Shown: positions 1-64,000, numbered from the stretch's first letter. The stretch: DNA of 64,000 nt from Salibacteraceae bacterium (GCA_965267285.1 OZ253948.1:1037480-1101479); one strand, 5' to 3'. The notes: generated by a model from the letters alone, not told the origin. A program made the numbers and translations.

Positions 1-2
1 CC

Positions 3-311
3 TTTGATGCCACGGCTGAGGAAAAGACCATTCGTGCAGGTGAATACCTTGTGCGCTATGTGATCAAGGAGCGGGATATGGTCATTCCGCCAAAACTTTC
101 TAACGCCACAGAGAATAAAGGTATCGTTGTCGTGGATATAGAGGTGGATCGATACGGCAATGTCACAAAAACTACCGCCGGAGGAATCGGTAGCACAACC
201 ACAAATGAATACCTCTATACCAAAGCAGAATTCGCCTGTAGGGGGGCACGGTTCAATGAATACCTGAAGGGGCCCATCCTTACAAAAGGGCAGATCATCG
301 TGACCTACTAA
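3..311 (+). CDS. 3' fragment of a TonB C-terminal-domain-like protein (5' end outside window)
   Basis: The frame is open from the window edge to TAA at 309-311. The listed start at 51 is an internal GTG. The ...KGIVVVDIEVDRYGNV...GQIIVTY pattern resembles the TonB_C-like protein at 19497-19949. Confidence 0.45.
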   Translation, partial: FDATAEEKTIRAGEYLVRYVIKERDMVIPPKLSNATENKGIVVVDIEVDRYGNVTKTTAGGIGSTTTNEYLYTKAEFACRGARFNEYLKGPILTKGQIIVTY

Positions 312-312
312 T

Positions 313-1566
313 CTAGAACAAGCGCTGCTTCGATCCTCTAATCACACCCAGGACCTTGCCTTTTGCCCCGTTTAGTTCCGGATAATTCACAGCCTTACTT
401 TTAAATTGATTATCCCGTTCTGCCCTAGTGTCAAACAGGGTGAGGTTGGCGGTGGAGCCTTCCTCGATGACCGGAGATTCTAATCCAAGGATGCTTCTTG
501 GTGTTATAGTAATTGCATCAATCGCCCCTTCAAGCTCTTTGTCGGTCAGGGCGCTGGAAAGTAGTGGAAGAAAAACTTCCAGCGTGGCCATGCCGGATTC
601 GGCAAGTTCGAACTCACACCGTTTGCTTTCGGTCTCATGTGGGCGGTGGCCACTTGAGATAACATCGATTGTTCCGTCGACCAAACCTTTCACCAGTGCC
701 TTCCGATCGGTCTCCGAACGAAGTGGAGGCAGTACCTTGTAGTTTGTGTCGAAACCATCCACATTCGAGGCATTGAACGCAAGGTTGGCTACAGCAACAC
801 CGCACGTCACATCTTGCCCTTTCCTTTTTGCTGCCTTTATCCTGGACAGTGCCGCAGCCGATGAAACATAGAGCACGTGCAACTTAGAACCGGTGTATTC
901 GAGCAATTCAAGATCTCTGGTTAAAGGCAGTTCCTCGGCTATGGAAGGGACACCTTTCAACCCGAGTGAGGTGCTCTCCGAACCTTCGTGCATTTGCCCA
1001 TTTTTGGACAAGTGCTGATCCATTGAAAATGACAATATCCTGGATTTGAGGTTCTTCGTGTAGAGTAGTCCCAACTTCTGGAGTTCGGTGTTGTGTATCG
1101 GGTTCAGATTGTCAGAGAATGCAACAGCTCCGGAGGATTCCATATCATACAATTCGGCGAGTTCCTCTCCCGCACACCCCTTTGTGAGTGCACCAATTGG
1201 GTGGTTGGTTACCAGGTTTCCCACACTTCTGTTCTTGGCGTAAGTCACTTTCGAATTGCTGTCTACTACAGGTGATACGTCCGGCATCGTAGCAATCTCG
1301 GTGAACCCTCCGTGGGCTGCAGACTTCAACCCACTGTCGAAATCTTCCTTGTATTCGAAGCCCGGATCTCCAATCCAGGTGCCCAGGTCGAACCATCCAA
1401 TCGATAAGCACAGGTTTGGCGATTCAACAACTTTGTCAGCTTTGGTCTTTATTCCTTGACCAATTTTCCCAACGATTCCCTTGTCGACAAATACATCCAT
1501 TCGCTTCCCATGATGTGGACTTCTCGTGTCGAGTATTTTGGCATTTTTGATTAGTAGACTACTCAT
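313..1566 (-). CDS. Dihydroorotase-like amidohydrolase, probably a non-catalytic PyrC'-type
   Basis: DHOase-like layout (KILD...DVFVDKGIV..., GGFTEIATMPD, ...GHRPHE...). Start chosen at MSSLLIK (ATG 1566), which overlaps the upstream stop as ATGA. The expected D-x-H-x-H reads DLGTW (1375-1389). Confidence 0.8.
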   Translation of the reverse strand: MSSLLIKNAKILDTRSPHHGKRMDVFVDKGIVGKIGQGIKTKADKVVESPNLCLSIGWFDLGTWIGDPGFEYKEDFDSGLKSAAHGGFTEIATMPDVSPVVDSNSKVTYAKNRSVGNLVTNHPIGALTKGCAGEELAELYDMESSGAVAFSDNLNPIHNTELQKLGLLYTKNLKSRILSFSMDQHLSKNGQMHEGSESTSLGLKGVPSIAEELPLTRDLELLEYTGSKLHVLYVSSAAALSRIKAAKRKGQDVTCGVAVANLAFNASNVDGFDTNYKVLPPLRSETDRKALVKGLVDGTIDVISSGHRPHETESKRCEFELAESGMATLEVFLPLLSSALTDKELEGAIDAITITPRSILGLESPVIEEGSTANLTLFDTRAERDNQFKSKAVNYPELNGAKGKVLGVIRGSKQRLF

Positions 1567-3566
1567 CTCCAAAGTTTTATCAATAATACTTCTACCAAGA
1601 GGAAGAGCAATGCCAACATGATGCATTCCTTCCAATATGTTATATCCTGGGTTTTTTGCTTCACCGCAGATGCAATAGACCCAAGGTTGGTTTCAAGCAA
1701 TTCGATTTCCGGCCTGGCCTCAGCCAGTACCTCTAATTCTTCCTTACTCAAAGAGGCCAAGTTTGACTCTTTTCTCGAAAAGTTAAAAGCAAGCACACCC
1801 AAGGTGCTGTTTTCCGATTCGAGGCTGTAGAACCCTTCGTTTTCGAGCGGCTCATTCATTCTTACCGAGAATACAGTACCTCTTTTGCGAAACTCAGGAA
1901 TGATGTCAACGCTGTCTGTTTTATTTCGAAGGTGTGGCACTTCATCTGGTTTTAGAGCATATTGAAAGTCAATCCAACGCTCTTGTCCGATAGTTTCAAA
2001 TATTGCTCGATTGCTTCCTGTCCTGAAAATCATTTGCAACATCATTGGGACAAACAAGGCATGTTTTGATAGGTTGCTTTGTCCTTCAAGCATGCCGACG
2101 TTGAGCAAATAACTTTTGGAAACACCATTTTCTACGAGATAGAGCATGGTGTTTTTGTTGGCATAGGTTAGCAGGGATGTACCCACCGTAGCAGGGTTTA
2201 GTATGTATTGACCTTTTGAATAAGGCAGGTTGATGTCTTTGGGCTCCTTCTCAAAAACACCTAAAAAATGAGGATGTCGATGATCCAATTTGTCGGCAGT
2301 CCACTTCGAAGTATCTGCCACAATGAGGGTGGGCAGGTTCAGTGCAGCCAAAAGAGCATTGTATTCTTCCACATTTGAATTGGAGGTGGTAAGGACACAT
2401 AAGTCCCGACCGGAATTGGAGAATTCGATCAATGACTTTCGAAGCCCGCTTGAAAGATTTTGAACCCCGGCAAGAAAGACGAAATCAGCTTTGTCGAGCA
2501 GTTCGTAATCGATCTGATTGATTTTCATGGAACTATTTGAAATACTGGAGTCGGTGGAGAAAAGGTTGTCAAAAATTGTCTGCACATAGCCGTGCTCGTA
2601 GATGGTTACCACCTTGTATTCCGTTCTCACGTTGTAATGGAAATACAAACGGTCGTCAAACCGGACGGGATAATCTTCGATTTCAATAATGGCGTTTTGG
2701 ATTCCTCTTGATTTTACAGAATAATCGAGTTGAAAGTCTATACTTCCTCCCGAAGGAACGCTGATGTTGGTTCTGGCCAGTGTTTGATCGTTGATCGAAA
2801 GAGTAAGCGGAATGTCCGATTGATCTGTGGTACCGTGATTACTAACCCTGGCCATAAGGGCTTCACTTTGGGCAACTTTGCGCACAGGGTCGATAAACCA
2901 TACCGAATCAATACTGAGGTTGTCGTTAGATTCCATATCCATTGGAAGGAGAATACATTGAAAATCGATGGATTCAGGCAAGGTAAAACTCGACCGCTGT
3001 GCATCTGTAATGGTGAAAAGGATATCGTCCTGCCCCGACCTGTACTTGTCGAATCGATTCACTACATCCTCAAATGGGACATACTTTGGAGATGTTTCAA
3101 GTTGAGCCAGCTTGTCAATTGTGGATTTCGGGTCGGTAGACCTCGGGGACTCATTTTCCAACCCGTTGGTGATCAACATGATTCTTCGATCGTTTTCATG
3201 CGAGCGAACTAGCTCATAGGCCGCCTTTTTCGCAATGTCGAGCGCTCTCCCATTTTGCGTAATCTGATCCATTGAATAACTATTATCCAGGTAGACCCCG
3301 ATCGTACCTGTATTTCCGTCACGATCGACTGGCACATAGGGCTGCGCGAACGCCAGCACGAGAAAGAATAGGAAGAGGAGTCTGCTGGCGAGAATAAGAA
3401 GACTTCTTAAGGTTGATACCGATTTCTTTTTCTCAATAACTTCTTTGAGAAACCGGACGTTCGTAAACTCAACTCTGCGATACTTCCTGAAGTTGAAAAG
3501 ATGAATGATAATGGGGATAGCCAGGGTGCCAAGTGCGAAGAGGAACGCTGGGTACAGGAAGCTCAT
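1563..3566 (-). CDS. BatA-type N-terminal double-transmembrane domain protein (aerotolerance-operon-like), with a C-terminal TM anchor
   Basis: N-terminus MSFLYPAFLFALGTLAIPIIIHLFNFRKYRRVEF matches the conserved double-TM BatA-domain signature. The last ~25 aa are hydrophobic. Confidence 0.7.
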   Translation of the reverse strand: MSFLYPAFLFALGTLAIPIIIHLFNFRKYRRVEFTNVRFLKEVIEKKKSVSTLRSLLILASRLLFLFFLVLAFAQPYVPVDRDGNTGTIGVYLDNSYSMDQITQNGRALDIAKKAAYELVRSHENDRRIMLITNGLENESPRSTDPKSTIDKLAQLETSPKYVPFEDVVNRFDKYRSGQDDILFTITDAQRSSFTLPESIDFQCILLPMDMESNDNLSIDSVWFIDPVRKVAQSEALMARVSNHGTTDQSDIPLTLSINDQTLARTNISVPSGGSIDFQLDYSVKSRGIQNAIIEIEDYPVRFDDRLYFHYNVRTEYKVVTIYEHGYVQTIFDNLFSTDSSISNSSMKINQIDYELLDKADFVFLAGVQNLSSGLRKSLIEFSNSGRDLCVLTTSNSNVEEYNALLAALNLPTLIVADTSKWTADKLDHRHPHFLGVFEKEPKDINLPYSKGQYILNPATVGTSLLTYANKNTMLYLVENGVSKSYLLNVGMLEGQSNLSKHALFVPMMLQMIFRTGSNRAIFETIGQERWIDFQYALKPDEVPHLRNKTDSVDIIPEFRKRGTVFSVRMNEPLENEGFYSLESENSTLGVLAFNFSRKESNLASLSKEELEVLAEARPEIELLETNLGSIASAVKQKTQDITYWKECIMLALLFLLVEVLLIKLWR

Positions 3567-3573
3567 TAAAACG

Positions 3574-3581
3574 CAAAGATA
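3574..3581 (-). promoter_or_regulatory. Candidate Bacteroidota -7 box TATCTTTG
   Basis: Plus strand CAAAGATA is the reverse complement of TAnnTTTG. It lies 7 nt upstream of the ATG at 3566. Confidence 0.3.
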
Positions 3582-3616
3582 TCACTTCCCATTCTATTCG
3601 GTACAAGTTCTACAAA

Positions 3617-5977
3617 TCAAAATGGATAGTTGATTCCGAAATTGAAGTGAAACTCCCTCAGGAATTTGGAGCCCGGGTCAACGCCTTTAGAAACTAGGAT
3701 CTGGTCGGTACGTGTTTTTTTCTGGTAAAACCACCGCTCACCGGGCAAGCGCGAAGGGTCATGAATTTTAGCCCCCAGGTCGAACCTGACAATGAAGAAG
3801 TCAAAATCCAACCTCAGACCCAATCCGCCACCAAGGGCTATTTGTCTATAGAATTCGCTCGTAAATCCTCCTTGTGGCCGATCGTTGTCACTTTCAAAAA
3901 GCCAGATATTTCCCGCATCGGCAAACAGCGCCCCTTCGACCAGAGATGTGAATTTAAAACGGTATTCAGCATTGGCCTCCAATTGTATATTACCGACCTG
4001 GTCGATGTTGAGGATGGTGTCCATAGAAGCACCGGGTCCAAGGCTTCTGGTAGCCCAGGCCCTCAGACCAGTGGACCCCCCGGCAAAATAGCTCTTCTCG
4101 AATGGTAGCACATTGAGATTGCCATATGGAAGACCAACTCCAGCGAAAAAACGATAGACCATTTCACTCGATTCGGAAATAACGTTGTATATCCGGTAAT
4201 CAACATCACCCCGCACATATTGCGCAAATCGAATCCCGGTTATGCTATAGCTTCCAGCAGAGTCCGAACTTTGATTTGTAGCGGCAAACAATCCTCGCAA
4301 ACTATTACCGGACGCCTCAATGCTTGCCCTGAAAAAATTGCTATTCGAACGCTTACGCAGAGCACGTGTATCGAAGATATAGGTCAGTCGGGTTGCACTG
4401 ATCAGGTGGTTGGAGTAGGCATTGATCAAGTCCGGATTATCAGAACTCAGAATTGTTTCCTGAAATTGCGGAGTCGGGTCGATCCATACCATACCGAGAT
4501 CGATGGGGGAGAGCTGCCACCCAACCTTGAGCGATGTTCTCCAGGCATATGTATACGTGAATTTGGCTGTCCTCATGCTGTAGTCCGGCCTGAACTGGAT
4601 TCGAAATGAAGGACTCAAACGGGTGTAGGGTTCAGAATATCGAGGGTTCTTAACCCTTCCGCCAATGAAAAGAAGATTTGGGGTAAAGAAGGACACATCG
4701 GCTCCAATCTCCTTCGTATTGAAGATCTGATTTGGGATGGAAACTACATTTTGTATTTGCTGATCCTCCAAACCACCGCTGATTGAAAACTCAAACTTCT
4801 CTGCTCCCTTAAAGAGGTTCTTGTTCTGGTACGTGAGTGCTCCATAGATACCTAGGTTTCTATTTCGGTTTGTTCCTTCCAGCTCCACCGAAAAGCTTTG
4901 TTTTTTGGATGGTTTGAGGTCAATGAATGCATCGATGTGGTTGGGCTTACCTGGTGTTTGGTCAAAGCTTATGGCGATGTTCTTGAAGACGCGCAAAGCG
5001 GCCAGACGTCCATAAGTGTACTCAACTGTACTTCTGTCATAGAGTCTGCCCGGTTGAATAAATATCGCCTTCTTAAGCACATTGGCGTCTACGCCAATCA
5101 TGTCCAACTGAGTCGCATAAAGGCCCTGGGAAATGAACACGTTGGAGTCCCGTTCGAAAACATACCCACCAGGCCGAACCAGAATCTTATTCACCTTGTA
5201 TGTTTGATGCCTGGAAGAGATCAAAGTGTCCTTTTGCCCAACAAAATCAGATCGAATTTTTGGATTGGTTACGATTACCTCAATGTCAACCTTGTTTTTG
5301 TGACCAGCCGTATCCACATTGAAGTAGACAAACTCTTTCCGAAATTCGTAGTATCCATTATTCTGCATGATCTTAGCCAGGCGAATGCGCTCGTCAGCCA
5401 TTGCATTTTCCGTGAAGAGTGAACCTGAAAAAATCTTGGAGGTAAGCTGAACAGCCATGGTGATCCTATCCAGAGCTGAATCACCAGTGGTATAGATGAT
5501 AGAGTTTACGAGGCTGGGCTCATATGGCGTAATGGTGTATTTGACCTTCTTCATCTTCTTATTATGCCAAACTTTTTGCGTCTCAGCCAGAACTTCCGCA
5601 TCGAAGAAACCGTGGGTGTGGAGATAGAGTTCCAGTTGCTTGCGAGAACGTTCGGTAATGCTGGAATCCAAAATCGTAACTGGCTCACCATACTCCATAA
5701 GCTTTGAGCCACCCTTTCCCTTAGATTCCTTTTTCAACCCCCAATGGTACAGGTAGGTATGCCAAAAGAAGAGTTTGAGAATCCGCTTGTTTGGTCTTTG
5801 CTTTGGGATTCCTTCGTATTCGTCCTCATCGAGTTGTCCAACAAGCTTTTTGTTTGAAGGGTTTGTTTTGAACTCGATGCTGTTTTTTCGAAGCACATGC
5901 TCTCCTTCCCCTGCGTAACGTGTGATGCGGCAGGAGGCGAACATCAAGACAAGTACAATCAGAATGGTGAAGCGCAT
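3617..5977 (-). CDS. BamA/TamA-family (surface antigen D15) outer-membrane protein
   Basis: Signal peptide MRFTILIVLVLMFASC, a long POTRA-like N-terminal part, and a C-terminal beta-barrel-type sequence ending ...FNFGINYPF (aromatic terminus). Start moved to ATG 5977. Confidence 0.75.
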   Translation of the reverse strand: MRFTILIVLVLMFASCRITRYAGEGEHVLRKNSIEFKTNPSNKKLVGQLDEDEYEGIPKQRPNKRILKLFFWHTYLYHWGLKKESKGKGGSKLMEYGEPVTILDSSITERSRKQLELYLHTHGFFDAEVLAETQKVWHNKKMKKVKYTITPYEPSLVNSIIYTTGDSALDRITMAVQLTSKIFSGSLFTENAMADERIRLAKIMQNNGYYEFRKEFVYFNVDTAGHKNKVDIEVIVTNPKIRSDFVGQKDTLISSRHQTYKVNKILVRPGGYVFERDSNVFISQGLYATQLDMIGVDANVLKKAIFIQPGRLYDRSTVEYTYGRLAALRVFKNIAISFDQTPGKPNHIDAFIDLKPSKKQSFSVELEGTNRNRNLGIYGALTYQNKNLFKGAEKFEFSISGGLEDQQIQNVVSIPNQIFNTKEIGADVSFFTPNLLFIGGRVKNPRYSEPYTRLSPSFRIQFRPDYSMRTAKFTYTYAWRTSLKVGWQLSPIDLGMVWIDPTPQFQETILSSDNPDLINAYSNHLISATRLTYIFDTRALRKRSNSNFFRASIEASGNSLRGLFAATNQSSDSAGSYSITGIRFAQYVRGDVDYRIYNVISESSEMVYRFFAGVGLPYGNLNVLPFEKSYFAGGSTGLRAWATRSLGPGASMDTILNIDQVGNIQLEANAEYRFKFTSLVEGALFADAGNIWLFESDNDRPQGGFTSEFYRQIALGGGLGLRLDFDFFIVRFDLGAKIHDPSRLPGERWFYQKKTRTDQILVSKGVDPGSKFLREFHFNFGINYPF

Positions 5978-5986
5978 AGGCGACAG

Positions 5987-5994
5987 CAAAACTA
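5987..5994 (-). promoter_or_regulatory. Candidate -7 box TAGTTTTG
   Basis: Plus strand CAAAACTA, 9 nt upstream of ATG 5977. Confidence 0.3.
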
Positions 5995-6040
5995 TGAAGT
6001 GCGGTGGATAAAGAATTTCGAATACACTTTCTTTGAAGCC

Positions 6041-6784
6041 GTGATCTCCACCAATCAAATTAAAGCCATCCGTTCGCTTCAGCAGAAGAAGTTCAGAAAA
6101 GAATATGGACGATTTGTTGTTGAAGGAAGAAAAGGCGTTGAACTTGCGCTAGCAAGTGATTGGAAAATCATTCAAGTCCTTGGTACCTCAGGTTGGTTTA
6201 ACTCAAACATGCACCTTATTCAGGACAAGTCGATACACTGTCATGAAGTATCGGAAAAGGAGCTGCGTCGCATGTCGTCTTTAAAAACCCCTGATGAAGT
6301 GATGGCGGTTGTAACAATACCTGAGGCATCCTCACCTTCTTTTGATTCTTCGATATTGGTTCTCGACGGTGTAAGTGATCCGGGCAACCTCGGTACGATC
6401 ATCAGAACGGCACTTTGGTTTGGTATTCGTCAGATCGCAATATCCAAAGGATCGGTGGACCCTTTTAGCCCCAAGGTGGTGATGTCGACCATGGGGGCTT
6501 TGTTTGGTGTTCAACTTTTCCAAACGGATTTGAAATCCATGCTAAACACTGCGGGCATGCCGGTCGTAGGATTCGCTTTGGAAGGGGAGGAGCAATACAG
6601 TGGACTTTCAAACGACCCCTTGATCATGATGTTTGGAAGTGAGAGCCATGGCATAGGAAAAGAGCTGCGAGATCAATGTGATCATTTGATCCGGATTCCC
6701 GGAGCTGACGGCATGGAAAGTTTGAACCTGGGAGTGTCTGTAGGAATTGGTTTGCACCAGTGGTTTTCACACCGAAATGGATAG
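6041..6784 (+). CDS. TrmH/SpoU-family RNA 2'-O-methyltransferase
   Basis: VISTNQIKAIRSLQQKKFRKEYGRFVVEG N-terminus typical of the family, and a C-terminal SpoU motif ...MFGSESHGI...IPG....SLN. GTG 6041 is preferred over the listed 5897, which overlaps the divergent gene. Confidence 0.8.
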   Translation: MISTNQIKAIRSLQQKKFRKEYGRFVVEGRKGVELALASDWKIIQVLGTSGWFNSNMHLIQDKSIHCHEVSEKELRRMSSLKTPDEVMAVVTIPEASSPSFDSSILVLDGVSDPGNLGTIIRTALWFGIRQIAISKGSVDPFSPKVVMSTMGALFGVQLFQTDLKSMLNTAGMPVVGFALEGEEQYSGLSNDPLIMMFGSESHGIGKELRDQCDHLIRIPGADGMESLNLGVSVGIGLHQWFSHRNG

Positions 6785-6789
6785 ATTTG
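6782..6789 (+). promoter_or_regulatory. Candidate -7 box TAGATTTG, 4 nt before the surE ATG
   Basis: TAnnTTTG match overlapping the TrmH stop codon. The spacing (tcca then ATG) fits initiation at or next to the start codon. Confidence 0.3.
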
Positions 6790-6793
6790 TCCA

Positions 6794-7564
6794 ATGGCCA
6801 AACCATTGATTTTAGTGTGCAATGACGATGGTGTACACGCCCCGGGAATTGAGGCGCTCATCGAGGAAATGACCTTTCTTGGAGACGTCGTTGCGGTGGC
6901 TCCCGACGGTCCACAGTCCGGTTCGGGCCATGGTATAACCCTCAACTCCACGCTTCGCATCAATAAGATCAAGCACGAAAAGGGATTGGAGGTATATAGT
7001 ACTACCGGCAAGCCGGTCGACTGCATCAAATTGGCGGTCAATGAGATCATCCATCGCAAGCCCAATATGGTCGTTTCGGGGATCAATCACGGATCCAACG
7101 CATCGATCAATGTCCTCTATTCCGGAACCATGTCGGCAGCTATTGAAGGAGCATTAGAAGGGATTCCATCCATTGGGTTTTCACTACTCAATCATAGCAT
7201 CGATGCGGATTTTACAACATCAAAACAAGTCGTGCGGGCGATAGCACCCAAAGTTCTTAAGGAAGGGCTACCGCAGGGCGTCTGTCTCAATGTGAACATA
7301 CCGAACTTGCAAATTGACGAGCTACAGGGAATTCGCGTTTGCCACCAGGCCAATGGAAATTGGGTGGAGGAATTTGATCGTCGGACAGATCCAAGTGGAG
7401 AGCAATACTATTGGCTCACCGGGCGTTTTGACCTCTACGATGAAGACGAAGCCAACGACATCATGTCGCTTAGAAAGGGTTACGTTACGGTGGTGCCTGT
7501 ACAATATGACCTCACGTCTTATGAAACGATGAAGTACCTGGACAAACTGGACATCAAATTATGA
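6794..7564 (+). CDS. surE: 5'/3'-nucleotidase SurE
   Basis: MAKPLILVCNDDGVHAPGIEAL..., GINHGSN and YSGTMSAA motifs. Confidence 0.95.
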   Translation: MAKPLILVCNDDGVHAPGIEALIEEMTFLGDVVAVAPDGPQSGSGHGITLNSTLRINKIKHEKGLEVYSTTGKPVDCIKLAVNEIIHRKPNMVVSGINHGSNASINVLYSGTMSAAIEGALEGIPSIGFSLLNHSIDADFTTSKQVVRAIAPKVLKEGLPQGVCLNVNIPNLQIDELQGIRVCHQANGNWVEEFDRRTDPSGEQYYWLTGRFDLYDEDEANDIMSLRKGYVTVVPVQYDLTSYETMKYLDKLDIKL

Positions 7565-7833
7565 GGGACACGATATGGATGGGGCTTTTGATAGGGTTTA
7601 TTACTCCACCTGCGGTCTTTGCCATGGTTTACGTGCCGGGATATCTCGCGGGCAGGTATTTCACTCCAAACTTCTACGAGACCATGTCTCTCTTTTGCAT
7701 CGGCGTCAATGCCTTGCTTATGTGGATCGTGATGAACCGATATGAAAAGGACAGACTCGGCAGAGGCATCCTACTGATCAATCTGGCCTACGCGTTAGCA
7801 TTTACCATTGTTTTTTACGGTATTTACGAATGA
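7561..7833 (+). CDS. Small membrane protein (about 3 TM), unknown function
   Basis: 90-aa hydrophobic ORF with ATGA overlaps to surE (7561-7564) and lpxB (7830-7833). Confidence 0.5.
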   Translation: MRDTIWMGLLIGFITPPAVFAMVYVPGYLAGRYFTPNFYETMSLFCIGVNALLMWIVMNRYEKDRLGRGILLINLAYALAFTIVFYGIYE

Positions 7834-8933
7834 AATTCTACATCATAGCAGGGGAGGCGTCAGGAGACCTGCACGCGTCCAACCTCATCAAGGAGTTCAA
7901 GGCGCTCCAACCGGGTTCAGAATTTCGCGCCTGGGGTGGTGACAAAATGCAGGAAGCAGGTGCTGAGCTTTCCCGGCATTATGAGAGTATGGCTTTCATG
8001 GGTTTTGTGGAGGTAGTTAAAAACCTTAGTGCTGTCAGGGAGGGACTGGACTTCTGCAAAAAGGACCTCTCAAACTACGACCCGGATGTACTCATTTTGG
8101 TTGACTATCCGGGATTCAATATGCGCATGGCTCGCTTTGCAAAGAATCTTCGATGCAAAGTTCTCTACTACATCTCGCCTCAAGTTTGGGCGTGGAAGAA
8201 AGGACGTGTTCACCAATTAAAGAAGTTGGTGGACGACATGTTTGTGATCCTTCCCTTTGAGCAGAAATTTTACGAGGAAATGGGCATGGGTGTACACTAT
8301 GTGGGTCACCCCTTGCTCGATGCTATTGAACAATACAAGGCAGAGAACGAATCAGTGGAGTACGAAAAGAACTTGGTTGCGCTTCTACCGGGAAGTAGGA
8401 ACCAGGAGATTCGCAAGATGCTTCCTATCATGATGGAGGTTGTCGACAAATCACCTGAGTTGAATTTTGCGATTTCCTGTGCTCCCGGTAAGTCGGACGA
8501 AATTTATGCGGAGTTTATTGGCAACAGAGAAGTTGAGCTCTACAGAGGGCATACTTATTCGCTGTTGCGTCGGTCGGAGGCAGCCTTGGTTACCAGTGGT
8601 ACCGCTACTTTGGAAACGGCCCTGTGGGGAGTGCCGCAAGTAGTCTGCTACAAGGGAAATGCGGCATCGGTGTGGATAGCAAGACGGTTGGTGAACATCG
8701 AATTCATTTCCCTCGTCAACCTCATCATGGGGCGTGAGGTTGTGACCGAGTTGATCCAAAGTGATCTATCAAGTGCGAGATTACTAGACGAATTACAAAA
8801 ACTATTCAAGCCCGAATACCGTAAGAAAGTACAGGACGACTACAAGTCACTTGTAGAAATTCTCGGAGGGGCGGGAGCATCAAACAAAACCGCCACCCTC
8901 ATGTTGAAAACTCTTAAAGGGCCTTCGGCATAG
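7830..8933 (+). CDS. lpxB: Lipid-A-disaccharide synthase
   Basis: MKFYIIAGEASGDLHASNLI..., DYPGFN, LPGSR..EI and TSGTATLE motifs. Confidence 0.95.
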   Translation: MKFYIIAGEASGDLHASNLIKEFKALQPGSEFRAWGGDKMQEAGAELSRHYESMAFMGFVEVVKNLSAVREGLDFCKKDLSNYDPDVLILVDYPGFNMRMARFAKNLRCKVLYYISPQVWAWKKGRVHQLKKLVDDMFVILPFEQKFYEEMGMGVHYVGHPLLDAIEQYKAENESVEYEKNLVALLPGSRNQEIRKMLPIMMEVVDKSPELNFAISCAPGKSDEIYAEFIGNREVELYRGHTYSLLRRSEAALVTSGTATLETALWGVPQVVCYKGNAASVWIARRLVNIEFISLVNLIMGREVVTELIQSDLSSARLLDELQKLFKPEYRKKVQDDYKSLVEILGGAGASNKTATLMLKTLKGPSA

Positions 8934-8945
8934 TTTTTTCGCCCG

Positions 8946-8964
8946 GCCTAATTTTGAAAACATC
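8946..8964 (+). promoter_or_regulatory. 19-nt element GCCTAATTTTGAAAACATC containing -7 box TAATTTTG (copy 1)
   Basis: Identical to 17517-17535. It ends 9 nt before ATG 8974. Confidence 0.45.
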
Positions 8965-8973
8965 CAAATTGAG

Positions 8974-10137
8974 ATGAGAACCCTGCTTTGTGTCATAGGT
9001 GGACTGATGTTGTATTGCCAAACAATGGCAACAAGTATCGTGAACATCGGAATGTTCTGGGACGGAAGACCTAAAGGCGCGGTTGTGTCCGTTTCGAAAG
9101 GCGCCTACAACCTTATAGGTGATGGACAGAGGAAGATGGAACTCAAGAAGGGCGATGTCGTCCAACTCAATCTCGAGGGAAGAAAAGTAAGGGTTGTGAA
9201 GATGGGGCAGGAGCTAGGATCCTTTACACAGATCAAATTTATCCGACAGTCATGGGGTTCGACCTTCAATATCAAAGCCGTCAACCCTTCCTATGAGCGA
9301 AGGGCTTACAATGACAATTTGTTTGTTTCGACTCAGAGTGGAAGGCTCAAGCTGATCAACAATGTCTACCTCGAGCATTACATTGCGGGAGTAGTTGAAG
9401 CGGAAAGTGGAATCAAGGAAAGCTTCGAATACTATAAGGTCCAGGCAATCATTGCCCGGACTTATGCGCTGAGCAATCTTGGAAAATTCGCTCATATGGG
9501 CTTTAACCTTTGTGACAATGTAGATTGCCAGGTCTACAAGGGAAAAAGTGTTCGCAACCCGGATATCATTCGTGCGGTGAATGCCACCAAGGGGCTTGTC
9601 TTGGTTGATAGCGATATCAATTTGATCAACGCCGTCTTTCATTCAAATAGCGGAGGGTACACGGTTAATTCTGAAGATGCATGGTCTCAGGAGGTGAGCT
9701 ATCTCAGATCAGTGAGGGACTCCTTTAGCCTTGGGCAACCGCACTATGCCTGGGAAGTAACCATCTCGAAGGATAAGTGGTTGAACTATCTCAACAAACG
9801 CTTTGGATACCCAACAGACAATGCAACCTTCGTTGGGGCTGTCACAAATATGAACCCCAATATGCGAAGGCCATACCTCACAGAGTACGATACGAGTATT
9901 TTATTGAAAACCATCCGAAGGGACTGGGGACTAAAGTCAACTTATTTCTCCATACGAGATAGAGGGAGCGATATACTGCTTCAGGGCAAGGGCTTTGGTC
10001 ATGGTGTGGGATTGTCTCAGGAAGGTGCCATGAAAATGGCGAACCTTGGCATGCCATTCAACGAAATCCTTCACTTCTACTATAAGGACATTCACCTTAT
10101 TCACCTCTCGGCGTTGGATTTTTTCCGATCGGAGTAA
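8974..10137 (+). CDS. SpoIID/LytB-domain protein (exported)
   Basis: Signal peptide plus AIIARTYAL, CDNVDCQVYKG, FHSNSGGYT and GHGVGLSQEGA motifs. Confidence 0.85.
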   Translation: MRTLLCVIGGLMLYCQTMATSIVNIGMFWDGRPKGAVVSVSKGAYNLIGDGQRKMELKKGDVVQLNLEGRKVRVVKMGQELGSFTQIKFIRQSWGSTFNIKAVNPSYERRAYNDNLFVSTQSGRLKLINNVYLEHYIAGVVEAESGIKESFEYYKVQAIIARTYALSNLGKFAHMGFNLCDNVDCQVYKGKSVRNPDIIRAVNATKGLVLVDSDINLINAVFHSNSGGYTVNSEDAWSQEVSYLRSVRDSFSLGQPHYAWEVTISKDKWLNYLNKRFGYPTDNATFVGAVTNMNPNMRRPYLTEYDTSILLKTIRRDWGLKSTYFSIRDRGSDILLQGKGFGHGVGLSQEGAMKMANLGMPFNEILHFYYKDIHLIHLSALDFFRSE

Positions 10138-10239
10138 TATTCACCCGCTCTTTTTGCAGGTTCACCCTGTAAAATTGCGGATTCACACAATTTCCTCTCT
10201 TTGATTATCAATTGAGTTGCTAGGGGTCTAGGTTTAGGT

Positions 10240-11754
10240 ATGCCTAGAACACCAATGATTCAGCTGCTGTTGCCCCTTCTGATGGGAATCCTGTTGGGCC
10301 ATCAGATAGAGGAGGAATGGCCAATGTGGCTGTCGATGATTGCCCTGTTGCTTTGCCTATTGCTCATTTGTTTTCGAAAGCCGGGCTTCTCAGGGATGAT
10401 GCTTCAATTATTCCTACTGCTTTATGGTATGTCTGGTGGTGCCCGCATTGGTCGTATTCCAGATCAACATTTCAGTAAAGGAGACTATCAGCATCTGATT
10501 TGTAGAGTGAATGAGGTAACAAATTACACATGGGGGTGTAGGGGCACGGTTGATGTAATCAAGGTTGTCGATACGCTGGGCAGGATTAGAGAGAAGCGGG
10601 GGCAAATAGTATTTCGGTCATTTCTTGACCCCAATCAATTAAGTATAGGATCAGTATGGCTTCTAAACAGATCGGACATCCGGGAAACAGATACGGCTGT
10701 TCTAGGGGCTGGGTATGCCGCTTACCTTAAGCGCCAAGGCGTCTTTCATTCGGCAACAATCAATAGTATCGAAAACCAGGTAGGCAAGTCCAGCTTGAAT
10801 TTTGCCGAACGAGCAAGGCGAATTATTCGGAGCGCTACGTCTAATCTGGGACTGTCGACTTCAAATACGGCAATTATATATGCGCTGCTAACCGGAGACA
10901 AAGCGGGTATTGATAAAAGCATAAGACGTGACTTTGCACGAAGTGGGGTAGTGCACGTCCTGGCGGTATCCGGTATGCACGTGGGAATGCTGTTTCTCGT
11001 GCTCAATTTCCTTTTCAAATACGCTGTGCGCTCGAAGAAAATAAGAGCAGTATTAATCCTGATTTGCCTTTGGTCTTATTGCGCCGTTGCAGGTTTTAGC
11101 CCTAGCATCTCGAGGGCCTGCACGATGTTTACTTTTATCATTGTAGCGGACTCTTTGGGGCGCAGAACGTCGATCTATAATTCAATTGCCGCGTCCGCAT
11201 TTCTACTCCTGATAATCAACCCGGCCAACTTGCTGGAAATCGGATTTCAGCTTTCGTATTCCGCAGTGATAGGCATAGTATGGATGCATCCAAAGTTAAA
11301 TTCAATGCTGTCCATTGGCATTCCGGTTGTAAAGCCCGTTTGGTCGCTTTGTTGTGTTTCTATTGCGGCACAATTGGGGACGCTTCCTTTGGTTCTATAC
11401 TACTTTGGTCAATTCCCAACCTATTTTCTTATTTCCAACCTGATCACCATTCCCATGATCACCTACGTTTTTTGCACCTCTCTGGCGGCAGTAGTATTGA
11501 GCGTTTGCGGATATTCATTTCCTCAATTACACGCCATATTGGACTATCCGCTATGGTGCTTGAGGGGATTCCTACGGTCGATATCTACCGCCGACTATGC
11601 AGTAGTGAATTGGAACGTAAACGATCTCCTTCACACCAGCCTCATGGTCGCCGTTATCATTTTCCTTTTCCAATTGTGCTTCCAAGGACGGATAAGAAAG
11701 GTGCCACTTGTCCTGGCAACATTGTTGACGCTTCTTGTCCTTCACAATTCTTGA
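10240..11754 (+). CDS. comEC: ComEC/Rec2-family competence membrane protein (channel domain only)
   Basis: Polytopic protein with the conserved ...FARSGVVHVLAVSGMHVG... competence-domain motif. No C-terminal MBL domain is visible. Confidence 0.8.
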   Translation: MPRTPMIQLLLPLLMGILLGHQIEEEWPMWLSMIALLLCLLLICFRKPGFSGMMLQLFLLLYGMSGGARIGRIPDQHFSKGDYQHLICRVNEVTNYTWGCRGTVDVIKVVDTLGRIREKRGQIVFRSFLDPNQLSIGSVWLLNRSDIRETDTAVLGAGYAAYLKRQGVFHSATINSIENQVGKSSLNFAERARRIIRSATSNLGLSTSNTAIIYALLTGDKAGIDKSIRRDFARSGVVHVLAVSGMHVGMLFLVLNFLFKYAVRSKKIRAVLILICLWSYCAVAGFSPSISRACTMFTFIIVADSLGRRTSIYNSIAASAFLLLIINPANLLEIGFQLSYSAVIGIVWMHPKLNSMLSIGIPVVKPVWSLCCVSIAAQLGTLPLVLYYFGQFPTYFLISNLITIPMITYVFCTSLAAVVLSVCGYSFPQLHAILDYPLWCLRGFLRSISTADYAVVNWNVNDLLHTSLMVAVIIFLFQLCFQGRIRKVPLVLATLLTLLVLHNS

Positions 11755-11765
11755 AACGCAGGCAC

Positions 11766-11794
11766 AAAAAAAGGGCTCTGTGCTGAGCCCTTTT
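11766..11794. terminator. Bidirectional rho-independent terminator between comEC and the cassette operon
   Basis: AAAAGGGCTC-tgtgct-GAGCCCTTTT: a GC-rich stem flanked by an A-run and a T-run, in a convergent 61-nt gap. Confidence 0.6.
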
Positions 11795-11815
11795 ACTTGA
11801 CCATTTAATGATCTA

Positions 11816-12337
11816 TTATTCTGTTCCCTGTGTGCTTTCTCCTTCGAATGCGGCGTATTCGTCTTCGTATCCTATCATGATCACCACACATCCTTTTTGG
11901 ATGGTTTTGGTGTCTTCTGAAATAGAGGCCGGAACCAGGAAGTCAATATAAATGGCCGGAATACCCAATTCGATTTCCGGTTCATACGTGAATTGCCCAT
12001 CAGAACTATTGAAGGACGCCAATTCATCTCGCTTCTTGGCAAAAGAGCTCTCGCTATAGATCTTGATAATGATGTCCTGAGGAAGGCTTTCCGTGTTGAA
12101 CACAAACCTGTGGCGCGTGTCAAACATCAATGGAAAGCTGATTTCCTTTCTTTGGTTGTATCGGCGATAGAATATTCGCTGAACAGCCATGTTGGTATAT
12201 CGGTAAGGTACCAGTTCCTTTTTGCACTTCAGCTTGGCTTCCGTTACGTTGCACGTGGCCTTGCCTGTTTGTGGTGTAGTTGCCGCAATAAAGCCAAAGG
12301 CTATAAATCCGGCAGTAAGTACGATTAAACTTCTCAT
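11816..12337 (-). CDS. Cassette protein A, copy 1 (small exported protein with conserved Cys pair; unknown family)
   Basis: Signal peptide. Paralogous to 13240-13695 and 14556-15053 (VPYRY, KEISFPLMFDTRHRFVFNT, IYIDFLV, QKGCVVI). Confidence 0.75.
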   Translation of the reverse strand: MRSLIVLTAGFIAFGFIAATTPQTGKATCNVTEAKLKCKKELVPYRYTNMAVQRIFYRRYNQRKEISFPLMFDTRHRFVFNTESLPQDIIIKIYSESSFAKKRDELASFNSSDGQFTYEPEIELGIPAIYIDFLVPASISEDTKTIQKGCVVIMIGYEDEYAAFEGESTQGTE

Positions 12338-12338
12338 T

Positions 12339-13214
12339 TTACGCTTCCGTTATGGTTGATCTAAGTGTTAAAATTTTCTCGGCAATGGCATCCATGTCTT
12401 CGTCACTCAATTCCAATTCGCTGAAATTGATTCGCCCATCTGCGTCGCGTATGTCCATCTCTTCGTAGTATGTCTTGATACCATTCAGTCCATTCACTAC
12501 ATCATCGATATCTTCAAGATTTCTTTTAGAGCCTTCCAAGGCACCCAACAAATTGTTTAGGATATTCATCTGCTCAATCAATCTCTTAGAGACTGCACCT
12601 TTATTCTCACGATTGAACGCCTTCACACCGAGGTACATACCTTCGATCCAGGCACCGGCAAAAATCACATAGGTCTGTGCCCTCATATCATTTTCTGAGA
12701 TAAAGACATCGGTATTTTCCTGTATTTCCACCAGCAAGTTCAAAATGGAGTCCTGGTTGCCAATATTGGCCTCAAACCTTTCGGCCAACCCATCTTTATT
12801 AAAAATCGAGCCAAACCCAATATTTTCTGACAAATCTTTCACGGCCTTGAGTAGGGCAAGCGAATTCTGAGATTGATCGTTCAGGATACTGTAGGCCATG
12901 TCAGCCGAATAAACACCAAAATTCAGCAGTTGGCTGTTTTTGCTCACAAACTTGCTTGCATTTTCCGGGCTAGCCGTAATGCCGTCGACATATCCGAGTC
13001 CGGACCTCTTGAAAATGGTCCCAATCTGAAGGGCAGAGGGAAGGTAGAAGCTGTGCTCTTCTTCCGGAAAGTCTCCGGATTCTTCCTGGATCATTTCATC
13101 CTGCAACTGTTCTTGCATGTCTTCACTTGATTCTTGAGTCTCGCCTCCACCCCCACAGGAAGGTGCCAAACCCAAGACCAGAACGGCCATCATCAAATAC
13201 AAGAATTTTCTCAT
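12339..13214 (-). CDS. Cassette protein B, copy 1 (lipoprotein with acidic tether; unknown family)
   Basis: Start moved to ATG 13214 (MRKFLYLMMAVLVLGLAPSCGGGG lipobox). Paralogous to 13692-14555 and 15063-15926. Confidence 0.75.
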   Translation of the reverse strand: MRKFLYLMMAVLVLGLAPSCGGGGETQESSEDMQEQLQDEMIQEESGDFPEEEHSFYLPSALQIGTIFKRSGLGYVDGITASPENASKFVSKNSQLLNFGVYSADMAYSILNDQSQNSLALLKAVKDLSENIGFGSIFNKDGLAERFEANIGNQDSILNLLVEIQENTDVFISENDMRAQTYVIFAGAWIEGMYLGVKAFNRENKGAVSKRLIEQMNILNNLLGALEGSKRNLEDIDDVVNGLNGIKTYYEEMDIRDADGRINFSELELSDEDMDAIAEKILTLRSTITEA

Positions 13215-13239
13215 CTTTTTTAGTTTTCGTTGCGCAAAA

Positions 13240-13695
13240 TTAGTGTTTGAAACCCGAATAGAGCATAATACACCCCAATCCTTTTGAATCCCCAGACGAA
13301 TTATCGTTTGAACTGACAATATAATCAATAAATATTCGATTGTTTACCGAGGTTGCCGGAGGGTCATACACTATGAGTTCTTCGCTCGATTGTGCTTCAA
13401 ATATCTTTTTTCGGTCCGGATAATTCACAGGGGCATTCCAGATCTGAACGCTACAACTTCCGTTGAGTTCGCGGGTGTTGAAAATAAGGCGGTACTCCGA
13501 ATCGTGAAAGATGGGAATCTGCAATTCTTTTTTCTGTTCATCAGTGCTTTCCCCGAATCGTGTTGTTTTGAAAGCGTAGTATTGGAAGGGCTTGAGGGAT
13601 TTGGAACATTCTTTTTTGAGCTCTTCCCAGTCGCACTGCTGCCCGTGGGCAAAAGAACCTGCAGACAAAAAGACGATAACCAAAAGGTTTCTCAT
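13240..13695 (-). CDS. Cassette protein A, copy 2
   Basis: Signal peptide MRNLLVIVFLSAGSFAHGQ. Shares KPFQY, KELQIPIFHDSEYRLIFNT, IFIDYIV and KGLGCIM with copies 1 and 3. ATGA overlap with B copy 2. Confidence 0.75.
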   Translation of the reverse strand: MRNLLVIVFLSAGSFAHGQQCDWEELKKECSKSLKPFQYYAFKTTRFGESTDEQKKELQIPIFHDSEYRLIFNTRELNGSCSVQIWNAPVNYPDRKKIFEAQSSEELIVYDPPATSVNNRIFIDYIVSSNDNSSGDSKGLGCIMLYSGFKH

Positions 13696-14555
13696 GATTC
13701 TGATAAGGTGATGTTGTTGCGCACTCGACCAATGATGCCTGTCAGAGCATTGAGCTCCGCCTCGGTCAGTGAATTCTCGTCAAACTGAAATGCGCCTTCG
13801 CTATAGTTCTCTGATGATATAAAAAGTTGGTTGAGTTCAGTGAGTCCTGAAACGAAAGTTGTCAGCTCTTCTGACTGACCAGGGTAGATTGTCAATCCCC
13901 GAATGATGGGCTCCAGCATATAGGCTTGCTCAGAGAGCCTTTTTCCGAGCTCCTCATTCTTGTTTGAACCATAGGAAGTAATGCCTACATACATACCCTC
14001 AATCCAGGCACCTGAGAATATCACCATTGCAGTATGCTCTTCATTGCTGCGTTCCACATACATGTCTGTCTGCTCCTGGACCTGAAGTATGATTTCCATC
14101 ACCGAATCCTTATTTCCTACGTTGGCCTCAAAGCGCTTCAATAAATTGTCTGTATTGAAAATCTCTCCCATTCCAGTCTCTTCAGAAAGCTTCTTCATCT
14201 TGGCGATATACTCCTTGGAGAGCTGATTTTGATCGTTGAGCACACAGTAGAAGAGGTCGGCAGAGTAAACGCCGAAATTCAGGAGTTTGCTCACCCGGGA
14301 GTTGTATTTCTCTACGTTCGATGGACTGTTTGTAAGGCCTTCGGAGAATTCCAGCCCTGATTTTTTGAAAAGGCCTGAAATGTGAAAGGCCGAGGGCAGC
14401 ACGGAACTACTCTCCCTTTCGGGCATCTCCTGCACGGTTTCCTCCTGTGCAAGTTCCTTCGTTTCCTGTTCGATCTGTGAGGTGTCTGCTTGCCCACAAG
14501 AGCAAAGCACCGCTGCAACGGCAACAGACCAAAAAGCAGCTGAAGTTAATCGCAT
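13692..14555 (-). CDS. Cassette protein B, copy 2 (lipoprotein)
   Basis: MRLTSAAFWSVAVAAVLCSCGQ lipobox, an E/Q-rich tether, and shared motifs LNFGVYSAD, LNDQ, RFEANVGNKDS and IFSGAWIEGMYVG. Confidence 0.75.
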   Translation of the reverse strand: MRLTSAAFWSVAVAAVLCSCGQADTSQIEQETKELAQEETVQEMPERESSSVLPSAFHISGLFKKSGLEFSEGLTNSPSNVEKYNSRVSKLLNFGVYSADLFYCVLNDQNQLSKEYIAKMKKLSEETGMGEIFNTDNLLKRFEANVGNKDSVMEIILQVQEQTDMYVERSNEEHTAMVIFSGAWIEGMYVGITSYGSNKNEELGKRLSEQAYMLEPIIRGLTIYPGQSEELTTFVSGLTELNQLFISSENYSEGAFQFDENSLTEAELNALTGIIGRVRNNITLSES

Positions 14556-15053
14556 TTAGACGTTTTTGTACCCTGATCCGAGAACAACGCATCCTTTTTG
14601 GATCACGTCGTCGTCAGTTTTTTCGACTGCAGGGATGATGTAGTTGATGTACACTCGATTTTTCAGATAGGTATCGTCCAACTCGAAGCTGAACATCTTT
14701 TCTGTTGAAGTTTTGATCAATTGTGCATCACCTTTTCTGAGTCCCATGGGTTGATCATATATCTCTACTGTGATATCCTTCGGAAGGCCTTCGGTATTAA
14801 TCACAAACTTGTAGTCCGTGTCGAAGAATAATGGTATCGCTACTTCCTTCACCTGGTCGTAATTTTTGAAAGTGATCCTGGTGGTTGTTGTTCTTTCATA
14901 CCGAAAAGGCACCATTTCCTTTTTTACTGCAGCCGAGGACTCCTCGCGATTGCAGGTATCGTTTATTCCGGAGTCGTCTTTTTTACCTCCGGAGGCAGAA
15001 ACTGAAACAATTACAGCTAGGATTAACAGAGATTTTATGATGGGTAATTTCAT
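14556..15053 (-). CDS. Cassette protein A, copy 3
   Basis: Signal peptide. VPFRY, KEVAIPLFFDTDYKFVINT, VYINYII and QKGCVVL motifs. Its stop TAA abuts the ATG of B copy 2 (TAAATG). Confidence 0.75.
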   Translation of the reverse strand: MKLPIIKSLLILAVIVSVSASGGKKDDSGINDTCNREESSAAVKKEMVPFRYERTTTTRITFKNYDQVKEVAIPLFFDTDYKFVINTEGLPKDITVEIYDQPMGLRKGDAQLIKTSTEKMFSFELDDTYLKNRVYINYIIPAVEKTDDDVIQKGCVVLGSGYKNV

Positions 15054-15062
15054 GACTGTATT

Positions 15063-15926
15063 TTAAGAGTTTGACGTAATGACGTTGCGCATGCTTTCTA
15101 CACGTGAAGAGATTTCATTTACGTGCTCCTCGGAGATGTTGTAACCAACATTCCGATTGTCATTGTCTACAATTTCTGCGTCTTCGTAGTACTTCAGCAG
15201 ATCTGAAAGTGAGCCGCGAACAGAAATCAACTTCTCGTTTTCCAATCCGCTCTGTTCCAAAAGTCCTACCAAGTTTTTCAAAATGTTCATCTGTTCGGCC
15301 AACCTGGCTGGAATCGCATGATCGTCTTCCCTTGGTGAATTTGCCCCGAGGTACATCCCTTCAACCCATCCCCCTGAGAAAATGATGGCCTCCAGGTCGT
15401 CCTGGTCGTTTTCGTGGATGTGGAAGTCAATGCGATCCTGTACATCAATAAGAATCGACAGAACCGAGTCCTGGTTGCCGATGTTGTTCTCAAATCTGTC
15501 GAGTAGGTTAGTTCCCTCAAAGATGGATGACATACCAATATCGTCCGCAACCAATTTCATCGCTTTGAGATATTCTTTTGCTTGCTGTGCCTGGTCGTTC
15601 AGCACGCAATAAGTCATATCGGCAAAGTACATACCCAACATCAACGACTTGTCAATTCTGGTTTCGTAGTTGGACACACCGGCTGGGTCGTTGGTGATTC
15701 CATCTTGAAATTTGAGTCCTGCACTTCGGAAAATCGAACCTATCTGGAGTGGGCTGGGTAGCATGAAGATTTCATCGGGCTCATCCTCCTCTTCCAATTC
15801 CATTTCGATTTCTTCCCCCGAAATCTCATCCTGGATTTCATCCTGAGTATTTTGCTGGTCGCTTCCACCACAGGAGGTGATAAAAAGCATGAAAACCAAG
15901 CAACTAAACAAACTAATTATTCTCAT
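15063..15926 (-). CDS. Cassette protein B, copy 3 (lipoprotein)
   Basis: The listed start 15944 is TTG. ATG 15926 gives MRIISLFSCLVFMLFITSCGG (lipobox). Very acidic tether, and the same core motifs as copies 1 and 2. Confidence 0.75.
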   Translation of the reverse strand: MRIISLFSCLVFMLFITSCGGSDQQNTQDEIQDEISGEEIEMELEEEDEPDEIFMLPSPLQIGSIFRSAGLKFQDGITNDPAGVSNYETRIDKSLMLGMYFADMTYCVLNDQAQQAKEYLKAMKLVADDIGMSSIFEGTNLLDRFENNIGNQDSVLSILIDVQDRIDFHIHENDQDDLEAIIFSGGWVEGMYLGANSPREDDHAIPARLAEQMNILKNLVGLLEQSGLENEKLISVRGSLSDLLKYYEDAEIVDNDNRNVGYNISEEHVNEISSRVESMRNVITSNS

Positions 15927-15999
15927 CAAAAGGTGATTTTTCAATGGCTACGAATATAAAGAAAGAATATGGATTAACAATACCAAAATGCCCTTGCAG

Positions 16000-16017
16000 A
16001 AAGGCTTTCAAGCCTTT
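16000..16017. promoter_or_regulatory. 18-bp palindrome AAAGGCTT-tc-AAGCCTTT in the divergent control region
   Basis: Perfect 8-bp arms, read directly. It overlaps the candidate -33 TTTG of the antiporter promoter. Possible regulator site. Confidence 0.3.
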
Positions 16018-16044
16018 GGAAATTGAGAAAGTTTTATATTTTTG
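16015..16044 (+). promoter_or_regulatory. Candidate promoter of the antiporter gene (TTTG-N18-TATTTTTG)
   Basis: Matches the Bacteroidota -33 TTTG / -7 TAnnTTTG architecture, 31 nt upstream of ATG 16076. Confidence 0.4.
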
Positions 16045-16075
16045 GTTGCATTGGTAACCCTTTTAAAAACTCAAT

Positions 16076-17410
16076 ATGAACCTATTAACCGTCCTGCTTA
16101 ACTCTGGAGGGGATACCGTAGGAGCCATGAGTGTGCTTGACCTCTTGGCGTTACTTGTCTTCCTCGCAGCGGTTTTCACCTTCATCAACATTCACTACTT
16201 AAAGTTACCTGCTACGATCGGGCTCATGATCCTGGCGCTCGCCATGTCCATCATTATCGTAGGTATTGGGATGCTTTATCCACCGCTTAGGGAGGGTGCG
16301 GAAGGTATCATGAAGAACTTTGATTTCACCGAGGTACTACTCAATATTATGTTGAACTTCCTGCTCTTCGCAGGCGCCTTACATGTTGATTTCCAGAAAC
16401 TAAAGGAAGAATTTGCACCTATCCTTGTACTGGCCTTTTTTGGTACTCTTTTGAGTACATTCCTCGTCGCCGTTGGGATATACTACGTGATAGACTTCCT
16501 CCAGGTCGGGTTTGAAGTGAAGTTCATTCACTGTCTGCTCTTTGGGGCTCTGATATCACCTACGGACCCCATTGCGGTGCTGGCTATTCTCAAGACAACA
16601 AATATCTCTAAGAACTTATCCATCAAGATCGAAGGGGAGTCACTCTTCAACGATGGTATTGGTGTTGTGGTCTTTTTGACTATCCTCTCCATTGCCACGG
16701 CTTCAAGTGCCGGTGGTGGAGATGCTGGTGTGGAGCCGATGACTGTTCTCGGGCTCTTTGGACAAGAGGTGTTCGGGGGAGTTATGATGGGGCTTGCACT
16801 TGGTTTCTTTGGGTATTACATCCTTGAAATCATCGACAATGAGCATATGGAGCTCGAGGTTTTAACAACGTTATCGCTTGTGCTTGTTGGCGGTCAGGTG
16901 GCTGCCTCCATCCACGTCTCCGGGCCGCTGGCAATGGTTACCATGGGTCTGGTGATAGGGCAGGGCAATAGTGAAGATACGGAACAGGAAGGTATTGCCG
17001 GTGAATATGTTCTGAAGTTCTGGGAGCTGGTCGACGAGGCCATGAATGCCATACTGTTCATCCTGATAGGGCTGCAGATACTGATCATTACCTTCGAACT
17101 CGACTTCATATATGCAGGCATTATTGGAATATTCGTTGTACTCGCCTGTCGGTTCGTGGGTATTGGTATACCATTGATCATCATGCAATTCTTCCGGAAG
17201 ATGGATCGTGGTACCATACCGATATTGACCTGGGGAGGCCTGAGAGGAGGACTGTCAGTAGCCCTGGCACTCTCGCTTCATGCGAAATTGGGACAGGAAG
17301 GCTCTGCTGTTGCGGACTTAATTACCGCCATCACTTATTGTGTTGCACTATTCTCCATCCTTGTACAGGGTATGACCATTGAGAGACTGGTTAAGCGGTA
17401 CGCTTCTTAA
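16076..17410 (+). CDS. Cation:proton (Na+/H+) antiporter, CPA1/NhaP-like
   Basis: About 12 TM. Typical motifs FGALISPTDPIAV and ESLFNDG. Confidence 0.85.
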   Translation: MNLLTVLLNSGGDTVGAMSVLDLLALLVFLAAVFTFINIHYLKLPATIGLMILALAMSIIIVGIGMLYPPLREGAEGIMKNFDFTEVLLNIMLNFLLFAGALHVDFQKLKEEFAPILVLAFFGTLLSTFLVAVGIYYVIDFLQVGFEVKFIHCLLFGALISPTDPIAVLAILKTTNISKNLSIKIEGESLFNDGIGVVVFLTILSIATASSAGGGDAGVEPMTVLGLFGQEVFGGVMMGLALGFFGYYILEIIDNEHMELEVLTTLSLVLVGGQVAASIHVSGPLAMVTMGLVIGQGNSEDTEQEGIAGEYVLKFWELVDEAMNAILFILIGLQILIITFELDFIYAGIIGIFVVLACRFVGIGIPLIIMQFFRKMDRGTIPILTWGGLRGGLSVALALSLHAKLGQEGSAVADLITAITYCVALFSILVQGMTIERLVKRYAS

Positions 17411-17440
17411 AACAGCATCAATCTTTTAAAGCGTTAAAAA

Positions 17441-17472
17441 CCCCGTTCACCATTCGGTGAACGGGGTTTTTT
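17441..17472 (+). terminator. Rho-independent terminator
   Basis: CCCCGTTCACC-attc-GGTGAACGGGG followed by TTTTTT. Confidence 0.85.
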
Positions 17473-17516
17473 GTGGACATATTCCAAATGGCTGGGTAAA
17501 TAGATTGAATCAGCTA

Positions 17517-17535
17517 GCCTAATTTTGAAAACATC
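17517..17535 (+). promoter_or_regulatory. 19-nt element GCCTAATTTTGAAAACATC containing -7 box TAATTTTG (copy 2)
   Basis: Identical to 8946-8964. It ends 11 nt before ATG 17547. Confidence 0.45.
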
Positions 17536-17546
17536 AAAGCTTAACT

Positions 17547-19496
17547 ATGAAACAACTTTTCTCTCTCACCCTACTACTGGGTGTTTTCACATCATCTTTT
17601 GGGCAAGCCAAGATCACCGAAGATGCCTCTGGTACTACTACGGACCACGACATCTGCGCAATAAGCAACGCCATTGTTTATGGCTTTAACGGCACAACAG
17701 ATTCCATTGCAGAATACTGGTGGAGGATCTACGATTCCACCAAAACAAATTGGATTTATTACGCAACCGTTTCTGGGTCAAATGTGGCTTCGCCCGTCTC
17801 CCGAACCTTTGATGGGACTAAGATCATGCCCAACTCAAACACGACTACTTTTTCGAATACCAATAGCCCAAACCTCGCTTCCAACACCCCTTCTGGAAAG
17901 ACCAAACTCATCTTTTCATTCAACTGGAGGAACAAGGGATCTGGGACTTGGAACCAACTTGAAGACACAATTACCATCTGGAACTATCCTGCTGCAACGC
18001 CAAATCTTGGGAATGATACTGGTTATTGCGTAGGAAGCGGTATGCAGCTCGATGGCGGCATCTATGATACCTATAGCTGGTCTAATGGTGCCAATACAAG
18101 ATACGTATTCGTCTTTATGCCCGGTACATACAATGTGACTGTCAGTACTCCAAACGGGTGTTCTACGGCTTCGGATACGATCGTGGTGTCTGAGTGGCAA
18201 CTGCCCAATGTGAATCTTGGACCTGATACCTCATTTTGCGATGGAGATACCATTATGATCGACGGTGGAAATTATGCGAGCTACAGTTGGAGTACGACCG
18301 ACACATCGAGATTTCTGAGTGTTTCCAGCCCAAATATCTTCATTCTCACTGCGACCGACACCAATGGTTGTATCAATTCGGATACGATCTCGGTAACGCA
18401 GCTATCGCTTCCTTCTGTGAGCTTGGGTCCGGATACCAACATCTGCGATGGTGACGTGATCAGCATTTCTCCTGGTCCCAATTATTCATCCTATTCGTGG
18501 AGTACAGGGAGTATCACATCTAGTATTGTGATCGGATCAGCTGCCAACTACATGGTAACTGTAAGCGATGCCAACGGATGTTTTAATTCCGACGACCTCA
18601 CATTGGGAATCTACGCGCTTCCAACACCTCAGATTAGCAATGACACCATAGTATGCCCGGGTGAGAGTGTTACTGTCAGTTGCGGTTCGTTCACCTCTTA
18701 TTCCTGGAGTACGACAGCAACGAGTTCGACCATAAACGTTATGAACCCCGGCGATTATCGAGTAACAGTTACGGACGTCAATGGTTGTAGTGCTGCTTCC
18801 GACACAATGACCCTATCCAATTTTGCCCCACCATTGCCAGGCGTGTCAAACGATACAAGTTTTTGTGATGGAGATAGTGTGGTCATATCAGTAGGGACGC
18901 ATTCAATATACGCCTGGAGCACAGGAGCCACAAGCCAGTCCATTACAGTTTCTACGGCCGGCACCTACACTGTGACCGTAACGGATATGAATGGATGCTT
19001 TGAGAGCGATTCGGCTACGATAGGAGTTTTTGCACTTCCGGTGGTCGATCTCGGAAATGACACGACCATTTGCGTAGGAGATACCATTTCTATTTCCGGG
19101 GGTTCCTTTGCGACATATACGTGGAGCACGGCGGAAACCACAGAGAACATTTCGGTTTCCGACTCAAACATCTATTGGGTTTCGGTGATTGATCTCAATG
19201 GATGCGCCGGTTCCGATACCATGCAAGTGATGCTTGACGGCTGTGGGATAGGATTGGGTGAGCAGGTCCAACGTTCACTTAGGGTTTACCCAAACCCGTT
19301 TAGGAGCAATTTGACAATAACCTCCGATAAGGACATTGAGCAAATCTCCTTCTTTGACGCATCCGGAAGACTTGTCTATCGAAGGACAACTTCCGGTAAG
19401 GTTGCAAACGTTGAGTCAGACCTTCCAACCGGACTGTACTTCTTGGAAGTGAAAATGAACGGGGAATCGCACCGCATGCCATTGGTGCGCGAATAG
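17547..19496 (+). CDS. T9SS-sorted secreted repeat protein (type A C-terminal sorting domain)
   Basis: Signal peptide, six ~70-aa Cys-containing repeats, and a C-terminus LRVYPNPFRSNLTI...GLYFLEVKMNG... typical of Por_Secre_tail (about 19269-19493). Confidence 0.85.
   Translation: MKQLFSLTLLLGVFTSSFGQAKITEDASGTTTDHDICAISNAIVYGFNGTTDSIAEYWWRIYDSTKTNWIYYATVSGSNVASPVSRTFDGTKIMPNSNTTTFSNTNSPNLASNTPSGKTKLIFSFNWRNKGSGTWNQLEDTITIWNYPAATPNLGNDTGYCVGSGMQLDGGIYDTYSWSNGANTRYVFVFMPGTYNVTVSTPNGCSTASDTIVVSEWQLPNVNLGPDTSFCDGDTIMIDGGNYASYSWSTTDTSRFLSVSSPNIFILTATDTNGCINSDTISVTQLSLPSVSLGPDTNICDGDVISISPGPNYSSYSWSTGSITSSIVIGSAANYMVTVSDANGCFNSDDLTLGIYALPTPQISNDTIVCPGESVTVSCGSFTSYSWSTTATSSTINVMNPGDYRVTVTDVNGCSAASDTMTLSNFAPPLPGVSNDTSFCDGDSVVISVGTHSIYAWSTGATSQSITVSTAGTYTVTVTDMNGCFESDSATIGVFALPVVDLGNDTTICVGDTISISGGSFATYTWSTAETTENISVSDSNIYWVSVIDLNGCAGSDTMQVMLDGCGIGLGEQVQRSLRVYPNPFRSNLTITSDKDIEQISFFDASGRLVYRRTTSGKVANVESDLPTGLYFLEVKMNGESHRMPLVRE
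17988..19244 (+). repeat. Six tandem ~69-70-aa protein repeats (LG.DT..C.GD...I..G....Y.WSTG......V...G.Y.VTV.D.NGC...D)
   Basis: Manual alignment of the translated ORF. Each unit has two conserved Cys. The repeats are diverged at the DNA level. Confidence 0.8.
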
Positions 19497-19949
19497 CTAC
19501 TTCAACTTAAATTCAATCTGCATCGAGAGCCTCATGGCCTGGTAGGTGCCTTTGGAAATACCCGGAATCCAGGGGCCGGTGGATTGCATTACCCGGACAG
19601 CTTCCTTATTGATGCTTGGCGTGACGCCCTGCAACACCCTAACGTTGCCAATGTCCCCTCTTCTGGAAATCACGTAATCGAGAATGACAACACCTTCGAT
19701 CTTTTCCTTCTTAGCATCCTTGGGGTATACAAGTCGGGATTTAGTATCGTTCATCAATCCAGGAAATCCTTCAGGGTACATAGGGAAACGAACCAATCCG
19801 TTTTTCTTTTGTTCCTTACTGGCCTCTAACACCGGCCGGCAATCGTAGGCCTCGATCATGGCTTTGAAGTGCTCAGTATCTTGTGCGCGGCCTTCGTGGA
19901 TTGAACATGCAAGGAGCACGGTAAACAATATGAAATAACGTTTCACCAT
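19497..19949 (-). CDS. Exported TonB C-terminal-domain protein
   Basis: Signal peptide and a C-terminal ...YPKDAKKEKIEGVVILDYVISRRGDIGNVRVLQG...NKEAVRVM... TonB_C pattern. Confidence 0.7.
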   Translation of the reverse strand: MVKRYFILFTVLLACSIHEGRAQDTEHFKAMIEAYDCRPVLEASKEQKKNGLVRFPMYPEGFPGLMNDTKSRLVYPKDAKKEKIEGVVILDYVISRRGDIGNVRVLQGVTPSINKEAVRVMQSTGPWIPGISKGTYQAMRLSMQIEFKLK

Positions 19950-19962
19950 TTAGTGGTTCTTT

Positions 19963-19970
19963 CAAAGGTA
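19963..19970 (-). promoter_or_regulatory. Candidate -7 box TACCTTTG
   Basis: Plus strand CAAAGGTA, 13 nt upstream of ATG 19949. Confidence 0.3.
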
Positions 19971-20018
19971 TGTAATAGTACCCTGAATTAACTGACCACT
20001 TTACGACGGTATCGACAG

Positions 20019-20567
20019 TTAGTTGTGAATTTGGTCGACAAAGAGTGCCTGTAGTCGATTGGCCTCCTGCTTCAATTTATCCAGAAAGACTGTGTCGGCC
20101 TTGGATTTCGGAAGAATATCCTTGTTTTCAAGATAACGTATCAAACGACCATCTTTTGCGAAGTAATAGCGCTTTTCGTCTGCGTTGTCGTTTTCTTTCT
20201 TGTAGTAGACAAATCGCAATGCAGATGTCTCGTAGTAAAACTCCCAATGATATTCGGTGAGACTGACCGTTTCGTCCACGTCAACCCTGCGAAGTACTAT
20301 GCGAGGGTCGCCTTCGCATTCCTCACAGGTTCTCGGGTCATCTTCGTAGAAGAATCGTGTCTTTTTTTTGTAATATCCTGAACCCCTCCAACCGTCACCG
20401 GCAGTGTTAACGACCAATTCATCCTTGTAGTAAGAATTGTTGAAGATCCCTTCTGAAACGACTGTATATCCCTTTCTGATGGCAATTATGTCTGATTCCT
20501 GTGATTTGGTGGAAAAGGACAAAAGCATTGCCAGCCCAAGAAATACGGGGGGATATTGGAATTTCAT
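20019..20567 (-). CDS. Exported hypothetical protein
   Basis: Signal peptide. Y/K/E-rich 182-aa ORF with no recognised family. 9 nt downstream of the ABC gene. Confidence 0.55.
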   Translation of the reverse strand: MKFQYPPVFLGLAMLLSFSTKSQESDIIAIRKGYTVVSEGIFNNSYYKDELVVNTAGDGWRGSGYYKKKTRFFYEDDPRTCEECEGDPRIVLRRVDVDETVSLTEYHWEFYYETSALRFVYYKKENDNADEKRYYFAKDGRLIRYLENKDILPKSKADTVFLDKLKQEANRLQALFVDQIHN

Positions 20568-20576
20568 GGATGGGGA

Positions 20577-23500
20577 TTACTTTTTCTTTTTGAAGACAGG
20601 ACCGCTACTGAGGCTTTTCAGGAGTTTTCTCAACCAGTCGTTGTAGAGGGCTATGATCAGAATCCAGGTCATAAACCAGATCACGAACATGTTGACCCAA
20701 TAAGTATCGTATCGTTTCCCAAAAAATGTCTTGGTAGGAGCAAAGAAGTGAGCCCTCAAATTCGGTGAATCCCGATACACAGGATTATTCTGTTGGATTA
20801 ACTCACCATCCAATTCGATGACGGCATCTATCTCAAGCTTATTGGTCACCAGATCCCGAAGGCCTTCATTTCTATAATCTTCCTTCAGTTGATGGAATCC
20901 GCCTTGCTCTTTAAAAGCCTTGTTGGCCTTGCCAACAGCCACATCCTTTTGGTCGGTGGTGTAATTGTAAACCTTGATGTAGAAATTCTTTAGCCGATCC
21001 AGATGATAGTCCACCTCGTCCAGAAGATCGGTGTCGACTGAGCCCATACGAAGGTCGTCCACACGGTCAAATTGGATCTTATTGGTGATGGCGTTTTGTT
21101 TGGTAAGTTCGTTTCTCAGCAGTAATAACCCATCTTCAACAAGTTCGTTGTTTTCACCCTTTTCAATACTGTTTTGGAGGAATCCGATCTTGGCTTTGAG
21201 TTTCGGGATCCAATAGGTTTTGCGATAGTCTGCCGTAAGTAACTCCTTGTCGTATGCATAGATATGCCGCTCAAAATTGTTGTAGATATACTGTTGAACC
21301 GCAAGTGCCTCAAATGCCCATCTGGAAGCCATCATTTCGCCGATGATGGGTACCACGGTCTTGGAACTTATGGTAGGGTTCAGCTTGTCAAACTTCACAA
21401 TCACACCGCTGAAGATCAACTGAGGTATGATGAGAAATGGAATGAGGATATAAATCGTCACCGCCGAATTGAAGCTAGCCGATATATTGAGCCCAAGGGC
21501 GTTGGCAAAGCAAGCCACCGTGAACAAGGCGTACCAATAGTCGAAGGTCAATCCATCGATGCCGAGAATGTTATTGCCTATCAAGACGAAGGTATAGGTC
21601 TGGATTGCCGATAGGCAGAACATGATCAAGATCTTCGAAAACAAGTAGGAGCCATTACTCAGATTGAGGAATTTCTCCCTTTTCCGAATCTTTTGATCGC
21701 GAATAATCTCCTCCGCACTTACAGTAAGTCCGACAAACAGGGCCACCACCACCGCCATGAAGATGTATGCCGGAATGTTCTCATTTTCGAGGAATACATA
21801 TTGATCACCCTGATGAACTTCATGGAAGCGAATGAAATAAGCGAGGATCAAGGCTAATACAGGTGATTCCAGCAGGTTGATCATCATGTATTGCCGATTG
21901 GTCAGCTTAGATAGTACATCCCTGGTGATGAACACCTTAAATTGTTTGAAGATGTTCGGGATCTGGAATCCGGTCTTTGGCGATTCAGTAGAATCCGGTA
22001 TTATCTTCTGATTAGGAGCCAGGAGCTCATCATACTTCTCTCGCCACTCATCCGGACTGACCTTGCGCTCGTGTGTGAAATTTCCATATTCATCCACCAC
22101 CTTGGCTTCGATGATGTTGAAAATCAACTCCGGGTTAACATGTTCCACGACCTCCTCGACATTAGCGTAGTTGGCCTGCCGCTTGAAATAGCTGATGCCG
22201 TCAACCGGGTTGCCATTGTAGATGAGGCGACCCCCAATGTCAAGAATGTAGAGTTTGTCAAACATCTTGAAGATGTCGGAACTAGGCTGGTGGATCACCA
22301 CGAATATGACCTTGCCTTTGAGTGAAAGCTCCTTGAGCAGATCCATGATATTTTCTGAATCCCTGGATGAAAGTCCGGATGTCGGTTCGTCCACAAACAG
22401 AACTGGTGGCTCCCGTATCAACTCCAGCGCAATATTCAGTCTCTTGCGCTGGCCACCACTGATGGTCTTGTCCATGGGACTCCCCACCTTCAGATCTTTT
22501 GTTTCGAGCAAGCCAAGGTCTCTCAACAGGTTGAGTACCATGTCCTCGATTTCCGCATCCTTTAGCTGGGCGTAACACAGCTTGGTATTGTAGAAGAGGT
22601 TTTGGAATACTGTTAGTTCCTCTATCAGAAGGTCATCCTGAGGAACATATCCAATGATACGCTCGATATTGTTTTTGGGATCATGGATGTCGAATCCATT
22701 GATGGTAATACGCCCGTATGTGGGGATGTAGTTACCGTTGAGCACATTGAGCAGGGTAGACTTACCAGTACCACTCCCACCCATGATGCCAATGAGGGTA
22801 CCGTCCTCTTCAGCAAGGTTCATCTTGTGCAGGCCGATGTTCCCTCCCTTAAAGTGATATTCGATCTCCTCGGCCCGGAAGACAATTTTTTCCTTTTCGC
22901 TTACCTGGGTAAAGGTGTTGATGATATCGCTGAAATAGATAGGAGTGACCTTCGAGCTGCGGATAGAGGAGCCAACCGTAAGGATGTAGGCTTTCAGCGG
23001 GGTGATGATCTGACCATTGAGGTAGAGTTCGTCTTTACCGAAATAACGCAAGGCGTACATGCCCACATTCGCAAAGCGCAAAATGGAGATACTCCCGCTT
23101 AAGGTTTTATTGCCCAGGTGCTTGTTTAGCTTTCGATTTCCAGCGTCTTCCTTGCTATTGATCAAGAGTATTTCCGGATGATCCGGAATCTCGAGTGCTT
23201 TGTCGCCTTCGAGGAACTTCAGGCAGATATCGTACTCCCATTGAGGAATTTTGAAAGATTCCGAAACGATGTTGAGGAAGTTCAACTCATGTTCCGACAG
23301 GTTTTCATCGGCGAGGATGTATTCGATGAGGCGCAGCAGGATGACAATCTTTTGCTTTTGCTGGAGGTCCTGATTGATGGCCCCACACACTTTCAGGACC
23401 AATTCGTCACTCACTTCCTCTATGGCTTGCCCTTGTACGTCATCGTCGATGGAAATACCGTGGTAGCGTTTGATGTATTCTTCATACATCTTCACGTACT

Positions 23501-23633
23501 TCTTGGCTAGTTCCTTATTGAGTTCAGTTTCAAGGTAATACCGAACAACATCTCGGCTTTCCACTGTGATGTCATCCACGTCGGAAGCGAGAGCGAAGAG
23601 TTTCATAAGAGCTTTGAGGAGTGCTTCGCTCAT
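20577..23633 (-). CDS. Fused ABC transporter (ABCG-like ATPase + ABC-2 permease) with N-terminal and C-terminal extra domains
   Basis: Walker A GGSGTGKST, signature SGGQRKRLNIA and Walker B LFVDEPTSGLS in the middle, followed by ~6 TM, a ~190-aa soluble segment and a final TM. About 260 aa of extra N-terminal sequence. Confidence 0.85.
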   Translation of the reverse strand: MSEALLKALMKLFALASDVDDITVESRDVVRYYLETELNKELAKKYVKMYEEYIKRYHGISIDDDVQGQAIEEVSDELVLKVCGAINQDLQQKQKIVILLRLIEYILADENLSEHELNFLNIVSESFKIPQWEYDICLKFLEGDKALEIPDHPEILLINSKEDAGNRKLNKHLGNKTLSGSISILRFANVGMYALRYFGKDELYLNGQIITPLKAYILTVGSSIRSSKVTPIYFSDIINTFTQVSEKEKIVFRAEEIEYHFKGGNIGLHKMNLAEEDGTLIGIMGGSGTGKSTLLNVLNGNYIPTYGRITINGFDIHDPKNNIERIIGYVPQDDLLIEELTVFQNLFYNTKLCYAQLKDAEIEDMVLNLLRDLGLLETKDLKVGSPMDKTISGGQRKRLNIALELIREPPVLFVDEPTSGLSSRDSENIMDLLKELSLKGKVIFVVIHQPSSDIFKMFDKLYILDIGGRLIYNGNPVDGISYFKRQANYANVEEVVEHVNPELIFNIIEAKVVDEYGNFTHERKVSPDEWREKYDELLAPNQKIIPDSTESPKTGFQIPNIFKQFKVFITRDVLSKLTNRQYMMINLLESPVLALILAYFIRFHEVHQGDQYVFLENENIPAYIFMAVVVALFVGLTVSAEEIIRDQKIRKREKFLNLSNGSYLFSKILIMFCLSAIQTYTFVLIGNNILGIDGLTFDYWYALFTVACFANALGLNISASFNSAVTIYILIPFLIIPQLIFSGVIVKFDKLNPTISSKTVVPIIGEMMASRWAFEALAVQQYIYNNFERHIYAYDKELLTADYRKTYWIPKLKAKIGFLQNSIEKGENNELVEDGLLLLRNELTKQNAITNKIQFDRVDDLRMGSVDTDLLDEVDYHLDRLKNFYIKVYNYTTDQKDVAVGKANKAFKEQGGFHQLKEDYRNEGLRDLVTNKLEIDAVIELDGELIQQNNPVYRDSPNLRAHFFAPTKTFFGKRYDTYWVNMFVIWFMTWILIIALYNDWLRKLLKSLSSGPVFKKKK

Positions 23634-23641
23634 AGGTCGAT

Positions 23642-23649
23642 CAAATATA
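23642..23649 (-). promoter_or_regulatory. Candidate -7 box TATATTTG
   Basis: Plus strand CAAATATA, 8 nt upstream of ATG 23633. Confidence 0.3.
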
Positions 23650-23675
23650 ATTAAGCCCCAATAATTGCCAAGCTA

Positions 23676-24137
23676 TTAGTAGCCTTTTTCGGTGCGCTTC
23701 ATTTGGCGCTGGATGTCCTTCTCTTTCAGGGTTTCCCTTTTGTCGAATTGCTTCTTTCCACGTGCGATCGCGATTTCCACTTTTGCCCATCCCTTGGCAT
23801 TGATAAAGAGCTTGGTAGGTACTATTGTTAGCCCTACATCCTTCACCTTCTTCTCAATCTTTTTGATCTCCTGTTTATTGAGAAGCAGTTTGCGATCCCT
23901 TTTGGGTTCGTGCCCGGCAAATCCTGCATTTTCGTACTCCGCGATGTGCAGGTTTTTGATGAAGACTTCACCGCCATTTACAAAGCAGAAAGAATCGCTG
24001 AGGTTTGCTCCTCCTCCGCGAATACTCTTGATCTCACTTCCCGATAATTGTATCCCGGCTATGAATTTATCGAGCAATTCATAATCGTGATGGGCCTTCC
24101 GGTTTTTCAGATTTATGGGATCCTCAGACTTAGGCAC
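23676..24137 (-). CDS. smpB: SsrA-binding protein SmpB
   Basis: NRKAHHDYE...G.EIKS.R....L.DSF..., KLLL and the IAIARGKK.FDKRE family pattern. GTG start overlaps the upstream permease gene by 8 nt. Confidence 0.9.
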   Translation of the reverse strand: MPKSEDPINLKNRKAHHDYELLDKFIAGIQLSGSEIKSIRGGGANLSDSFCFVNGGEVFIKNLHIAEYENAGFAGHEPKRDRKLLLNKQEIKKIEKKVKDVGLTIVPTKLFINAKGWAKVEIAIARGKKQFDKRETLKEKDIQRQMKRTEKGY

Positions 24138-24969
24138 GACGTATTCTCTGGATGGTTAATACAACTAGAAACATCAGTCCGCAAAATAAGGCCATTGATC
24201 CGGAAATAGACGAATCGAAAACAAGCGCGAGCACATAACCACCTACGGATGAGACGGCAGCAAAGAGAAGGGACATGGCGATAAGTGGCCCCATTCGGTT
24301 TGTCAGCAGATAAGCCGTTGCTGCCGGAGTAATGAGAAATGCAACGACCAGAATAGCACCTACATTCTCAAATGACACTACAACTGTGAGGGAAACCAGG
24401 GCCATCAGCACATAGTTCCAGACACGGGTTTTGATGCCCACGGATTCTGCAAAGTCCGGATCAAATGAGGTTACCATCAATCCCTTATACATCCTGGAAA
24501 TAAATAATGTTAGGACCAACAACAGGCCGGCACTGATGTAAAAGCTTCTGGGTCCAAGGATGGAGTCTCCCCAAAAAATTACATCCAAAGGCAAATAGGC
24601 GATCTCTCCATAGAGTACATGCTCCTGGTCTAAATGAACCTGATCTGCGAACAAAGACACCAGGATCACACCGAGGCTAAAGAGGGCGGTGTAACTCAAC
24701 CCGATGGCCGCATCCTCGCGGATATTTCTACTACGTTGCAAAAAGTCGATGAGGAGCACCAATACAAATCCCGAAAGTATGCTTGCCGTAAGGATTCCTA
24801 TCAGGTTCTTATTGCCCAGGATTACGTACGCGAGCACCATACCCGGAAGCACCGAGTGTGACAGTGCGTCGCCAACCATGGCCGTTTTTCTCAAAACCAG
24901 AAAACTCCCGATCAGCGTACAGTTAATCGCAACAATGGCCCCTGTTAATATGATCCAAAAAGCGTCCAT
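24130..24969 (-). CDS. Metal (Mn/Zn/Fe) ABC transporter permease, ABC-3 family
   Basis: Polytopic, with GDALSHSVLPG-type motif. Paralogous to 24969-25820. Confidence 0.9.
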   Translation of the reverse strand: MDAFWIILTGAIVAINCTLIGSFLVLRKTAMVGDALSHSVLPGMVLAYVILGNKNLIGILTASILSGFVLVLLIDFLQRSRNIREDAAIGLSYTALFSLGVILVSLFADQVHLDQEHVLYGEIAYLPLDVIFWGDSILGPRSFYISAGLLLVLTLFISRMYKGLMVTSFDPDFAESVGIKTRVWNYVLMALVSLTVVVSFENVGAILVVAFLITPAATAYLLTNRMGPLIAMSLLFAAVSSVGGYVLALVFDSSISGSMALFCGLMFLVVLTIQRIRRA

Positions 24970-25820
24970 TATCTAAGCCTTATTTTGGAACCAAGCATCG
25001 AAACCATGACAATAGCAAACAATCCTAAAACGATCCAGGGTCCTGTTGGCATGGATGGAGAAACAAAACTGATATAGGACCCAAATACCCCGGAAAATGC
25101 ACCGAAGATGAGAGCCAGGAAGATAACGCCCTTAAGAGAGTTGCTCCAAAACAAGGCAGCCAGGGTAGGAGCGATGAGTAATGCTGCCATGAGTACTACG
25201 CCCACTGACTGAATGCCAATACTTATGGCTAATACTGTCAATGCTGAGAGCAGTCCATTCAAAAAGCGCATCGGAACTCCTATCGATTCTCCAAAACTTC
25301 TGTTGAACGCCAGTAGCCTGAATTCCTTGAAGAGCAAAACGAGCACAATGAAGATTACAGCGGATACTACGGCAATACTTTGTACGTCCGCTTCGGTCAG
25401 CGAAGCAGCTTTTCCAAAAAGAAATGACTCCAGTCCGGCTTGCTGGGCGCCGTAGTGATGTTGGATGAATGTGAGCAAGACGATGCCGAGTCCAAAAAAG
25501 AGGCTGAGTGTGATACCCAGTGCCGCGTCGGATTTGAGCTTGGTTTGGTTGCTGATGTAGTCAACAAGCAATCCCGAGAGGATGCCAAAAACAAAAGCTC
25601 CGAGTAAGAGGAAGTATGGATTTTTGACTGGATAGAGCATAAAAGCAATGCAGATTCCGGGTAGAATGGAATGCGAGATTGCATCCCCAAGCAAGGACTT
25701 TCGCATGAGTACCATAAAGGCACCTATCGCACCTGAACTGGCCCCAACCAGCAGTGTTCCCAGTACAACGACCCGGACATTAGGGTCTTCAAAGGAGAGA
25801 AATCGGGCCAGGTCTTCCAT
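24969..25820 (-). CDS. Metal ABC transporter permease, ABC-3 family
   Basis: GDAISHSILPG motif and 8-9 TM. Confidence 0.9.
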   Translation of the reverse strand: MEDLARFLSFEDPNVRVVVLGTLLVGASSGAIGAFMVLMRKSLLGDAISHSILPGICIAFMLYPVKNPYFLLLGAFVFGILSGLLVDYISNQTKLKSDAALGITLSLFFGLGIVLLTFIQHHYGAQQAGLESFLFGKAASLTEADVQSIAVVSAVIFIVLVLLFKEFRLLAFNRSFGESIGVPMRFLNGLLSALTVLAISIGIQSVGVVLMAALLIAPTLAALFWSNSLKGVIFLALIFGAFSGVFGSYISFVSPSMPTGPWIVLGLFAIVMVSMLGSKIRLR

Positions 25821-26551
25821 CAGATTTCATCCATTACCTTCATGCTACCCCCGTATGCTGCGATGAGGTTTTCCCTGGTAAAGGCCCGATCGGTTTTACC
25901 ACAGGTGATCAAGGAAGTATCAAGCATCACGATCGAATCGAAGTATTCCTTCACAGTGGATAAGTCGTGGTGTACGATGATAATCGTTTTGCCTTGGCGC
26001 TTCATCTCGAGCATGAGGTCAATCAGCGCTTTTTCCGTGGCCGCATCGACACCGGCAAAGGGTTCATCCATGAGGTAGAGGTCGGCTTGTTGTGCAATCG
26101 CACGTGCCAGGAATACGCGTTGCTGCTGACCCCCGGATAACTGTCCGATCTGACGGTTTTTGTATTCGCTCAGCTGAACCTCTTCGATAGCATTGAGAAC
26201 AATTTGCCGATCCGCCTTCGAGAGTGGACGAAGCAATCGACGCGCTTTGAATCGGCCCATTTCTACCACGTCATAAACGCTTACCGGAAATTCCCAGTCG
26301 ACAGATTCTCTTTGGGGTACATAGGAAATGCGATCACGAACGGTATTTAGTTTTTCACCATAAACCCTAATACGCCCTGCATCGGATTTTACAAGTCCCA
26401 TAATTGACTTGAGAAGCGTGCTCTTGCCCGAGCCGTTGGGTCCGATAACGCCAATGATTTCACCGGCATTGAGTTCAAAGCTGACTTGATCCAAGGCTAC
26501 CTTTTTGCCGTAGGAAACGGTGAGATCTGATATCTGAACGATAGAACTCAT
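25820..26551 (-). CDS. Metal ABC transporter ATP-binding protein
   Basis: GPNGSGKST, LSGGQQQRVFLARA and LYLMDEPFAGVD. Confidence 0.93.
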   Translation of the reverse strand: MSSIVQISDLTVSYGKKVALDQVSFELNAGEIIGVIGPNGSGKSTLLKSIMGLVKSDAGRIRVYGEKLNTVRDRISYVPQRESVDWEFPVSVYDVVEMGRFKARRLLRPLSKADRQIVLNAIEEVQLSEYKNRQIGQLSGGQQQRVFLARAIAQQADLYLMDEPFAGVDAATEKALIDLMLEMKRQGKTIIIVHHDLSTVKEYFDSIVMLDTSLITCGKTDRAFTRENLIAAYGGSMKVMDEI

Positions 26552-27453
26552 CGAAGCGCAGATACGATGGTTTTTACATTCTCCCGAAGCATTCCAGCGT
26601 AGGTTCCGGCAGGGCCTCCCACATCGCCCAGGGCATCGCTATAGAGTGTTCCGCCATTCTTTACGTTATACCCTTTCGATCTGCAGCCCTCCATCACCGC
26701 ATCCATATACTTGGATGGCACGGATGACTCTACAAATACGGCTTTGATCCGACGCTTGACAATGGTATCGACCATATCGGTTACATCCTTGAGGCCAAAC
26801 TCCGCCGTTGTAGTCACACCCTGCAGGCCGAGTACCTGAATGTTGTAGGCCCGAGAGAAGTAGCCAAAGGCATCGTGCGATGTGATAAGCAGGCGCTGAT
26901 TCTCGGGTATACTTCCTATTTCTTCTCCAACCCACCGATGAAGGTTGGCGAGTGAATCCAGGTAGGACTGAGTATTTTGGAGGATGGTTGCAGAATCCAT
27001 TGCCTGATGCCGGATCATTTTTGAAGCGATACCATATACACATTGGGACCAAATGGTGGCATCGAACCAAATATGCGGGTCCACTACATTTTGGTTTTCG
27101 AGTTCTATAAGGTTGTTTTTGGTGACTTGATCGGCTATTGCAAGTACAGGTTGAGACCTGCCGAGTTTCGCAAGTACATCGCCCATTTTGCCTTCGAGTT
27201 CGAGTCCATTGTAAAGCACAAGGTCAGCAGAGCGCAGTTCGGCAATGTCGCCTTGGGTCGCCTTGTAATAATGTGGATCGATGCCCGGTCCCATCAGTGA
27301 TACGACCTCGACTTCCCCCTTTCCAATTTGATTGACTGCATCGGCAATCATGGTAGTGGTACATACTACCTTAAATTGGTCATTGCTCTCCTTTTCCGGC
27401 GCACTGCAGGACCAGGCAATTAGTGCCATTATACCCAATATCCATCCCCTCAT
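26548..27453 (-). CDS. Metal ABC transporter substrate-binding protein (TroA/ZnuA/PsaA cluster 9)
   Basis: Signal peptide/lipobox (WSCS), DPHYY..., DPHIWFD and SHDAFGYF motifs. Confidence 0.9.
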   Translation of the reverse strand: MRGWILGIMALIAWSCSAPEKESNDQFKVVCTTTMIADAVNQIGKGEVEVVSLMGPGIDPHYYKATQGDIAELRSADLVLYNGLELEGKMGDVLAKLGRSQPVLAIADQVTKNNLIELENQNVVDPHIWFDATIWSQCVYGIASKMIRHQAMDSATILQNTQSYLDSLANLHRWVGEEIGSIPENQRLLITSHDAFGYFSRAYNIQVLGLQGVTTTAEFGLKDVTDMVDTIVKRRIKAVFVESSVPSKYMDAVMEGCRSKGYNVKNGGTLYSDALGDVGGPAGTYAGMLRENVKTIVSALR

Positions 27454-28112
27454 TCTGTCTTACTTTTTGTTACAAACAGGTTATCCGAAACCTTTCTTGA
27501 TATTTCTATGTTTTGTTTTTTGAGTTTCACTACCAGGGAACCATCCCAGCTCTCATTATCTTCCACCATGACTTCGTGGCCTATAGTCAGGCCTTTGCCT
27601 TCCAGAAACTTTAGAAAATCGGTCGAACTATCCAGTACTCCTACGATGGTCGCTTTCTCACCTTTTTTAAGATCGGTGAGTGTCATTTTCTCCCTCTTCG
27701 GGAGTTTTCCATTCCGATCGGGAATGGGATCCCCATGAGGATCGTATTGGGGATTGTCCAGAAAGTCGTCCAGTCGATCGATGAGTTCATTGGAGGTAAG
27801 GTGTTCCAGCTCCTCCGCCATTTCATGCACTTCATCCCAGGAGAATTTCAACTTCTCCAGAAGGAATACTTCCCATAACCTGTGCTTACGCAGGATGAGC
27901 AAGGCCTCCTTAAGACCTCTATTGGTAAGCTTGGCACCATTGTATCTTCTGTATTCGATCCACTGGATATCGGCAAGCCTCTTGAGCATATCGGTGGTGG
28001 AGGAGGCCTTGGTGTCCATGCGCTCCGCTATAGCATTGGTGCTGATGAAATCATCCCTGCCTCCGAGGTGGTAAATCGCCTTCAAATAATTCTCTACAGA
28101 CTGTGACGCCAT
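27450..28112 (-). CDS. DtxR/MntR-family metal-dependent transcriptional repressor with C-terminal FeoA/SH3-like domain
   Basis: SVENYLKAIYHL..., the RLA...WIEY winged-HTH pattern, RKHRLWE.FL and DPHGDPIP. Confidence 0.88.
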   Translation of the reverse strand: MASQSVENYLKAIYHLGGRDDFISTNAIAERMDTKASSTTDMLKRLADIQWIEYRRYNGAKLTNRGLKEALLILRKHRLWEVFLLEKLKFSWDEVHEMAEELEHLTSNELIDRLDDFLDNPQYDPHGDPIPDRNGKLPKREKMTLTDLKKGEKATIVGVLDSSTDFLKFLEGKGLTIGHEVMVEDNESWDGSLVVKLKKQNIEISRKVSDNLFVTKSKTE

Positions 28113-28119
28113 AGCGCTG

Positions 28120-28127
28120 CAAAGATA
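28120..28127 (-). promoter_or_regulatory. Candidate -7 box TATCTTTG of the metal-uptake operon
   Basis: Plus strand CAAAGATA, 7 nt upstream of ATG 28112. Confidence 0.35.
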
Positions 28128-28130
28128 ATA

Positions 28131-28146
28131 TTTAGATGAGTCTAAA
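28131..28146. promoter_or_regulatory. Inverted repeat TTTAGA-tgag-TCTAAA, candidate DtxR/MntR operator
   Basis: Perfect 6-bp arms immediately upstream of the -7 box. The TTAG...CTAA ends recall DtxR-family boxes. Confidence 0.4.
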
Positions 28147-28211
28147 AATAATTTTAGCCTTTAGTTAAAAAAATATTTGAGATTTTTCACAAATAGATGT
28201 AAATACAATAG

Positions 28212-28223
28212 ATGTATATACAT
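28212..28223. promoter_or_regulatory. Perfect 12-bp palindrome ATGTATATACAT, candidate MarR operator
   Basis: Read directly. It abuts the -7 box of the marR-family gene. Two ATAGATGTA direct repeats sit at 28193-28201 and 28208-28216. Confidence 0.35.
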
Positions 28224-28230
28224 ATATTTG
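28223..28230 (+). promoter_or_regulatory. Candidate -7 box TATATTTG, 4 nt before the ATG
   Basis: TAnnTTTG then tctc then ATG 28235. The spacing fits a leaderless transcript. Confidence 0.35.
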
Positions 28231-28234
28231 TCTC

Positions 28235-28684
28235 ATGAAACTCGAAGACGAGATCAAACAAGCGAAATTCAAGAGTGAAAAAGAGAAGGCATTGATCAAT
28301 CTCCTCTTCACTTACAACTGGATGACACTAAAGAACGCCCGGGTGATGAAACCCTTTGACTTGAGCATGCAGCAGTTCAATGTACTGCGCATCCTACGGG
28401 GACAAAAGGGAAAGCCTGCTTCAGTAAAATTAATTGCTGAACGGATGCTGGACAAATCCTCCAATGTTTCAAGGCTCATTGATAAGCTGTACGATAAAAA
28501 GCTTGTGGAAAGACAGTATTGCGAGCACGATCGACGTCAAGTAGACATCCTTATAACCAAAAAAGGGCTGGACCACATTGAGGCCGCCTCTAAGGCTGGT
28601 GATGAGGTGACCCAAAAGCTAAACCTATCTGATTCGGACGCAAAACACCTCAACAGGATATTCGATCAGATGCGAGAAGAATAA
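28235..28684 (+). CDS. MarR-family transcriptional regulator
   Basis: LSMQQFNVLRILRG...ASVKLIAERMLDKSSNVSRLIDKL..K.LVER......DRRQVDI.IT.KG winged-HTH pattern. Confidence 0.88.
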   Translation: MKLEDEIKQAKFKSEKEKALINLLFTYNWMTLKNARVMKPFDLSMQQFNVLRILRGQKGKPASVKLIAERMLDKSSNVSRLIDKLYDKKLVERQYCEHDRRQVDILITKKGLDHIEAASKAGDEVTQKLNLSDSDAKHLNRIFDQMREE

Positions 28685-28721
28685 TCAATAATTAACAATC
28701 AATCATCAAAATCAATCAACC

Positions 28722-29303
28722 ATGAAAACAATTAGTCTAGCAATTGCAGCCATTTTGATCTCAGCAACCGGAATGGCACAATCGTTCAATGTAGATGCTA
28801 CTGCCAGCAAGGTGAAATGGGAAGCGGGTAAGGTCACCGGCGACCATTGGGGTCAAGTGAGCATCAAGCAGGGAAATCTTCAATTCGAAGGTGGAAAACT
28901 GGTATCCGGCAATTTCACTATGGATATGAATACTATTACTGTAGATGACCTGCAGGGCGAGTGGGGTGACAAACTAAAAGGGCACCTCGAATCTCCCGAT
29001 TTTTTCAGTGTTGCAAAGAACCCTACTGCAAATATGAAGATCACCAAAGCCAAGGCATTGGGCAACGATCAATATGAAGTGAAGGCGGACTTGACCATCA
29101 AAGGCATTACCAAGCCCGTGGTGTTTAAAGCCAATGTTTCAAACAACGGCAAGGTGCTTAATGCTTCTTCCGATATCACCATCGATCGCACAGACTATGA
29201 CATCCGCTATGGATCCGGAAGTTTCTTTGACGGACTTGGAGACAAAATGATCTACGACGAGTTCAAACTCAAGGTAAGACTCAACGGAAAGGTCAAAGCC
29301 TAA
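28722..29303 (+). CDS. YceI-family periplasmic (polyisoprenoid-binding-like) protein
   Basis: Signal peptide, S.V.W...K..G.H.G, F.MDMN.I, HL.S.DFF and L.I.GITKPV pattern. Confidence 0.85.
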   Translation: MKTISLAIAAILISATGMAQSFNVDATASKVKWEAGKVTGDHWGQVSIKQGNLQFEGGKLVSGNFTMDMNTITVDDLQGEWGDKLKGHLESPDFFSVAKNPTANMKITKAKALGNDQYEVKADLTIKGITKPVVFKANVSNNGKVLNASSDITIDRTDYDIRYGSGSFFDGLGDKMIYDEFKLKVRLNGKVKA

Positions 29304-29365
29304 AACAATTTCCGGGTTGAACCGTTAAAATACTCAGAGGTTATTCAACCAACCATACCTGTTAG

Positions 29366-29407
29366 AAAGCCCCTCCTGTACTGCGCACAGGGGGGCTTTT
29401 CTTTTTT
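29366..29407 (+). terminator. Rho-independent terminator
   Basis: AAAGCCCCTCCTGT-loop-ACAGGGGGGCTTT (one bulge) followed by TTCTTTTTT. Confidence 0.7.
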
Positions 29408-29413
29408 GGGCTA

Positions 29414-29818
29414 ATGTTTAAATTAGCCGAAATGCACTGGCGTCTGATCATTTACCTTTCAACAATTGGCATAGCCATGGGAATGATGGCTGTCCTTGGG
29501 TGGACAAGCGACATCGAACCACTTTTGTGGCTGGCCGCCATGGTATTCTCCGTAGTCTTGCTCAAGAAAAAAGTGGAAACACACAGCCTTGCCAATGGTA
29601 TTGCCTTGGGGTTGGCCTGGGGGGTGAGCACTGGCCTGGTCCTGTTTCTTTTTTTCGGTTCCTACCTGGACAACAATCCGGAATTCGTTAGCAGCTATAC
29701 CGAGCTGTCCAAATACATCAACCCAAGGATCTTTGTCCTGATTTCCAGCTTAACCGCGGGATTGGTGAGCGGTTTGCTAATGGGCGTAGCACTTTTGATC
29801 TGGAAAAGGGTAGGTTAG
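29414..29818 (+). CDS. Membrane protein (4 TM), unknown function
   Basis: Hydrophobic 134-aa ORF. Confidence 0.5.
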   Translation: MFKLAEMHWRLIIYLSTIGIAMGMMAVLGWTSDIEPLLWLAAMVFSVVLLKKKVETHSLANGIALGLAWGVSTGLVLFLFFGSYLDNNPEFVSSYTELSKYINPRIFVLISSLTAGLVSGLLMGVALLIWKRVG

Positions 29819-31044
29819 AAGGTCACGTCGAAGGTGAGTTCTTCTTGTCCTCGTTTTACTACTACTTTCACAGTTTGACCGGATTCAAACTTGCTGAGGG
29901 CTTTCATATAGCCCATCATGTTTTCTACTTCCAAGCCTCCCATCCTGATGACGATGTCCCCATCAACAATTCCAGCTTTGGATGCCGGCCTGTCGTCTTT
30001 CACTCCATCGATACGCATTCCTTTGTCGTCATACAAGTAGTCCGGAATGACACCTAGCGTGACCTTAAACCTGGGAGTTTCCTTTGATTCATCTTTGGTC
30101 TTGACAAACTCTAATTTACCATCGTCGTCCAAGGCCTTGATAAGATCGAGAATAAGAACATGGATGTCACGCAAGCCCTCGTAGTTGAGCAATTCGACAT
30201 CATCAGAAGGTTTGTGATAGTGCTTGTGCTGGCCTGTGAAAAACTGAAGGACGGGAATATTCTTTAAGTAGAAGCTCGTATGATCTGAAGGCCCGACGCC
30301 GCTCTTAGAAAATACGAGATCAAATTTGTCTTTGTTCAGGTCGTTCAACGTTGATTCCCAAATGGGTGATGTGCCTGAACCATTGATTGCAAGCTTTCTT
30401 TCCTCATTGAGCATTCCAACCATGTCCATATTGATCATATAATTGATGCTTTCCAGGGGAATTGTGGGATTCTTGGTAAAGTAGTTTGAACCCCACAGTC
30501 CTTTTTCCTCACCGGAAAAAGCGATGAACAGGTAGTTGTTGTTTTTAGGCCCTTCCTTGAGCGCGTTCGCCAATTCCATCAATACAGAAGTCCCACTTGC
30601 GTTATCGTCTGCGCCGTTGTGAATGGCTTTCTCTTTGGGGCTCAATGATCCGCTCCCACCATATCCTAGGTGATCATAATGAGCTCCAATAACAATTGTT
30701 TGTCCAGCACCATGATCAATAAATCCTATGACGTTCCTTCCGGTAATGACCACCATCTCACTGCTATCCACGTTGACTTCGTGGGGATTGGCTCCGACAG
30801 GCAGGGATCGCCTTGAGAAGAACTGGTAGAATCCGCTATCGCCTTTGGGTCTTATCCCGTACTGCTCAAACTGTGAAACGATGTATTCCGCAGCTTTTGC
30901 TTCGCCGGCGGTTCCCGTTTCGCGACCCTCCATATCGTCATGCGCCAAAACAGCAACATGTTTTTTCAGGGCCTTGATTTGAGATTGTCCGAAACCAGTA
31001 ATTGCGAGTAAAACGGAGGCGAGAATAAGGGCGGTTTTCTGCAT
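29815..31044 (-). CDS. M28-family aminopeptidase with C-terminal PDZ domain
   Basis: Signal peptide, GAHYDHLG and GADDNASGTSVLMELA. The C-terminal ...GIVDGDIVIRMGG..V.N... is PDZ-like. Confidence 0.85.
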   Translation of the reverse strand: MQKTALILASVLLAITGFGQSQIKALKKHVAVLAHDDMEGRETGTAGEAKAAEYIVSQFEQYGIRPKGDSGFYQFFSRRSLPVGANPHEVNVDSSEMVVITGRNVIGFIDHGAGQTIVIGAHYDHLGYGGSGSLSPKEKAIHNGADDNASGTSVLMELANALKEGPKNNNYLFIAFSGEEKGLWGSNYFTKNPTIPLESINYMINMDMVGMLNEERKLAINGSGTSPIWESTLNDLNKDKFDLVFSKSGVGPSDHTSFYLKNIPVLQFFTGQHKHYHKPSDDVELLNYEGLRDIHVLILDLIKALDDDGKLEFVKTKDESKETPRFKVTLGVIPDYLYDDKGMRIDGVKDDRPASKAGIVDGDIVIRMGGLEVENMMGYMKALSKFESGQTVKVVVKRGQEELTFDVTF

Positions 31045-31058
31045 GACGAAAATTTGCG

Positions 31059-31066
31059 CAAATCTA
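31059..31066 (-). promoter_or_regulatory. Candidate -7 box TAGATTTG (inside palindrome ATTTGCGCAAAT, 31052-31063)
   Basis: Plus strand CAAATCTA, 14 nt upstream of ATG 31044. Confidence 0.3.
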
Positions 31067-31122
31067 ATCTTTACATCACTCAGGAAGCCATTATTCGTAC
31101 TTTCGCGGCCTAAATTATTTTG

Positions 31123-32220
31123 ATGAGGAGGCTGCTTTTATACCTTCTGCCGATAGCCTTGGTTGGGTGCGGCGGAGAGCAAACGAAAGAAGACGGATAT
31201 TCCGGAGAAACCGAGAAGAAGGATGTGTTGATTTATCCGGGCGAAACTCACTTCAAATCCCTTAGGATGCTTACCAGTGGAGGTGACAATGCCGAGGCAT
31301 ATTGGAGCTTTGATGACCGGGAACTGGTATTTCAGGTCACCAATGCTAAATGGGGAGACGGGTGCGACCAGATATATCGTTTTAATTGGAAGGCGGATAC
31401 CATCCTCGAAAAAAGGCCACAACTAATCAGTACGGGATTTGGCCGTACTACTTGTTCTTATTTTCTCCCTGGTGACACTACGATTGTATACGCTTCTACA
31501 CACGAGGCGGATTCTGCATGCCCTCCAACGCCGGAGAGAAATGGCGGGAAATATGTATGGCCAATCTATGAGAGCTTTGACATTTATACAGCCGACCTTG
31601 AAGGAAACCTTCTCACAAAAATGACTGATACTCCCGGATACGATGCAGAAGCAACCGTTTCTCCGAAGGGAGACAAAATTGTCTTCACTTCCATGAGGAC
31701 CGGGGATTTGGAACTGTTTACGATGAATATTGATGGCACTGAGGTAACCCAGGTAACCGATGCTTTGGGTTATGATGGTGGAGCATTTTTTTCACCGGAT
31801 GGTACTAAGTTGATCTTCAGGGCTTCCAGACCTCAAACAGAAGAAGACATTAAGGAATACAAGGATCTTTTAAGTCAAGGACTGGTTCAGCCAACCGAGA
31901 TGGAATTGTTTGTCTGCAATGTCGATGGAAGCGAATTGAGGCAGGTCACCAAACTCGGTAAAGCCAACTGGTGTCCTTTCTTTCACCCGTCAGGCGAGAA
32001 AGTGATCTTCAGCAGCAACCACGAAACAGAGCGGGGGTTTCCATTTAACCTCTATATGATCAACCTGGATGGTACAGGACTCGAGAAGGTGACCCAGGAT
32101 GGGACCTTTGATGCCTTTCCGGTGTTCAGCAACGGCGGCCAATATTTGGTGTTTAGTTCAAATCGCAACAACGGAGGCACAAGGGAAACCAACCTCTTCG
32201 TTGCAGAGTGGAAGGACTGA
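31123..32220 (+). CDS. TolB-like WD40/PD40 beta-propeller lipoprotein
   Basis: ATG 31123 gives MRRLLLYLLPIALVGCGG. Repeated ...SP.G.K..F.S.R.G..... PD40 units. Confidence 0.8.
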   Translation: MRRLLLYLLPIALVGCGGEQTKEDGYSGETEKKDVLIYPGETHFKSLRMLTSGGDNAEAYWSFDDRELVFQVTNAKWGDGCDQIYRFNWKADTILEKRPQLISTGFGRTTCSYFLPGDTTIVYASTHEADSACPPTPERNGGKYVWPIYESFDIYTADLEGNLLTKMTDTPGYDAEATVSPKGDKIVFTSMRTGDLELFTMNIDGTEVTQVTDALGYDGGAFFSPDGTKLIFRASRPQTEEDIKEYKDLLSQGLVQPTEMELFVCNVDGSELRQVTKLGKANWCPFFHPSGEKVIFSSNHETERGFPFNLYMINLDGTGLEKVTQDGTFDAFPVFSNGGQYLVFSSNRNNGGTRETNLFVAEWKD

Positions 32221-32522
32221 TGTTTGAAGGACTAAAAAAGAGATGGGGACTGAAATCAGCTACGCAGGTTGTGCTGGTTCTCATTGTATTCTCATTCACC
32301 GGATTTACGGTCCTATTCATTAAGAAGCCAATATTCGATTTCCTTGGTATTTCCCATCAAACCGGTTGGCTTTACACCGTCTTGTATCTGCTTGCTATTC
32401 TACCGATGTACCAGGTATTATTGCTCGGATACGGCTTTATATTCGGTCAGTTCAAATTCTTCTGGGAATATGAAAAGAAATTCTTCAGGAGGATTTTTGG
32501 GAGAAAGAAATCAGGGAGCTAA
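32220..32522 (+). CDS. Small membrane protein (2-3 TM)
   Basis: ATG 32220 overlaps the upstream TGA (TGATG). The listed start 32208 is GTG. Confidence 0.5.
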   Translation: MFEGLKKRWGLKSATQVVLVLIVFSFTGFTVLFIKKPIFDFLGISHQTGWLYTVLYLLAILPMYQVLLLGYGFIFGQFKFFWEYEKKFFRRIFGRKKSGS

Positions 32523-32906
32523 TCTCTTCTTAACCAATTCATAGCCCAAAAGGGCAGAGGGGATATACACGAGAACGTCGGCAATCCAGAACCATACAGG
32601 GTGCCCATCCAGCATGATCAGGTTGATGACTCCCCCCAGCATGACAATACTTCCCACAAATATCGCCAGAATAGAAGACCTTTTTTGACCGATCATGGTG
32701 GCCACGATCGAGCCGCAGAAAGTACCAACGGCATGAGCCAATACCAGAATTGCAAATGCCATGTTTGGCATGTTTGAGATCATTTCCTCATAAGTGTCGA
32801 TGTCGTCCGGACGTGGATAGAGAAGATCGTTGATATTCTCAAAAAGGGCAACTCCAATCAGACAGACGAACAACCCGGCGATGACCGCACCTACATTTCT
32901 CCACAT
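32511..32906 (-). CDS. Membrane protein (4 TM), unknown function
   Basis: Hydrophobic 131-aa ORF. Its 3' end overlaps the convergent gene by 12 nt. Confidence 0.5.
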   Translation of the reverse strand: MWRNVGAVIAGLFVCLIGVALFENINDLLYPRPDDIDTYEEMISNMPNMAFAILVLAHAVGTFCGSIVATMIGQKRSSILAIFVGSIVMLGGVINLIMLDGHPVWFWIADVLVYIPSALLGYELVKKRLAP

Positions 32907-32921
32907 AATGCTCCTTCAAAT

Positions 32922-34601
32922 TTAATCATCGCCATTCATAGTACCCAAAGCTGTATTCTCACCCCTGGTAATATCTGCAGCACCTACTACCAGGCTATCC
33001 TCCAGGATTGCTACTGCATCTACCAACCCCAATACCGAAGCTATATCGAGCTTATGTCCCTTTGCTGTGAGGACCTCAATTATGTCTTGGGTGACCAGGC
33101 GCTCTTCCAAAAAGATCTTGTTCGGAAGGCACTGGTGGTGAAACCTCGCCGCGTCAATCGCTTGCTGCGGGCCCATCTCAAAGTAGATCCTGTTCATCAT
33201 ACACTGAAAAACAGCAGTTATGATCTTAGCGCCACCAGGAGACCCCAGGGCGAATACTGGCCGGTTGTCTTTCAAAACAATCGTTGGGGTCATGGAGCTC
33301 AACATTCTCTTTTTGGGTTCGATTATGTTGGCTTCGCTTCCGATCAGCCCATACTGATTAGCATAACCAATCTTGGAGGTGAAGTCGTCCATTTCGTTGT
33401 TCAGGAAAAAACCCGCATCCGGAACGAAGACCTTGGACCCAAAGTTGCCGTTGAGTGTTGTGGTGATGGCCACCACGTTACCATATTCATCCGCAACTGT
33501 ATAGTGTGTTGTCTCAGTGCTTTCGGGATTTTCTACGATAGATTTAGAAACAAGAAGGGAAGGGGAGGCGGAGTCTGATTGAATATCCGACATGCGGTCC
33601 TGCAGGTATGATTTGGAAATTAGTTTTTGGGTCGGAACCTTCACGAAATCGGCATCTCCCGGGTAATAGGCACGGTCGGCATATATCCTTCGTTCAATCT
33701 CAACCAATCGATGAATGTATTCCGGGCTGTTGTGCTCAAGGGTGTCCAAACCGAGCATCAATGCCGATTTCCACAATTGAATCAAGGCAAGTCCTCCGCT
33801 AGACGGCATATCCATGGAGACGATGCGAACGTTGTCAATTTCATCCCTTATGGTTTCTCGCCAAACGGGTTTGTAGCGTTTTAAGTCTGACAATGACAGT
33901 ATTCCATCTGTATCCCAAACCCGGTTAACCATGGCTTTTGCTGCTGCTCCCCTGTAGAACGCATCCTTGCCATGGGCTCCAATGGCCCTGAGGGTGGCGG
34001 CCAGTTTTCTTTGAACAAACAGTTCTCCTTTATGCCACCTTTTTGACGCAATGAAGATCGTATCCGGATTATTGTCGAGAAATGCCTGCCTAAACTTGTT
34101 GAGCATCATGGCATTCTTCCTGGTAAGCAGATAGCCATTCTCTGCCAGTTCCACTGCAGGAGCGAGTATGTCCTGCCATGGCAATGTTCCGTACTTTTTG
34201 TGTAGCATTTCGATACCGGCCACACTACCAGGTACGCCTACGGACAAGCCTCCAAGCACACTAGCCCTTGTTGGATTTCCCAAGCTGTCGAGAAACATAT
34301 CTCGGTGGGCATCCGATGGGGCTGTCTCCCGGAAATCCAGGCTCCCATAGGCACCATTTTCCAGGTAGAACACTGCAAACCCGCCTCCTCCAATATTCCC
34401 GGCCTGAGGGTATACCACCGCAAGCGCGAAATGCACAGCCGCAGCAGCGTCGAAGGCGTTTCCACCTCTTAACAGGATTTGCTGTCCAACTTCCGAAGCG
34501 ATGGGATGTGCGCTAGACACCATGCCCTGATTCCAGATCTTCCTTGATTCATGCTCGGAACAAGCGATGAGAACAAGCAACACTAAGGAGATACAACGCA
34601 T
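32922..34601 (-). CDS. ggt: Gamma-glutamyltransferase
   Basis: GGNAFDAAAAV, GIGGGGF, the autoprocessing site ...ESTETTHYTV..., and GSPGG near the C-terminus. Confidence 0.92.
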   Translation of the reverse strand: MRCISLVLLVLIACSEHESRKIWNQGMVSSAHPIASEVGQQILLRGGNAFDAAAAVHFALAVVYPQAGNIGGGGFAVFYLENGAYGSLDFRETAPSDAHRDMFLDSLGNPTRASVLGGLSVGVPGSVAGIEMLHKKYGTLPWQDILAPAVELAENGYLLTRKNAMMLNKFRQAFLDNNPDTIFIASKRWHKGELFVQRKLAATLRAIGAHGKDAFYRGAAAKAMVNRVWDTDGILSLSDLKRYKPVWRETIRDEIDNVRIVSMDMPSSGGLALIQLWKSALMLGLDTLEHNSPEYIHRLVEIERRIYADRAYYPGDADFVKVPTQKLISKSYLQDRMSDIQSDSASPSLLVSKSIVENPESTETTHYTVADEYGNVVAITTTLNGNFGSKVFVPDAGFFLNNEMDDFTSKIGYANQYGLIGSEANIIEPKKRMLSSMTPTIVLKDNRPVFALGSPGGAKIITAVFQCMMNRIYFEMGPQQAIDAARFHHQCLPNKIFLEERLVTQDIIEVLTAKGHKLDIASVLGLVDAVAILEDSLVVGAADITRGENTALGTMNGDD

Positions 34602-34624
34602 CTGCGATGATACAAATTAGCCTT

Positions 34625-35059
34625 CTACTTCGAGGTGATTTCGGTCATATCCTGCAAGAGCTGCCATTGCCCTGAGGTGGTAAAAACGAATGAGAGTTCC
34701 GATTCGTAGATCATACTTTCAGTGGATGCCCGTAGGGTAGCAAATGCCTTTTGGCCTTCTACGCGCACATTGGATAATCTATAGTTCTGAGGTATTTCGG
34801 AGATGAGCTCGGGCCCCATTTTGGCGAGCAGGCTGTCCCTGACTACCACATTCAATTCCGGGGCTCCCATTATTCTTACCACAACACGGAAATCACGGTG
34901 TAAGACAGGCTCCATCAGTTTACGGTCCTGCTTCATACAGGCCTTCATGTAATTGTCTCCAAGGGCCGTGACAACCTCGCCCGGATCTTGTGTAGTTTCC
35001 CTCACAGGTTGGCTGCAGGCCAGCAATAAAAAAAGTGCCATGAATACCAAAGTACGCAT
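34625..35059 (-). CDS. Small lipoprotein, NTF2/SnoaL-like fold suspected
   Basis: MRTLVFMALFLLLACSQ lipobox. 144 aa. The fold call is a guess. Confidence 0.5.
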   Translation of the reverse strand: MRTLVFMALFLLLACSQPVRETTQDPGEVVTALGDNYMKACMKQDRKLMEPVLHRDFRVVVRIMGAPELNVVVRDSLLAKMGPELISEIPQNYRLSNVRVEGQKAFATLRASTESMIYESELSFVFTTSGQWQLLQDMTEITSK

Positions 35060-35063
35060 GACA

Positions 35064-35071
35064 CAAAGTTA
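35064..35071 (-). promoter_or_regulatory. Candidate -7 box TAACTTTG, 4 nt before the ATG
   Basis: Plus strand CAAAGTTA, then gaca, then CAT(35057-35059). Confidence 0.3.
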
Positions 35072-35082
35072 AGGTAGTGCGC

Positions 35083-36105
35083 TTACTTCAATTTCTTGTC
35101 GAAGTATTCCCCCATACGCCTGGTCATTGCCCTTGCTATGATATCAAATCCTTCAAACGACACTTCATCACTGTTCTCAATCTTCTTGCTCTTCTTCATG
35201 ATCGGTTCTCCGATCGTGATTCTTGTCCCACAATACCATTGCCCTTCGTAGTAATTGAACTTCTTCTTTTTGCCTTCTTCGAGTTTTACAGGGTTAGGAC
35301 CGAACATCGACATGTTTAGATTTTGAAGCAGGATGCGGTCGTTCTTAGGGACATAAACCGTAGCATAAATAACTACAACTGCATCCAGGCCAAGCTTCTT
35401 GGCAAATTGGCCCAGAGAGTTGGACATCTTTCCATCCTTGCTCATAACGTGAAGCTGAGCATCGGCAATTTGAGGTTTGTAGACGCTCACAAGACCACTT
35501 CTGGAATAGTTTCCAAAAGGCTCCGCATCTACATCACATACTATGTATCCTTCAGGATATCCATAGATCGCATCGTGATTTCCACCTCCGATCTTACCAA
35601 GCCAGTCCGAGAGTTTGTTGTGCTCAACCTTAAAATCGCTGTAAGTCTTTTTCTTCTCATCGGAATCTAGGAATTCCTCTGGATAGAGAAGGTCTATTCC
35701 GAGTTTCTTATACTCCTCTTTTAACGCATCGTAAGTAGAAGCATAAAGGCCGACAGCAATATTTCCGCAGGCTGCTCCGGTGCTCTTCTTTTTGACCTTG
35801 ATCGTGGTAGTCTTGGTGGTATAGTAGTAGCCTGTATTGGTTCTTGTGGTTTTGATCGTACGGGTAAACCCCGGATCAAAGGCGTAGATGGAAACCAGGC
35901 CTACTTTCTTAGGGACTTTGCCCATCACCGTCATATTTGCACTGTATCCGGTTCCGTTCTTATACTTCCGTCCTTCCAAAGGAAAGTCCAGCTTCACTTT
36001 TCCCTGAACCTTGTCTACGCTTTTTGCAAAGTCCGGGATAGCGGATTGTGTTAATCCAATTTGGACAAAGTAGAGAATACTTAAAAGGGTAGCTATTGGT
36101 CTCAT
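35083..36105 (-). CDS. Exported hypothetical protein
   Basis: Start moved to MRPIATLLSILYFVQIGLTQ (ATG 36105). No recognised family. Confidence 0.55.
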   Translation of the reverse strand: MRPIATLLSILYFVQIGLTQSAIPDFAKSVDKVQGKVKLDFPLEGRKYKNGTGYSANMTVMGKVPKKVGLVSIYAFDPGFTRTIKTTRTNTGYYYTTKTTTIKVKKKSTGAACGNIAVGLYASTYDALKEEYKKLGIDLLYPEEFLDSDEKKKTYSDFKVEHNKLSDWLGKIGGGNHDAIYGYPEGYIVCDVDAEPFGNYSRSGLVSVYKPQIADAQLHVMSKDGKMSNSLGQFAKKLGLDAVVVIYATVYVPKNDRILLQNLNMSMFGPNPVKLEEGKKKKFNYYEGQWYCGTRITIGEPIMKKSKKIENSDEVSFEGFDIIARAMTRRMGEYFDKKLK

Positions 36106-36203
36106 CACATTGATTTTTAGGGAAGTAAAGGTGAAACTTCGCATTGGCAATGTCAATGAGTTTGATCGCGTGTTTTGACTACAGTCAATACCGTAGAAAA
36201 CCT

Positions 36204-37100
36204 CTAGACTATGCGAATCCCCAATTGCTTTCGCTTTTTTGTAAAAGCCTTGTGAATGCTTTGTCTTACGGATGAATTCCCAATAATGGCTCGTCCATCA
36301 ATCTCCACCACAGGTGTCAGTTCACCCATGGTTCCCGTGGCAAAGACGTCATCGGCTGCCTTGTAATCCTCCGGAGTCATATCACTCTCTGCAACCGGGA
36401 TGTCCAGTTCTTCTGCAATTTCTATCACCAGCCCCCTTGTGATACCAGCAAGGCAGTTTCTGGGATATGGTGTGAATAGCGCCCCGTCTTTTACCATGAA
36501 TAGGTTAGTATCGTTCAACTCGGATACATACCCTTGCTCATCCAACATTAACCCTGCGTCGACCCCTGCTTTGTTGGCCTCGATCTTAGCCAGGATATTG
36601 TTGAGCAAATTGTTGTGATGGATTTTGGAATCCAGGAACATCGGACTGTTTCTTCTTGTTTGAGTGGTAATCACCTTGATGCCCGAATCATTGTCATACA
36701 CCAGGGCTTTCCATTCAGCCAACACAATGAGCGTACACCCATTCTGATTGAGTCTTGGGTCCATGCCAGATGTCACCTTGGTACCCCGAGTCAGTGATAG
36801 ACGTACATGAGCCTCGTCGTACATGCCATTAGCCTTAAGTGTTTCGAATACAGCTTTTGTTATGAACTCCCTTGAGGGTACACCTTCAAACGCCAACGAT
36901 GCAGCGCTTTCGTACAATCGATCCAGATGCCGGTCCAGAACAAACACTTGCCCATCGTACACCCGCAGGCCTTCCCACACCGAATCGCCTCCCTGAACAA
37001 CACTGTCAAACACGGAAACGTGTGCCTCGTTGCGATGATAGAGCCGATCACCCACCCATACTTGAATGTCAGCGTTTCTGGGATTGTACGTTTGGAGCAT
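36204..37100 (-). CDS. Class IV (fold type IV) PLP aminotransferase, BCAT/D-amino-acid aminotransferase/ADC-lyase family
   Basis: ...HVSVFDSVVQGGDSVWEGLRVY.G..F.LD.HL.RL..SA..., LTRG, and GITR...I.E...G.PV.E family pattern. Confidence 0.85.
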   Translation of the reverse strand: MLQTYNPRNADIQVWVGDRLYHRNEAHVSVFDSVVQGGDSVWEGLRVYDGQVFVLDRHLDRLYESAASLAFEGVPSREFITKAVFETLKANGMYDEAHVRLSLTRGTKVTSGMDPRLNQNGCTLIVLAEWKALVYDNDSGIKVITTQTRRNSPMFLDSKIHHNNLLNNILAKIEANKAGVDAGLMLDEQGYVSELNDTNLFMVKDGALFTPYPRNCLAGITRGLVIEIAEELDIPVAESDMTPEDYKAADDVFATGTMGELTPVVEIDGRAIIGNSSVRQSIHKAFTKKRKQLGIRIV

Positions 37101-37103
37101 AGG

Positions 37104-37805
37104 CTAGATCTCAAATTGTTTTAGGAATTGGTAGTGAGGCATGGCATCTTCAAGCAATCCTGTCAGATGATCAGGAAAGGGATTCTTGCTGAAAGAGGAT
37201 TGAAATCCCGTGGATTTGTGTACGTTGGCGTACCAGTATTTAGCCCACCTACCATCTTCGGGGATAGGCCCCGCTTCCCAATTCAACATTGCTTCTTCAA
37301 ATTGAATGCCCAGGTGACGGCAAAGGATTTCCAATTTGCGTTTGGGGTCAGGCAATACGCTATTTGAATCCAATACAACAATCTTCTCTCCGCGGCCTGT
37401 GAGCCATTGTGCTACCTCGGCTTGCATGGCCAACCCGATATCCCTCAGAGTAGGGTTGGGTAAGATCTTGGAGATGGAAGCAATCATTTGGCGTGGCTCT
37501 CTCACGAGAAAAAAATTGGTACAACGCTCAAAGAAGGACCAATCCAAACCGATACAATGATGCCCCATGTTCTTCAGAAAGACATGGCCACGGCTTGACC
37601 TTTCAAGAATGTCAGCCTCGACCTTTTTCTGATCAATGCTCATAGTATCGAGGATCTCCTGCCTTCCTGGATGGTCTACGCCGGTTTGGTGAAGGTAATG
37701 GGCGTAGTAGGGTTCATCGATAACCTGCATGTCATCCCTCTGGGCAAAGGAATACATCAGGGCGGTGGAAATATTCCTCGGTCCGGAAATCAGATTAATG
37801 ATCAT
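37104..37805 (-). CDS. Sulfotransferase-like P-loop protein
   Basis: N-terminal LISGPRNISTALMYSF resembles a PAPS-binding loop. 233 aa. Family assignment is from memory (Sulfotransfer_5-like). Confidence 0.55.
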   Translation of the reverse strand: MIINLISGPRNISTALMYSFAQRDDMQVIDEPYYAHYLHQTGVDHPGRQEILDTMSIDQKKVEADILERSSRGHVFLKNMGHHCIGLDWSFFERCTNFFLVREPRQMIASISKILPNPTLRDIGLAMQAEVAQWLTGRGEKIVVLDSNSVLPDPKRKLEILCRHLGIQFEEAMLNWEAGPIPEDGRWAKYWYANVHKSTGFQSSFSKNPFPDHLTGLLEDAMPHYQFLKQFEI

Positions 37806-39081
37806 CCGATTTGGATTTTGGTTTGATCACCAACCGGAGACTCTGGTCGTATGTTAGATACTTCCATGCCCAGTTGATAAATATGATCACACGGTTTTTC
37901 ACCCCGACGATGGAGTAGAGGTGGACAAACATCCAGATGAACCAGGCAAAGAATCCACCAAACCTGGCGTACGGAAGATCGCATACGGCGAGGTTTCTAC
38001 CGATCGTTGCCATTGAACCCTTGTCCTTGTACACAAAAGCCTTTTGGGGTTGGTCTTTTTCCTTTCGCTTCAGGTTCGCAGCCAAGGTCCGAGCCTGCTG
38101 GATGGCAGGCTGGCAAACTTGTGGGTGGCCTTTTTCCCAACCCGGGCTATGCATGATGGCCTGATCTCCCAGCACATATAGTCCCTCCATTACTTCGTTA
38201 TGATCATCGACCATTACACGACCGTTGGACTCAATTTTATCCTCAGGTATACCATCGAGTAGGTTTGGTTTGACGCCAGCCGCCCAGATCAAGTTGTTTG
38301 AATGTAGACTTTCACCATGCTGGGTTGTGATTGTCAATCCATCGTAGTCGGTAACAAAGGTGTTGAGTTTCACATTCACACCTAGCTTTTGCAGATAAGC
38401 CAGGGATTTTTGCTGGGCTGTTTCCGACATGCTTTTCAGCAGTGCATCCGATCCTTCCAGTAAGGTGATGGACATGCGATTGAAGTCAAGCTCGGGGTAG
38501 TCCTTAGGAAGTATGGTCGACTTCATCTCTGCGATGGCACCGGCTAGTTCCACACCGGTGGGTCCTCCTCCTACGACTACGAGATTGAGGTAGCCTTCCT
38601 GCATTTTCGAGTCAGTTTCATTTAAAGCCTTTTCGTAGTTCTGCAGAATGGTATTCCTCAGAGCCAGGGCCTCGGAGATGCTTTTCATTGGCAAGGAATG
38701 GTCTTCCAGCCGCTTGTTACCAAAGTAATTGGTGGTCGCACCCATGGCGAGCACTATGTAATCATAGTCGATGGTGCCGATAGAGGTCGTCAGCTGCTTT
38801 TTCGAGTGGTCGAAATACAGTGCGTCGGCCATTCTGAAATGTACGTTGGCCTTGTTTTGAAAATACTTTCGAAAAGGAAACGAAATTGAACTGGGTTCAA
38901 GCCCTGCCGTGGCTACTTGATAGAACAGTGGTTGAAACTGGTGGTAATTGTTTCGGTCGATCAATACCGTCTGAAACATGCGATTGTCCAGTCGCATGAC
39001 CAATTCCATTCCGGCGAATCCTCCACCTACGATCACCACTCGCTTGAGGTCGGTTTCCGGGATGTGCTGTACCTGGCTCAC
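37795..39081 (-). CDS. ndh: Type II NADH dehydrogenase (NDH-2)
   Basis: RVVIVGGGFAGMEL and VVVGGGPTGVELAG dinucleotide folds, GD motif VLGDQA, C-terminal membrane-anchor helices. GTG start with GTGA overlap. Confidence 0.88.
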   Translation of the reverse strand: MSQVQHIPETDLKRVVIVGGGFAGMELVMRLDNRMFQTVLIDRNNYHQFQPLFYQVATAGLEPSSISFPFRKYFQNKANVHFRMADALYFDHSKKQLTTSIGTIDYDYIVLAMGATTNYFGNKRLEDHSLPMKSISEALALRNTILQNYEKALNETDSKMQEGYLNLVVVGGGPTGVELAGAIAEMKSTILPKDYPELDFNRMSITLLEGSDALLKSMSETAQQKSLAYLQKLGVNVKLNTFVTDYDGLTITTQHGESLHSNNLIWAAGVKPNLLDGIPEDKIESNGRVMVDDHNEVMEGLYVLGDQAIMHSPGWEKGHPQVCQPAIQQARTLAANLKRKEKDQPQKAFVYKDKGSMATIGRNLAVCDLPYARFGGFFAWFIWMFVHLYSIVGVKNRVIIFINWAWKYLTYDQSLRLVIKPKSKSDDH

Positions 39082-39482
39082 GAAACGCTAAAATAGCGTT
39101 TCATCGGTTCGATGTAGTGCTCGTGCCAACCATCGTAGTATTGCTGGTGCTGGCCTTCCGGAATATGGGTATGTGTGAGCTCTACTCTTACCCCGCCATC
39201 GATATTTTCCATAGTCAGTTCGAGCATCGAATCCGGACTTCCTTCGGGAAATTCGGTTGTTCTCCAGGATTGAAGGATGCGCTTGGGATACTCCAAACTG
39301 AGATTCACCCCTTGGATGTATGCATCCCAAGCAGTGTAGATTCCGCCGATATTCTTGTCTATATCCGCTTCACCCCCGGTAAAGGCAGAATGGCGTGACC
39401 CGTCCAACCATGCCTGATAAAGATCTTCGGCGGTAGTTTCCAATTCGAAGACAATCGTAAAGTCGTTTTCTACGGCAGCCAT
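39078..39482 (-). CDS. SRPBCC-superfamily (AHSA1/START-like) protein
   Basis: ...DLYQAWLD...HSAFTGGEA........GG.YTAWDGYI.G..L pattern. ATG 39482 is preferred over the listed TTG 39491. Confidence 0.65.
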   Translation of the reverse strand: MAAVENDFTIVFELETTAEDLYQAWLDGSRHSAFTGGEADIDKNIGGIYTAWDAYIQGVNLSLEYPKRILQSWRTTEFPEGSPDSMLELTMENIDGGVRVELTHTHIPEGQHQQYYDGWHEHYIEPMKRYFSVS

Positions 39483-39575
39483 CTCATCCAAATTTCTGCA
39501 AACTAAGCGGTAATTGCAAACACTGGATTCGAAAAGGGTAAATGCTTAGATTCGCTCCTCACCAATTTTTTGTCC

Positions 39576-41723
39576 ATGAAGAAGTTAGTCGTTCTCGCTC
39601 TGTTGTTTACCAGTATTTTCAGGCTGTATGCCAAGGAAGGCATGTGGATCCCGATGCTGATCAAGAGCCTGAATGAGGCTGACATGCAGAGTCTTGGATT
39701 TAAACTCACAGCCGAGGATGTTTACTCCTTCAACAAATCCAGTCTCAAGGATGGTGTGGTGCATTTCGGAGGAGGGTGTACTTCGGAATTGATTTCAGGA
39801 GAGGGCTTGCTGCTTACCAATCATCACTGCGGATATGGGCGAATCCAAGCCCACTCATCGGTAGAGAATAACTATCTGAAGGACGGGTTTTGGGCAATGT
39901 CAAAAAAGGAAGAGCTGCCCAATAGGGGGCTTACGGCAACACTTATAGTGCGCATGGAGGATGTTACCGACCAGGTTTTGGAAGGAACAAGTGAGAATAT
40001 GCCGGTGCTGTCAAAGAGAAAAATGATAGCCGGGAATATCCAAAAGGTAGGAAAAGCTGCAGTGAAGGGAACACATTATGGATTCATTATTCGCCCATTC
40101 TATTATGGCAACAAATACTACATGTTCCTCACCGAAACCTTCCGAGATATCAGATTGGTTGGAGCCCCTCCTTCCTCAATTGGCAAGTTTGGATTCGACA
40201 CGGACAACTGGGTGTGGCCGAGGCATACAGGGGATTTTTCGCTTTTCCGGATATATGCCGGCAAGGACAACAAGCCCGCAGATTATTCTGAAGACAATGT
40301 CCCTTACAAACCGAAACACTTTTTTCCGATCAACACCGGTGGACTGAACGAAGGCGACTTTACGATGGTATATGGTTTTCCCGGAAGAACTCAAGAATAT
40401 CTCACCAGTCACGCTGTTGAGTACATTATGACCAAGCAAGATCCAGGGCGTGTGAAAATGCGTGATGCCAGCCTGAGTGTGATCAATGCTGCTATGGCCG
40501 GTAGTGAGCAACTCAATATCCAGTATGCTGCCAAGCAATCCCGTATTAGCAATGCGTGGAAAAAGTGGAAGGGTGAGCTCAAGGGCCTGAGGAGGTTGGA
40601 TGCTATCAACAAGAAGAAGGCATTGGAGGCTCGGTTTCAGAGCGCCGTTGATTCGAAAGAGGAGTTTGAAAAGTACAGAGGAATATTGGGGGCCTTCGAC
40701 GAGACCTATGCACAGATGCGGCCATATGAGTTTTCGAGAGACTACTTCATTGAAATCTTCTACTACGGTCCTGAGGTGATTCGCTTTGCCGATGGATTCA
40801 ATAAACTCTTGCTCATGATCGATGAGAAAAAGGGTGACTCCCTGATCAATCCGGAGATCGAAAAACTCAGAAAACGGAATGCTGGGTTTTTCAAGAATTA
40901 CAACGTGGAAGTGGATAAGAAAATGATGAAGAAAATGCTTCCTATATACTTCAGCGAAATGGACGCGTCGCAGGTTCCGTCTGTCAAGAAGGAGATAGAC
41001 GAAAACTTTGGTGGGGATGTAAATAAGTATGTCGACAACCTGTTTAAGAAAAGTATCCTGACCAACAAAGTGGCTGCCGATGCCTTCCTGGCCAAACCAA
41101 AGACCGCCAAACTCAAGAAAGACCCGGCATTCAAGCTTTGCCTGTCACTTGTGCACAAATACTTCGACGACGTGAAGCCTACACATTCGATGCTCGCTGC
41201 GAAACTTGATAGTCTGTATTCCGTTTATATGCCTGCGCTTATGGAAGTTCTTCCCAACGAAAGAGTTTATTTTCCTGATGCCAATAGCACCCTCAGGATT
41301 AGTTATGGCAAGGTAGAAGGATACATCGGAGCCGATGCCGTGGAATACAAGCACTATACAACGTTGAGCGGAGTGGTGGAGAAATATGTCGAGGACGACT
41401 ATGAATTTGATTTGCCGGACAAATTGATTGAGCTATATCGCAAAAAGGACTACGGTCGTTATGCGCGCGACGGTGAAATGCGTGTCTGCTTCCTGGCATC
41501 AAATCACACCACAGGTGGTAATTCCGGAAGTCCAGCACTTGATGCAAATGGCAATTTGATTGGATTGAATTTCGACAGGGTTTGGGAAGGAACCATGTCT
41601 GATGTTATGTTTGATCCTGAAAAGTGCCGAAACATCATGGTGGACGTCAATTATGTTTTATTCATAATTGACAAATTCGCTGGAGCCGGACACCTGATTG
41701 ATGAAATGACCCTGATAGATTAA
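39576..41723 (+). CDS. S46-family dipeptidyl-peptidase (DPP7/DPP11-like)
   Basis: Signal peptide followed by the hallmark KEGMWIP, then GGCTSELIS..GLLLTNHHCG, and a C-terminal catalytic GGNSGSP. Confidence 0.92.
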   Translation: MKKLVVLALLFTSIFRLYAKEGMWIPMLIKSLNEADMQSLGFKLTAEDVYSFNKSSLKDGVVHFGGGCTSELISGEGLLLTNHHCGYGRIQAHSSVENNYLKDGFWAMSKKEELPNRGLTATLIVRMEDVTDQVLEGTSENMPVLSKRKMIAGNIQKVGKAAVKGTHYGFIIRPFYYGNKYYMFLTETFRDIRLVGAPPSSIGKFGFDTDNWVWPRHTGDFSLFRIYAGKDNKPADYSEDNVPYKPKHFFPINTGGLNEGDFTMVYGFPGRTQEYLTSHAVEYIMTKQDPGRVKMRDASLSVINAAMAGSEQLNIQYAAKQSRISNAWKKWKGELKGLRRLDAINKKKALEARFQSAVDSKEEFEKYRGILGAFDETYAQMRPYEFSRDYFIEIFYYGPEVIRFADGFNKLLLMIDEKKGDSLINPEIEKLRKRNAGFFKNYNVEVDKKMMKKMLPIYFSEMDASQVPSVKKEIDENFGGDVNKYVDNLFKKSILTNKVAADAFLAKPKTAKLKKDPAFKLCLSLVHKYFDDVKPTHSMLAAKLDSLYSVYMPALMEVLPNERVYFPDANSTLRISYGKVEGYIGADAVEYKHYTTLSGVVEKYVEDDYEFDLPDKLIELYRKKDYGRYARDGEMRVCFLASNHTTGGNSGSPALDANGNLIGLNFDRVWEGTMSDVMFDPEKCRNIMVDVNYVLFIIDKFAGAGHLIDEMTLID

Positions 41724-41730
41724 TACTGCA

Positions 41731-42606
41731 ATGATTAAGTACGACCCACACTCCTGGATTAAACTACTCACGCATTCTTACAGTCGCGAGATTTATAAGC
41801 AATTATGGCCCGCCATGACAGTTCTGGCCATCTACACTCTTGGCCTCACCTGGGCCATAGAATACTTTAAGATAGACCTGTATCATACCATGGCTATCCA
41901 TTCACTTCTGGGGATCGTACTCGGTTTGTTTCTGGTCTTTCGGACAAATGGTGCCTACGATCGCTGGTGGGAAGGACGTAAACTCTGGGGTGCATTGGTT
42001 AACACATGTAGAAATTTTGCGCTTAAAATGCACAACGCACTTCCTGAGAACAAGGAGGACAAAGAACTGTTTTGGAAACTCTATTCGAACTTCGTTTTTG
42101 CTATGAAAGAACACCTTAGAGACGGGGTGAAAATGGAGGAGATGGAAGAGATCGATGAGCGATTTCGTCAGGGAATGGAGAAAAGGGTACACAAACCCAA
42201 TTACATCGTGGATCGAATCTATGAGCGTCTGAATGAATTGTACAAGAAAGGCGAAATCACGGGACACCAACTGTTCATCATCGACGCTGAGATTCGCGAA
42301 CTTCTGGATATTCTGGGAGGATGTGAGAGGATTAAGAATACCCCAATACCATATTCGTACAACATGTTCCTCAAAAAATTCATCTTCCTGTTTACCGTAA
42401 CTGTTCCGCTGGCCATCGTTTCCATTTTCCACTATTGGACCGTGGTCGTGGTGCTATTCCTGTTCTACATACTTGCGAGTACGGAACTTATTGCTGAGGA
42501 AATCGAAGATCCATTCGGTACCGATGCCAATGACCTCCCAACAGATAATCTATCTGCTAAGATCAAGGATAATATCAAGGAGATTCTCCTGGACGAAAGA
42601 AGGTGA
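41731..42606 (+). CDS. Bestrophin-family (YneE/UPF0187) anion channel homologue
   Basis: ...LGIVLGLFLVFRTNGAYDRWWEGRKLWG..VN..R... and IPYSY...EEIEDPFG family motifs. Confidence 0.85.
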   Translation: MIKYDPHSWIKLLTHSYSREIYKQLWPAMTVLAIYTLGLTWAIEYFKIDLYHTMAIHSLLGIVLGLFLVFRTNGAYDRWWEGRKLWGALVNTCRNFALKMHNALPENKEDKELFWKLYSNFVFAMKEHLRDGVKMEEMEEIDERFRQGMEKRVHKPNYIVDRIYERLNELYKKGEITGHQLFIIDAEIRELLDILGGCERIKNTPIPYSYNMFLKKFIFLFTVTVPLAIVSIFHYWTVVVVLFLFYILASTELIAEEIEDPFGTDANDLPTDNLSAKIKDNIKEILLDERR

Positions 42607-44198
42607 GCACTGAGTTAGACAAGCTACCTAAGTCATTTCAATACATCATTCATGAGCTTTCAGAAAGAAAGCGCTTTACACCTGCCGAAATCCGTCAGGT
42701 GATCCTCAACGGTCGTGTCGCGGAGGAGGATGTATTGCTTTGGAGGGATGAGCAACATTCGCCCGAAGATTCATATGGCCGACAAATAATCTATGCCAAA
42801 GGGCATTTTGAGTTGATGTCTGTTACTTGGTGTCCTGGGGATTTTTCAGCCATACACGACCATGGTGACACCTCGTGGGGAGCTGTATTATGCTTTGGTG
42901 ATCTGGAGCATGCCACCTACAGACTGGATGGCCAAATACTCCGGACGAACGCCAGAAATATTCAAAGGAAAAATACCATCGCACTTGTAGGTAATGACCT
43001 CATCCACCAGATGGGAAACCACGGAAATGAAACAGTCCAGTCCTTCCATGTTTACGGGAACCCGGATTCCAAAGATGGTGATATCACTGGCGGTTCGAGA
43101 ATCTATAATCTTGCGGACGGGCGTTTTCAAGTTTCTGCACTGGGCTCGTTTTATGCAAACCCTCCGGAACGAATTCTGGAAGAGACCCATGGGCTCCGGG
43201 GTGATTTGTGCGCAGTCATAAGGGACGAAGTTGAGAAGCTGAGAAGGATGGAACAAATGGGTGCGGAAGAGGAGGTGAAAAATGCAATACTCCAAAAGTG
43301 TTTTGAACTTCTTCGAGGTGAGCAAATCATCGCGGAAGGCAGATCGATGGTGGATGAGAAGCATCAATTCCGAGACAAACAAAGGTGGGACAACCTGCAC
43401 ATGGAATTGAAGGTCCTGGCCAGGCAAGAAGCGGAGGAAGGAATGGATGACGACTCATTCGGATCTTATGCTGCCTACTATGATCAGGTGGTATGTCAAC
43501 CCTGCTTGAATAATTTCATGAAGGCCTATATCCAATTCTTCCAAGAGCAGACCAAGGCCCTTCAACCGAATGCCAGATTGATTTCCCTTGGATGTGGAAC
43601 CGGAATGGTTGAGGAATATATTAAGCAGACATATAGCGTTCAGGACATACGAGGAGTGGACCTTTCGGAGTCGATGGTTGAAGTAGCCTCAACCAGAATT
43701 GATGCTTCCGTGGCTGACCTAAGTCTCGAATTGAAGTGGGAAGAAAAGGGAGATGTGGCATTTTCGGGATTGAACGTTTTTCAATACCTGTCCGGAGATG
43801 ATTTTGAGGTGGCCATTCGCAATGCGAGGTCTTGCCTGAAAGAGGATGGATTCTTTTTTGGTGACTTTGTCACTCCTGATCACATTAGGGCGTATCCCAA
43901 TTTTTTTGCTGCGGAGGAGCAGGGGTTCTATTCTTTTCGTACTCCCGAAATTGTTGAGAGGGATGGCTTCTATTACCAGGAAAGCGACTTGATCAATTTG
44001 ATGATGGGGGAAGACCGCTTCTGGATAAGTCACGAAGGCAAACACCGAAGGTACTTGCCCACCATTGATGAGGTTCGATCGCTATTTGCTTCCTATTTCA
44101 CCAGTTTAGCCTTGTATGATGCTCATAGTTTGAAGCAAGTTGCCGAGGGCGACACAACGACTGAATCCACGCGTTATATCGTCATTGCGAAAGCTTAA
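42603..44198 (+). CDS. Fusion protein: cysteine-dioxygenase-type cupin + class I SAM-dependent methyltransferase
   Basis: LMSVTWCPGDFSAIHDHGDTSWGAVLCFGDLEHATY (HDH at 42855-42863) resembles the CDO cupin motif. ISLGCGTGM (43581-43607) is SAM motif I. GTG start in a GTGA overlap with the bestrophin gene. Confidence 0.7.
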   Translation: MSTELDKLPKSFQYIIHELSERKRFTPAEIRQVILNGRVAEEDVLLWRDEQHSPEDSYGRQIIYAKGHFELMSVTWCPGDFSAIHDHGDTSWGAVLCFGDLEHATYRLDGQILRTNARNIQRKNTIALVGNDLIHQMGNHGNETVQSFHVYGNPDSKDGDITGGSRIYNLADGRFQVSALGSFYANPPERILEETHGLRGDLCAVIRDEVEKLRRMEQMGAEEEVKNAILQKCFELLRGEQIIAEGRSMVDEKHQFRDKQRWDNLHMELKVLARQEAEEGMDDDSFGSYAAYYDQVVCQPCLNNFMKAYIQFFQEQTKALQPNARLISLGCGTGMVEEYIKQTYSVQDIRGVDLSESMVEVASTRIDASVADLSLELKWEEKGDVAFSGLNVFQYLSGDDFEVAIRNARSCLKEDGFFFGDFVTPDHIRAYPNFFAAEEQGFYSFRTPEIVERDGFYYQESDLINLMMGEDRFWISHEGKHRRYLPTIDEVRSLFASYFTSLALYDAHSLKQVAEGDTTTESTRYIVIAKA

Positions 44199-44728
44199 GA
44201 ACGCTTCGCAATCCGAATGTGCTCCAAATGATGTCTGCCATGCCAGCTATACAAGGCAGTCGTTTGGTGCAGGTTGTAGTCGACCTTGGACTCAGGATGG
44301 TAATAGGTTTTCTCAAAATCCGCATCACTCATACTGTCTAGCAATTGAGACCAACGCATGTGCAAGCCTTCGAGAAGTATCAGTGAACTTTGGAGAGGTG
44401 CCGAAGACGCATCACCCAGCTCGGCCCAACGCGCTTCTAAATAGGGTCGAATGGTCGGATGATCCTCAGTGAGTGCGAGTCGATATCTGCCTTGGCTGTT
44501 CAAATGGCTATCGGCACAATGGTGTACCAACTGGCGGATATTCCAGCCTTTCGGCCTGTATTGCTTTTGAAGATCCGCATCTTCGAGCCCCTCAACCTCT
44601 CCGCGAATTAGGGATGGAAACTCCCTAATGTCCTGAATCCATGCGGCCCGTTCTTGAGCATCAAAATCTTTTGGTTTGTGATACCTCCCAATCGGATACC
44701 TCAATTGTTCCAGTTCTTCGTCTGTCAT
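44195..44728 (-). CDS. DinB/YfiT-family metal-dependent protein
   Basis: RQLVHHCADSH...WHGRHHLEHI His triad typical of YfiT/DinB. Confidence 0.8.
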   Translation of the reverse strand: MTDEELEQLRYPIGRYHKPKDFDAQERAAWIQDIREFPSLIRGEVEGLEDADLQKQYRPKGWNIRQLVHHCADSHLNSQGRYRLALTEDHPTIRPYLEARWAELGDASSAPLQSSLILLEGLHMRWSQLLDSMSDADFEKTYYHPESKVDYNLHQTTALYSWHGRHHLEHIRIAKRS

Positions 44729-45147
44729 AGTTCCTTGGCTCGTTTGTTTAGTTCTTCTTTATCAACGTCCTCAAAGTGCGTGGCCAGCCACCATGTATTG
44801 CCCTCCAGATCTACTATTCCAGACTGTCTGTCACCGTAGAATTGATCTCCGGGAGGCATGATTTCCGTACACCCATATTTCAATGCAGTTGCATGTGTTT
44901 TATCTACATCTGGTACATACAGGTACATCATATTGGTGTGTTTCGGGCTGACATCTCTCGCTTGACCGATCATAAGCATACTGCGGTCGATTCGTACCTC
45001 AGCGTGGGTTACGTTCCCATCTGCCATCTCGATGGCCTCGGTACGATTACCGCCGAATATCTTTTCAAGAAATTCAACGAAGCCCGGTAAATCATTCACT
45101 ACGAAGTAAGGGCTCGCCGTAGGGTAATCTTTTGGCGTATAATCCAT
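44725..45147 (-). CDS. VOC (glyoxalase/bleomycin-resistance) family protein
   Basis: 140 aa with ...HAEVRI....LMI......., FYGDR.G...D..GN.WW.A pattern. ATGA overlap with the DinB gene. Confidence 0.75.
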   Translation of the reverse strand: MDYTPKDYPTASPYFVVNDLPGFVEFLEKIFGGNRTEAIEMADGNVTHAEVRIDRSMLMIGQARDVSPKHTNMMYLYVPDVDKTHATALKYGCTEIMPPGDQFYGDRQSGIVDLEGNTWWLATHFEDVDKEELNKRAKEL

Positions 45148-45182
45148 GTTGCCTAAGATACCAAATATGGGATTTGGCCCAA

Positions 45183-45213
45183 TTTGCCTCCGAAAGCCAG
45201 TTCATTATATTTG
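45183..45213 (+). promoter_or_regulatory. Candidate fhs promoter TTTG-N19-TATATTTG
   Basis: Both elements are at canonical Bacteroidota spacing. The -7 box ends 23 nt before ATG 45237. Confidence 0.45.
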
Positions 45214-45236
45214 CTTGATCCACTAAAACCCACACT

Positions 45237-46913
45237 ATGGCTTTCAAATCGGACCTGGAGATTGCGCAGGCAGCGCAAATGACACACATACGCGACATTG
45301 CTTCCAAGCTCAATATTTCTGAAGATGATTTGGAGCTCTACGGAAAGTACAAGGCCAAGTTGCCCCTTGGCCTGATTGATCCTGAGCAGATCAAGAAAAA
45401 CAAATTGATCTTGGTTACGGCACTTACCCCAACTCCAGCCGGAGAAGGCAAGACAACGGTATCGATAGGGCTCACTGAGGGCATGAATAAGATTGGCAAG
45501 CAGACAACCGTTGTGCTTCGTGAGCCTTCTTTGGGCCCGGTCTTTGGAATTAAAGGTGGTGCCGCAGGAGGAGGATACAGTCAGGTAGTGCCCATGGAGG
45601 ATATCAACCTTCACTTCACCGGAGATTTTTCCGCTGTTGAAAAGGCCAACAACTTACTTAGCGCCTTGATTGATAACAACCTGCAAAGCAGGACGCGGAG
45701 CTTGAATCTCGATCCGAGACTAATCTATTGGAAGCGGGTGATGGACATGAATGACCGCGCACTAAGGAATATTACAATCGGGCTTGGAGGCGCAACCAAT
45801 GGTATGCCTCGTCAGGATGGATTCAACATCACACCAGCCTCCGAAGTGATGGCCATTCTGTGTATGTCGAACGACATGGCAGATCTCAAGAAACGCCTCG
45901 GTAACATTTTCGTTGGCTTTACAATGGACCGAAAACCGATCTACGCTCGAGACTTGAATGCAGAGGCCGCAATGACCATCCTGCTAAAAGATGCCATCAA
46001 ACCAAATCTGGTCCAGACACTGGAGGGAAATCCGGCCATTATTCATGGCGGTCCATTTGCCAACATCGCACAGGGAACCAATACCATCATCGCAACCAAA
46101 GTGGGACTGAGCACTTCCGACTATGTGGTAACAGAGGCAGGATTTGGTTCGGACCTCGGTGCGGAGAAATTCCTTAACATCAAGTGTGGATATGCCGGCC
46201 TCAAGCCAGATACCATTGTATTGGTTGCAACTATTCGAGCATTGCGTCATCACGGCGGGGCAGAGAAGGAAGAATATGGAGACGTTTCACTTGAAAGGGT
46301 ACAGGCAGGATTTCCAAACCTTGCCAAGCATATTGAAAACGCCATCCATGTGGGCCTCAAACCGGTGGTCGCGATCAATCACCGAACTGGAGATGGTGAA
46401 GACGAAATAGCCTATATCCAAAAAGCTTGTGAAGAGATGGGTGTAAAGGCTATAGTGAGTAAAGGATGGGCCGATGGAGGAGAAGGTACGCAAGATTTAG
46501 CCAGGGCGGTCGTGGACAACATCGAAAATGCAGGCAACGACTTCAAGCCGCTTTACGACTGGAATGACTCTGTAGAGAATAAGGTAGAAGCCATTGCGAA
46601 GAATGTATACGGTGCAGACGGAGTAGATTACCAAGGCAAGGCCAACACGGATCTCAAAAGGATTTACAACCTGGGTCTCGACAAACTGCCCATCTGTATG
46701 GCGAAAACGCAGAAGTCCTTCTCTGACAACGACAAATTGCGAGGTCGACCAACCGGCTTCAGATTGACCGTCAGGGAATTTGAAATTGCAGCGGGCGCGG
46801 GATTTGTCATTCCCATTACGGGTCAAATGATGCGCATGCCGGGCTTGCCGGCTGTGCCAGCCTCGGAGGGTATGGACATCGATGCTGATGGCAAAATCAC
46901 AGGTTTGAGTTAA
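45237..46913 (+). CDS. fhs: Formate--tetrahydrofolate ligase
   Basis: SDLEIAQ..., TPTPAGEGKTT, and EPSLGPVFGIKGGAAGGGY. Confidence 0.96.
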   Translation: MAFKSDLEIAQAAQMTHIRDIASKLNISEDDLELYGKYKAKLPLGLIDPEQIKKNKLILVTALTPTPAGEGKTTVSIGLTEGMNKIGKQTTVVLREPSLGPVFGIKGGAAGGGYSQVVPMEDINLHFTGDFSAVEKANNLLSALIDNNLQSRTRSLNLDPRLIYWKRVMDMNDRALRNITIGLGGATNGMPRQDGFNITPASEVMAILCMSNDMADLKKRLGNIFVGFTMDRKPIYARDLNAEAAMTILLKDAIKPNLVQTLEGNPAIIHGGPFANIAQGTNTIIATKVGLSTSDYVVTEAGFGSDLGAEKFLNIKCGYAGLKPDTIVLVATIRALRHHGGAEKEEYGDVSLERVQAGFPNLAKHIENAIHVGLKPVVAINHRTGDGEDEIAYIQKACEEMGVKAIVSKGWADGGEGTQDLARAVVDNIENAGNDFKPLYDWNDSVENKVEAIAKNVYGADGVDYQGKANTDLKRIYNLGLDKLPICMAKTQKSFSDNDKLRGRPTGFRLTVREFEIAAGAGFVIPITGQMMRMPGLPAVPASEGMDIDADGKITGLS

Positions 46914-47299
46914 TCCTCGTCTTCGACTTCCTTGGGTTTTGCCGTGATGTCTGTTGTAGAAAGAAGATAAACGAGCAATGCTGCGCCAGCACCTAGGAAC
47001 AGGGGCAGTCCAACTATATGAAGGTCTCCGTTGATCATGTGCATTCCAATTGCACCCGTCATGAGAATGGCCTGAATCGTTGCAGACCACAGACGGTAAC
47101 GATCTACAAACAACCCGATAGACGTGAGCACTTCAACTGCCCCAACGACATACATGAGTTGAAATGACGCATTCAGTGATTCAAAGTCCTCGATATCCCA
47201 TGGCGCACCAACCATCTTGGCCATACCCGAGGCAAAGAATATAATCGATAGAAAGGCGATGTCTAACCAGATGATAAACCTTCTGAATTTTGGATCCAT
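46910..47299 (-). CDS. DoxX-family membrane protein
   Basis: 4 TM with a ...FFASGMAKM.G... pattern. ATG 47299 was chosen because the listed start (47356) would run through the upstream terminator. Confidence 0.65.
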   Translation of the reverse strand: MDPKFRRFIIWLDIAFLSIIFFASGMAKMVGAPWDIEDFESLNASFQLMYVVGAVEVLTSIGLFVDRYRLWSATIQAILMTGAIGMHMINGDLHIVGLPLFLGAGAALLVYLLSTTDITAKPKEVEDED

Positions 47300-47339
47300 A
47301 ACAATTTGTTTTGAACAAAATTTCAGTTGAGTAGGGGCC

Positions 47340-47366
47340 AAAAAAAAGTCCCGCATCAGCGGGACT
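47340..47366 (-). terminator. Rho-independent terminator of the 47395-48909 gene
   Basis: On the minus strand: AGTCCCGC-tgat-GCGGGACT followed by T8. Confidence 0.8.
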
Positions 47367-47394
47367 CATGATTTTCATCATTGATTGTATAGTC

Positions 47395-48909
47395 TTATAG
47401 AAGGCTCAGTCCAACCTTGAATCCAGGGTAGATCTGAACATTATTGTTGCCAATCACTTCCTGATACGTAGTGTATGGCACAGCTCTGGAAGTGAATTGC
47501 TGCGTATCCTCGTCAAACATGTTGGAGACATGGATGTTGAGTGTCGCTCCGGCGTGAACTGCAAATTTTTTGGAGAATTGATAATGTGCTCCCAGGTTGA
47601 TCTTATTGAGGTTGTTGAGCACTCTTGTTGGTCCGGCTCCTTCATTCACATGGTATGCAACACCGTCAAGAGTGATGTCCACTTTTGGATGCACCTCAAA
47701 GGCTGTCCCGATTCCATAGCCATATGCCCATAGGAATAGATTGTTTTCGAGTCTCGTTCCAATTGCAAGAACGTTGTAAAACTTCTTCATTCCAAGTCGA
47801 AGGGTAGCTTGTGTATAGAAGGTTTCGGTGGACGAAAGGTCAAATCGGGAGTAACCATTTCTTGAGAAGCTGAGCAAGCCAATTTGTGCTCCCCCATCGA
47901 TGGAATCCGCAACGTTGATGATTCCCACCTGGATTCCCTGAAGTCGTTTGGCTACATTGAGGAAACCGCTGACTTGGAATCCTTGTGCATCCTTGCCTGC
48001 CGTATTTAGGAATCCGGCTACCTGGCCACCTTTCATGTTGCCTTTGGCCACATTAATGAACCCGGCTGCCTGACCACCATTCAAGTCACCGCCTACCACA
48101 TTCAGAAACCCTGCACCTTGAAGCACCCTGGAATCCCTCAATGAGACATTCCCGAAACCACCGGCCTGGACGCCATTCATGCTTCCACGCACTACGTTGA
48201 TGAAACCGGCCAGCTGTCCACCTTCAAAATCTTCGATCGTCGTACTCACAAACCCGGCTCCTTGAATCCCTTTGAAGTTGCCCCTGGTTGTATTGAAAAA
48301 GCTAGCGCCCTGCACACCAACAAAGTCACCGATGGTGACATTGCCAAAACCGCTGACCTGTCCTCCTTTTAAGCCGCCCTTGGTGACACTGATGAATCCG
48401 GCCGTCTGGATTCCTTCCAGGGAACCGATGGTTGTATTGACGAATCCGGCTCCCTGGATTCCGTCGACCTTGCCTTTCACAAAGTTGTTGAAGCCGGCAA
48501 ACTGAACTCCCTTAAAGTCCTTGGTGACCACATTGATAAATCCGGCACCTTGGACTGCCTCCACGTTGCCGAATACACTATTGCCAAATCCTGCCAATTG
48601 AAGGCCTCGCGCGTAGCGTTTGTCGGAGTTCCAGAATCCACCCAATTCGATCCCGTTATTGCCCCCGTTGTGACCCGCGATAAGATTGATCGAAAGATTT
48701 GTTTCGTACTTGTCGTAGTCCCATCCATTGGTGCCTAGCGGTGTAAAAAATGTGATTTGGAAGGGGATCTTCTTCAATTCCTCCTCTTCCTCGATCACTT
48801 CTATTTCAATCTTTACGGATTTTTCGTTAACCGTAGAATCGGCTTCTTGGGCCCGGACCGAAAACAGTCCGAACCCAATGATGAAACCGAAGGCGTATAT
48901 TGCTCTCAT
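47395..48909 (-). CDS. Exported repeat protein (G.Q.AGF.N ~20-aa repeats) with C-terminal beta-barrel-like region
   Basis: Signal peptide, an E-rich segment, about 15-17 G(V/I)Q.AGF(I/V)N.. units, and a C-terminal alternating-hydrophobic segment ending ...GFKVGLSLL. Confidence 0.65.
   Translation of the reverse strand: MRAIYAFGFIIGFGLFSVRAQEADSTVNEKSVKIEIEVIEEEEELKKIPFQITFFTPLGTNGWDYDKYETNLSINLIAGHNGGNNGIELGGFWNSDKRYARGLQLAGFGNSVFGNVEAVQGAGFINVVTKDFKGVQFAGFNNFVKGKVDGIQGAGFVNTTIGSLEGIQTAGFISVTKGGLKGGQVSGFGNVTIGDFVGVQGASFFNTTRGNFKGIQGAGFVSTTIEDFEGGQLAGFINVVRGSMNGVQAGGFGNVSLRDSRVLQGAGFLNVVGGDLNGGQAAGFINVAKGNMKGGQVAGFLNTAGKDAQGFQVSGFLNVAKRLQGIQVGIINVADSIDGGAQIGLLSFSRNGYSRFDLSSTETFYTQATLRLGMKKFYNVLAIGTRLENNLFLWAYGYGIGTAFEVHPKVDITLDGVAYHVNEGAGPTRVLNNLNKINLGAHYQFSKKFAVHAGATLNIHVSNMFDEDTQQFTSRAVPYTTYQEVIGNNNVQIYPGFKVGLSLL
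47875..48654 (-). repeat. About 15-17 tandem 17-20-aa protein repeats, consensus G.Q.AGF.N....G...
   Basis: Counted by eye from the translated ORF (GGFWNS, AGFGNS, AGFINV, AGFNNF, AGFVNT ...). Confidence 0.7.
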
Positions 48910-48932
48910 GCCGTTTCTTTTTGCAGATGATA

Positions 48933-49667
48933 TTACCCGTCGTGTCTTACGTCGCCGGATCCATCGATATCAACCTCAGTACTAGGTGTCCCTCGGTAGT
49001 ACACATCACCGCTTCCGTTGATGTCCACCTTCAGGTGATCGCTCACATTCACTTTTGCGTCACCGGAACCACTGATACTTACTGTAGCCCTGTTCACAGG
49101 AAATTCAAAGCCATCGATATCTCCCGATCCATCGATGTCGATATCGAGCGAATAACCCTCTCCGTAGAGGTCGATGCAACCGGAACCGTTGATTTCCGTG
49201 TCTACATCGTTGTAGTTCAGTTCAAGCTCCATATCACCCGAACCGCTGATGGAAGCCAAAAGATCGTCTCCCTCAAATTTGGTAAGGGTTACAATGTCAC
49301 CACTTCCTCTCAATTTGATCTCACTCAAATCCTTGGTGGTGATGGTCAATACGAGCCTTTTCGAATAACTCACACATTGTTTGTCGAAGTCAATGATAAG
49401 TTGGCCTCCAACCACATCGGTGTTCAGAATGTCAACGATATTTTGCTGACCTTCAATCTCGATTATTCCGTTTTCGATGTCACTTGACTGCTTTAAGTAG
49501 ATGTCGGCGGATCCGTCTAATCTGATTTCGTGGAAGAAATCTGTGGTGCGTGTTTCGGTGATCAGGTCACCCTTACCTTGAACACACCCAAGATTGTTGA
49601 GCCCACAAGAAGAGATCATTGGTACGATGACCACGACTGCTGCACTATTCAAAATCCAATTTTTCAT
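48933..49667 (-). CDS. DUF2807/'head GIN'-domain lipoprotein (putative beta-helical adhesin-head-like)
   Basis: Lipobox ISSCG. Repeated GSGD(I/V/M) motifs every ~20-25 aa. Confidence 0.7.
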   Translation of the reverse strand: MKNWILNSAAVVVIVPMISSCGLNNLGCVQGKGDLITETRTTDFFHEIRLDGSADIYLKQSSDIENGIIEIEGQQNIVDILNTDVVGGQLIIDFDKQCVSYSKRLVLTITTKDLSEIKLRGSGDIVTLTKFEGDDLLASISGSGDMELELNYNDVDTEINGSGCIDLYGEGYSLDIDIDGSGDIDGFEFPVNRATVSISGSGDAKVNVSDHLKVDINGSGDVYYRGTPSTEVDIDGSGDVRHDG

Positions 49668-49763
49668 GATGTAATTTTTTGTCGGTTTAATAGGAAGACA
49701 ACCTCAAATGGAAATACCCCTACCCGGAATAGCATTATTCTGAGAGAAACTTTACCTTGAACT

Positions 49764-49771
49764 TAGATTTG
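49764..49771 (+). promoter_or_regulatory. Candidate -7 box TAGATTTG
   Basis: 16 nt upstream of ATG 49788. Confidence 0.3.
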
Positions 49772-49787
49772 ATCCCGAAACGCCCTG

Positions 49788-50743
49788 ATGACAAGGATCC
49801 TGAAGCCAAAAATTTTTCTCACAATTTTCTTCGCCGCCTCGATTTTGGATGGATTTGGACAGCAATATGTCGACCTGCTCAAGGTCAATGCTACGCTTTC
49901 TCCTTCCAATCAATTTGTGGATACTTCCACTTCTTCGGACCTCCATGAGTATAACGTGGATCTCACTATTCCTGTCCCCCTGGGTGAAAAGGCTGCAATC
50001 CTGACCGGCGTGATTTACGATCACGCTGAAATGTCATTGTATTCCGATACGCGTGTTCCGAGACATTACCTGGACGCCATCTCACTGAAGGTAGGTTTGA
50101 ATCTGAAACACAGCAATAAGTTCTCCGGTACCTATGTATTTCTGCCCAAGATCAGTTCGGATTTCAACAATATTTCGCCAAAGGATTATCAATTCGGGGG
50201 CGTTGCTTTGTGGAAGTATCAGAAGCACGACAGGCTCAATTACAAGTTTGGTATGTATTTCAACGGGGAGCTATTTGGACCATTTGCCGTCGCTATTCTG
50301 GGATTCTACTATCAATCGGAAGACAGGAAATTTGAAGCCAATTTCACGCTGCCAATAACTGCCGACCTCAACTACCGATTGTCGGACCGGTTTAGGTAGG
50401 TGCCAACTTTACTTCTGCGGTACGTTCCTTCCAAATTGATCAACAATACACCGACTTCAATGAAGTATACCTTCAAAAAAGCACGAATGAAATCTATCCC
50501 TACATAGAGTTTGCGCCGGCAAAGCCCATCCTGATACAAGCATTTGCCGGATATAGCATTGGTCGTGGGTATAAGGTATTCGAACAGGGTGACCGGGTAG
50601 ACTTCCGGTTCATCGCCTTCAACTTTGGTGATCAGAGAACGCAGTTAAATACAAGGTTCAGCGATGGATTTGTAGCCAGGTTTAGGTTGATCTACCGGCT
50701 GGACCTTTCCAAAAACAATAATGAAGAATTGTCTCTGGATTGA
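49788..50743 (+). pseudogene. Frameshifted gene for an exported outer-membrane beta-barrel-like protein
   Basis: ORF 49788-50399 stops at TAG. The -1 frame is open from 50396 to TGA 50741-50743 (115 codons) and reads on as ...RFR/VGANFTSAVRSF...ARFRLIYRLDL..., in the same beta-strand-like style. Confidence 0.6.
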
Positions 50744-51607
50744 TCACTCAAACACCTCCCTGAAGGCGAAGGTCTCATCCAGGCGAATTCCCTTCTCAGT
50801 CCTTTTTAGCGTAGCCAGCTCATTGTATGCATCGTGCTCAAAGAAAAGCACGTATTGATTTTCCACCGCTTCTTCGAGGAAAGAGCCCTTCTCCTTCATG
50901 GTCACCAATGGCCTCGTGTCATAACCCATGACATATGCCAAAGGGATGTGCCCGGTAGAAGGCATTAGGTCGGCACAGAACACAATGGTTTTTCCCTTGT
51001 ACTTGATCATGGGGAGCATCTGTGCCTCCGTATGCCCATTGACAATGATTGCTCCGAAATTGGGGAAGATATCCTCGACACGATCTGAACCCTGATTGAG
51101 ACTCACCCAGTTGAGCTGACCGGATTCTTCTATGGGTTTGATATTTTCCGAAAGGAAGGAAGCTTTCTCACGTGGATTTGGCTCGGTGGCCCATTTCCAA
51201 TGATTGGCATTGGAGTGAAATTGAGCATTCTTAAATGCGGGTTCGTATCCGCTGCGATCCTTGTTCCATTGAATTGCACCACCGCAATGATCGAAGTGAA
51301 GGTGGGTGAGAAAAACATCCGTGATGTCATCTTTTGTGAACCCCAGTTGGGCTAGCGACTTGTCCAGGGAGTGATCACCATGGAGGTAATAGAAGCTAAA
51401 GAATTTTTCGCTCTGCTTTTCACCAATACCGCAGTCTATCAAGACAAGTCGATCTTCGTATTCCACGAGCATAGAGCGCATTGCCCAGGTGCACATATTG
51501 TTTTCATCCGCAGGATTGGTACGCGACCAAAGGCTTTTCGGAACAACTCCGAACATGGCACCGCCATCCAATTTGAAATTGCCTGTGTGTATTGGATAAA
51601 CTCTCAT
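50744..51607 (-). CDS. MBL-fold metallo-hydrolase
   Basis: THLHFDHCGG (HxHxDH) motif. Confidence 0.85.
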   Translation of the reverse strand: MRVYPIHTGNFKLDGGAMFGVVPKSLWSRTNPADENNMCTWAMRSMLVEYEDRLVLIDCGIGEKQSEKFFSFYYLHGDHSLDKSLAQLGFTKDDITDVFLTHLHFDHCGGAIQWNKDRSGYEPAFKNAQFHSNANHWKWATEPNPREKASFLSENIKPIEESGQLNWVSLNQGSDRVEDIFPNFGAIIVNGHTEAQMLPMIKYKGKTIVFCADLMPSTGHIPLAYVMGYDTRPLVTMKEKGSFLEEAVENQYVLFFEHDAYNELATLKRTEKGIRLDETFAFREVFE

Positions 51608-51612
51608 AAGGC

Positions 51613-51620
51613 CAAATCTA
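51613..51620 (-). promoter_or_regulatory. Candidate -7 box TAGATTTG, 5 nt before ATG 51607
   Basis: Plus strand CAAATCTA. Confidence 0.3.
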
Positions 51621-51640
51621 TAAAATGAAGGACCAAATCC

Positions 51641-51648
51641 TACTTTTG
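51641..51648 (+). promoter_or_regulatory. Candidate -7 box TACTTTTG, 4 nt before the aroQ ATG
   Basis: TAnnTTTG then cacc then ATG 51653. Confidence 0.35.
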
Positions 51649-51652
51649 CACC

Positions 51653-52072
51653 ATGAGGGTACTTATCATCAACGGGCCCAACCTCAACCTGCTCGGCAAG
51701 AGGGAGCCAGCAGTTTATGGTGGCAAATCCTTTGAAGATTATTTAAAGGAACTCAAAGCTTCGTTCGAGAACGTTGCGGTTGACTATTTCCAGTCGAATG
51801 TCGAAGGGGAGATTATCAACCAAATTCAGGCTGCAAATGGGCATTATGATGGAATTCTCCTGAATGCGGCCGGTTATACACACACATCCGTAGCCATTGC
51901 TGATGCTGTCGCAGCCATCGACACTCCCGTTGTCGAGATTCACATATCTAATATCTATGCCAGAGAGGAGGTTCGACACAATTCCCTAATTGCCAAACAT
52001 TGCATCGGTCAGATAAGTGGTTTGGGCCTGGAAGGATATAAGCTTGCCCTTCAGTATTTAATGGCAAAATAA
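51653..52072 (+). CDS. aroQ: Type II 3-dehydroquinate dehydratase
   Basis: ILIINGPNLNLLGKREP.VYG, NAAGYTHTSVA and EIHISNI. Confidence 0.95.
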   Translation: MRVLIINGPNLNLLGKREPAVYGGKSFEDYLKELKASFENVAVDYFQSNVEGEIINQIQAANGHYDGILLNAAGYTHTSVAIADAVAAIDTPVVEIHISNIYAREEVRHNSLIAKHCIGQISGLGLEGYKLALQYLMAK

Positions 52073-52150
52073 CTGTTGCAGCTGATGACCATGGCATAGC
52101 GTGTTTCCTAATGCTAAAACATTACTTTAGCCGCCCTCAAATTCATCTTC

Positions 52151-53503
52151 ATGGAGCAAGGCCAATTACTCGGACACCCTAAAGGGTTGTTTATCCTCTT
52201 TTTTACTGAACTATGGGAGCGCTTCTCCTATTACGGAATGCGTGCTATCCTGGTGCTCTATCTCACTGCGGAGACCACGGATATGATCAACCCAGGTCTG
52301 GGATGGACCAGCAAAGAAGCTTTGGCGCTTTATGGATGGTATGGAATGTTTGTCTACTTCACAGGTATCGGAGGGGGTTACATCGCCGATCGGTGGCTTG
52401 GGCAAAAGAAGTCTGTATTGCTCGGTGGACTCTTCATCATCCTTGGTCAATTTGCCTTGGCAATGGTAAACATGACCTCCTTTTATGCGGGGCTCATACT
52501 CTTGGTTTGCGGCGTTGGACTCCTCAAGCCCAATATCAGTACCATGGTTGGTGGGCTCTATAAAAAGGGCGATGCCAGACGAGATTCGGGATTTACCATA
52601 TTCTACATAGGCATCAACATTGGCGCGGTGCTCGCGCCGCTTATCGTAGGTTACTTTGGCGAGAAAGTAGATTGGCACCTTGGTTTTTCCCTGGCCGGCT
52701 TTGGAATGATCCTCGGTCAACTGGTTTATGCATTTGGAGGAAAGTACCTTAAAGGGGTGGGAGACTTGCTCAAACACTCGGAGGAACATGGGCACCTGGC
52801 ATCAAAACCATTGACAAAGCAGGAAAAAGATAGGGTAGTCGTGATGTTCATTTCCTTCCTGATCGTAATGGTATTCTGGGCGGCGTATGAACAGGCAGGT
52901 GGATTGATGAACCTCTATGCCAGGGATAAGATAGATAGGGTGGTGATGGGATACGAGATACCAACGAGTTTCTTCCAATCGCTCCATGCACTTTACGTAG
53001 TAATCCTTGGAGCGCCTATGGCTTATTTCTGGGTCCAATGGAGAAAGAAAGGCCGGGAGTCGTCCTCGTTGTTCAAGATGGGCGCCGGATCCATCATTAT
53101 GAGTTTGGGATTTGTTGCACTGATGGGCGCAGCCTATGATGTTTCCGTCAGTGCCTTGGATAAAGCGCCGGTATACTGGCTATTCCTCTCCTACTTCCTG
53201 CATGTAGTGGCGGAGCTGAGCATTTCTCCGGTAGCCTTATCCTTCATCACGAAGTTGGCCCCCATGAAGTATGCGAGCCTGATGATGGGGACATATTTTG
53301 CCGTAACAGGCTTAGGAAACAAGCTGGCCGGTTTGCTTGGAGAGGCGGCGCAGGATGCCGGTGAAATGGCGATTTTTACGAGCATCGCAGTATTTACCCT
53401 TGTCTTGGGTATTCTGATCCTCTTATTTGTAAGAAAACTGAAGGCTCTAACACATGGAGCGGAAGACGTGCAGAATCCTCCAACACTCGTGGAGCCGGAA
53501 TAA
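52151..53503 (+). CDS. POT/PTR2-family proton-dependent oligopeptide transporter
   Basis: GHPKGLFILFFTELWERFSYYGMRAILVLYL PTR2 signature and about 12 TM. Confidence 0.88.
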   Translation: MEQGQLLGHPKGLFILFFTELWERFSYYGMRAILVLYLTAETTDMINPGLGWTSKEALALYGWYGMFVYFTGIGGGYIADRWLGQKKSVLLGGLFIILGQFALAMVNMTSFYAGLILLVCGVGLLKPNISTMVGGLYKKGDARRDSGFTIFYIGINIGAVLAPLIVGYFGEKVDWHLGFSLAGFGMILGQLVYAFGGKYLKGVGDLLKHSEEHGHLASKPLTKQEKDRVVVMFISFLIVMVFWAAYEQAGGLMNLYARDKIDRVVMGYEIPTSFFQSLHALYVVILGAPMAYFWVQWRKKGRESSSLFKMGAGSIIMSLGFVALMGAAYDVSVSALDKAPVYWLFLSYFLHVVAELSISPVALSFITKLAPMKYASLMMGTYFAVTGLGNKLAGLLGEAAQDAGEMAIFTSIAVFTLVLGILILLFVRKLKALTHGAEDVQNPPTLVEPE

Positions 53504-53514
53504 TTGGAATTGTC

Positions 53515-55263
53515 ATGAGGGTTCTTGTCATTTTCATGCTTTCCGTCCTCTACCTTCCTGCCTATGCCCAACTACTTGAATGGAGTTCCGTGGAGGTGAA
53601 GCCAAAGCGACTGAAGGAACTTGGAGTCCGCCGCCTTGACATCACCGATCCTCGAAAAGATGAACACGAGGGTCAGAATTTCTACTTGTATGATGAGCTT
53701 GGGCATTTGTCACGTATCGCGGATTCATCCTTGTATTTTGAAGAATACACGGATTACAGTAACAAGGTCGACGAGCAAGGTCGATTGGTCTACGAAGAGC
53801 GAGTTGACAAGAAAATATCACGCAACAACTTCGAGTATTACACCTACAATGATCAAGACCTCTTGATTCGAAAGAAGGAAATTGTCCTGGCTTTTAAAGA
53901 GCTCATATTGGAAACCGAATACAAGTATGTTGATGGTGTACTATCCGAAGAAGTCGGCTATGTCAATGGTAGCAAGATGTCAGAGAAAAAATACTTCAAT
54001 GGATATGATTCAAAACCAGACTCGGCCCAATTATATCGCTTTGGTCGAAGGGACAGGGACGGAATGATATACCAGCGCTTTTACTACGAACATCATCCTA
54101 AAGGAGAACAAAAGGCAGTTTACGAAGTCCTTCTCACGGGTGATACCGTGAGGGTTGAGAAGCACGACAGAGACGGAAACCTTGTCTTCAAGAAGGAACC
54201 AACGCCGGATGCAAAACCCGAGTACGGCGAAATCACTTATCAGACCTTTACTTATGTCTACAAGAAGGGAAAATTAGTCGAGGAAATCAGAACCAACGAC
54301 ACCTATCGCAATCATGACGGCAGTGATTGGGAAGGAAGAATACAGTACGACAAAAACGGAAACCCCATTCCAAAAGAAGGGCAGTCGGCTGTCACCCCGG
54401 AAATAGTCCAGTATTCATCAAATGGTTGGGAAGTTGAGGCATCTATCTTCAAGGGAGACACGGCCTCAAAGGAGCTTAACCGGAAAACAGCAGATGGGTC
54501 AGAGAAAAGGCTCGAATACCTCAATCCCATCTACAATCGACAGATCACTGAGATTTCCCAATTCGATAGGAATGGCAACTTGATCTACAAGGTAGAGGAG
54601 ACCTCTTTTGTAGAACAGACTTGTACAACAGATTATGCCTACCACCCTGACCATCGTATAGAATCGGAGGTTTGCGCTCGTACTGGTTATGATGAAGGAG
54701 CCGAAAGCAATTCGATTTTCACCTACTACTACACTCGGGACAAAAAGTTAGTACGCGAAACAATAGAAACCAAAAACTACGAGGTAGATGACACACTCAA
54801 GTTGCTTTCTGAAAAGATCTATTTCAATAACAAAAGGGGAGATGCCGATTCAGCCATCTACAAAGTTTATGACCGATCCAGAAGCAAGATCAAGATGAGC
54901 GCGTCAAAGCATACATACTACTATGGTAAAAACGATTTGGTTCTAAGAATTGAAACGACGAGATGGGGTAGTAAGAACGACACAACCATTACGAGGCTGG
55001 ACGAATTCGAATACCACACAAATGATTCTGTAAGTGTGAGAAAGATTTACTTGCAGGCGCATCTAATCCCCAAGCGTATTCCAAACGAGATCAGGTACTT
55101 CGACAAGGAAGGCAAGATTCAAAAAATCGAATACTTCAACGACCGCAATGAATTGCGGAACGTCCTAAAGATTGTCTACGACAAGCGAGGCCTTTGTGTA
55201 AGCCAAACACTAAAGAGGGATGATTATATAGAAGAAAGCCGCTTTTTGAAGTACTCCCCCTGA
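53515..55263 (+). CDS. Exported protein with degenerate YD/RHS-like repeats
   Basis: Signal peptide. Recurrent (Y/F/H)D..G.L motifs: YDELGHL, VDEQGRLVYEE, HDRDGNLVFKK, YDKNGNPI, FDRNGNLIYKVEE, FDKEGKIQKIEYF, YDKRGLCV. Confidence 0.55.
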   Translation: MRVLVIFMLSVLYLPAYAQLLEWSSVEVKPKRLKELGVRRLDITDPRKDEHEGQNFYLYDELGHLSRIADSSLYFEEYTDYSNKVDEQGRLVYEERVDKKISRNNFEYYTYNDQDLLIRKKEIVLAFKELILETEYKYVDGVLSEEVGYVNGSKMSEKKYFNGYDSKPDSAQLYRFGRRDRDGMIYQRFYYEHHPKGEQKAVYEVLLTGDTVRVEKHDRDGNLVFKKEPTPDAKPEYGEITYQTFTYVYKKGKLVEEIRTNDTYRNHDGSDWEGRIQYDKNGNPIPKEGQSAVTPEIVQYSSNGWEVEASIFKGDTASKELNRKTADGSEKRLEYLNPIYNRQITEISQFDRNGNLIYKVEETSFVEQTCTTDYAYHPDHRIESEVCARTGYDEGAESNSIFTYYYTRDKKLVRETIETKNYEVDDTLKLLSEKIYFNNKRGDADSAIYKVYDRSRSKIKMSASKHTYYYGKNDLVLRIETTRWGSKNDTTITRLDEFEYHTNDSVSVRKIYLQAHLIPKRIPNEIRYFDKEGKIQKIEYFNDRNELRNVLKIVYDKRGLCVSQTLKRDDYIEESRFLKYSP

Positions 55264-55266
55264 AGC

Positions 55267-57414
55267 CTATTCTGCTGGAACTGGAAACCCTCGATCCCGC
55301 ATCAGCGCTTCGATCTTGGCCTCGCGACCTCTGAACTTTTTGTATGCTTCTGCCGGGTCAATGGCGTTCCTGGGAGCGAATAAATACTTAACCGCTTTAT
55401 CAGCCAGGTCTTTATCGTAGAACCCGCCAGGTGCCTCTGCAAATGCCTCCGCAGCATCTGCCGTCAGGACATCTGCCCACATGTAGCCGTAGTAAGCCGT
55501 GGCATAACCCTCACCAGAGAAAACATGCCCAAAATGCGGCGTGCGATGTCGCATAGGAAGTTCCCTGGGCATGCCCAATTCTGCTAATGTCTCTTTCTCA
55601 AATGCATCCACATCGATATCCAAGGGATCTGCCAGGTGCAGCCTCATATCCATAAGTGCGGAAGCGAGGTATTCGGTCGTCGAGAAGCCCTGGTTAAATG
55701 TTGCCGCCTTCTTGATCTTATTGACCAACTGATCCGGCATAGGTTTCCCGGTTTCCGCGTGAACCAGGTAATTCTTGATCACTTCATCGGTTGAAAGCCA
55801 GCGTTCAAGCAGCTGAGATTGAAACTCAGTGTAATCCCTGACACCACTGTTTAGTGTCGGATACTTCACATCCGAGGAAAGGAAATGGAGCGCGTGTCCA
55901 AATTCGTGGAAGAAAGTGATGGCATCATCCCACGAAACCAGGAGCGGTGTACCCGGTGCCGGTTTCACAAAGTTGGAATTGTTGGAAGACAATACATTCT
56001 TGTCTCCATCAAAAGACGATTGACTCCTATAAGTTGTAGCCCAGGCTCCTGAACGTTTGCCCTTTCTGGCGTACGGATCCAAGTACCAGAGCCCGACGTT
56101 CTCCCCGGTATTCTTGTCTGTGACCTCCCATACTTTGACGTCCTCGTGAAAAACAGGAACAGAGCCTTCAGGGACAGGTTCAAAATTGAAATCGAATAAG
56201 CGATCGGCAACATAATGCATGGCCTCGATCAATTTGTCAGCCTGGAGGTATTGCTTGACCTCATCCGAGTTCAGGTCATACTTCTCTGCACGTACTTTTT
56301 CCGCATAGTAACGATAGTCCCACGGTTCGATCGTGATATCGTCACCATTCTTATCTGCTATTGCCTGCATGTCTGCAACTTCCTCTACCACCCTTGCTAT
56401 TGCGGCCGGCCACACAGCCTCCATCAGTGCCATGGCATTTTCAGGATTCTTGGCCATGCGGTCTTGAAGCCGCCATTCCGCATAATTGGCATGACCCAGA
56501 AGTTCGACCCGCTCACGTCTCAGTTTCAGAATCTTGGCAATAATTCCATTGTTGTCATATTCGTCACCATTGTCTCCTCGTGAATAGTAGTTTGTCCAAA
56601 CCCCTTTTCTTAATTCGCGTTCAGTGGAATAGGTGAGGAAGGGGTCCATGGATGATCGGGTATTGGTGATGGCGTACATGCCCTCCTTGCCATTGTCGTT
56701 GGCAATTTTCGCAGCGGCTTTGATAAATCCTTCCGAGAGCCCTCCCAACTGATCTTCTGTAAGGTAGGTGATATATCCCTCTTCGTCGTGAAGGACATTG
56801 TTGGAAAACGTTGTATAGAGACTGGAAAGCTCCTTATTGATCGCAGCATACCGTTCTTTTTTCTCTCCTTCAAGCTCAGCGCCATTCATGGCGAACCCTT
56901 TGTAGGTGAGTTCAACCACCCTTTGAGCCTCGGGATTCAGAGGATTCTCCTGAGATTCCTCGTAGACAGATTTAATTCGATTAAACAGCGCCTTGTTTTG
57001 TGTGATTTTGGATCGATATTCCGCCATTTTAGGCGCTAACTCCTTTTGAATTTCCCGGAACTCAGGACTGGAGACATTGCTGCTCATGATGCCGTAGTAA
57101 GTAAATGCCCGGTCCAGGGATTCGCCGGTTTTTTCCATTTCAACAATAGTGTTCTCGAATGTCGGTGCGTCCGGGTTGTTGGCGATCTCATCGATCTCAG
57201 CCAACCTGATTTCCATGCCCAGGAGCACGGCCTCCTTGATCTGATTGACATCCATTTTATCAAAGGCTGGAACACCTCCATATGGGCCGGTCCATTCTTG
57301 CAGGTGAATATTTTTGTTCGTAGGTTCTTGCACGCTTGTTTCATTTTGTCCGCAGCTCACAAGCCCAATGGCCAATAGGACTCCAAGAGCGGGATGGATT
57401 GCTATGATTCTCAT
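55267..57414 (-). CDS. dcp: M3-family peptidyl-dipeptidase (Dcp-like), lipoprotein
   Basis: HEFGHALH zinc motif. ATG 57414 gives MRIIAIHPALGVLLAIGLVSCGQ. Confidence 0.88.
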   Translation of the reverse strand: MRIIAIHPALGVLLAIGLVSCGQNETSVQEPTNKNIHLQEWTGPYGGVPAFDKMDVNQIKEAVLLGMEIRLAEIDEIANNPDAPTFENTIVEMEKTGESLDRAFTYYGIMSSNVSSPEFREIQKELAPKMAEYRSKITQNKALFNRIKSVYEESQENPLNPEAQRVVELTYKGFAMNGAELEGEKKERYAAINKELSSLYTTFSNNVLHDEEGYITYLTEDQLGGLSEGFIKAAAKIANDNGKEGMYAITNTRSSMDPFLTYSTERELRKGVWTNYYSRGDNGDEYDNNGIIAKILKLRRERVELLGHANYAEWRLQDRMAKNPENAMALMEAVWPAAIARVVEEVADMQAIADKNGDDITIEPWDYRYYAEKVRAEKYDLNSDEVKQYLQADKLIEAMHYVADRLFDFNFEPVPEGSVPVFHEDVKVWEVTDKNTGENVGLWYLDPYARKGKRSGAWATTYRSQSSFDGDKNVLSSNNSNFVKPAPGTPLLVSWDDAITFFHEFGHALHFLSSDVKYPTLNSGVRDYTEFQSQLLERWLSTDEVIKNYLVHAETGKPMPDQLVNKIKKAATFNQGFSTTEYLASALMDMRLHLADPLDIDVDAFEKETLAELGMPRELPMRHRTPHFGHVFSGEGYATAYYGYMWADVLTADAAEAFAEAPGGFYDKDLADKAVKYLFAPRNAIDPAEAYKKFRGREAKIEALMRDRGFPVPAE

Positions 57415-57466
57415 TGAAATGCTTTTCGATTTCCGAGTGGGCAAGTTAGAAAATCCCATCGTGCCA

Positions 57467-58921
57467 TTAATTCCTGCGTAGGAATATGATCGAATGGAAA
57501 CTAGGTGAACTAGAGATCAGGGTTGATTCATACCCGGGCAGGCTCAAAGCCCTTCCCGGAAAATTGCTCATTACATAGAACGCATCTCCCGCGCTCTTGA
57601 GATCTTCCAGTTTATATGTCTGCCTGAACGGTATGTTATAAATGTCGAGGTAGTATGGAATACCATGCTCCTCGCAACGATACACCACTACCGGAAGTGG
57701 AGCTTCCTTGTGGATCGAACGCAATATTCGAGTGTCGGCCAGCGGGTGATAATGCCATGAGTAGTATTGCGCAAATAAATCCTGGGACTTCCTGCCATCC
57801 CGGATATCTGTCAACACCTGTTGCTCGGCTTTCTCCATTTGCCCGGCCAACACGAAAGAACAATAGACGACAACACCTGCAAACAGGATGACGTGGGCGG
57901 CTTTCGTTCTTTTCCACAGGAAGAATAATCCGGCAGCGATGAGTACGGATAGAAAAGGTGCCGCCACAACAAACACCCTAAGTGGCGCACGATCACCGCG
58001 TGCCAGAACCAGCAACATCGGCAACAAAAGCACAGAAAGGCATATCCAAAGAGGCATGTTCTTCCACTTCCTAAACCCGATGACGAGCCCGGCCAATGAG
58101 ATTAGCATCAAAATCCACCTACCGGAGATGAAACTGCTTGGAATGTTCGCCCAGTAAAAGGAAATGAGTTCTGTATCGAAGGATGGCCCAGGCTTCACAT
58201 AATCGTTGGCAAATACGTCACGGAATACTGGTGCATACATGGCCAGGCCTGTCAGCAATCCCAGTAGGCTGGCCAGAAGCACTCTTAGGTTGGCGTTAGA
58301 GGCCTTAAGCCTCATTCCAAAGAATGGAACCGGAGCCAAAACAGCCAATACGAAATAGAGATTTGAGGGAATGGTGTACAGGGCCAAGGCACCGGAAATG
58401 ACGATGCCGGCAAGTTGCGAAGCTCGTTGTCCTCTGAAGAATTCGAGGACAAAGAATGTAAACATCGACAGCAACATCATGCTTAAGCCATATCCCCGAA
58501 TCTGTAGTGAAAAGGTGAAATAGGGTAGGGTAGTGAGAAGCAGTACAACGGCGATCAAGCCTCCATAGGAGTTAGTGAAATATCGACTTATCCGGAATAC
58601 AAATAGCGCCGTTATAGCAGAATAGAAAAGTGGTAGAATCCGAAACCGCCATGGCATTTCCAATATGGTGCCCAAGTCGCTCACACCCGACATTTTCAAA
58701 TAGAAATGATACAGGAGATTAAAGAGTATATGATTGTTTGGTACATGGTAGTCGGTGACGATGGTACGGTAATCGGTCAGGGCAAACTTTACCATGGTAT
58801 AGAGCTCGTCATTCCAGAAGTCAAGGTTGATGTGCATATAGTGGATCAATACAAATCCCACCGCGACTACCAACACAGAGCCGATGTAAAAAAGTCTCTC
58901 AAGTGTACCATCCTGCTGCAT
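57467..58921 (-). CDS. Polytopic membrane protein, ArnT/PMT-like (GT-C) glycosyltransferase suspected
   Basis: About 11 TM in the N-terminal 360 aa plus a soluble C-terminal domain. The topology resembles GT39/GT83, but no motif was confirmed. Confidence 0.5.
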   Translation of the reverse strand: MQQDGTLERLFYIGSVLVVAVGFVLIHYMHINLDFWNDELYTMVKFALTDYRTIVTDYHVPNNHILFNLLYHFYLKMSGVSDLGTILEMPWRFRILPLFYSAITALFVFRISRYFTNSYGGLIAVVLLLTTLPYFTFSLQIRGYGLSMMLLSMFTFFVLEFFRGQRASQLAGIVISGALALYTIPSNLYFVLAVLAPVPFFGMRLKASNANLRVLLASLLGLLTGLAMYAPVFRDVFANDYVKPGPSFDTELISFYWANIPSSFISGRWILMLISLAGLVIGFRKWKNMPLWICLSVLLLPMLLVLARGDRAPLRVFVVAAPFLSVLIAAGLFFLWKRTKAAHVILFAGVVVYCSFVLAGQMEKAEQQVLTDIRDGRKSQDLFAQYYSWHYHPLADTRILRSIHKEAPLPVVVYRCEEHGIPYYLDIYNIPFRQTYKLEDLKSAGDAFYVMSNFPGRALSLPGYESTLISSSPSFHSIIFLRRN

Positions 58922-58976
58922 GAAGGTTGGAAGATACTATTCCGATCCAATTTTAGATCCGCTCGAAGCATCGGAC

Positions 58977-58984
58977 TAATTTTG
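58977..58984 (+). promoter_or_regulatory. Candidate -7 box TAATTTTG
   Basis: CTAATTTTGCAAAC resembles the core of the 19-nt element at 8946 and 17517. It lies 6 nt before GTG 58991. Confidence 0.3.
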
Positions 58985-58990
58985 CAAACT

Positions 58991-59368
58991 GTGGTACGCC
59001 AGTTCAAGGACATCTTAAAAGGCATTCTCAACGTAGAGTTTAAACCACGTCATTGGCTCGGTGGGTTGGGGTTGATGGTAATTCACCTGTTCCTTACACC
59101 CTCGGAAGTTTGGGAAATCATTGAGGAAGGTTATGGATACCCGCTCATCCTCTACTTTCTTTTCTTATTCACCTTCTTTGCAGGATTAATGTGGTTGGCT
59201 TTGGTCCTTGGCGTAGTGGTGATCACAGGTATCGTTTACCCTCCTTTATCTCAATACTTCAAGATCTATTTTTTCTTGTGCGGTATCCTGTTCTTCCTTC
59301 TGTTAGGATTATATATTGCGTTGTTCTTTGCCGTTATCGCTCATGCGATCGGGGTGATGATATCCTAA
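58991..59368 (+). CDS. Small membrane protein (3-4 TM)
   Basis: The hydrophobic C-terminal two thirds are clear. The start is uncertain (GTG 58991 or ATG 59075). The listed 58706 start overlaps the divergent gene. Confidence 0.45.
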   Translation: MVRQFKDILKGILNVEFKPRHWLGGLGLMVIHLFLTPSEVWEIIEEGYGYPLILYFLFLFTFFAGLMWLALVLGVVVITGIVYPPLSQYFKIYFFLCGILFFLLLGLYIALFFAVIAHAIGVMIS

Positions 59369-59385
59369 ACAAATGCGGAAGGAAG

Positions 59386-59835
59386 TCAAAAGTGAATCTT
59401 CATGCCTTCATGAGAGGCTACAAAGCCCAGATCCTCATAAAACCGAATGGCATCTGGTCTTTTTTTGTCGGAGGTGAGTTGGAGTAGATGGGCTCCTTTT
59501 TGCCTGGCCCTTTCGATTGCCCATTCAAACATCGATTTTCCCAATCCCTGCCCTCGTTTATCCTTGTGGATTCTAACCGCTTCGATTTGTGCCCGCACAC
59601 CTCCCTTGTAGGTAAGGTACTGGATAAATGAAAGCTGCAGCGTTCCGATCACTTTCCCCTCATCTTCCACGACAATCAACTCCTGGTGTTGATCTTGATC
59701 GATTACGTCGAAAGCATTGTAATATGTTTTGGGGAGCGGGTCTTCAAATTGTTCACGAGTTTGACCCAATGCATCGTCGGCGAGCATTTCAACTATGGCA
59801 GCGACATCTTTTCGCTCTGCTTTTCTATACTTCAT
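59386..59835 (-). CDS. GNAT-family N-acetyltransferase
   Basis: ...RGQGLGKSMFEWAIERARQKGA.LLQLT acetyl-CoA-binding motif. ATG 59835 (the listed start is TTG). Confidence 0.88.
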   Translation of the reverse strand: MKYRKAERKDVAAIVEMLADDALGQTREQFEDPLPKTYYNAFDVIDQDQHQELIVVEDEGKVIGTLQLSFIQYLTYKGGVRAQIEAVRIHKDKRGQGLGKSMFEWAIERARQKGAHLLQLTSDKKRPDAIRFYEDLGFVASHEGMKIHF

Positions 59836-59868
59836 GATCAACAGCTAATCTGCAATATTAGCCATCGA

Positions 59869-60903
59869 TTACATCAGAACACCCTTCTTGGATTTGATTT
59901 GAGGAGGAAGGTCTTTTTCCCCAAGCATTTCTCGTAAGTCTATCTCAATGGTGCGACACAAGGAGAGCATTGGGATGTCGTTGGCCATTCCCTGAAACGG
60001 GTTTTCGGAATAGTCCCCAACGATTTCCATCATGACGTATACCCACCCGATGAGCGCAGCGATCGGTATTGACAGCCAAAACCCCCAGTCGCCCAATCCC
60101 ATGAGCTCTGGAATCATCGTAAAGGGAAGCAGTGTGATGAAAATTCCGACAAAGTATCGACTCATATTGGCGTATTGCCTCGGCAATGGAAACTTCTTTA
60201 TCCGCTCATTTTTTCCTTGGAGCTCATAAAAACTCCTGAGGACATTTTCCATTTCCATATGGCGAAAATCATCAATAAGTCCCTTTTCGCGAAGTTTGGT
60301 CAAGTCACGAGATTGTTCATTCACGATTTGTGTGGCGGTATTTACAGCACCTACCAGCCTGTCGTGTTCATTCTTTGGAAGGAATTGCCCCAACTCAAGC
60401 CTGGTTACTTCGTCATCTACCAATCCGATTCCAAATTGATCCTGATATCTCTTTGCCGTTCTCCCAATATGCCCTCCCTGGCTTATATGCTCCCACGGGG
60501 TTGCCACCAAAAGTTGACTTCTGTGGGCATAGAGCCAGGCAATGTGCCGGTATATCAATCTCCGTTTTATCCCTGAGATCTCCTTTTCACCGGCTGTTTC
60601 ATTTGAAAATTGATTGGTAACAAATCCATCGACCATCATTCCCCAGGTTCGGCTGTCGTTCACAATACCACCCCATATCTTACGTGCTTCCCACATTCTG
60701 TCGTAAGCTTGATTGTTCTTAAAACCAACATAGAATGCGACGGCAGTACCTATGACGGATACAGGCAACCATGGAATACTAAATCGAATCCAACCAAACT
60801 CGTAGGCGGTAGCTACACCGCCCATCAACACGAGTAACCAAATAATATGGGGGCCTGTCCACTTTAAAAGATTGGATATGCTGATTCCCTTGGAAATGAC
60901 CAT
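59869..60903 (-). CDS. Bestrophin-family (UPF0187) channel homologue, second copy
   Basis: AVAFYVGFKNNQAYDRMWEARKIWGGIVN and ...ENPFQG... motifs, parallel to 41731-42606. Confidence 0.8.
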   Translation of the reverse strand: MVISKGISISNLLKWTGPHIIWLLVLMGGVATAYEFGWIRFSIPWLPVSVIGTAVAFYVGFKNNQAYDRMWEARKIWGGIVNDSRTWGMMVDGFVTNQFSNETAGEKEISGIKRRLIYRHIAWLYAHRSQLLVATPWEHISQGGHIGRTAKRYQDQFGIGLVDDEVTRLELGQFLPKNEHDRLVGAVNTATQIVNEQSRDLTKLREKGLIDDFRHMEMENVLRSFYELQGKNERIKKFPLPRQYANMSRYFVGIFITLLPFTMIPELMGLGDWGFWLSIPIAALIGWVYVMMEIVGDYSENPFQGMANDIPMLSLCRTIEIDLREMLGEKDLPPQIKSKKGVLM

Positions 60904-60948
60904 AGCGATTAGTTTATTTCTGGAATCTAATGATTCTTTCTGTTACGG

Positions 60949-62079
60949 CTATTCCTTTTTCGATGCCAAACTAATCTGCTCAAGTTCCTTCCACCACGAT
61001 TCATTGTTGATGCGATCTCCAAGTGTAAGGGTTTGACCAAGTTTAGGCGTAACCAGTGTAACTCCTTCTTCTTTGGCACTGGCAACTGCCAGGTTGATCG
61101 GCTCAAACCAATCGTGGTTCGAAAGGTCAAACGTGCCCCAGTGTATTGGGAACATGATTTTTGCCCCAATGTCCCGGGCTGCCTGAACCGACTTCTCCGG
61201 GCGCATGTGGATGTCTTGCCATCCGAGGTCAAGCCCGTAATCGCCCACCTTGATGAAGGCAAGGTCTACCGGACCAAGTTTTTCCCCAATTTCTCTGAAG
61301 TGACCCTCATAGCCTGAATCTCCACTGTGGAATATTGTATACGCGCCACTCTTGATAATCCACGAAGTCCAAAGGGTAGAGTTGTCTGGCATCTTGCGCC
61401 CGGAATAATGCCTGGCTGGAGTGCAATGGATTGAAAAGCCGTCAATTTCAACGCTTTCCCACCAATCCATCTCCGAGATCTGTCCTTCGGCCACTCCCCA
61501 TTCCATGAGGTGGGCTTTGATGCCGAGGCCTACAAAAAACATGGCGCCTTTTTTAGCCAGAACCTGAATACTCTTCATGTCCAGATGATCGTAATGATCA
61601 TGTGATATGGTCACAAAGTCAATCGGAGGCAATTCCTCAGCCTCCAACGGAGGAGGGTTAAAGCGTTCGGGCGCGACCATTTTGACAGGAAATGCGTGAG
61701 AAGAAAGCATGGGATCGGTGAGGATTCTCTTGCCATTCATTTCCACATACACCGTGGCATGACCGAACCATGTTGATCGTATCCCGGAATCGACCTCCTG
61801 CGATATCAATGGTCGCTCCATAGGGAAGGGCCCCGGAGGGGTGCGAACTTGTCCTCCCATCATATCCTTGATGTTTGTAGAGATACTGGACTCTATTACC
61901 TCAGGGGTATTTTCAAAACTTCCGTCAAAGTATTGAGGGGATGATTGGGCCTTTTCGAGACTTGCAGCATTCATGCTACCACCAAACTCGGTATCACTTG
62001 TAATAATGCTGGCGGCAACGAAGAGAATTGCTGCCAGTCCACCGACAACTATTAATGTCCATTTGAGAAATCGAATCAT
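60949..62079 (-). CDS. Membrane-anchored MBL-fold hydrolase (NAPE-PLD-like subgroup)
   Basis: N-terminal TM. VTISHDHYDHLD (HxHxDH). Confidence 0.8.
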   Translation of the reverse strand: MIRFLKWTLIVVGGLAAILFVAASIITSDTEFGGSMNAASLEKAQSSPQYFDGSFENTPEVIESSISTNIKDMMGGQVRTPPGPFPMERPLISQEVDSGIRSTWFGHATVYVEMNGKRILTDPMLSSHAFPVKMVAPERFNPPPLEAEELPPIDFVTISHDHYDHLDMKSIQVLAKKGAMFFVGLGIKAHLMEWGVAEGQISEMDWWESVEIDGFSIHCTPARHYSGRKMPDNSTLWTSWIIKSGAYTIFHSGDSGYEGHFREIGEKLGPVDLAFIKVGDYGLDLGWQDIHMRPEKSVQAARDIGAKIMFPIHWGTFDLSNHDWFEPINLAVASAKEEGVTLVTPKLGQTLTLGDRINNESWWKELEQISLASKKE

Positions 62080-62101
62080 GACTTTAGGTTTTGGTAAGAT
62101 A

Positions 62102-63010
62102 TCAGTTCAAACCGCGGTATTCGACAGGAGTTTTGCCCGTTTTGGACTTAAACAATCGCGTGAAATAGTGCGGGTAGTTGAACCCAAGCTCATAGGCAAT
62201 CTCGCTCACGGATTGTTCTGTGACCAGGAGCATGTTCTTTGCCTTTTCCACCACAAAGTCATTGATGTGATCTTTGGGAGCGCGCCCTGTCTCCTTTTTT
62301 AGCAAATCGCTGAAATAATGTTGTGACAAATGAGCCTTGTCAGCAAAGTGCTGGATAGAAGGAAGGCCGTTCTCAACCAATTTCTGCGAATTGAAATATT
62401 GCTTAAGCTCAACTTCGAATTGTGACACGATGTCCTTGCTATGATGCGTTCGTGTATTGAATTGCCGCTCATAGAATCTCAAACAGTAATTGAGCAGTAG
62501 TTCGAGGTTTGAGACGATCACTCGCTGGCTGTGGTTATCGATCCTTTGCTCATATTCCGCCTTGATATTCGCTACGGTATCTTCCACTGTCTTTTCTTCC
62601 ACCTCTGAAAGGTGCAAGGCTTCGAAGACATCATAATTAAAGTACGAGTAATCGTCCATCTGGCTACCCAAATTGGTATTTCGTATCAGATCCGGATGGA
62701 AGTATAGAATCCAGCCTTCGATATCTCCTTCCTGGATTTCTTTTGTTGGAGAGTACACTTGTCCGGGAGCCGAAAATACCATCACACCTTCTTCAAAGTC
62801 GAAGGTGTTTCGACCGTACTGCATGCCACAACTCTTGTCTTTAAGAGAGATCATGTAGAAGTCTGCAACCAATTTGGAGCCCACTTGCTCTTCAGGAACT
62901 TTGATTTTAGAGGCATCGACCAAAGAGATCTGCGGATGGATCGGCTTTGGAAAACCCATTGCCTCATGCAATTGGCTAATTGATTTTACGCGGAATACTT
63001 CTTCTGACAT
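62102..63010 (-). CDS. AraC-family transcriptional regulator
   Basis: C-terminal double HTH ...SQHYFSDLLKKETG..., IAYELGFNYPHYFTRLFKSKTGKTPVEYR. Confidence 0.9.
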   Translation of the reverse strand: MSEEVFRVKSISQLHEAMGFPKPIHPQISLVDASKIKVPEEQVGSKLVADFYMISLKDKSCGMQYGRNTFDFEEGVMVFSAPGQVYSPTKEIQEGDIEGWILYFHPDLIRNTNLGSQMDDYSYFNYDVFEALHLSEVEEKTVEDTVANIKAEYEQRIDNHSQRVIVSNLELLLNYCLRFYERQFNTRTHHSKDIVSQFEVELKQYFNSQKLVENGLPSIQHFADKAHLSQHYFSDLLKKETGRAPKDHINDFVVEKAKNMLLVTEQSVSEIAYELGFNYPHYFTRLFKSKTGKTPVEYRGLN

Positions 63011-63068
63011 ATGTAATTATTTGATAAACAAATGTCTCGCTTCTGTGGATTCCAGCATAACACAAAAC

Positions 63069-63082
63069 GCTGATTGATCAGC
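63069..63082. promoter_or_regulatory. Palindrome GCTGAT-tg-ATCAGC upstream of the AraC-family gene
   Basis: 6-bp arms with a 2-nt spacer, 59-72 nt upstream of ATG 63010. Possible operator. Confidence 0.2.
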
Positions 63083-63098
63083 ATATTTTGTGGATGTA

Positions 63099-63584
63099 CT
63101 ACCTGAAATTGAGCATCATTCCAGCCGTGACAAACTGATCTTCTACACCCAATTCAACCCTTGAATATTCGGAAAAAACAGTGAGCTTGCCAAAATTCCT
63201 GTGGATCCCTATGCCAAACACAACACCAAAGCCATCGCTTGTTTCAAGGTCCTTTTCTACCGTGTAGTTTGCACCGATCAGGGGGTATATTCCTACAAGC
63301 CTGGTTTCAAAAATATAGTGCCCAACAAAGTCAAAGTCAATAACCTCCTTTGTTCCGGATTTAAAGTAGGCGTACTCCGGCCCGAAGCAGATTTTTTCGT
63401 CCATGTTGTAATACATCCTGAAATTGATCCCTGGGTTTGCAAGATGAAAGGCAAAAGGCGCTCCCATCCCTACGGTCAGCGATCGTTCGGGGAAATGGCA
63501 ATGCATGCTCGATTCCGATGTTTCTTGAGCAAGAGCGCCGTGGAATATTTTTAGGCAAGCCAGTAATAGAGTTAACCTCAACAT
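63099..63584 (-). CDS. Small outer-membrane beta-barrel protein (OmpW/OprF-N-like 8-strand type)
   Basis: Signal peptide, alternating hydrophobic pattern, and C-terminal ...GMMLNFR. Confidence 0.6.
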   Translation of the reverse strand: MLRLTLLLACLKIFHGALAQETSESSMHCHFPERSLTVGMGAPFAFHLANPGINFRMYYNMDEKICFGPEYAYFKSGTKEVIDFDFVGHYIFETRLVGIYPLIGANYTVEKDLETSDGFGVVFGIGIHRNFGKLTVFSEYSRVELGVEDQFVTAGMMLNFR

Positions 63585-63587
63585 GGT

Positions 63588-64000
63588 CTATTGCGGAATA
63601 CCGGCATACCTTATCCCGGTCAATTGGTGTACCTCGTGATTTAGCGTGCTGAGATCGTCAAAGGCAAACTGTGAAACATGATTGTGCCCACATGCCCTGG
63701 CGACGACTTTTATCAGATCCGCAGAAGCGAGGAAGAAGTTCTTAAGCTGCTTGGCTGAACTTTCCACTATCAACCGGCTCCTCAAGTGCTCCTTTTGGGT
63801 TGCGATCCCGACCGGGCAATTATTTGTATTACACGCCCGCATTCCCAGACAACCAATCGATTGCAACGCCGAGTTAGAGACAGCTATAGCGTCGGCACCA
63901 AGCATCATAGCCTTTGCGAAATCTTCGGCAACGCGTAAACCACCGGTAATGACCAGGGTGACACCCGTGGCTCCAACTTGATCCAAATGCTTTCGGGCAC
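63588..64000 (-). CDS. 3' part of an FMN-binding glutamate-synthase-domain (GltB domain 2-like) protein; 5' end outside window
   Basis: ...LIASGGLRVAEDFAKAMMLGADAI...C..MRACNTNNCPVGIATQ pattern. The frame stays open to the window edge. Confidence 0.75.
   Translation of the reverse strand, partial: ARKHLDQVGATGVTLVITGGLRVAEDFAKAMMLGADAIAVSNSALQSIGCLGMRACNTNNCPVGIATQKEHLRSRLIVESSAKQLKNFFLASADLIKVVARACGHNHVSQFAFDDLSTLNHEVHQLTGIRYAGIPQ

Follow-up and report, generated by a model that had tools for sequence, protein, structure and literature searches.

The window analyzed in this study is a 64,000-nucleotide stretch of DNA from a Salibacteraceae bacterium (GCA_965267285.1 OZ253948.1:1037480-1101479). 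Between positions 11816 and 15926 it carries six minus-strand ORFs that alternate between two families, here termed B and A, in the order B1, A1, B2, A2, B3, A3 (Table 1). This arrangement had been described in the original prediction, and recomputation of the ORF coordinates agreed with it and reproduced the junctions along the array exactly (9, 0, -4, 25 and 1 nt), the negative value being the 4-nt ATGA shared by the A2 start and the B2 stop. For B1, a TTG at 15944 is likewise open as a start. The conserved cores had been estimated to be about half identical, which held for the LPS..EGMYxG core of B (46-51% among the window copies, with a full-length identity of 33-40%) but not for the A copies in the window (24-39%). 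Most of the shared motifs listed previously were present, but some occur in only two of the three copies. For example, B2 reads LPSAFHIS and B1 reads LMLGMYFAD, and the A motif KG.GC is matched by A2 only, A1 and A3 having KGC. Chance ORFs were ruled out by hundreds of homologues per family, by an orthologue identity of 46-70% at saturated synonymous sites and by confident AF2 models.

Table 1. Features of the array and its flanks, numbered from the first nucleotide of the window.
Feature	Position	Strand	Details
Intergenic region separating the divergent B1 and Na+/H+ exchanger genes	15927..16075	.	perfect 8+2+8 palindrome at 16000-16017
B1, predicted lipoprotein, 287 aa	15063..15926	-	ATG start; lipobox ITS-C; 37-residue acidic tether, then predicted all-alpha domain
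A1, predicted SPI-exported protein, 165 aa	14556..15053	-	predicted N-terminal helix and 8-strand jelly-roll; Cys34/Cys155 pair
B2, predicted lipoprotein, 287 aa	13692..14555	-	lipobox LCS-C; 33-residue acidic tether
A2, predicted SPI-exported jelly-roll protein, 151 aa	13240..13695	-	4 Cys
TAATTTTG, TAnnTTTG match	13235..13242	-	overlaps A2 stop; 28 nt upstream of B3
B3, predicted lipoprotein, 291 aa	12339..13214	-	lipobox APS-C; 38-residue acidic tether; copy modeled
A3, predicted SPI-exported jelly-roll protein, 173 aa	11816..12337	-	
Bidirectional intrinsic terminator, common to the array and the convergent ComEC gene	11766..11794 (approx.)	.	A4-GGGCTC-loop-GAGCCC-T7

The hairpin proposed at the end of the array was found at the expected place. 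Its RNA (GGGCUC-AGCACA-GAGCCC followed by U7, with an A4 flank) folds at -21.2 kcal/mol (z = -3.4). Because the junctions are tight and there is a single strong terminator, the proposal of one transcript for all six genes is plausible. The array promoter presumably lies within the divergent intergenic region. That region holds no exact TAnnTTTG, which we take to be the Bacteroidota -7 promoter consensus, and its palindrome is not conserved in the orthologous loci L005 or L006. The sole exact TAnnTTTG on the array strand in 11700-16100 is TAATTTTG (the background rate being 0.22 per kb per strand), which may be either an internal promoter or coincidental.

Signal peptides and lipoboxes were called by a heuristic rule plus family conservation. 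All six ORFs have a K/R n-region followed by a hydrophobic run of 11-20 residues, which is in line with the signal peptides proposed for all six proteins. All 119 homologues retain the lipid Cys of B, and 108 of them satisfy a PROSITE-type lipobox rule (PS51257-type), so by this heuristic the assignment of B as a lipoprotein was upheld. B1 and B2 fit the rule, and B3 deviates by a non-canonical Pro at -2. The A copies and sampled homologues begin with MK or MR, then 13-19 hydrophobic residues by the same heuristic, and only 2 of 121 A homologues have a lipobox-like match. A is predicted to be a Sec/SPI-exported soluble protein and B an SPII lipoprotein.

Across the family, the B tether has a median length of 35 aa and is 36% Asp/Glu; that of B1 contains 16 D/E and no K/R residues. 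B resembles LES-type surface lipoproteins of Bacteroidota in carrying negative charge in the N-terminal region after its lipobox Cys, but the motif that defines the LES, K-(D/E)2 or Q-A-(D/E)2 at +2 to +5 (PMC5080379), is absent at these positions from the window copies and from the family profile. The residues from the Cys onward are CGGSDQ in B1, CGQADT in B2 and CGGGGE in B3, with no adjacent acidic pair in these three. In the family, +2 is G or A, and the D/E frequency is 54% at +3, 28% at +4 and 24% at +5. Surface exposure of B appears less likely for want of the LES, although this signal is loosely defined and the B N-terminus is very acidic. Because the surface-export signal is missing, B most likely resides on the inner face of the outer membrane; alternatively, it may be kept in the inner membrane.

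Neither family could be placed in a named domain, as had been noted originally. Searches of Pfam-A, NCBIfam, PADLOC and PHROGs with A and B gave no match above the curated or significance threshold: Pfam and NCBIfam had none for any of 121 A members, and PADLOC and PHROGs had nothing better than E = 0.008. The best profile matches (E of at least 0.001) were inconsistent among members and fell mostly in the signal peptide or linker. No PDB sequence matched A or B, and the A profile returned nothing at E <= 10, 4dzg included. A structure search with predicted models, which had been set as a test, gave no match for B in the PDB or BFVD and only a generic jelly-roll for A. A and B are new, unclassified families, a novelty at the family level and not of a demonstrated new mechanism.

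The AF2 model of A (pLDDT 85) has an N-terminal helix and 8 strands, and A is predicted to be a jelly-roll beta-sandwich of ~130 residues; its Cys pair is invariant, and few of its polar residues are conserved. Residues 31-40, around the N-terminal Cys, have a pLDDT of about 91, so an intramolecular disulfide fits better than a free connector peptide. The top Foldseek match was PliG, the periplasmic g-type lysozyme inhibitor (4dzg; E = 3.6e-4, TM 0.39/0.52, of which 0.52 is on the target, rmsd 5.2 Å, 10% identity). Other matches were to unrelated jelly-rolls, among them GOLD (TM 0.61), Ena2A (0.58), CUB (0.56) and a phage cement protein, and the eight-stranded jelly-roll matches spanned target-normalized TM values of 0.46-0.61. 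The similarity appears to be generic. Like PliG, A is predicted to be a small periplasmic beta-sandwich or jelly-roll with a signal peptide, but A has an additional N-terminal helix and a conserved Cys pair, and is always paired with a lipoprotein. Membership in the PliG family was rejected because none of the 121 members gave a profile match and GOLD, Ena2A and CUB match as well as or better than 4dzg. Ena1/Ena2, p24 GOLD, CUB and phage cement proteins share the eight-stranded sandwich topology, and A is also like Ena subunits in the placement of its conserved Cys residues, one close to the N-terminus and one within the body, but none has a sequence relation to A. An Ena-type fiber subunit (DUF3992) was likewise rejected, given the lack of a Pfam match, the high-confidence prediction for the N-terminal Cys region and the generic Foldseek likeness. 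In addition, A carries no T9SS C-terminal domain, and a surface route for fiber assembly is not apparent.

The B3 model (pLDDT 81, pTM 0.79) is all-alpha, with eleven helices in a domain at residues 61-289. B is modeled as a disordered tether of ~35 residues joined to a compact all-alpha domain of ~235 residues. A fold match was defined as a Foldseek E <= 1e-3 or TM >= 0.5; the best values for B3 were E = 0.22 and TM <= 0.30 against the PDB and E = 0.43 against BFVD. The B family comprises 2,774 representatives at 50% identity (E <= 1e-3), and its most distant members are 22-32% identical. Tyr102, Asp105, Tyr108, Trp189, Glu191, Gln215 and Arg285 are kept even in these, and Asp155 is likewise counted among the residues kept family-wide. 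The family-invariant site residues are retained in all three window B copies. Thus, specificity differences, if any, lie outside that core. The helical periodicity of the conserved residues raises the idea that they might form one pocket.

In 81 of 83 loci A and B lie side by side in the same orientation; contig ends interrupt the other two. This bears out the predicted co-occurrence in other genomes, distant branches included, where loci L083, L084, L087, L088 and L090 have B followed by an A-like gene. Junctions are a few nt or overlapping, and both gene orders, AB and BA, occur. The pairing is not strictly 1:1. For example, ABABA loci kept A1 but lost B1, Vicingus has BAA, BAB loci exist and Crocinitomicaceae have an additional soluble B' without an adjoining A. 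The module was found in Salibacteraceae, Crocinitomicaceae, Vicingaceae, Cryomorphaceae, Acidiluteibacter and more distant Bacteroidota, and is a trait of an aquatic Flavobacteriales clade plus these more distant Bacteroidota. Most genomes have a single copy beside thrS-infC or other housekeeping genes (thrS at 43 loci, infC at 36, ComEC at 20 and the Na/H exchanger at 18). These neighbors vary by lineage, and viral contigs, phages and plasmids gave no relatives of A or B, so the module is a chromosomal one that is passed on vertically. Cell-wall genes were not consistent neighbors across the loci, and no inner-membrane or cell-wall partner gene was found near the module among the neighbors surveyed. 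The window also contains a SpoIID gene, separated from the array by ComEC and not a conserved neighbor.

All three pairs have positional orthologues in L005 and L006, and 14 ABABA loci, a few of which are duplicate contigs, have orthologues of A1, pair 2 and pair 3. B1 orthologues occupy the corresponding place in the arrays of L005, L006 and L037, and A1 orthologues come second in BABABA loci and first in ABABA loci. In the NJ tree B2 clusters with the position-2 B of ABABA loci. As positional orthologues occur in other genera and synonymous sites (dS) are saturated in orthologues that are still 46-70% identical, the triplication is old and has been maintained, as was proposed. The NJ trees of A and B are congruent and both read ((1,3),2), which indicates that the duplicated unit was B->A. 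The A-B distance correlation was r = 0.87, compared with 0.50 and 0.56 with thrS, and the partial r was 0.83 with thrS controlled (p <= 5e-4). Both families evolve 3-4 times faster than thrS. The adjacency, the congruent trees and the correlated distances support the original view of A and B as a cognate unit. The tree congruence could in part come from paralogy hidden between the clades with AB and BA order, and not from physical co-adaptation.

We give about an even chance to the joint explanation that the six genes are three ancient tandem copies of an autonomous two-gene B->A operon unit and that the module forms a membrane-tethered periplasmic B:A complex around the conserved polar-aromatic site of B. 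B would be anchored in the membrane, likely at the inner face of the outer membrane, and its flexible acidic tether would place the helical domain in the periplasm. Disulfide-stabilized A may bind B as a soluble partner, and the polar-aromatic residues of B may be the working surface for a ligand, polymer or partner. In this genome, the three pairs would be sub-functionalized paralogues that share one core site. Modules of a lipoprotein and a soluble periplasmic partner include Pal-TolB, YfiB-YfiR and PorK-PorN, and LpoB has a long disordered linker. The A-B module resembles these in its lipobox and flexible linker on one gene, its adjoining gene for a predicted Sec/SPI-exported soluble protein, its tight operon and its probable membrane-tethered periplasmic site of action. 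However, these systems have no sequence or fold relation to A or B, the B tether is unusually acidic, no inner-membrane or cell-wall partner is encoded near A-B, and the binding of A to B is a prediction. A further-reaching version, which we consider unlikely, is that B founds a new-fold family of tethered periplasmic enzymes or receptors with A as an obligate co-evolving regulator, the three insulated pairs having three specificities. The Tyr/Asp/Trp/Glu/Gln/Arg site would then act on an envelope polymer or lipid, in a previously unrecognized envelope-maintenance or defense system of non-Flavobacteriaceae Flavobacteriales.

Other explanations were weighed against the tethered B:A complex. The polar and aromatic residues kept across the B family form a pattern that resembles an active site more than it does a scaffold, and with the disordered tether and the few conserved polar residues in A they would suit an enzyme with a novel all-alpha fold whose tether lets it reach a periplasmic polymer (e.g. 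peptidoglycan), with A as its co-evolving regulator or inhibitor. Outer-membrane-anchored lytic transglycosylases under Ivy-type proteins and LpoB-type long-linker lipoproteins might be parallels. However, B has no structural or sequence likeness to any hydrolase, lyase or transglycosylase, no catalytic motif is recognizable in it, and cell-wall genes, SpoIID included, are not conserved neighbors; this explanation is quite unlikely. We regard as very unlikely a defensive role in which A, alone or held by B, would act in the periplasm to block cell-wall hydrolases or proteases of outside origin (g-type lysozymes from fish, molluscs or grazers, for example), with three fast-evolving pairs covering different enzymes. 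The PliG match, the rapid evolution of A and B, the paralogue expansion in one lineage and the envelope location of both proteins point that way, but the match, at its low identity and high rmsd, is no better than those to GOLD, Ena2A, CUB and the phage cement protein. Moreover, sequence and profile searches linked no inhibitor family to the module, and the conserved polar residues sit in B, not A. PliG, PliC and PliI are single-gene systems that are not known to work with a lipoprotein partner, unlike the paired A-B.

It is highly improbable that A and B are independent and merely syntenic, or that one is a dispensable passenger. The unequal copy numbers in ABABA, BAA and BAB loci, the soluble B' without an adjacent A and the occurrence of both gene orders would fit this, but adjacency is kept in essentially every locus down to 22-32% B identity while all other neighbors change, the junctions are tight or overlapping, and A and B share their duplication history. 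Tandem, divergent small envelope paralogues also superficially resemble acquired immunity-gene clusters, such as orphan immunity genes that counter contact-dependent or T6SS toxins, or else an anti-phage system. A mobile immunity or defense array is nevertheless largely refuted and hardly credible: the PADLOC and PHROG searches and those of viral contigs, phages and plasmids were negative, most genomes have a single copy beside housekeeping genes, the orthologues are positional, and the conserved neighbors include no toxin, integrase or transposase.

The locus is a conserved module of moderate interest and not a demonstrated oddity. Recent work has repeatedly shown the Bacteroidota envelope to depart from the proteobacterial textbook, examples being the BAM complex, TamL, LolA/B and the export of surface lipoproteins, and an A-B complex with a defined activity, if true, would be a new component of this envelope. 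The B domain, with a confident all-alpha model, no solved relative and ~2,800 clusters, is a good structure target and a candidate for a new Pfam entry. Lastly, the co-duplicating B->A pairs offer a natural system for insulation between paralogous protein pairs.

The ORF list places six consecutive minus-strand genes exactly where the original prediction had put them, and the junctions of 9, 0, -4, 25 and 1 nt recomputed from their coordinates are identical to those claimed. These genes alternate between a lipoprotein family (B) and a family of small exported proteins (A). Signal peptides had been proposed for all six products, and each has a K/R n-region followed by a hydrophobic run of 11-20 residues. 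The flanking T9SS-sorted protein is 649 aa in length and carries a T9SS C-terminal sorting domain and about six tandem modules, each about 75 residues long, in which the motif Y(S/T)WSTG...D.NGC recurs.

Features of the array, its flanking genes and its intergenic elements
Feature	Coordinates	Strand	Length	Remark
SpoIID-like	8974-10137			flanking gene
ComEC	10240-11754			flanking, convergent with array
A3	11816-12337	minus	173 aa	ORF list
B3	12339-13214	minus	291 aa	ORF list
TAnnTTTG match	13242-13235	minus	8 nt	candidate internal promoter
A2	13240-13695	minus	151 aa	ORF list
B2	13692-14555	minus	287 aa	ORF list
A1	14556-15053	minus	165 aa	ORF list
B1	15063-15926	minus	287 aa	ORF list
8+2+8 palindrome	16000-16017		18 nt	divergent intergenic region
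Na+/H+ exchanger	16076-17410			flanking, divergent from array
T9SS-sorted protein	17547-19496		649 aa	flanking gene

The bidirectional hairpin expected at the array end is present (A4-GGGCUC-AGCACA-GAGCCC-U7; -21.2 kcal/mol, z = -3.4 vs shuffles) and is common to the array and the convergent ComEC gene. The spacing between the array genes leaves no room for independent promoter-terminator pairs, and no convincing internal terminators were found: eight terminator-like sites were detected vs 4.5 +/- 2.2 expected, and all eight lie away from the junctions. The sequence TAATTTTG, located 28 nt upstream of B3 and overlapping the A2 stop codon, is the only exact match on that strand across the array to TAnnTTTG, the -7 consensus of Bacteroidota promoters. 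This octamer may act as an internal promoter, and thus the third pair could have its own start. The region between B1 and the exchanger contains a perfect palindrome, AAAGGCTT-TC-AAGCCTTT, with a chance expectation that we roughly estimate at 0.002 per 149 nt. By its sequence the palindrome looks like an operator; it is not kept upstream of the orthologous arrays in UBA1986 (L005) or Salibacteraceae (L006), and this assignment was rejected. RNA elements in Rfam were absent from 11000-17000.

A word-indexed search identified 186 B homologues and its profile version 134 A homologues, nearly all unnamed or "hypothetical", with few taxon labels (Salibacteraceae, Crocinitomicaceae, Vicingaceae and Flavobacteriales). 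An exhaustive profile search returned 2,774 B representatives (50% identity, E <= 1e-3), 946 of them with E <= 1e-30, and the best 150 of the 2,774 are about 265-311 aa long bar a handful of shorter, apparently truncated proteins. Scanning GTDB at one genome per species gave 242 relatives, the best match being 65% identical, with Crocinitomix algicola, Acidiluteibacter ferrifornacis and Vicingus serpentipes among the cultured carriers; Fluviicola is another. The closest relatives belong to Flavobacteriales UBA1986 and Salibacteraceae MAGs.

Linkage was surveyed by calling ORFs in all fetched loci and applying HMMs of both families. The co-occurrence of A and B was borne out: in 81 of 83 loci the two genes lie side by side in the same direction, and both exceptions end at contig edges. 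The gene orders were BA (36 loci), AB (20), ABABA (14; L001-L003, L007-L012 and L014-L018, including a few duplicate contigs), BABABA (three; the window, L005 and L006), BAA (three, all Vicingus; L039, L070 and L080), BABA (two), BAB (two) and ABA (one). An A or A-like gene also follows distant B genes in L083, L087, L088 and L090, and partially in L084. The neighbours are lineage-specific housekeeping genes (thrS in 43 loci, infC in 36, ComEC in 20 and the Na/H exchanger in 18). The exchanger beside the window array thus reflects synteny and is silent on the function of the module, and ComEC, thrS and infC were likewise rejected as functional partners. L087 carries a second, divergent B-A pair (L087:11067-13678, minus; 310 aa and 156 aa) directly downstream of, and overlapping, a gene for a 1,034-aa ABC-2-type ABC transporter; a hybrid histidine kinase and response regulators are encoded next to the first pair on this contig. 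The transporter does not recur in L084, L088 or L090 and was dismissed as a partner. Two assemblies (L017/L034 and L019/L021) contain an ABABA array and, on a different contig, one further BA pair, which forms its own clade in both the A and B trees. Thus, the copy number per genome can exceed that seen at a single locus.

The neighbor-joining trees group every window gene with its positional orthologues. The first pair, B1 with A1, falls with L005, L006 and L037, and the second and third pairs group with the matching positions of L005, L006 and the ABABA loci, which indicates that ABABA is the same array minus B1. The topology ((1,3),2) was recovered in both families, so the duplicated unit ran from B to A; a unit running from A to B does not fit. 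Orthologues are 46-70% identical and synonymous sites are saturated. It follows that the triplication is old, with purifying selection acting on all six genes, in agreement with the original reading of an old triplication that has been maintained. Within the array, the conserved cores had been estimated as about half identical. In MAFFT alignments this is true of the B copies across the LPS..EGMYxG core (46-51%; 33-40% overall), while the A copies share only 24-39% pairwise identity. Most of the motifs quoted as shared were found, although several are missing from one copy.

For 42 loci with a single pair, the distance matrix of A correlates with that of B at r = 0.87, whereas their correlations with thrS distances are only 0.50 and 0.56; the partial correlation of A with B given thrS is 0.83 (Mantel p <= 5e-4). 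Mean distances of 1.25 for A and 1.08 for B, vs 0.32 for thrS, indicate that both families evolve fast. Hidden paralogy between the clades with AB and BA order may have raised the A-B correlation; even so, the A and B genes share one history. Near-constant adjacency, co-duplication and matching trees uphold the proposal that A and B form a cognate unit, and it is very likely that B-A is a single gene unit.

No named domain had been recognized in either family, and profile and family scans gave the same answer. None of the six array proteins had a significant match in Pfam-A, NCBIfam r20, PADLOC or PHROGs; a Pfam scan of 119 B, 121 A and 83 more distant B homologues returned nothing consistent; and PDB sequence searches with A and B profiles at three alignment depths were empty or spurious. 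For example, the protein-G matches of a shallow A profile disappeared with a deeper one. Among the memberships tested, only lipoprotein for B and signal peptidase I (SPI) substrate for A held. By exclusion, A and B are unclassified families and the module is new at the protein-family level.

The lipid Cys is invariant across B homologues, and 108 of 119 fit a PROSITE-type lipobox. The flexible tether following it is of low complexity (median 35 residues, 36% Asp/Glu, hardly any Lys/Arg), and the net charge of mature B1-B3 is -21 to -37. The lipoprotein export signal (LES) of surface-exposed Bacteroidota lipoproteins is C-X-K-(D/E)2 or Q-A-(D/E)2 at fixed positions (PMC5080379). By this rule, neither B1-B3 nor the B family consensus has an LES, which leaves surface exposure unsupported and favors, with low confidence, a periplasm-facing B. 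The AF2 model of B3, built from 119 sequences, has a pLDDT of 81 and a pTM of 0.79, with pLDDT below 50 at residues 1-28 and 42-54 and an average of about 40-50 over the first 50 residues. Its domain (residues 61-289) consists of eleven helices of 6-22 residues each, and an hhalign comparison of one half of B with the other showed no internal repeat. Foldseek with this model gave a best E of 0.22 and TM <= 0.30 against the PDB and nothing against BFVD, so that the predicted helical domain is novel-looking, with no solved fold relative in the PDB. The most distant B members, mutually only 22-32% identical, still keep the lipid Cys, Pro59, Gly100, Tyr102, Asp105, Tyr108, Trp189, Glu191, Gln215 and Arg285; Asp155 is nearly invariant. 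Since the conserved residues are spaced i, i+3/4 on helices 92-111, 178-199 and 202-216, they lie on single helical faces, and we infer that they converge on one predicted site. An extra, deep-branching paralogue in Crocinitomicaceae, B' (L035:14746-15543; same position in L042), has an SPI-type signal and is soluble, with no lipobox, acidic tether or adjacent A. It lies right after thrS-infC-rplT and right before a gene for a 1,131-aa protein, a BNR/sortilin-type repeat protein by the look of its translation.

A is soluble and carries a classical SPI signal peptide, being lipoprotein-like in only 2 of 121 members, and Cys34 and Cys155 are invariant. Its model (pLDDT 85), a jelly-roll, contains one helix (36-47) and eight strands, and Foldseek gave only generic jelly-roll matches (TM 0.46-0.61 normalised to target) to PliG, a phage cement protein, Ena2A, YPM, the p24 GOLD domain and CUB. 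PliG was nominally the top match (E = 3.6e-4), yet at 10% identity and an rmsd of 5.2 A it was no better than the others and was rejected as an assignment.

In the arrangement that we propose, B would sit on a membrane anchor, probably in the inner leaflet of the outer membrane, with A bound to it in the periplasm; the conserved B site would be the functional surface, and the three pairs would be sub-functionalised paralogues that all retain this site. Belief in this picture as a whole is evenly balanced. Physical pairing of A with B is somewhat favored, and it is doubtful that B has a ligand or enzyme site. The architecture, a lipoprotein with a periplasmic partner, is like that of Pal-TolB, YfiB-YfiR and PorK-PorN and similar to that of LpoB-type tethered regulators, but the module belongs to none of these systems.

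Other explanations were also considered. B could be an envelope enzyme of new fold with A as its regulator, which is unlikely. A lysozyme or hydrolase inhibitor module, for which the generic PliG match and fast evolution speak and nothing else does, is quite unlikely. Strict one-to-one pairing is not kept, as seen in the ABABA loci, the Vicingus BAA loci and B'; A1 is retained under apparent constraint in the fourteen ABABA loci despite the loss of B1. These ABABA and BAA loci indicate that A can persist without its own adjacent B; that A and B function independently is very unlikely. A mobile immunity or defence array is effectively refuted, and no relatives were found on IMG/VR contigs, GenBank phages or PLSDB plasmids. 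Conserved envelope gene pairs of no known function are common in Bacteroidota, and this module, which would not surprise a specialist, is a sound and well-delimited target for work on structure and function.
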